The position numbers and the translations under genes are program-made. The notes under the pieces were generated by a model, which ran no database searches, was not told the origin of the DNA, and saw nothing but the letters and a program-made list of their open reading frames with translations. Shown in pieces: positions 1 to 15,432 of a DNA stretch of 15,432 nt (position 1 is the first letter of the stretch; the number at the start of each line of letters is the position of its first letter). The stretch is taken from NCBI GenBank assembly GCA_023129265.1, contig JAGMCJ010000194.1, positions 1 through 15,432 of the forward strand, written 5' to 3'. This stretch comes from Thermoplasmata archaeon (GTDB lineage: Archaea > Thermoplasmatota > Thermoplasmata > RBG-16-68-12 > JAGMCJ01).

Positions 1-1059
1 CGCGTTCAGGCTGATGACCACGCTGTCACCGGGGTTCACGGGAATCACATCAGATTGAAAGGGAGGGACAGTTGATGACGGGTCAGCATAGGAGTAGTTC
101 CCCGACGGGGTTTCGATCAGGATGTCGCTTGGCGAGAGATCAGGCCCCTCCACGTAGAAGAGAATCGTCGCAGAGTTGTTGCCCTCATCGTATTCGGTCA
201 CGTTGTCGTAGAAGTCCACCGTGTAGCTAAGGAGACAGCCCCCGACGAAGGGTAGGGCTGGCGCGGTCCAGATCGTGCTGAACCTCGCTCCCGGGGGTGC
301 GGAAGACCCCGGACCTATCTCCTGTATCTCCCCGAGGTGCTCGAAGGCCCCGCAGGAGTCGTCAAGCGCGGCTGTGTTCAGGATTCTTATGAAGGGCGTC
401 CCCGCGTTCGTCACGTTGGCCTCTACCACGAGGGAAGTGCCCGCCAGAACTACTATTGGTCCTATCGGCACAGCTGGGTCGTAGGGACCGGGATACTCGA
501 TTCCGTCGACGGCGATGGCATTTGGCTGGAGGTCTGGTATCGGAACAACTACGTCCCACTGTTGAGTGTTGTCCGGATCGTTCCACATTATCGTATTCTC
601 AAGCTCCCCGAAGGGGGGGAACTCACCGGGATCGCCTGTCCCGTGGCTCGTGGCGTTCGTATTGAGCCCGCCAAAGGCAGTTGCGTCCACATGAACACGA
701 TACGTGTCGCCATTGCTCCAGTTGACGTCCCGCTCAGCCGCCTCAAGCGTGTACGCGTACCAGCCACCGCTGGTGAGGACCCCGCCGGCTTTCGGAAAAC
801 GATTCCAGGAACCGCTGTGAAGTACCCATACAGCGAAGGGTGTGCTGTCTTCCCACGGGAGGCCCTGGAGAGGTGTATCGTCCCAGAGGAAAATCCTCCC
901 CTCCAAATTCATCTCCTCGGGTTGAGCCATTGATGATTGGGTCAGCGTCACAAGGGTGAGTAGCATGAACAGAGATGCGGCAATCGACCGCAACTTCACG
1001 ACTGCCCTCCAGGAAGCGTGGCGGGCGTTCCGCCTCTCTCCAACACCACAGAACCTCAT
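1..1059 (-). CDS. Secreted CARDB-like / Ig-fold surface protein, N-terminal part only (3' end runs off the left edge of the window)
   Basis: Absent from the supplied ORF track because it has no stop inside the window. My translation of the reverse strand is open for all 353 codons from ATG 1059 to base 1: MRFCGVGERRNARHASWRAVVKLRSIAASLFMLLTLVTLTQSSMAQPEEMNLEGR... It has a signal-peptide-like hydrophobic core. Later, EANVTNAGTPF...SYTVDFYDNVTEYDEGNNSATILFYVEGPDL matches the CARDB-type signature (N-x-G ... E-x-D-E-x-NN). GAGGT lies 9 nt upstream of ATG 1059. An alternative start is GTG 999, preceded by GGAGGG, giving MKLRSIAASLF... Confidence 0.75.
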   Translation of the reverse strand, partial: MRFCGVGERRNARHASWRAVVKLRSIAASLFMLLTLVTLTQSSMAQPEEMNLEGRIFLWDDTPLQGLPWEDSTPFAVWVLHSGSWNRFPKAGGVLTSGGWYAYTLEAAERDVNWSNGDTYRVHVDATAFGGLNTNATSHGTGDPGEFPPFGELENTIMWNDPDNTQQWDVVVPIPDLQPNAIAVDGIEYPGPYDPAVPIGPIVVLAGTSLVVEANVTNAGTPFIRILNTAALDDSCGAFEHLGEIQEIGPGSSAPPGARFSTIWTAPALPFVGGCLLSYTVDFYDNVTEYDEGNNSATILFYVEGPDLSPSDILIETPSGNYSYADPSSTVPPFQSDVIPVNPGDSVVISLNA

Positions 1060-1071
1060 ATCGATACTACC

Positions 1072-4000
1072 TCAGACTCCAGCAAAGCCGAAGACCACAT
1101 CGGATGAGACATTGAGCTTCAGGGTGACAAACATCGCGAATTCCCTGTCGTACACCCCAACCTCCATGGCCGGGATATGTGGAACCCACCTCGACTCGGA
1201 GTGCTTGTACCAGAGGATGACAAGCGCGTTCATGACGTAGTCAGTGTAGTACGAGACGTTCTGATATGCGTACTGCCCGTTCGAGAACGGCTTCAGGGGA
1301 AGCGAGATGGCTTGATAGCCCTGCGTGAAGCGTCCAATCCATATGCCTGAGCTGTAGCTACCAGAGCCTTGGCCGAGCGAATCGCTCAGCGGGAAAATCA
1401 TGTAGTAGAACTCGTCATAGGGTTCGAAGAAGGCGTTCACGTGATCCACGCTGACCACGGGGCCCACCGGAGGCACGAAGGAACTGTACAGCGACCAGTA
1501 ATCCAGCCCTAGTTCTCCATAGAACCCAACTCTGCTGTTCGAATAGTAGATGTCATACGCGTCAGAGCCAACGGGCTGTAGCCAGGTAACCCTGATGTTG
1601 TTGCCCACAATGCTGAGCTCTACACTCTTGGCGTTTCCCGTGTGGTCAAAGCCGCCAAAGAGGAGCTCATCGTACCTGATCATGGTCCCGGGCAGACCCA
1701 CGAATATGAAGCGCACGTCGGACCCAAGTTCCACCACACAGCCATCGCCTATCGCGATTGTTCTGACAGGATCGCCACCGCCAGGAACCCTCAGCCAGTG
1801 CTCCGCCTCCATGTATTCGACGTAGTCTGCACCGAGCGCGGCCCGGTACTCCTCCGTGGTGTCCGTTCGAGCTGGCCCATCATACTCGACCCATGGGAAG
1901 TAGTCCAGGGGGATCGAGAATGTGTTGAATCCTGCGGAGAAAGTGTTCGTCCACGCGCCCGCCGTGTTGCTGGTCTCGCTGATGTCGCTCTCGTTCGCAT
2001 TCGCCGCTCTTATTAGGTAATAGTACTCACCGTCATGGCTGGCTGCTCCTCCCGCTTCTGGGTCCACCCAGTCGGTCGTCCCCGCCGGAACCACGTCATA
2101 CGCCGCGGCGGGAGACAGGTCTTGGAACCCGTTCTGGGTGAGTGACCTGAAAATGAGGTAATGATCCAGTTCTGGCCAGGGTGCCTCGACCCACCTGAGA
2201 CCTATGTCAGCTCCTCCGTCCCAATATGTCTCCACATTCTTGGGCGGGGCGGCGTAATAGGTCACCGTGATCATGACAAGAGGGAAGGGTACAACGGTAT
2301 GGTTGCCGTCCCATTTCACATATGCAACGCGGGCATCGGGATAGACTCCCACGGGATTAGTGCCAACGAGGTCGGAGGTGACATCGTACTCAACCTCCCA
2401 GGTCTCATTAATCGCCAGGGAGCTGACATTCCACTGCATGAATGTGAACACGCCCCTGTTGCCCATGTAGTGCGGGAGTTTTGGAAGACCCGAGGAAGGA
2501 TTGCGGAAGGAGCCGGTTACGAGGTGTATATAGGATGGAAGGACGTCCTCGATCATGGGAGAGTTGTCGGAGACATCCAAGTCCCGACCCGCCACCTGAT
2601 CGACTATCGTTCCGATCTGCTTGTAGATGCCTACCAGATCCTCGGGCGTCTCGGCGTAGAAGTACTCACCCTCGGTTATGGCGGCGATGTTCTGTAGCAC
2701 GGCGTGCTGGGCATCTGAACCCAGACCAATCGTGTAGATGACTACGTTGTTGGCTGCAGCGTTCTGAGCCTCAGTGATGGGATCGAGACCTGAATTGCTC
2801 TTCCCGTCCGTTAGAAGAATACATACCCAGATATGGTTCGGGTCAGCATCCGACACGAGGTCATTCCAGCATGCATATATTGCGTTTCCAATTGCGGTTC
2901 CTCCGACCGGAACAAGAACACTGTCTATGTCTGCCTTAATCTGCAGGTAATTCGTGCTGAGCGGGTTAATTCGCATCACAGAAGTGTCGAAGAATATCAC
3001 AGCACCCTGGTCGGGTAGCTTCATGTCGTCGACGTAGCTCTTTGCGCCTAGCTTGGCATAATCGAATTTCTCGATTGGCCAGTTCATGCTGCCGGACTTG
3101 TCTATGAGGAAAATGACATCCTGGGGAACGGACCTGATTACCCCAGAGCCTTGGCCAGTGACAGATAGCAGGACAGTCGCGACGGTTGGGTAGCCGGGAC
3201 CCGCGTTTTCGTGGAATATCGTGGACGGTGCCACGCTTTTCACAGGCTCGATGTGGGGATATACTCTCACGAGAATACTTGCACTGTCCGATGCCAGTGT
3301 GGTTGATGATGCCGTGCCAGTGACAATGACCGACTGATAGTTCCCGACTGGGGGGCTTGAGGGGACGTTCACACCGATCTTGAACTGCAGCGATTGCTCC
3401 GGACCGAGAGGTCCAGAATCCGGAATGCCGTCACCGTCTCCTGGGGAGTCCATCAGGGGGAAGATTCCATCGTCCTGCAGTATCTCAATCGTCCAGTTGT
3501 TCGGTGCGCTCGTTATCGTTATGTCGATGTAGTCCGAGATAAGTTGCTTGTTTGTCACCGTTAGATTCAGGAGCACTCGTTCTCCGACCTCCCCGTGAGT
3601 GTCGTGGTCGGGGCCCAGCACCACCAGCGCGAGTGTGGGAGCCATGTCAAACCTCCAGCCTGCGTTGGTGGAGCTGGTGTCATCGTAGCCATCGGAGGTC
3701 CCATTGCCGTCGGGCACTCGGCTCATAGAGAATCCCTGTGAATGCAGAGAGCTCCATCCTGCCATGTCAAGCAGCTGACCCGTTGAATCGTAGAGGTAGA
3801 CATTATCTGCCAGGACGCCCATGGAATCGAAGAACCCCGAGTCCATTGGATACCTCAACACGTAGTGCGGATTGGCTTCGGTAAGGGTGATTCCGCCCAC
3901 GAGGTATTCCTGATTGGCGACAATCGTGTAGCCCAGCAGACTGATGGAACCGGCACCTCTGTAGTAGACCTCCACATATGCTTCGTCAGCAACATTCGGG

Positions 4001-5766
4001 AAGTACAAGATCTCATTGAGTACGAGTTCTGGGTTCCCATCAACGCCTGGAACGCTGTTGTCTGCTCCGAATGTCGGAACCTCTTCCCGGACCCATTCAT
4101 CCGTGTAGCCGTTGCCCACCCTGCGCCTCGAAACGGACTCCCCCCAAAGAGGGTCAGGCGCTGTTCCCATCTGACCATATCCGACTTCGTCTATGAAGGT
4201 CAGGCTCACGGGGTCAAACAGGAAAAGTCTGGCACCTTGGTCGCCCAGGTTGAGTGGAATGACCAGGTCCGCAGAAGGGTCGTCGCCAAGCGTCCTGTAC
4301 TCAAGCGAAGGTATAGTCCCCAGTGCCGTCAAGGAATAGAGCTGGGTATCGTCGACTTGAAGTACATATCCGTTCAGGTCAACTGGTTTGGAGCCGAAGT
4401 TGTATATCTCCACGAGTTGCGCGTTGTTGGGTGCATCCCTCAGCTCGGTAATCAGGATTTGCCCCGTATCGTAAGAGGAGAAGTAGACCTCATAGAAAGT
4501 CTGGCTTCTAAAATCATTCCAAGCAATGAATATGCCGAATGTCCCCAAAGCCATCGATGGGTACTGCTGTGTTGATGAATCGTCCAACGGATCGCCATTC
4601 TCATCGGTATCATCCACACGTAAGTCATTGCCGTTCATGATTCCGTCTCCCCATGTAGTGCCCCCGTCCTCCGAGTATGAAAAGAATATGTCTGGATCGC
4701 CGGCCCGGTTGTCGCTCCACGTCACATATAGTCCTCGCGGTCCAGAGACTATGCAGGGGCCAGTGTATGAAGTCGAGGATGCGTAGTCATCCACCTTGAC
4801 AGGGCTGGACCAAGTATTCCCACCATCCGTGGATCTCGAGTGGCTGATTTGCCTCTCTCCTGAGGGATTGTTGTAGTACCATACGGCGTGAAGAATCCCG
4901 GTGGTGTCTGCTGCAACGTCAAGATGCCTGAGAATGGAACCCGAAGGTTCGGCGAAAAGAACGTGAGGTGTCCAAGTGGTGGACCCTAGGTCTGATGAGT
5001 CGGCAATCCAAAAGGTCGTGAAGCTAACATCCTGCTCCCTCCAGGACACGTGAATCTTACTACCAGCGGTGGTTACAGACGGAAATGCATTTATCGATTC
5101 TTGGGTGGAGATCTGAACCTCTGGCTCAAAGCTGAAGCCCCCGTCCGTGGACTTGGACACAAAGACGTGGTCGTACGAAGGATTGCGATCATCGAACCAA
5201 ACAACGAAGAGATTCCCGGAAGAACCAACACCGACATCTGGCTCCCGACACCTTGTGTTTTGTGAAGCAGTGTCCACTTTCACCGGGGCCGACCAAGTCG
5301 CTCCTGAATTGGATGAATAGGTCGCAAATATGTGAATTCCGCCTGCCATCGAAGACTCCTGCCAGGAGACATATATTCGATTATTCATGGCGCCCCCAGT
5401 TCTGTCGATGGCAATGGAGGGCAAGCGAGAATTGGCGCCATGAACCCCAGAATCTATTCTAATCGATGATGACCAACTCGCCCCTTCGTCAGTCGACTTG
5501 GAATAGTAAATTCCATAATAGCCCGTTCTGTTGTCAGACCACACAATGTGAATAACTTCGTTTCCATCAACAGCGACGTCGGGACTCCAGGAGTTCGCTG
5601 ATCCATCGTCCACTTTCTGATTAGGGCGACTGAAGGATTTGGTGAGATGAATCTCTGGTGTATCATCACTCGCGACGACAACCAGGCTTGTTATCATGAG
5701 AATCGTAGAAATGAGAGCAAACAACCTACAATAGTCACACCAAACGCTGGATGCCGCGTCCTTCAT
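1072..5766 (-). CDS. Giant secreted/anchored surface protein: BNR (Asp-box) beta-propeller + 2 lamin-tail domains + Ig-like domain + vWA (MIDAS) + duplicated C-terminal module
   Basis: Single uninterrupted ORF; the track gives 1072..5799, which starts at a TTG. I prefer ATG 5766 (Met12), which is directly preceded by GGAGGAGGAG. The N-terminus MKDAASSVWCDYCRLFALISTILMITSLVVVASDD looks like a signal peptide or membrane anchor. Asp-boxes: SKSTDEGASW, YSSNSGATW, SKSTDGGFSF, SRSTDGGNTW, SYSEDGGTTW. LTD-like motifs: ILITELRDAPNNAQLVEIYNFGSKPVDLNGYVL and LVLNEILYFPNVADEAYVEVYYRGAGSISLLGYTI. vWA: VIFLIDKSGSM...GGTAIG...ILLTDGKSN. Residue numbers below count from the TTG at 5799. Confidence 0.9.
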   Translation of the reverse strand: MKDAASSVWCDYCRLFALISTILMITSLVVVASDDTPEIHLTKSFSRPNQKVDDGSANSWSPDVAVDGNEVIHIVWSDNRTGYYGIYYSKSTDEGASWSSSIRIDSGVHGANSRLPSIAIDRTGGAMNNRIYVSWQESSMAGGIHIFATYSSNSGATWSAPVKVDTASQNTRCREPDVGVGSSGNLFVVWFDDRNPSYDHVFVSKSTDGGFSFEPEVQISTQESINAFPSVTTAGSKIHVSWREQDVSFTTFWIADSSDLGSTTWTPHVLFAEPSGSILRHLDVAADTTGILHAVWYYNNPSGERQISHSRSTDGGNTWSSPVKVDDYASSTSYTGPCIVSGPRGLYVTWSDNRAGDPDIFFSYSEDGGTTWGDGIMNGNDLRVDDTDENGDPLDDSSTQQYPSMALGTFGIFIAWNDFRSQTFYEVYFSSYDTGQILITELRDAPNNAQLVEIYNFGSKPVDLNGYVLQVDDTQLYSLTALGTIPSLEYRTLGDDPSADLVIPLNLGDQGARLFLFDPVSLTFIDEVGYGQMGTAPDPLWGESVSRRRVGNGYTDEWVREEVPTFGADNSVPGVDGNPELVLNEILYFPNVADEAYVEVYYRGAGSISLLGYTIVANQEYLVGGITLTEANPHYVLRYPMDSGFFDSMGVLADNVYLYDSTGQLLDMAGWSSLHSQGFSMSRVPDGNGTSDGYDDTSSTNAGWRFDMAPTLALVVLGPDHDTHGEVGERVLLNLTVTNKQLISDYIDITITSAPNNWTIEILQDDGIFPLMDSPGDGDGIPDSGPLGPEQSLQFKIGVNVPSSPPVGNYQSVIVTGTASSTTLASDSASILVRVYPHIEPVKSVAPSTIFHENAGPGYPTVATVLLSVTGQGSGVIRSVPQDVIFLIDKSGSMNWPIEKFDYAKLGAKSYVDDMKLPDQGAVIFFDTSVMRINPLSTNYLQIKADIDSVLVPVGGTAIGNAIYACWNDLVSDADPNHIWVCILLTDGKSNSGLDPITEAQNAAANNVVIYTIGLGSDAQHAVLQNIAAITEGEYFYAETPEDLVGIYKQIGTIVDQVAGRDLDVSDNSPMIEDVLPSYIHLVTGSFRNPSSGLPKLPHYMGNRGVFTFMQWNVSSLAINETWEVEYDVTSDLVGTNPVGVYPDARVAYVKWDGNHTVVPFPLVMITVTYYAAPPKNVETYWDGGADIGLRWVEAPWPELDHYLIFRSLTQNGFQDLSPAAAYDVVPAGTTDWVDPEAGGAASHDGEYYYLIRAANANESDISETSNTAGAWTNTFSAGFNTFSIPLDYFPWVEYDGPARTDTTEEYRAALGADYVEYMEAEHWLRVPGGGDPVRTIAIGDGCVVELGSDVRFIFVGLPGTMIRYDELLFGGFDHTGNAKSVELSIVGNNIRVTWLQPVGSDAYDIYYSNSRVGFYGELGLDYWSLYSSFVPPVGPVVSVDHVNAFFEPYDEFYYMIFPLSDSLGQGSGSYSSGIWIGRFTQGYQAISLPLKPFSNGQYAYQNVSYYTDYVMNALVILWYKHSESRWVPHIPAMEVGVYDREFAMFVTLKLNVSSDVVFGFAGV
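2605..3126 (-). other. von Willebrand factor A domain with complete MIDAS motif (aa ~892-1065)
   Basis: DKSGS is encoded at 3088-3102 (verified codon by codon). Downstream GGT-AIG and LLTDGKSN supply the Thr and Asp MIDAS ligands. The alternating beta/alpha pattern ends at YTIGLG...LQNIA...GEYFYA...DLVGIYKQI. Confidence 0.85.
3640..4464 (-). other. Two lamin-tail-domain (LTD)-like modules (aa ~446-545 and ~590-720)
   Basis: Both modules open with the LTD hallmark (I/L)-(T/N)-E-(L/I)...x-(V/Y)-(E/V)-(I/V)-Y-(N/Y)-x-G...(L)-x-G-Y-x-(L/I). Domain boundaries are approximate. Confidence 0.6.
4480..5622 (-). other. BNR/Asp-box (sialidase-like) beta-propeller region of the giant protein (aa ~60-440)
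   Basis: Five to six S-x-D-x-G-x-(T/S)-W Asp-box motifs at roughly 50-60 aa spacing. Each follows an (I/V)-x-(V/I)-x-W strand motif: IHIVWSDN, IYVSWQES, LFVVWFDD, IHVSWREQ, LHAVWYYN, LYVTWSDN. Confidence 0.75.
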
Positions 5767-5835
5767 AGCTCCTCCTCCGAGGAAGGTATTGCAGCACAAA
5801 CGGTAGGTCTCCGCCTCCGTCTCTGCCCACTGTGC

Positions 5836-5866
5836 AAATTAATGACACGGCGCCTATTTATATTTT
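5836..5866 (-). promoter_or_regulatory. Candidate archaeal TATA elements upstream of the giant-protein gene
   Basis: On the minus strand, AAAATATAAATA (5855-5866) and ATTAATTT (5836-5843) are the only AT-rich boxes between the gene start and the next gene. They lie 70-100 nt from ATG 5766, so the implied leader is rather long. Confidence 0.3.
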
Positions 5867-6070
5867 CCCGCCAGGACATCCACAGACCGCTCTTGGTCCC
5901 ATTCGGGCGACTATTGTCAAACTAAGAATTTGAACCATGCCATTGGTACGGCCAGAACCTTGTATCCGGTTTGAATCGTTTGGCCTCTCGCACAAGAACC
6001 CTATCGCTAATCTCGAAGCTCATCATTAGCATCCCAGTCATCGTTCTTCGAGGAGCCGTGAACGTGACCG

Positions 6071-6496
6071 ATGAATTTGTGGTTTCATCTGACGAACTCA
6101 GGGAGATTTGAAAGACTCGAAAACAATTGCCGTAGTTGGGTGTCGGCCAAACCAGAGAGGCCAAGCTATCGAGTGGCAAGATACCTAGAAGATGCGGGCC
6201 ACGAAGTCATCCCAGTGAACCCGAACTATCAGGAAATTGATGAGATGAAGAGCTATCCCGGCCTAGAATCGATATCCAAGGATGTAGACGTAGTAGACAT
6301 ATTCCGCAGGTCCGAATATGTAGTACCTGCAGTAGATGTCGCAATGAGAAAAGGCGCCAAGGTCATATGGATGCAAGAGGGTGTTGTCAACAAGGAAGCC
6401 GCAATAAAGGCCAGACAGGCGGGGCTGAAGGTCGTCATGGACAGGTGCATGATGAAGGAGCATCACAGGCTGATAGCCCACGAGACAGGAGAATAG
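6071..6496 (+). CDS. CoA-binding domain protein (YccU/YneT-like, CoA_binding_2 family); 5' end frame-disrupted, possible pseudogene
   Basis: VSAKPERPSYRVARYLEDAGHEVIPVNPNYQEIDEMKSYPGLESISKDVDVVDIFRRSEYVVPAVDVAMRKGAKVIWMQEGVVNKEAAIKARQAGLKVVMDRCMMKEH matches the family pattern (xxKPxRPSY...G(Y/H)xVIPVNP...VDxVDIFR...GAKxxWxQxG...AGLxVVMDRC). The family N-terminus (SDELREI / LKDSKTIAVVG) is present but lies in two other frames upstream (see finding). The track ORF start at ATG 6071 gives an unrelated N-terminal peptide. Confidence 0.8.
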   Translation: MNLWFHLTNSGRFERLENNCRSWVSAKPERPSYRVARYLEDAGHEVIPVNPNYQEIDEMKSYPGLESISKDVDVVDIFRRSEYVVPAVDVAMRKGAKVIWMQEGVVNKEAAIKARQAGLKVVMDRCMMKEHHRLIAHETGE

Positions 6497-6502
6497 TGTT
6501 TT
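6497..6502 (+). terminator. T-run immediately after the CoA-binding gene stop (possible archaeal oligo-T terminator)
   Basis: The TAG stop is followed by TGTTTT. This is a weak signal on its own. Confidence 0.25.
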
Positions 6503-6519
6503 CGGGCGCGAGAGGCAAG

Positions 6520-6621
6520 TGGGCCCGCCGAGAATTTCAGGCCCTCGCGAGAGCAAGAGCCTTTTGAACTCGAGTTACCAGCACCCCAAGCTGGAAGGAT
6601 ACCAAGCTACCCCACGGGCCC
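6520..6621 (-). tRNA. tRNA-Pro (anticodon GGG) interrupted by a 29-nt BHB intron in the T-loop (between positions 59 and 60)
   Basis: Minus strand reads GGGCCCG TG GGGT AGCTTGGTA TCCT T CCAGC TTGGGGT GCTGG TAAC TCGAG TTCAAA[29-nt intron]T CTCGG CGGGCCC A. The acceptor stem is a perfect 7 bp, the anticodon stem a perfect 5 bp, with U33 and G37. The anticodon GGG corresponds to plus-strand ccc at 6585-6587. G53-C61 is conserved, and removing the intron restores the canonical T-loop TTCAAAT. Mature length is 73 nt and CCA is not encoded. The D-arm GGGU...UCCU is typical of archaeal tRNA-Pro. Confidence 0.85.
6534..6562 (-). other. tRNA intron (29 nt) forming a strict hBHBh' splicing motif
   Basis: Intron sequence is AGGCTCTTGCTCTCGCGAGGGCCTGAAAT. 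The outer helix is the T-stem (TCGAG/CTCGG). The central 4-bp helix pairs T54-T55-C56-A57 with the intron's TGAA. The two 3-nt bulges are AA|A and AT|T. The inner helix is 8-9 bp (GGCTCTTG(C) / (G)CGAGGGCC) closing a TCTC or CTCTCG loop. Confidence 0.8.
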
Positions 6622-6645
6622 TGACGGTGCATGGTGCCGTAGAAC

Positions 6646-6650
6646 AAAAA
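6646..6650 (-). terminator. T5 run directly downstream of the rpoN stop (oligo-T terminator and/or T-rich promoter element for the tRNA)
   Basis: The minus strand reads ...TAG ATGCGAAGCCTTTTTGTTC... The run lies about 25-30 nt upstream of the tRNA-Pro 5' end, so it could serve either role. Confidence 0.3.
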
Positions 6651-6660
6651 GGCTTCGCAT

Positions 6661-6852
6661 CTATCCGAATGGCAGCACGTCATCAATCGTGTCAGCATTC
6701 GAAAGCAGCATTCTGCGGCAACAATAGCGGGTTAATCCAAGGGAATCGAGAACCTTCTGCGGATCCTCGCCCATCTCGATTTTCTTCTGATATTCCTCCC
6801 ACTCAGAGGCCACGACCCTTCCGCAGCTGAAGCATCTCACTGGTATTATCAC
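6661..6852 (-). CDS. rpoN: DNA-directed RNA polymerase subunit N (Rpo10 / Rpb10 homologue)
   Basis: (V->M)IIPVRCFSCGRVVASEWEEYQKKIEMGEDPQKVLDSLGLTRYCCRRMLLSNADTIDDVLPFG, 63 aa. It carries the RCFSCG...RYCCRRM zinc motif typical of RpoN. GTG start at 6852, with GGTGA 4 nt upstream and 4 nt after the rps9 stop. The track ORF (6661..7032) over-extends the 5' end into rps9. Confidence 0.92.
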   Translation of the reverse strand: MIIPVRCFSCGRVVASEWEEYQKKIEMGEDPQKVLDSLGLTRYCCRRMLLSNADTIDDVLPFG

Positions 6853-6856
6853 AGAA

Positions 6857-7255
6857 TCACCTATAGGACTTCTGCCTCTTCTTCCTTGCGCCCCTGCCCA
6901 TCGGCTTCTTGGGCATTTTTCTTCTTGGGTCGCTTGCGAGCAGGGTTCTGTCCCGTTCCTTGAAAAGCGATTCCAGCTCCTTGCTCTCAAGATATGCCAC
7001 GATGCCCCTGGCGATAGCCGTCCGTGTCGCATCTGCCTGACCCATGATGCCCCCGCCCTTCACGTTGACCTCGATGTCCAGTTTCTTGATCTTGTCTCCG
7101 GCCATGACGATGGGCTCAAGGATCTTCTGGCGGGCCAGTTCCGGACTCAGTATCTCGACTGGTCTCTTGTTCACCCTAACCAGTCCCTTCCCTGGCTTGA
7201 TCGTGGCTCTTGCGATCGCCTTCTTCCTCTTCCCGCTTGTCTGGATGACTTTCAT
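6857..7255 (-). CDS. rps9: 30S ribosomal protein S9 (uS9)
   Basis: MKVIQTSGKRKKAIARATIKPGKG...NVKGGGIMGQADATRTAIARGIV...DPRRKMPKKPMGRGARKKRQKSYR. This includes the uS9 GGG-x-GQA motif and the C-terminal KSYR tail. GGTGG lies upstream of the ATG. Confidence 0.95.
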   Translation of the reverse strand: MKVIQTSGKRKKAIARATIKPGKGLVRVNKRPVEILSPELARQKILEPIVMAGDKIKKLDIEVNVKGGGIMGQADATRTAIARGIVAYLESKELESLFKERDRTLLASDPRRKMPKKPMGRGARKKRQKSYR

Positions 7256-7263
7256 CGGACCAC

Positions 7264-7677
7264 CTAGAACTTGGCCCCGAGTTTCCTCGATATATCACCG
7301 ATCTTCGTGTACTCGCACTTCAGTTTCCCAAGGGCCTCCTCAATCCTCTCCGTGCTCGACTCGGCATACGAGTCAGGAATGCCAATGTATACCCTCAACC
7401 TCTTGAACGCTTCCCTTCCTCTGGGCTTCTGGTAGGGAATCATGCCTCTGATCGTTCTCGTTACGATCTTGTCCGGCATTCTCGGGAAAAAGGGACCTGA
7501 CGTCTGGCTACCTATCTCCCTAATCTCCTTGTATTCGTTGAGCACGGATACCCTGTCCCCCGAAATGACCGCGAGCTCGGCATTGACCACAACGATTTCC
7601 TCCCCTTCGAGAAGCCTCTTGGCCACAACGCTGGCAAGCCTGCCCAGCACAGAGCCAGTGGCATCGATCACAGCCAT
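7264..7677 (-). CDS. rpl13: 50S ribosomal protein L13 (uL13)
   Basis: MAVIDATGSVLGRLASVVAKRLLEGEEIVVVNAE...RTIRGMIPYQKPRGREAFKRLRVYIGIP matches archaeal uL13. It sits 3 nt after the rpl18e stop. Confidence 0.95.
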   Translation of the reverse strand: MAVIDATGSVLGRLASVVAKRLLEGEEIVVVNAELAVISGDRVSVLNEYKEIREIGSQTSGPFFPRMPDKIVTRTIRGMIPYQKPRGREAFKRLRVYIGIPDSYAESSTERIEEALGKLKCEYTKIGDISRKLGAKF

Positions 7678-7680
7678 GGT

Positions 7681-8043
7681 TCACCTCATTATTCTAACGC
7701 CACTTCCCTTCGGGTTCTTGTTCATGAGTTCCTCAATGGTCAGAACGAGGCCACCGGAGTCTGTGATCTTTCTCCTTGCCGCTTCGGAAGAGTGAAAGGA
7801 GGCCACAGTCACAGGCTTGTCTATGCTGCCGGAACCGAGAAGCCTGCCAGGGACGAGGATGACCTCCCCCTTCTTGGCGTATCTGGATATCCTGCTGATA
7901 TTCACTTCGGCCCAATTCCTCCGAGGTTTGCTCAGCCTGCTGGCTGTGTCCTTCCAAACGGGTGCTTTGTTCTCATAGGAGTGCTTCTTCAGCTGCTCTA
8001 TGAGTTCCAACAGTCTAGGATTGGACTTCTTACTACCAGCCAT
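7681..8043 (-). CDS. rpl18e: 50S ribosomal protein L18e (eL18)
   Basis: MAGSKKSNPRLLELIEQLKK...APVWKDTASRLSKPRRNWAEVNISRISRYAKKGEVILVPGRLLGSGSIDKPVTVASFHSSEAARRKI matches archaeal eL18. It is the first gene of the rpl18e-rpl13-rps9-rpoN cluster. Confidence 0.93.
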   Translation of the reverse strand: MAGSKKSNPRLLELIEQLKKHSYENKAPVWKDTASRLSKPRRNWAEVNISRISRYAKKGEVILVPGRLLGSGSIDKPVTVASFHSSEAARRKITDSGGLVLTIEELMNKNPKGSGVRIMR

Positions 8044-8080
8044 CAGATATCCTCTGAAGAAGGTCTAAAGAGGGGTCTTC

Positions 8081-8087
8081 ATATAAA
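8081..8087 (-). promoter_or_regulatory. TATA box of the rpl18e operon
   Basis: Minus strand TTTATAT lies about 38-44 nt upstream of ATG 8043. A GAGGA Shine-Dalgarno sits in the short predicted leader (TCTTCAGAGGATATCTG-ATG). Confidence 0.5.
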
Positions 8088-8253
8088 CCTTTTGTCCGTC
8101 TGGACTGCGAAAATTCGACAGCCAGTCCACTGCCATTTTGTCCTTTGAGCCCACCGTTGGAAACAGCTCCGAGACCCAAATGTCCGGTGCACCGGGGTTT
8201 TCGATGTCATCGGAAGCCGTAAACGAGCTTTTTGGGGGCACATTATCGAAAAC

Positions 8254-8266
8254 TATAAATATAAAT
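8254..8266 (+). promoter_or_regulatory. TATA box for the TIM-barrel/hxlB gene pair
   Basis: TATAAATATAAAT lies about 50 nt upstream of ATG 8313. GGTGGAG sits 3 nt before the ATG. Confidence 0.45.
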
Positions 8267-8312
8267 GCGCGCCAAATAGTAAGACCTTCGGGTTAATTAG
8301 TCTGGTGGAGTA

Positions 8313-9335
8313 ATGATACGTTTTGGTCCGGCGGGCATTCCCCTATCATGCAAAGGGAGAACCTTGCGAGATGGCATAGAGGATGTCCATAACCTGGGTT
8401 TGACGGCGATGGAGGTTCAGCTGGTCAGAGTAGGGCTCCTCGAACGACACCCCACTGAGGACGAGGTCGGTCTCGTGGCGAGGGACATACCGAACGCGCT
8501 GATAGTTGAGATCGTCAGAAGGCAGGGATCCAGGGAGCGGGTAATCGCCAATCTTGACGCCGAGATCAAGAAGGGGGACCTCCTCCGCATTCTGGCGTCA
8601 GGCATAGCGAAGGACTATCATGAGCTCGAGGAGCTCGGGAGGTTGTCTAGGGACCTGGACATTGAACTGAGCCTTCACACACCTTACTACATGGATCTCA
8701 TCGGCGTAGAGGAGATGCCAGAGAGGAGCGTGGACAGCGTCAAGTGGGGCGGCCTCCTTGCCAATGAGATGGGAGCAAAGGTCGTGGTGACCCATCTCGG
8801 TCTGTACGGTGACCTGACGAAGAGGCAAGCAAGCATAAGAGTCAGGAAGAACCTCGATTCGATTCTCAAATGGTTCAGGTCAAGGAAAATCAAGGCCAAA
8901 CTCGGACTGGAGTCCAGCGGAAGACAGGAGGTGTTCGGTAGCATGAAGGAGATCATCTCCCTCTGCGAGAAGTACAAAGGTGTCGTCCCTGTGCTCAACT
9001 TCTCACACGTACACTCACGGGAAGGGGGCACGCTGAGAGCCAATGAAGACTTCCAGAAGCTCTTCAACAAGTTCAAGAAGTACACGAAAGGACACTTCCA
9101 CACACATTTCTCCGGAGTGGAGCATGCGGGCGGGAATGAGCTACGATACACGCCGATCAAGAAGGGCGATCTCAGGTTCGAACCTCTCGCGGAGTGCATT
9201 CTGGACAACAACTACGACATCACACTGATCTCCGGTTCACCACTCCTGGAACATGACGCGATGTACATGAAGGTCATACTGGAGAGGGTCCTAGCCAGGA
9301 GAGTCGCGAAGTCCGCCAAAGGAGGAAAGAAATGA
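8313..9335 (+). CDS. Xylose-isomerase-like TIM-barrel protein, AP endonuclease family 2 / endonuclease-IV-related
   Basis: N-terminus MIRFGPAGIPLSCKG...GIEDVHNLGLTAMEVQLV. Also LSLHTPYYMDL, GAKVVVTHLG, LGLESSG, NFSHVHSR and HTHFSGVEH...ITLISGSPLLEHDAMYMK. These follow the conserved metal-ligand block order of this archaeal family. An insertion of roughly 55 aa follows the first strand. Confidence 0.6.
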   Translation: MIRFGPAGIPLSCKGRTLRDGIEDVHNLGLTAMEVQLVRVGLLERHPTEDEVGLVARDIPNALIVEIVRRQGSRERVIANLDAEIKKGDLLRILASGIAKDYHELEELGRLSRDLDIELSLHTPYYMDLIGVEEMPERSVDSVKWGGLLANEMGAKVVVTHLGLYGDLTKRQASIRVRKNLDSILKWFRSRKIKAKLGLESSGRQEVFGSMKEIISLCEKYKGVVPVLNFSHVHSREGGTLRANEDFQKLFNKFKKYTKGHFHTHFSGVEHAGGNELRYTPIKKGDLRFEPLAECILDNNYDITLISGSPLLEHDAMYMKVILERVLARRVAKSAKGGKK

Positions 9336-9883
9336 CCAGTAGGGCAACGGTGTCATCGCAATTTGTGGCAAAGAAGATAACCGAGATCCTCGCGAACGGG
9401 GATGAAAAGACAATCGAGGAGATCATCAAACTCCTGCTGAACTCCGACAAGGTGTTCATCTATGGTGCCGGCAGGTCCGGCCTGATAGGAAAGGCCTTCG
9501 CCATACGCCTGGTTCAGTTGGGCCTCAAGGTCTTCTTCATCGGTGAGACAACGACCCCAATCGTTGAAGACACTGATGTTGCGCTAATCATCTCGAACAC
9601 GGGCGAGACAATGTCTGCGATCCAGACGGCGAACATCATCAGGCGCGTGGGGGCAAAGGTGATAGTGATGACGAGCAGGAAGACTTCCAAGCTCGCACAC
9701 GCCGGTAACATAGTTGTCACTCTGAATCCGGAGCTAGATGATGAGGCCGTGGCTCTCGCCCCGCTTGGCACGCTTTTCGAGGATTCCACGCTCGTATACT
9801 TGGATGGAATCGTCGCGTATATCATGGAGAAGAGGAACGAGACGGAGTCCAAGATGAGAGGAAGGCACGCTATTTGGGTTTGA
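9332..9883 (+). CDS. hxlB: 6-phospho-3-hexuloisomerase (SIS domain, RuMP pathway)
   Basis: KVFIYGAGRSGLIGKAFAIRLVQLGLKVFFIGETTTPIVEDTDVALIISNTGETMSAIQTANIIRRVGAKVIVMTS...PLGTLFEDSTLVYLDGIVAYIMEK...RHA closely follows the PHI pattern (G-x-GRSG...FAMRLMHLG...VGETTTP...SGSGET...P(L/M)GT-FE). Its ATG overlaps the upstream stop (ATGA at 9332-9335). Confidence 0.8.
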   Translation: MTSRATVSSQFVAKKITEILANGDEKTIEEIIKLLLNSDKVFIYGAGRSGLIGKAFAIRLVQLGLKVFFIGETTTPIVEDTDVALIISNTGETMSAIQTANIIRRVGAKVIVMTSRKTSKLAHAGNIVVTLNPELDDEAVALAPLGTLFEDSTLVYLDGIVAYIMEKRNETESKMRGRHAIWV

Positions 9884-10508
9884 GCGGGAGCTTCTTCATC
9901 GGTCCGTATGGATTTTCGTACTCCTCCCAGTAGACCGCGAAAGGTGCGGGGACACATTTCTCCCCAGAGAGCGTAAAGGCCTCAATCTGCAGCTCCATTG
10001 GGTCCAGGACGATTGCGAAGTGGAACTCCTCCCGAAACATGCGCCGCTGCGTTCCGACGTCCTTGGGTGACATGAAGCAGGTGTAACCAGGGTGGGAGTG
10101 GTACCAACCGACAATAATGTAATCGAAATCCGCCTCGTCGAGGCGATCAAAGAGCGTTTCGAACCCGTTCCTGTCGAAACTCACGGAAACGCCTGATGCC
10201 TGGAGGTCCGTTGTAGCGACGTCCTTGACCACGGTGTAGGGTTTTGCTGAGTGAGCGAAGACATCACCGAGTAGCAGACCCAGGGCTTCCAGATTTTGCT
10301 TCCCGGAAGAGATGCTGTGATCCCTCATCTTTGCCTCGGCGGTCTTCGAAACGTACAAGGGAAGCGGCCCTGTTCCCGCGAACGCTTCCTCGACCTCTCT
10401 CCTCCTCTCCTCCTTGAGCCAGTAATGGGACCTGGAGCGCTCTTTCGGCGGTGGCGCCCTTTCCAAGATAGCTCTCTTCCTTTCACTCACAACGCGTGGG
10501 CGCTTCAT
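9870..10508 (-). CDS. JAMM/MPN+ metalloprotease (Rpn11-like deubiquitinase/isopeptidase candidate)
   Basis: Complete JAMM signature: E74 in NLEALGLLLG, then H137-S-H-P-GYTCFM-S-PK-D150 (HxHPx6SxxD, encoded at 10059-10100 and verified). The ATG is 3 nt after the E2 stop. The first ~45 aa form a highly basic extension (KRPRVVSERKRAILERAPPPKERSRSHYWLKEERRRE). Confidence 0.88.
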   Translation of the reverse strand: MKRPRVVSERKRAILERAPPPKERSRSHYWLKEERRREVEEAFAGTGPLPLYVSKTAEAKMRDHSISSGKQNLEALGLLLGDVFAHSAKPYTVVKDVATTDLQASGVSVSFDRNGFETLFDRLDEADFDYIIVGWYHSHPGYTCFMSPKDVGTQRRMFREEFHFAIVLDPMELQIEAFTLSGEKCVPAPFAVYWEEYENPYGPMKKLPLKPK

Positions 10509-10511
10509 GGA

Positions 10512-11030
10512 TCATCCCAAAACCCTTGGCTTCTTCCCTGAACCCTCCATCACATTCGGCGGGCTGTAGCCGTGAGTGTTGAAGTACTGTGCGGCACGCG
10601 TACACGAATCACTGCCGAAGGGGTTCGCAGGGTTAGGACTGGTAAGCAGCGTTTCGATTCCTTTGACGAACGTGAGCAGGGTCGAGCTGAAACTCCAGTC
10701 ATCCAAGAGCTTCGTGCAGACGTATCCGCCATCATCAGGAAGCATGATGTTGGGATGGAATATGTCCGACCTCCATTTGACGATGGGTTTCTCGTACGGA
10801 TACTCTTCAGTTATCAGAATCGACAGCTTGTGCGTATATCGATGCCTTATCGTGTCATCCTTCCAGATGGGTCCAGGGGTCTTCACGAGAGTGACGTTGA
10901 CTTCCATGGGAAAGGACTGAAGCGTCGGATCAGAGACCGAAACGGCGTGCCTGAGATTCCTTTGACACAGCAGAACTTCGTTCCTCACGCGGAACCTCAA
11001 GATGTCCTTCGGCAGCCCCATGAGCCGCAC
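10512..11030 (-). CDS. Ubiquitin-conjugating enzyme E2-like protein (UBC fold)
   Basis: HKLSILITEEYPYEKPIVKWRSDIFHPNIMLPDDGGYVCTKLLDDWSFSSTLLTFVKGIETLLTSPNPANP. This carries the HPN triad (10749-10757), catalytic Cys105 (10716-10718) about 10 residues later, W-S-x(3)-L and the LL-x-PNP-x-x-P motif, in eukaryotic E2 spacing. The track start is a GTG directly abutting the Ubl stop; ATG at Met4 is an alternative. Confidence 0.85.
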   Translation of the reverse strand: MRLMGLPKDILRFRVRNEVLLCQRNLRHAVSVSDPTLQSFPMEVNVTLVKTPGPIWKDDTIRHRYTHKLSILITEEYPYEKPIVKWRSDIFHPNIMLPDDGGYVCTKLLDDWSFSSTLLTFVKGIETLLTSPNPANPFGSDSCTRAAQYFNTHGYSPPNVMEGSGKKPRVLG

Positions 11031-11276
11031 CTAGCCGCCCTCGGGGTCAGGTATCAGCTCGACCACGTCTCCCTCGCGGACCTCCGCTTCCACGATTGTA
11101 GACTGCCCGCGCAGAACTGCCTTGCCGCGACGGAGGACATAGGCACCTGGAGAGACCTCCCAGTAGCTGGCCGCGCTCTCGATTATCTCTTCCACAGTAT
11201 TCTCGGCCTCCAACTCCATCTCGACCGAGGACCCTGTTTCCGCGTTCTTCACTGTGATTCTCGTTGTCACAATCAC
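11031..11276 (-). CDS. Small ubiquitin-like beta-grasp modifier ending in Gly-Gly-stop
   Basis: 79-81 aa: (V)IVTTRITVKNAETGSSVEMELEAENTVEEIIESAASYWEVSPGAYVLRRGKAVLRGQSTIVEAEVREGDVVELIPDPEGG*. The strand-strand-helix-strand pattern is consistent with a beta-grasp fold. The C-terminal GG (11034-11039) is followed directly by TAG. GTG start at 11276, or GTG 11270 with GGGGGA 6 nt upstream. It lies between the E1 and E2 genes. Confidence 0.8.
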   Translation of the reverse strand: MIVTTRITVKNAETGSSVEMELEAENTVEEIIESAASYWEVSPGAYVLRRGKAVLRGQSTIVEAEVREGDVVELIPDPEGG

Positions 11277-11331
11277 TCCCCCGTACTGTTATTGACAGAG
11301 GCGTTCTTAAAGGTTTTCGGAACTGACACAT

Positions 11332-12123
11332 CTAGCGTTCGACGTGATGAGGGCAATCCGGGTTCTTTGAGATCTCGAGGGTCTCTGAGACGTTTCTTAG
11401 GCCGTCGTAATAGAAGACATTGGACAAGACAGTCTCCGCTCTCCCAGACGCGATCTTGAGGGCCTCTCTCACCTGGACCGCCGAGACTATGCTCGTTGTC
11501 GTAATCTCTGCGGCGACCTTGGGCTCGTAGAACGTCACATCTTCGCCGGTGCAGCTGAACCTGAGTTCCATGATTTTCGAGTGTGTCTTGTTCATTCCGC
11601 ACTGAAGACAGGCCGTTTCCGGTGGAAGGACGACTTGCACCTTTCCAATCAGCCCGTCCATCGCTCCATCGATGTAGGGGATGCCTTCGTTGTAGCAGTG
11701 AGCGTTCAGGTGGAGTCTTGTGGCCACGTTGTCCAGGCAGCCAAGGACCATCGAATGGGAGGGGATGAAATCCTCAGGCAAATCCTGGATTCTGTCCGTG
11801 TAAGATGTGATCTTGACCGCAGGGTCGAGTTCCATCGCTCTTCCTGCAACGACTTCGGCCTTGAGCCGCCTCGCTTCGGAATCCTCCTCCCGGAAGAATA
11901 CGCACCGGGTCAGATTGGACTTGGCAACATGGTCCATATCGACAAGACTAATCTCCGCGAAGCCCGCCAGAACCATGTCCTTGACGACTTCGTTGCCAAG
12001 AGCGCCTGCTCCGACGACGAGAACTCGAGCCGTTCTGACCGCGTCCATGTCTATCCATGGGATTCTTCTCATTCTCTCGTGTCTGTCCCGCTCGACAAAA
12101 TCAGCATCGATGGACTCCCCCAT
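11332..12123 (-). CDS. E1-like ubiquitin/Ubl-activating adenylyltransferase (ThiF/MoeB/UBA family)
   Basis: RVLVVGAGALGNEVVKDMVLAGFAEISLVDMDHVAKSNLTR contains the GxGxxG loop (11995-12012) and the D-x-D...SNL-x-R adenylation motifs. CLQC forms a zinc pair (aa 172-175), with C-P-H-H at 257-260. A Cys191 sits in FSCTGED, between the zinc motif and the TTTSIVSAVQVREALKI helix, which is the crossover-loop position. Confidence 0.88.
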   Translation of the reverse strand: MGESIDADFVERDRHERMRRIPWIDMDAVRTARVLVVGAGALGNEVVKDMVLAGFAEISLVDMDHVAKSNLTRCVFFREEDSEARRLKAEVVAGRAMELDPAVKITSYTDRIQDLPEDFIPSHSMVLGCLDNVATRLHLNAHCYNEGIPYIDGAMDGLIGKVQVVLPPETACLQCGMNKTHSKIMELRFSCTGEDVTFYEPKVAAEITTTSIVSAVQVREALKIASGRAETVLSNVFYYDGLRNVSETLEISKNPDCPHHVER

Positions 12124-12142
12124 ACTGCCAGGAAGGATTCGG

Positions 12143-12152
12143 AGATATTAAT
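12143..12152 (-). promoter_or_regulatory. Candidate TATA element for the E1-Ubl-E2-JAMM operon
   Basis: Minus strand reads GAAAAGGATTAATATCTCC about 25 nt upstream of ATG 12123. This spacing would give a leaderless or near-leaderless mRNA. Confidence 0.3.
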
Positions 12153-12233
12153 CCTTTTCACACCTGGAAGAACCGTGGGAGAAAGTGAGAGAGAAACGTT
12201 ATTATGATATTGCCTCATTCAGAGACGACTCGT

Positions 12234-13352
12234 ATGCCAGAGGATTTCATTGTCACGCCATGGGAGGTCAAAGGCGAGATCGACTACGACAAGCTAGTGG
12301 AAAGGTTCGGGACCCAATTGGTCTCCCAGGAGATTCTGGACAGATTGGAGAAGCATGCCTCCCCCCTGCACCACCTCTTGAGGAGGGGGATTTTCTATTC
12401 GCATCGCGACTTCAATCGAGTCTTGGATGACTACGAGAAGGGCAACGGTTTCTTCCTGTACACGGGTCGCGGTCCCTCGGGCCACAACCATCTGGGCCAT
12501 ATGCTGCCGTGGATTCTCACGAAATGGCTTCAGGACCACTTCAAGGTCAAGTTCTACTTCCAGCTGACGGACGATGAGAAGTTCATGTTCAACGATGGCC
12601 TCACGAAGGAGGATACTAAGAAGTATGCTTACGAGAATATGCTGGATGTCATTGCTTTGGGATTCGACCCCAAGCTGACGAGGATATTCCTGGATACGGA
12701 GCTGATTCACACGCTCTATCCGATTGCCATTGACATTGCCAGGAAAATCAACTTCTCGAAGGTCCGCGCGGTCTTCGGCTTCAACAGCAGCCACAACATC
12801 GGAAGCATCTTCTACACGAGCATGCAGGCGGTTCCCTGTTTTCTCGAATCGGTGCTCGAGGGCAGGAACATCGCTTGTCTGATTCCCTGCGGAATAGACC
12901 AGGACCCTCATTTCAGGATTGCCCGAGATGTCGCTCCCTTGCTCGGGTACTACAAGCCAGCACTCCTGCACAACAAGCTGCTCCCGAGCCTGGCGGGGGG
13001 AGACAAGATGTCCGCCTCGCTTCCCCACACGAGCGTGTTCACAACGGACAAGCCTGATGACGTGAGGAAGAAGATAGTCAACGCCTTCACGGGCGGGCGG
13101 GTCTCCGTTGATGAGCAGAGGAAACTGGGAGCCAATCCAGACATCTGCACGGTCTATCACTACTACATGTACTTCTTCATGCCGGAGGATGATGAGCTGA
13201 GAGACATCTATCTCAAATGCAAGGGCGGTGAGATCCTCTGCGGGGAATGCAAACAGATACTCATCGAAAAGATCAACGAGTTCTTGAGGGAACACCAGGA
13301 AAAGCGTGAAGAAGCCAAGGACAGGATCGAGGAATTCATATTCCGGGACTGA
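12234..13352 (+). CDS. trpS: Tryptophan--tRNA ligase (archaeal/eukaryal type)
   Basis: MPEDFIVTPWEVKGEIDYDKLVERFGT...FYSHRDFNRVLDDYEKGNGFFLYTGRGPSGHNHLGHMLPW (HIGH-type motif)...QLTDDEKF...IDQDPHFR...GDKMSASLP (KMSKS-type motif)...CGECKQILIEKINEFLREHQ. It looks collinear with my recollection of archaeal TrpRS sequences, which begin at the equivalent of this Met. The longest ORF starts 30 nt earlier, at 12204, inside an AT-rich TATA-like box. Confidence 0.93.
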   Translation: MPEDFIVTPWEVKGEIDYDKLVERFGTQLVSQEILDRLEKHASPLHHLLRRGIFYSHRDFNRVLDDYEKGNGFFLYTGRGPSGHNHLGHMLPWILTKWLQDHFKVKFYFQLTDDEKFMFNDGLTKEDTKKYAYENMLDVIALGFDPKLTRIFLDTELIHTLYPIAIDIARKINFSKVRAVFGFNSSHNIGSIFYTSMQAVPCFLESVLEGRNIACLIPCGIDQDPHFRIARDVAPLLGYYKPALLHNKLLPSLAGGDKMSASLPHTSVFTTDKPDDVRKKIVNAFTGGRVSVDEQRKLGANPDICTVYHYYMYFFMPEDDELRDIYLKCKGGEILCGECKQILIEKINEFLREHQEKREEAKDRIEEFIFRD

Positions 13353-13387
13353 AAAGAATAAATCGCAAGTGACCTTTCGTGATTGTG

Positions 13388-14914
13388 ATGGATGTCGACG
13401 ACCTGATGGACGAGCTGAGCCTCCTCGAGAAGAGAGTCCTCCTCGCGTTCGGAGATGCCAGCTCGGCTGCTCCGGAGGAGCTTCTGAAGCGCGGAGGGTT
13501 CGCGGAGCTCGTCGAGGTCATGAACGCCTCCTCCTGGCTCCAATCCAAGGGACTCGTCACGATGAAGGAGAAGGTCGTCAGCTACTACTCTCTGGCCAAG
13601 AAGCAGTGGGCGACGAAGAACCTTCCCGAGAGAAGAGCGCTGAAGGCTCTGAGAAAAGCCAGGGGAAGGGTAGACCTCGGAACACTTCAGAAGATGGCAC
13701 GGCTCTCGCCGAAGGAGGTCAAGATCGCCATCGGATGGATGAAGAGAAAGGTATGGGCGACGATAGAGAAGGAAGACGGTGGCACCGTTCTGGTCATCAC
13801 CGAACAAGGAAAGAAGGCGGTCACCGAGAAGGGCAAGGACGAGGAACTCATTCGACGCCTCTCAGAGGGAGAGCTGTCCGAGAGCGACGTGGACCCCGCA
13901 ACAATCGGAATGCTGCTGAGAAGGCAGGATGTGGTCAGGGAAAGGGAAAGGGTCCTCCGCGAGGTCTCGCTCACGAACCTGGGAAAGGAGTGCATTCGAA
14001 AGGGTGTCAAAATAGGCGAGGAGGTCGCACAGCTGACCCCAGAGCTGTTGCAGACAGGGAAGTGGAAGGAGGTCAGCTTCAGGAAGTACGACATAGATGC
14101 CTTTGCCCCACCTGTCTTTGGCGGGAAGAAGCATCCCCTCGTTGAGTACATCAGAAAGGTCAAGCGAATCTTTGCGGAGATGGGCTTCGAGGAGATCGAG
14201 GGCGACTTCGTCGAGCTCTCTTTTTGGGACTTCGATGCGCTCTTCCAGCCTCAGGACCATCCCGCACGGGACATGCAGGACACGTTCTACCTGTCAGACC
14301 CAAAGACGCTGCCCCTTCCTCCGGAGGAGCTGGTCCAGAGAATCAAGGAGATGCACGAATCTGGCGGGGATACTGCCTCCGACGGCTGGAAGTACGACTG
14401 GGATGTCGACGAGGCGAAGAAGGCGATATTGAGGACTCACACAACGGTGAACACGCTCAGATATCTGTCGGAACACCCCGACCCGCCCGTCAAGGTCTTC
14501 TCTGTCGGCAGGGTTTTCAGGCGGGAGGCGATGGATCCGAAGCATCTTCCCGAGTTCATTCAGGTCGAAGGAATCGTGATGGAGGAGGGGGCCAATCTCG
14601 CCATGCTCATCGGTGTGTTGAAGGAGTTCTACAGGAGAATCGGATACGACAAAATCAACATCAGACCCGGCTATTTCCCATACACAGAGCCTAGCCTTGA
14701 GGTGGAGATGTACTTGGACGGAAAGTGGGTCGAGCTCGGCGGTGCCGGGATATTCAGGCCAGAAGTCACCAATCCGTTCGGCGTGAAACATCCTGTCCTT
14801 GCCTGGGGACTCGGCCTCGAGAGGCTGGTCATGGCCCTCACGAACACGACAGACATGCGAACTATATACGTGAGTGACATAGAATGGCTGAAGAAAGCCA
14901 AACCCATATTCTGA
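13388..14914 (+). CDS. pheS: Phenylalanine--tRNA ligase alpha subunit (archaeal/eukaryal long form)
   Basis: HPLVEYIRKVKRIFAEMGFEEIEGDFVELSFWDFDALFQPQDHPARDMQDTFYL...LRTHTTVNTLRYL...VFSVGRVFRREAMDPKHLPEFIQVEG...PGYFPYTEPSLEV...ELGGAGIFRPEV...VLAWGLGLERL carries class II motifs 1-3. The N-terminal ~200 aa look like winged-helix repeats. The track ORF begins at GTG 13379. I prefer ATG 13388, which is about 29 nt downstream of AAAAGAATAAATC (13352-13364), a TATA-like box. Confidence 0.93.
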   Translation: MDVDDLMDELSLLEKRVLLAFGDASSAAPEELLKRGGFAELVEVMNASSWLQSKGLVTMKEKVVSYYSLAKKQWATKNLPERRALKALRKARGRVDLGTLQKMARLSPKEVKIAIGWMKRKVWATIEKEDGGTVLVITEQGKKAVTEKGKDEELIRRLSEGELSESDVDPATIGMLLRRQDVVRERERVLREVSLTNLGKECIRKGVKIGEEVAQLTPELLQTGKWKEVSFRKYDIDAFAPPVFGGKKHPLVEYIRKVKRIFAEMGFEEIEGDFVELSFWDFDALFQPQDHPARDMQDTFYLSDPKTLPLPPEELVQRIKEMHESGGDTASDGWKYDWDVDEAKKAILRTHTTVNTLRYLSEHPDPPVKVFSVGRVFRREAMDPKHLPEFIQVEGIVMEEGANLAMLIGVLKEFYRRIGYDKINIRPGYFPYTEPSLEVEMYLDGKWVELGGAGIFRPEVTNPFGVKHPVLAWGLGLERLVMALTNTTDMRTIYVSDIEWLKKAKPIF

Positions 14915-15205
14915 CTACACTTGGGAAATCTTGGATCTCCCCTGAAGACTGATCTTGTAGGGCATCCTTAGGATCTTCAAAACGTAGCTGGCTCGGTTCA
15001 AGGCTTCGAGCATCTTCATGACCCGGCTCAAGTCACCGATATCGAACTCCTTCTCTGATAGCGGATAGACGAGCCTGTCCCCCCGAACCCTCCAACCGTA
15101 GGGACGTGTTGCGGAAACGACAGACCGCGGTGGATTCTTCGCTCCCTCAACCCTCAACTCTAGATAGGCGCCAGATATCATGATTTCAGCCATTATGTAG
15201 AGCAT
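14915..15205 (-). CDS. Hypothetical small protein (92-96 aa)
   Basis: ORF MLYIMAEIMISGAYLELRVEGAKNPPRSVVSATRPYGWRVRGDRLVYPLSEKEFDIGDLSRVMKMLEALNRASYVLKILRMPYKISLQGRSKISQV. Composition looks protein-like and no competing ORF on the other strand. I do not recognise a family. Its stop abuts the pheS stop (convergent). ATG 15193 is an alternative start. Confidence 0.5.
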   Translation of the reverse strand: MLYIMAEIMISGAYLELRVEGAKNPPRSVVSATRPYGWRVRGDRLVYPLSEKEFDIGDLSRVMKMLEALNRASYVLKILRMPYKISLQGRSKISQV

Positions 15206-15233
15206 TCTGAGTTGTTAAGCCACTTTCGTCAAA

Positions 15234-15251
15234 ATTATCATCCATGATAAT
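15234..15251. promoter_or_regulatory. Perfect 8-2-8 inverted repeat in a divergent promoter region (candidate transcription-factor operator)
   Basis: ATTATCAT-CC-ATGATAAT lies between the divergent starts at 15205/15193 (minus) and 15319 (plus). It overlaps the AT-rich TATA-like stretch of the minus-strand gene. Confidence 0.4.
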
Positions 15252-15318
15252 CTCGTTTCCGACTCCTGACCAAACTTTTATCTCGGTGTTGTCAATACGA
15301 CATTCGAGAGGACTGCTC

Positions 15319-15432
15319 ATGAAGGAAGCTGAGGAAGAAATCGCCGACGGCGAGAGGCTATTGGGGATGTACCAGTACGATGATGCCCTCAAGCATTTCA
15401 ACAAGGCAATGAAGATGGACCCGAAGAACGCG
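15319..15432 (+). CDS. TPR-repeat protein, N-terminal 38 codons only (runs off the right edge)
   Basis: Absent from the ORF track because there is no stop in the window. My translation: MKEAEEEIADGERLLGMYQYDDALKHFNKAMKMDPKNA. The segment G-x-Y-x-x-A-L-x-x-F-x-K-A-(L/M)-x-x-D-P-x-N-A is a textbook TPR helix pair. GAGAGGA lies upstream of the ATG. Confidence 0.6.
   Translation, partial: MKEAEEEIADGERLLGMYQYDDALKHFNKAMKMDPKNA

Follow-up and report, generated by a model that had tools for sequence, protein, structure and literature searches.

Four neighbouring genes in the window, the whole stretch of 15,432 nucleotides that was analysed, very probably encode a chromosomally resident and vertically inherited system of Thermoplasmatota archaea that conjugates a ubiquitin-like modifier (Ubl) to proteins and reversibly removes it again. 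As our check of the open reading frames revealed, the four genes lie on the minus strand and all point in one direction, in the order E1, Ubl, E2, and JAMM (see the table). The ORF list of the window adds nothing to this cassette, neither between the four genes nor beside them. The catalytic residues of the encoded proteins do not vary among 45 to 62 orthologues, and the cassette is far beyond chance. The alignments discussed here comprise 45 homologues of E2, 45 of the Ubl, 56 orthologues of E1, and 62 of JAMM.

Table. Features of the cassette in the window.
Feature	Coordinates	Strand	Description
E1	11332-12123	-	263 aa; single-domain adenylating enzyme of ThiF/MoeB architecture
Ubl	11031-11276	-	81 aa; predicted ubiquitin/SUMO-type beta-grasp modifier, end ...ELIPDPEGG-stop
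E2	10512-11021	-	169 aa from ATG at 11021; predicted UBC-fold conjugating enzyme
JAMM/MPN+ metalloprotease	9870-10508	-	212 aa; Rpn11-like
BRE/TATA-like promoter element GAAAACCTTTAA	11307-11318	-	precedes the Ubl start by about 35 nt; resemblance to the consensus only

The first-pass annotation had described four co-directional reading frames with gaps of 55, 0, and 3 nt. All four frames are indeed present on the minus strand with the coordinates it gave, and each motif residue that it named was found at its position in a residue-by-residue check. The gaps of 55 nt between E1 and Ubl and of 3 nt between E2 and JAMM stand as well. The gap of 0 nt does not, as it needs translation of E2 from the GTG at 11030 (ORF 10512-11030, 172 aa): The most likely start codon of E2 is the ATG at 11021, which results in a gap of 9 nt to the Ubl gene, since homologues open with M-x-L-P and the public record holds the 169-aa ATG product. 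The residue numbers of E2 are counted from the GTG start. At its 3' end, the JAMM gene overlaps with a convergent SIS-domain gene by 14 nt.

By profile, predicted fold, and motif, the E2 protein fits the active class of the UBC/E2 superfamily, and the formation of a thioester is predicted for it. Its identity, which had been proposed earlier, is upheld by three kinds of evidence: (i) Pfam assigns UQ_con (PF00179) at 1.7e-14, with 54.1 bits compared to a cut-off of 27. (ii) In the PDB, a phmmer search finds eukaryotic E2-C, Ubc13, and Rad6 (1e-12 to 1e-10) and a total of 239 E2 sequences at E<0.01. (iii) The AlphaFold2 model (pLDDT 88.7, pTM 0.81) has helix 1, a beta-meander, and two C-terminal helices, and the top 50 Foldseek matches are eukaryotic E2s throughout (probability 1.0, TM 0.57-0.73). 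The HPN motif (92-94) and Cys105 stand at canonical spacing and are both kept in 45/45 homologues, and Cys105 pairs with the catalytic cysteine of 2E2C in the PDB alignment. Moreover, H92, P93, N94, C105, W112, P132, N133, P137, and C143 are invariant among the 45 homologues. The W-S (W112-S113) and PNP elements reported initially are present; the stretch given as LL-x-PNP is really LL-xx-PNP (LLTSPNPANP, 128-137).

Pfam and the PDB sequence search likewise uphold the identity of the E1 (Pfam ThiF, 6e-51). The protein contains the ATP-binding GAGALG (38-43), DMD (62-64, with D62 and D64), SNLTR (69-73), and CLQC (172-175) motifs and a zinc site formed by C172, C175, C257, and H260. In the alignment of 56 orthologues, G38, G40, G43, D62, D64, S69, N70, L71, R73, C74, C129, C172, C175, C191, and H260 show no or almost no variation, and 55 sequences retain C257. 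Orthologues have lengths of 246-271 aa. In the PDB, the sequence best matches the active adenylation domains of human UBA1, SAE2, UBA7, and NAE (1e-28 to 1e-21, residues 30-180 approximately); only MoeB (1e-20) and ThiF (2e-19) match over the full length, and these rank behind the human domains. The E1 has no catalytic-Cys insertion domain: In the alignment with UBA3, a loop of 26 residues that contains Cys191 takes the place of some 85 inserted residues, and NPDCP of the E1 pairs with KENCP of UBA3. Cys191 on this short crossover loop is thus a candidate for the thioester residue. Eukaryotic and Caldiarchaeum E1s recruit their E2 via a ubiquitin-fold domain. The E1 of the window lacks such a C-terminal domain, its chain stops at residue 263, just 3 residues past C257xxH260.

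For the Ubl, the ubiquitin-likeness is visible only in the predicted structure. While the expected Pfam families ThiF, UQ_con, and JAB were all found for the other proteins, the Ubl sequence gave marginal scores only, both in the PDB search and in Pfam (YukD 27.1 bits with a cut-off of 27.0, ubiquitin 20.4 with 25.4, and ThiS 18.2 with 22.5). The AlphaFold2 model (pLDDT 88.1) has the topology beta-beta-alpha-beta-beta-beta, and its best Foldseek match among the 50 listed is the Caldiarchaeum ubiquitin (6FNO_D, TM 0.86, probability 1.0), after which come SUMO, ubiquitin, NEDD8, and ISG15; structures of ThiS, MoaD, or SAMP are absent among these 50 matches. The predicted folds thus agree with the proposal of a beta-grasp modifier of 81 aa and a UBC-fold protein of 172 aa. 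The two terminal glycines, G80 and G81, do not vary among 45 homologues, and the ELIPDPEGG tail as a whole varies little or not at all. As judged from its gene, the Ubl of the window is mature as encoded. This type of end, GG followed by the stop codon, is found in 58/78 orthologues, and the other 20 have about 1-10 extra residues past the GG. Such tails in a quarter of the orthologues correspond to the pro-form pattern of conjugatable Ubls. Of seven syntenic genes, that of the Ubl shows the highest conservation in 29/32 loci; it surpasses ribosomal protein L18e at the same loci, as would be expected for a modifier that has many partners. Finally, 49/77 related loci have a BRE/TATA-like motif at a distance of 32-47 nt ahead of the Ubl gene, as compared to 2/80 in a coding-sequence control. 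This suggests that Ubl, E2, and JAMM may form a separate transcription unit.

The JAMM protein, whose N-terminus is extended by a basic stretch of about 50 residues, has been confirmed as an Rpn11-like MPN+ protein by Pfam and the PDB search. It matches the eukaryotic-type JAB model (2.6e-12), and the Prok-JAB match (8e-05) is under the cut-off. The PDB search is led by yeast and human Rpn11 (1e-14 to 1e-12), the Rpn11-like protein of Caldiarchaeum (6FJV, 3e-12), and CSN5 (1e-10), and no structure of an archaeal JAMM1/desampylase was found at E<0.01. The zinc and catalytic residues E74, H137, H139, S147, and D150, with HSHP at 137-140, are invariant in 62 orthologues. In relatives, E2 and JAMM also occur as fusion proteins, and this Rosetta-stone evidence indicates a functional link between the two.

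The architecture of the E1 bears on a different idea, that E1 and Ubl act together chiefly as sulfur carriers of the ThiS/MoaD/SAMP/Urm1 type in tRNA thiolation or cofactor synthesis and that conjugation is secondary or absent. In agreement with this idea, the E1 is built like MoeB and ThiF and aligns to both proteins over the full length, the Ubl has weak matches to ThiS, MoaD, and SAMP, and archaeal SAMPs and Urm1 are said, by Makarova and Koonin in 2010, to have dual functions. With the SAMP/UbaA/JAMM1 and Urm1-type systems, the cassette shares a MoeB-architecture E1 with a crossover-loop cysteine, a small GG-ending beta-grasp modifier, and a JAMM that would reverse the modification. To our knowledge, sampylation by SAMP and UbaA involves no E2, whereas the cassette has a conserved one. 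Moreover, its JAMM is Rpn11-like rather than JAMM1-like, and the model of its Ubl matches ubiquitin and SUMO first. E1, Ubl, and JAMM stay far under the NCBIfam cut-offs for ThiF (117 vs 275), MoeB (111 vs 266), UbaA (93.9 vs 450), SAMP1 (15.2 vs 60), MoaD, and desampylase (25.7 vs 130), and the E1 lacks a rhodanese domain. An HPN/Cys E2 and an Rpn11-like JAMM that are strictly co-conserved, and even fused in relatives, would be useless in sulfur transfer. We therefore regard a chiefly sulfur-carrying pair as very unlikely; in a conjugation system, E1 and Ubl may have a side role as sulfur carriers.

Relatives of the E2 are present in 274 GTDB species genomes, and the names of the metagenome-assembled genomes at the best 80 loci are nearly all Thermoplasmata, Thermoplasmatota, Methanomassiliicoccales, or generic archaeal. 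Ubl, E2, and JAMM are adjacent in 77 of these 80 loci, and E1 is located upstream in 56, mostly as the direct neighbour; it is absent from the locus in 15 loci whose upstream sequence extends over 1.5 kb or more. Since the best solved relatives of E2, JAMM, and the E1 core are eukaryotic proteins, one might consider the genes as a eukaryotic contamination, as the result of a recent transfer from a eukaryote to an archaeon, or as functionless, decayed remnants. The E2, however, is merely 21-29% identical to eukaryotic E2s, and the genes, which contain no introns and lie close together, are bordered by archaeal housekeeping genes on contigs that reach 2 Mb and include closed chromosomes. The spread of the E2 family, the invariant active sites in the orthologues from the best 80 loci, and the constraint on the Ubl, which exceeds that on a ribosomal protein, also argue against these explanations, and the orthologues aligned from these loci revealed neither frameshifts nor a loss of catalytic residues in most sequences. 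Taken together, we assign next to no probability to these explanations.

The genomic context also bears on the possibility that the cassette serves in antiviral defence and tags phage or virus proteins with Ubl as the bacterial BilABCD system does. Bil, of operon type 6C/CEHH, is an antiviral ubiquitination-like system with a CEHH-defined E2 and a multidomain E1; its deubiquitinase can pre-process the Ubl, and an E3 is not required (Chambers et al., PMC10557695). The cassette has the same four types of components, with one beta-grasp Ubl beside E1, E2, and a JAB deubiquitinase, and PADLOC gives weak, generic matches of the E1 to CBASS Cap2 E1-E2 models (1e-12) and of JAMM to JAB models. In contrast to Bil, its E2 is of the HPN...C rather than the CEHH type and its E1 is a single domain of 263 aa, and PADLOC reports nothing significant for either the E2 (best E = 0.026) or the Ubl. 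Bil is a sporadic defence system, whereas the cassette is syntenic among housekeeping genes throughout the 80 species loci: The neighbourhood of the window, with trpS, pheS, SIS, an AP-endonuclease-like gene, and L18e/L13/S9, is kept from 100% down to about 55% identity, and in a second clade the cassette is embedded among XPD, MetAP, Sua5, lysS, and Csl4. This does not correspond to the patchy, island-like pattern of defence genes. Moreover, the IMG/VR collection of viral contigs contains zero relatives of the cassette, and none of the loci examined is viral. The earlier view of a resident system rather than a defence island is thus borne out, and a Bil-like defence function seems very unlikely to us.

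A conjugation system of this kind has to be compared to the ubiquitylation operon of Caldiarchaeum subterraneum, reportedly described by Nunoura in 2011. Both are encoded in an operon and have a canonical HPN/Cys UBC-fold E2 (28% identity, E = 1e-8), an Rpn11-like JAMM, with 6FJV among the best PDB matches of the cassette protein, and a modifier with a GG C-terminus, the predicted structure of the Ubl being nearest to the Caldiarchaeum ubiquitin. Pro-peptides are found in the Caldiarchaeum ubiquitin and in some Ubls of cassette relatives. Operons of the Caldiarchaeum/Asgard type code for Ub, E1, E2, and a small RING-finger E3 with an adjacent Rpn11 (PMC5654768; PMC6043591). The Rpn11-like JAMM and the GG-ending ubiquitin-fold modifier of this class are thus present in the cassette, the E1 UBL domain and the linked RING protein are not: The E1 of 263 aa has a short crossover loop, and no RING-type E3 was detected within about 6 kb at 89 loci (RING regular expression, which could overlook divergent RING or U-box proteins; ORFs of at least 40 aa). 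Furthermore, JAMM is part of the operon in the cassette and divergent from it in Caldiarchaeum, the Ubl sequence is much farther from ubiquitin than the Caldiarchaeum modifier, and the hosts belong to the Thermoplasmatota rather than to TACK or Asgard archaea.

In its arrangement, a UBL-less E1 clustered with E2, Ubl, and JAB, the cassette corresponds to the archaeal Cluster III and the prokaryotic E3-less E1/E2/Ubl/JAB operons that are described as a class by Iyer, Burroughs & Aravind 2006 (PMC1779556) and Hennell James 2017 (PMC5654768, Supplementary Note 4). A short ThiF-like E1 without C-terminal UBL and a linked E2, Ubl, and JAB peptidase are common to both. Fuchs 2018 (PMC6043591) adds that, in prokaryotes, those JAMMs that cluster nearer to Rpn11 are encoded in operons together with homologues of Ub, E1, and E2. 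The Cluster III E2s were reported to group with bacterial E2-like proteins; the cassette E2, in contrast, has the full eukaryotic HPN...C...W...PNP signature and eukaryotic best matches in the PDB and Foldseek searches.

Computation thus shows the identity, predicted fold, conserved active sites, gene linkage, and phyletic spread of the four proteins. From the homologous systems of Caldiarchaeum, eukaryotes, and bacteria (Bil), we infer the chemical steps, targets, and physiological role as follows: A homodimeric, MoeB-shaped E1 would adenylate the C-terminal Gly81 of the Ubl and then take it over as a thioester on the crossover-loop Cys191. Transthiolation would pass the Ubl on to Cys105 of the HPN-type E2, which would attach it to lysines of its targets, by itself or via an E3 encoded elsewhere. 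The Rpn11-like JAMM would strip the Ubl off again and, in relatives with residues past the GG, might also free the GG end. Counting against this reading are the marginal sequence scores of the Ubl, the missing ubiquitin-fold domain of the E1, the search for RING-type E3s within about 6 kb that yielded nothing, and the 15 loci lacking an E1. The first-pass annotation had called the system uncharacterised and novel. The former holds: In the literature found, there is no biochemical demonstration of a thioester, a conjugate, or cleavage for any member of the cassette, and the only mention in the searchable literature is a 'Ca. Thermoplasmatota E2' clade noted in one tree of a 2023 preprint. The novelty was overstated, given the wide spread of the E2 family, the operon class already described, and the label 'ubiquitin-conjugating enzyme E2' that PGAP and IMG attach to many of the orthologues. 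The cassette thus reads as a moderately new form of a known type of system that differs from each of the characterised systems compared.

Our work supports the idea, put forward in the first-pass annotation, that the window encodes a protein-modification system made up of an E1, a ubiquitin-like protein (Ubl), an E2 and a JAMM protease: the identities of the proteins, their predicted folds, their conservation and the linkage of the genes all speak for it. The four co-directional ORFs are present on the minus strand precisely at the proposed coordinates, and a check at the level of individual residues recovered all motifs that had been named for E1 (GAGALG at 38-43, DMD at 62-64, SNLTR at 69-73, CLQC at 172-175 and Cys191), E2 (HPN at 92-94, Cys105, W112-S113 and LLTSPNPANP at 128-137, counted from the GTG start) and JAMM (E74, HSHP at 137-140, S147 and D150). 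The C-terminal stretch of Ubl reads ...R-EGDVVELIPDPE-GG. One detail had to be revised: judged from the sequences, the E2 most likely starts with the ATG at position 11021, because its homologues open with M-x-L-P and because the corresponding 169-aa product is present in public records, in which the 172-aa GTG-start product was looked up and is absent. With this start, the gap between Ubl and E2 would be 9 nt rather than the 0 nt claimed earlier. The proteins of the window are 98-100% identical to those of JAUWZK010000003.1 (MAG GCA_030615325.1, locus L006) and related metagenome scaffolds. In the NCBI records of identical proteins (MCK43676xx, 'Thermoplasmata archaeon'), E1 is named 'ThiF family adenylyltransferase' and the three other proteins 'hypothetical protein'; in other MAGs, orthologues of the E2 are annotated as 'ubiquitin-conjugating enzyme E2'.

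Features of the cassette and of its surroundings in the window
Feature	Position	Strand	Description
Large multidomain protein	1072-5799	-	1575 aa; BNR-like, lamin-tail (LTD) and von Willebrand A domains
JAMM	9870-10508	-	212 aa
E2	10512-11030	-	172 aa if GTG used; ATG at 11021 gives 169 aa
Second E2 cysteine, Cys143	~10593-10595	-	in DSCTRAA motif of helix 3
Ubl	11031-11276	-	81 aa; C-terminal ...IPDPEGG-stop
BRE/TATA-like element GAAAACCTTTAA	11307-11318	-	35 nt upstream of Ubl start
E1	11332-12123	-	263 aa
Similar element AAAAGGATTAATAT	~12140-12160	-	about 20-30 nt upstream of E1 ATG
ORF adjoining pheS	14915-15205	-	96 aa; no Pfam match
One flank of cassette			class Ib aminoacyl-tRNA synthetase (Trp/Tyr type), pheS; housekeeping
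Other flank of cassette			SIS-domain gene, AP-endonuclease-2 / xylose-isomerase-like TIM-barrel gene, L18e, L13, S9, RpoN; housekeeping

Several lines of evidence identify the E2. First, the protein matches the Pfam family UQ_con (1.7e-14; 54 bits at a cut-off of 27), and a phmmer search of the PDB retrieved 239 E2 sequences, with eukaryotic E2-C, Ubc13 and Rad6 at the top (1e-12 to 1e-10) and with Cys105 aligned to their catalytic cysteine. Second, an AlphaFold2 model based on 45 homologues has UBC topology (pLDDT 88.7, pTM 0.81), as the first-pass annotation had anticipated, and the top 50 matches of this model in a Foldseek search of the PDB are eukaryotic E2s throughout (probability 1.0). 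Finally, HPN, C105 and W112 are invariant or nearly so across the 45 homologues. The Caldiarchaeum E2 is 28% identical (E = 1e-8). The second cysteine, Cys143, is invariant in all 45 homologues as well.

For Ubl, the Pfam scores are marginal (YukD 27.1, ubiquitin 20.4 and ThiS 18.2 bits), and a profile of 45 sequences does not lift the resemblance to ubiquitin above the marginal either. Since this sequence evidence is weak, a fold prediction was required to place the protein as ubiquitin-like. The predicted model (pLDDT 88.1) has the expected beta-grasp topology, and its closest structure is Caldiarchaeum ubiquitin (6FNO_D, TM 0.86), followed by SUMO, ubiquitin, NEDD8, ISG15 and Hub1. In the 45 homologues G80 and G81 are invariant, and the ELIPDPEGG tail is invariant or nearly so. 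GG-stop ends 58 of 78 Ubl genes, and in the other 20 about 1-10 further residues follow GG; by analogy with ubiquitin, Caldiarchaeum ubiquitin and BilA, this is a pro-form pattern. Of seven syntenic genes, Ubl shows the highest conservation in 29 of 32 loci, with a median identity of 65% (E2 60%, E1 55%, L18e 54%, JAMM 44%).

The E1 belongs to the ThiF family (Pfam, 6e-51). Its adenylation core is closer to the active domains of UBA1, SAE2, UBA7 and NAE (1e-28 to 1e-21) than to MoeB (1e-20) and ThiF (2e-19), and only the latter two align to it over the full length in a PDB sequence search. In the C-terminal half, CLQC and C257-P match the zinc motifs of UBA3, and a 26-residue loop bearing Cys191 is found in the place of the UBA3 Cys-domain insert, which has about 85 residues; no further domain comes after the second zinc motif, and thus the E1 has no ubiquitin-fold domain. 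G38, G40, G43, D62, D64, S69, N70, L71, R73, C172, C175, C191 and H260 are invariant or nearly so, and C257 is found in 55 of 56 orthologues. JAMM matches the Pfam family JAB (2.6e-12), and among solved structures it is closest to Rpn11 of yeast and human (~1e-14 to 1e-12), then to the Rpn11-like protein of Caldiarchaeum (3e-12) and to CSN5; E74, H137, H139, S147 and D150 are invariant or nearly so in 62 orthologues. A role of E1 and Ubl in sulfur transfer, with Ubl as the carrier, is disfavoured by these data: E1 stays below the cut-off of the NCBIfam equivalog models for ThiF, MoeB and UbaA in every case, the SAMP score is under threshold, JAMM scores well under the cut-off of the archaeal desampylase model, the fold predicted for Ubl is of the ubiquitin/SUMO type, and E2 and JAMM are obligate members of the cassette. 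Sulfur transfer may still be a side activity.

The cassette is widespread. A collection of 5.8 billion proteins contains 352 relatives of the E2, and those with a name all come from MAGs of uncultured Thermoplasmata, Thermoplasmatota or 'Euryarchaeota RBG'; among GTDB species, each represented by one genome in the scan, 274 have a relative. Almost all of the best 80 loci, closed chromosomes included, carry the names Thermoplasmata, Thermoplasmatota, Methanomassiliicoccales or a generic archaeal name. Closed genomes with the cassette include CP070767.1, CP070736.1, CP070732.1 and OY970070.1. In these 80 loci, Ubl lies immediately upstream of E2 in 78, JAMM immediately downstream in 78, and all three genes are mutually adjacent in 77. 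An E1 gene is located upstream of Ubl in 56 of the 80 loci, as a direct neighbour in about 50, and it was sought and is absent from 15 loci that have enough upstream sequence. In one E1-less locus (L068), the triad is found among XPD, MetAP, Sua5, lysS, a MiaB-like gene and Csl4. In 49 of 77 loci, the Ubl gene is preceded at a distance of 32-47 nt by a BRE/TATA-like element, as compared to 2 of 80 in a coding control. This fits the idea of a putative invariant transcriptional core, Ubl-E2-JAMM, from which E1 is separable; the separability also follows from genes inserted between E1 and Ubl. Such insertions were seen in one clade (L015-L018, L022 and L004), in which E1 and Ubl are 0.9-2.1 kb apart; in L004 (CP070767.1; 6195-7604) the inserts, on the opposite strand, encode a 263-aa prenyltransferase / squalene-hopene-cyclase-like repeat protein and a 153-aa protein. 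The arrangement of the genes as an operon, their low identity to eukaryotic proteins and the wide spread of the family exclude contamination or a recent transfer from eukaryotes.

When 1.84 billion cluster representatives were searched exhaustively with HMMER, 65 clusters scored at E<=1e-10. Among them are more divergent E2s, of the active type as judged from their sequences, of Methanomassiliicoccaceae, Methanomethylophilaceae and Candidatus Sysuiplasma, and E2-JAMM fusion proteins, which provide an independent link between the two activities. The nearest outgroup E2s are mostly metagenomic proteins, and one is from a Theionarchaea MAG. Two of the fusions have unusual active sites: P0244 combines UQ_con, JAB and a zinc ribbon, with the JAMM motif decayed to HSAP, and P0259 combines UQ_con, JAB and a PQQ-like beta-propeller, with His in place of the catalytic Cys of the E2. 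From these substitutions, one partner looks catalytically dead in each protein. In a further family of about 230 aa (P0269, P0272, P0278, P0288, P0291 and P0284), about 75 N-terminal residues form a Ubl-like domain, which has a 'SYW' motif in common with the cassette Ubl and is fused to a UQ_con/UEV-like domain that lacks the catalytic Cys; P0284 consists of two E2s in tandem.

The genomic surroundings bear on the possibility that the cassette is an antiviral system like Bil. This reading is disfavoured: the E2 of Bil carries a CEHH motif and its E1 comprises several domains (Chambers et al., PMC10557695). The cassette is syntenic in core-genome neighbourhoods, and a scan of a viral contig collection found no relative. 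Moreover, PADLOC gave only generic matches (Cap2-E1, JAB) and nothing significant for E2 or Ubl, and membership in Bil or CBASS was rejected. A gene of about 400-405 aa that follows JAMM in 37 of the 80 loci was weighed as a possible fifth member of the cassette and rejected, because its product looks like an extracellular protein with signal and TM anchor, rich in NxS/T sequons, and because it is missing from the window. In the largest clade (L031:7225-8442, plus strand), this gene is co-directional and located between JAMM and the SIS gene; the protein has no Pfam match, is hydrophobic near its N-terminus, contains many NxS/T sequons and has a TM anchor at its C-terminus, and is probably an extracellular glycoprotein outside the cascade. 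The 1575-aa protein encoded elsewhere in the window is likely secreted or surface-exposed; its position is kept in close relatives, and a large CARDB-domain protein follows it in related contigs. For the 96-aa ORF adjoining pheS, L006-L008 have a gene call in the corresponding position. Scans of the window for tRNAs and Rfam families gave no match.

The best-supported reading of the cassette, as far as sequences can tell, is a reversible cycle of Ubl conjugation. The E1 would adenylate Gly81 of Ubl, which would form a thioester with Cys191 of E1, pass to Cys105 of E2 and be handed on to lysines of target proteins. JAMM would detach Ubl again and, in some relatives, also mature it. We infer these chemical steps from homology and conservation. 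A RING-finger regular expression, a crude pattern that divergent E3s could escape, found no match among all ORFs of 89 loci.

The cassette clearly belongs among the operon-encoded prokaryotic E1/E2/Ubl/JAB conjugation systems, and by membership tests it falls outside each characterised one. The systems of Caldiarchaeum and the Asgard archaea are defined by an E1 with a ubiquitin-fold domain and by RING E3s (PMC5654768, PMC6043591); in contrast, our tests for both features in the cassette found neither. Hennell James et al. (PMC5654768) describe an archaeal 'Cluster III' with short E1s akin to those of bacterial operons, which were catalogued by Iyer et al. 2006 (PMC1779556), and Fuchs et al. 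(PMC6043591) found prokaryotic JAMMs closer to Rpn11 in Ub-E1-E2 operons. For one Marine Group II euryarchaeote, the genes reported by Grau-Bové et al. were limited to RING and UCH. In the literature searched on ubiquitin in Thermoplasmatota, Thermoplasmata, Methanomassiliicoccales and Sysuiplasma, the cassette is neither characterised nor described; the sole mention is a deep clade labelled 'Ca. Thermoplasmatota E2' in the E2/UEV tree of a 2023 preprint.

The novelty suggested by the first-pass annotation holds in part: the cassette is a real, widespread system under strong constraint, but databases already show the family, and bioinformatic work has described the class before. At present, E1-E2-(E3) ubiquitylation is traced back either to TACK/Asgard archaea or to bacterial defence operons of sporadic occurrence. 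The cassette unites a canonical HPN E2, an Rpn11-like deubiquitinase, a ubiquitin-fold modifier and the simplest possible E1, with no linked E3; in a large phylum of euryarchaea it is a fixed part of the core genome. It is tempting to speculate that it is a ubiquitylation pathway in minimal form, which works without an E3, uses an E1 without ubiquitin-fold domain, is inherited vertically in much of the Thermoplasmatota and employs Ubl as a housekeeping tag; that all of this holds together is rather unlikely. If true, vertical inheritance would cover the relatives in Methanomassiliicoccales and Sysuiplasmatales, E2-dependent and Rpn11-reversed tagging of the ubiquitin type would extend beyond the TACK/Asgard-eukaryote lineage, the cassette would preserve a pre-E3 stage in which a MoeB-shaped E1 passes Ubl straight to a canonical E2, and the highly conserved Ubl would be a general housekeeping tag in proteostasis or translation. 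If active, the cassette would be a tractable four-protein model of E2 charging by an E1 without ubiquitin-fold domain, could show whether direct conjugation by E2 preceded E3s, and would add lineages to be considered when the ancestry of ubiquitin is reconstructed. Besides, it would represent a previously unrecognised layer of protein regulation in abundant archaea of sediment, groundwater and gut, including relatives of methanogens.
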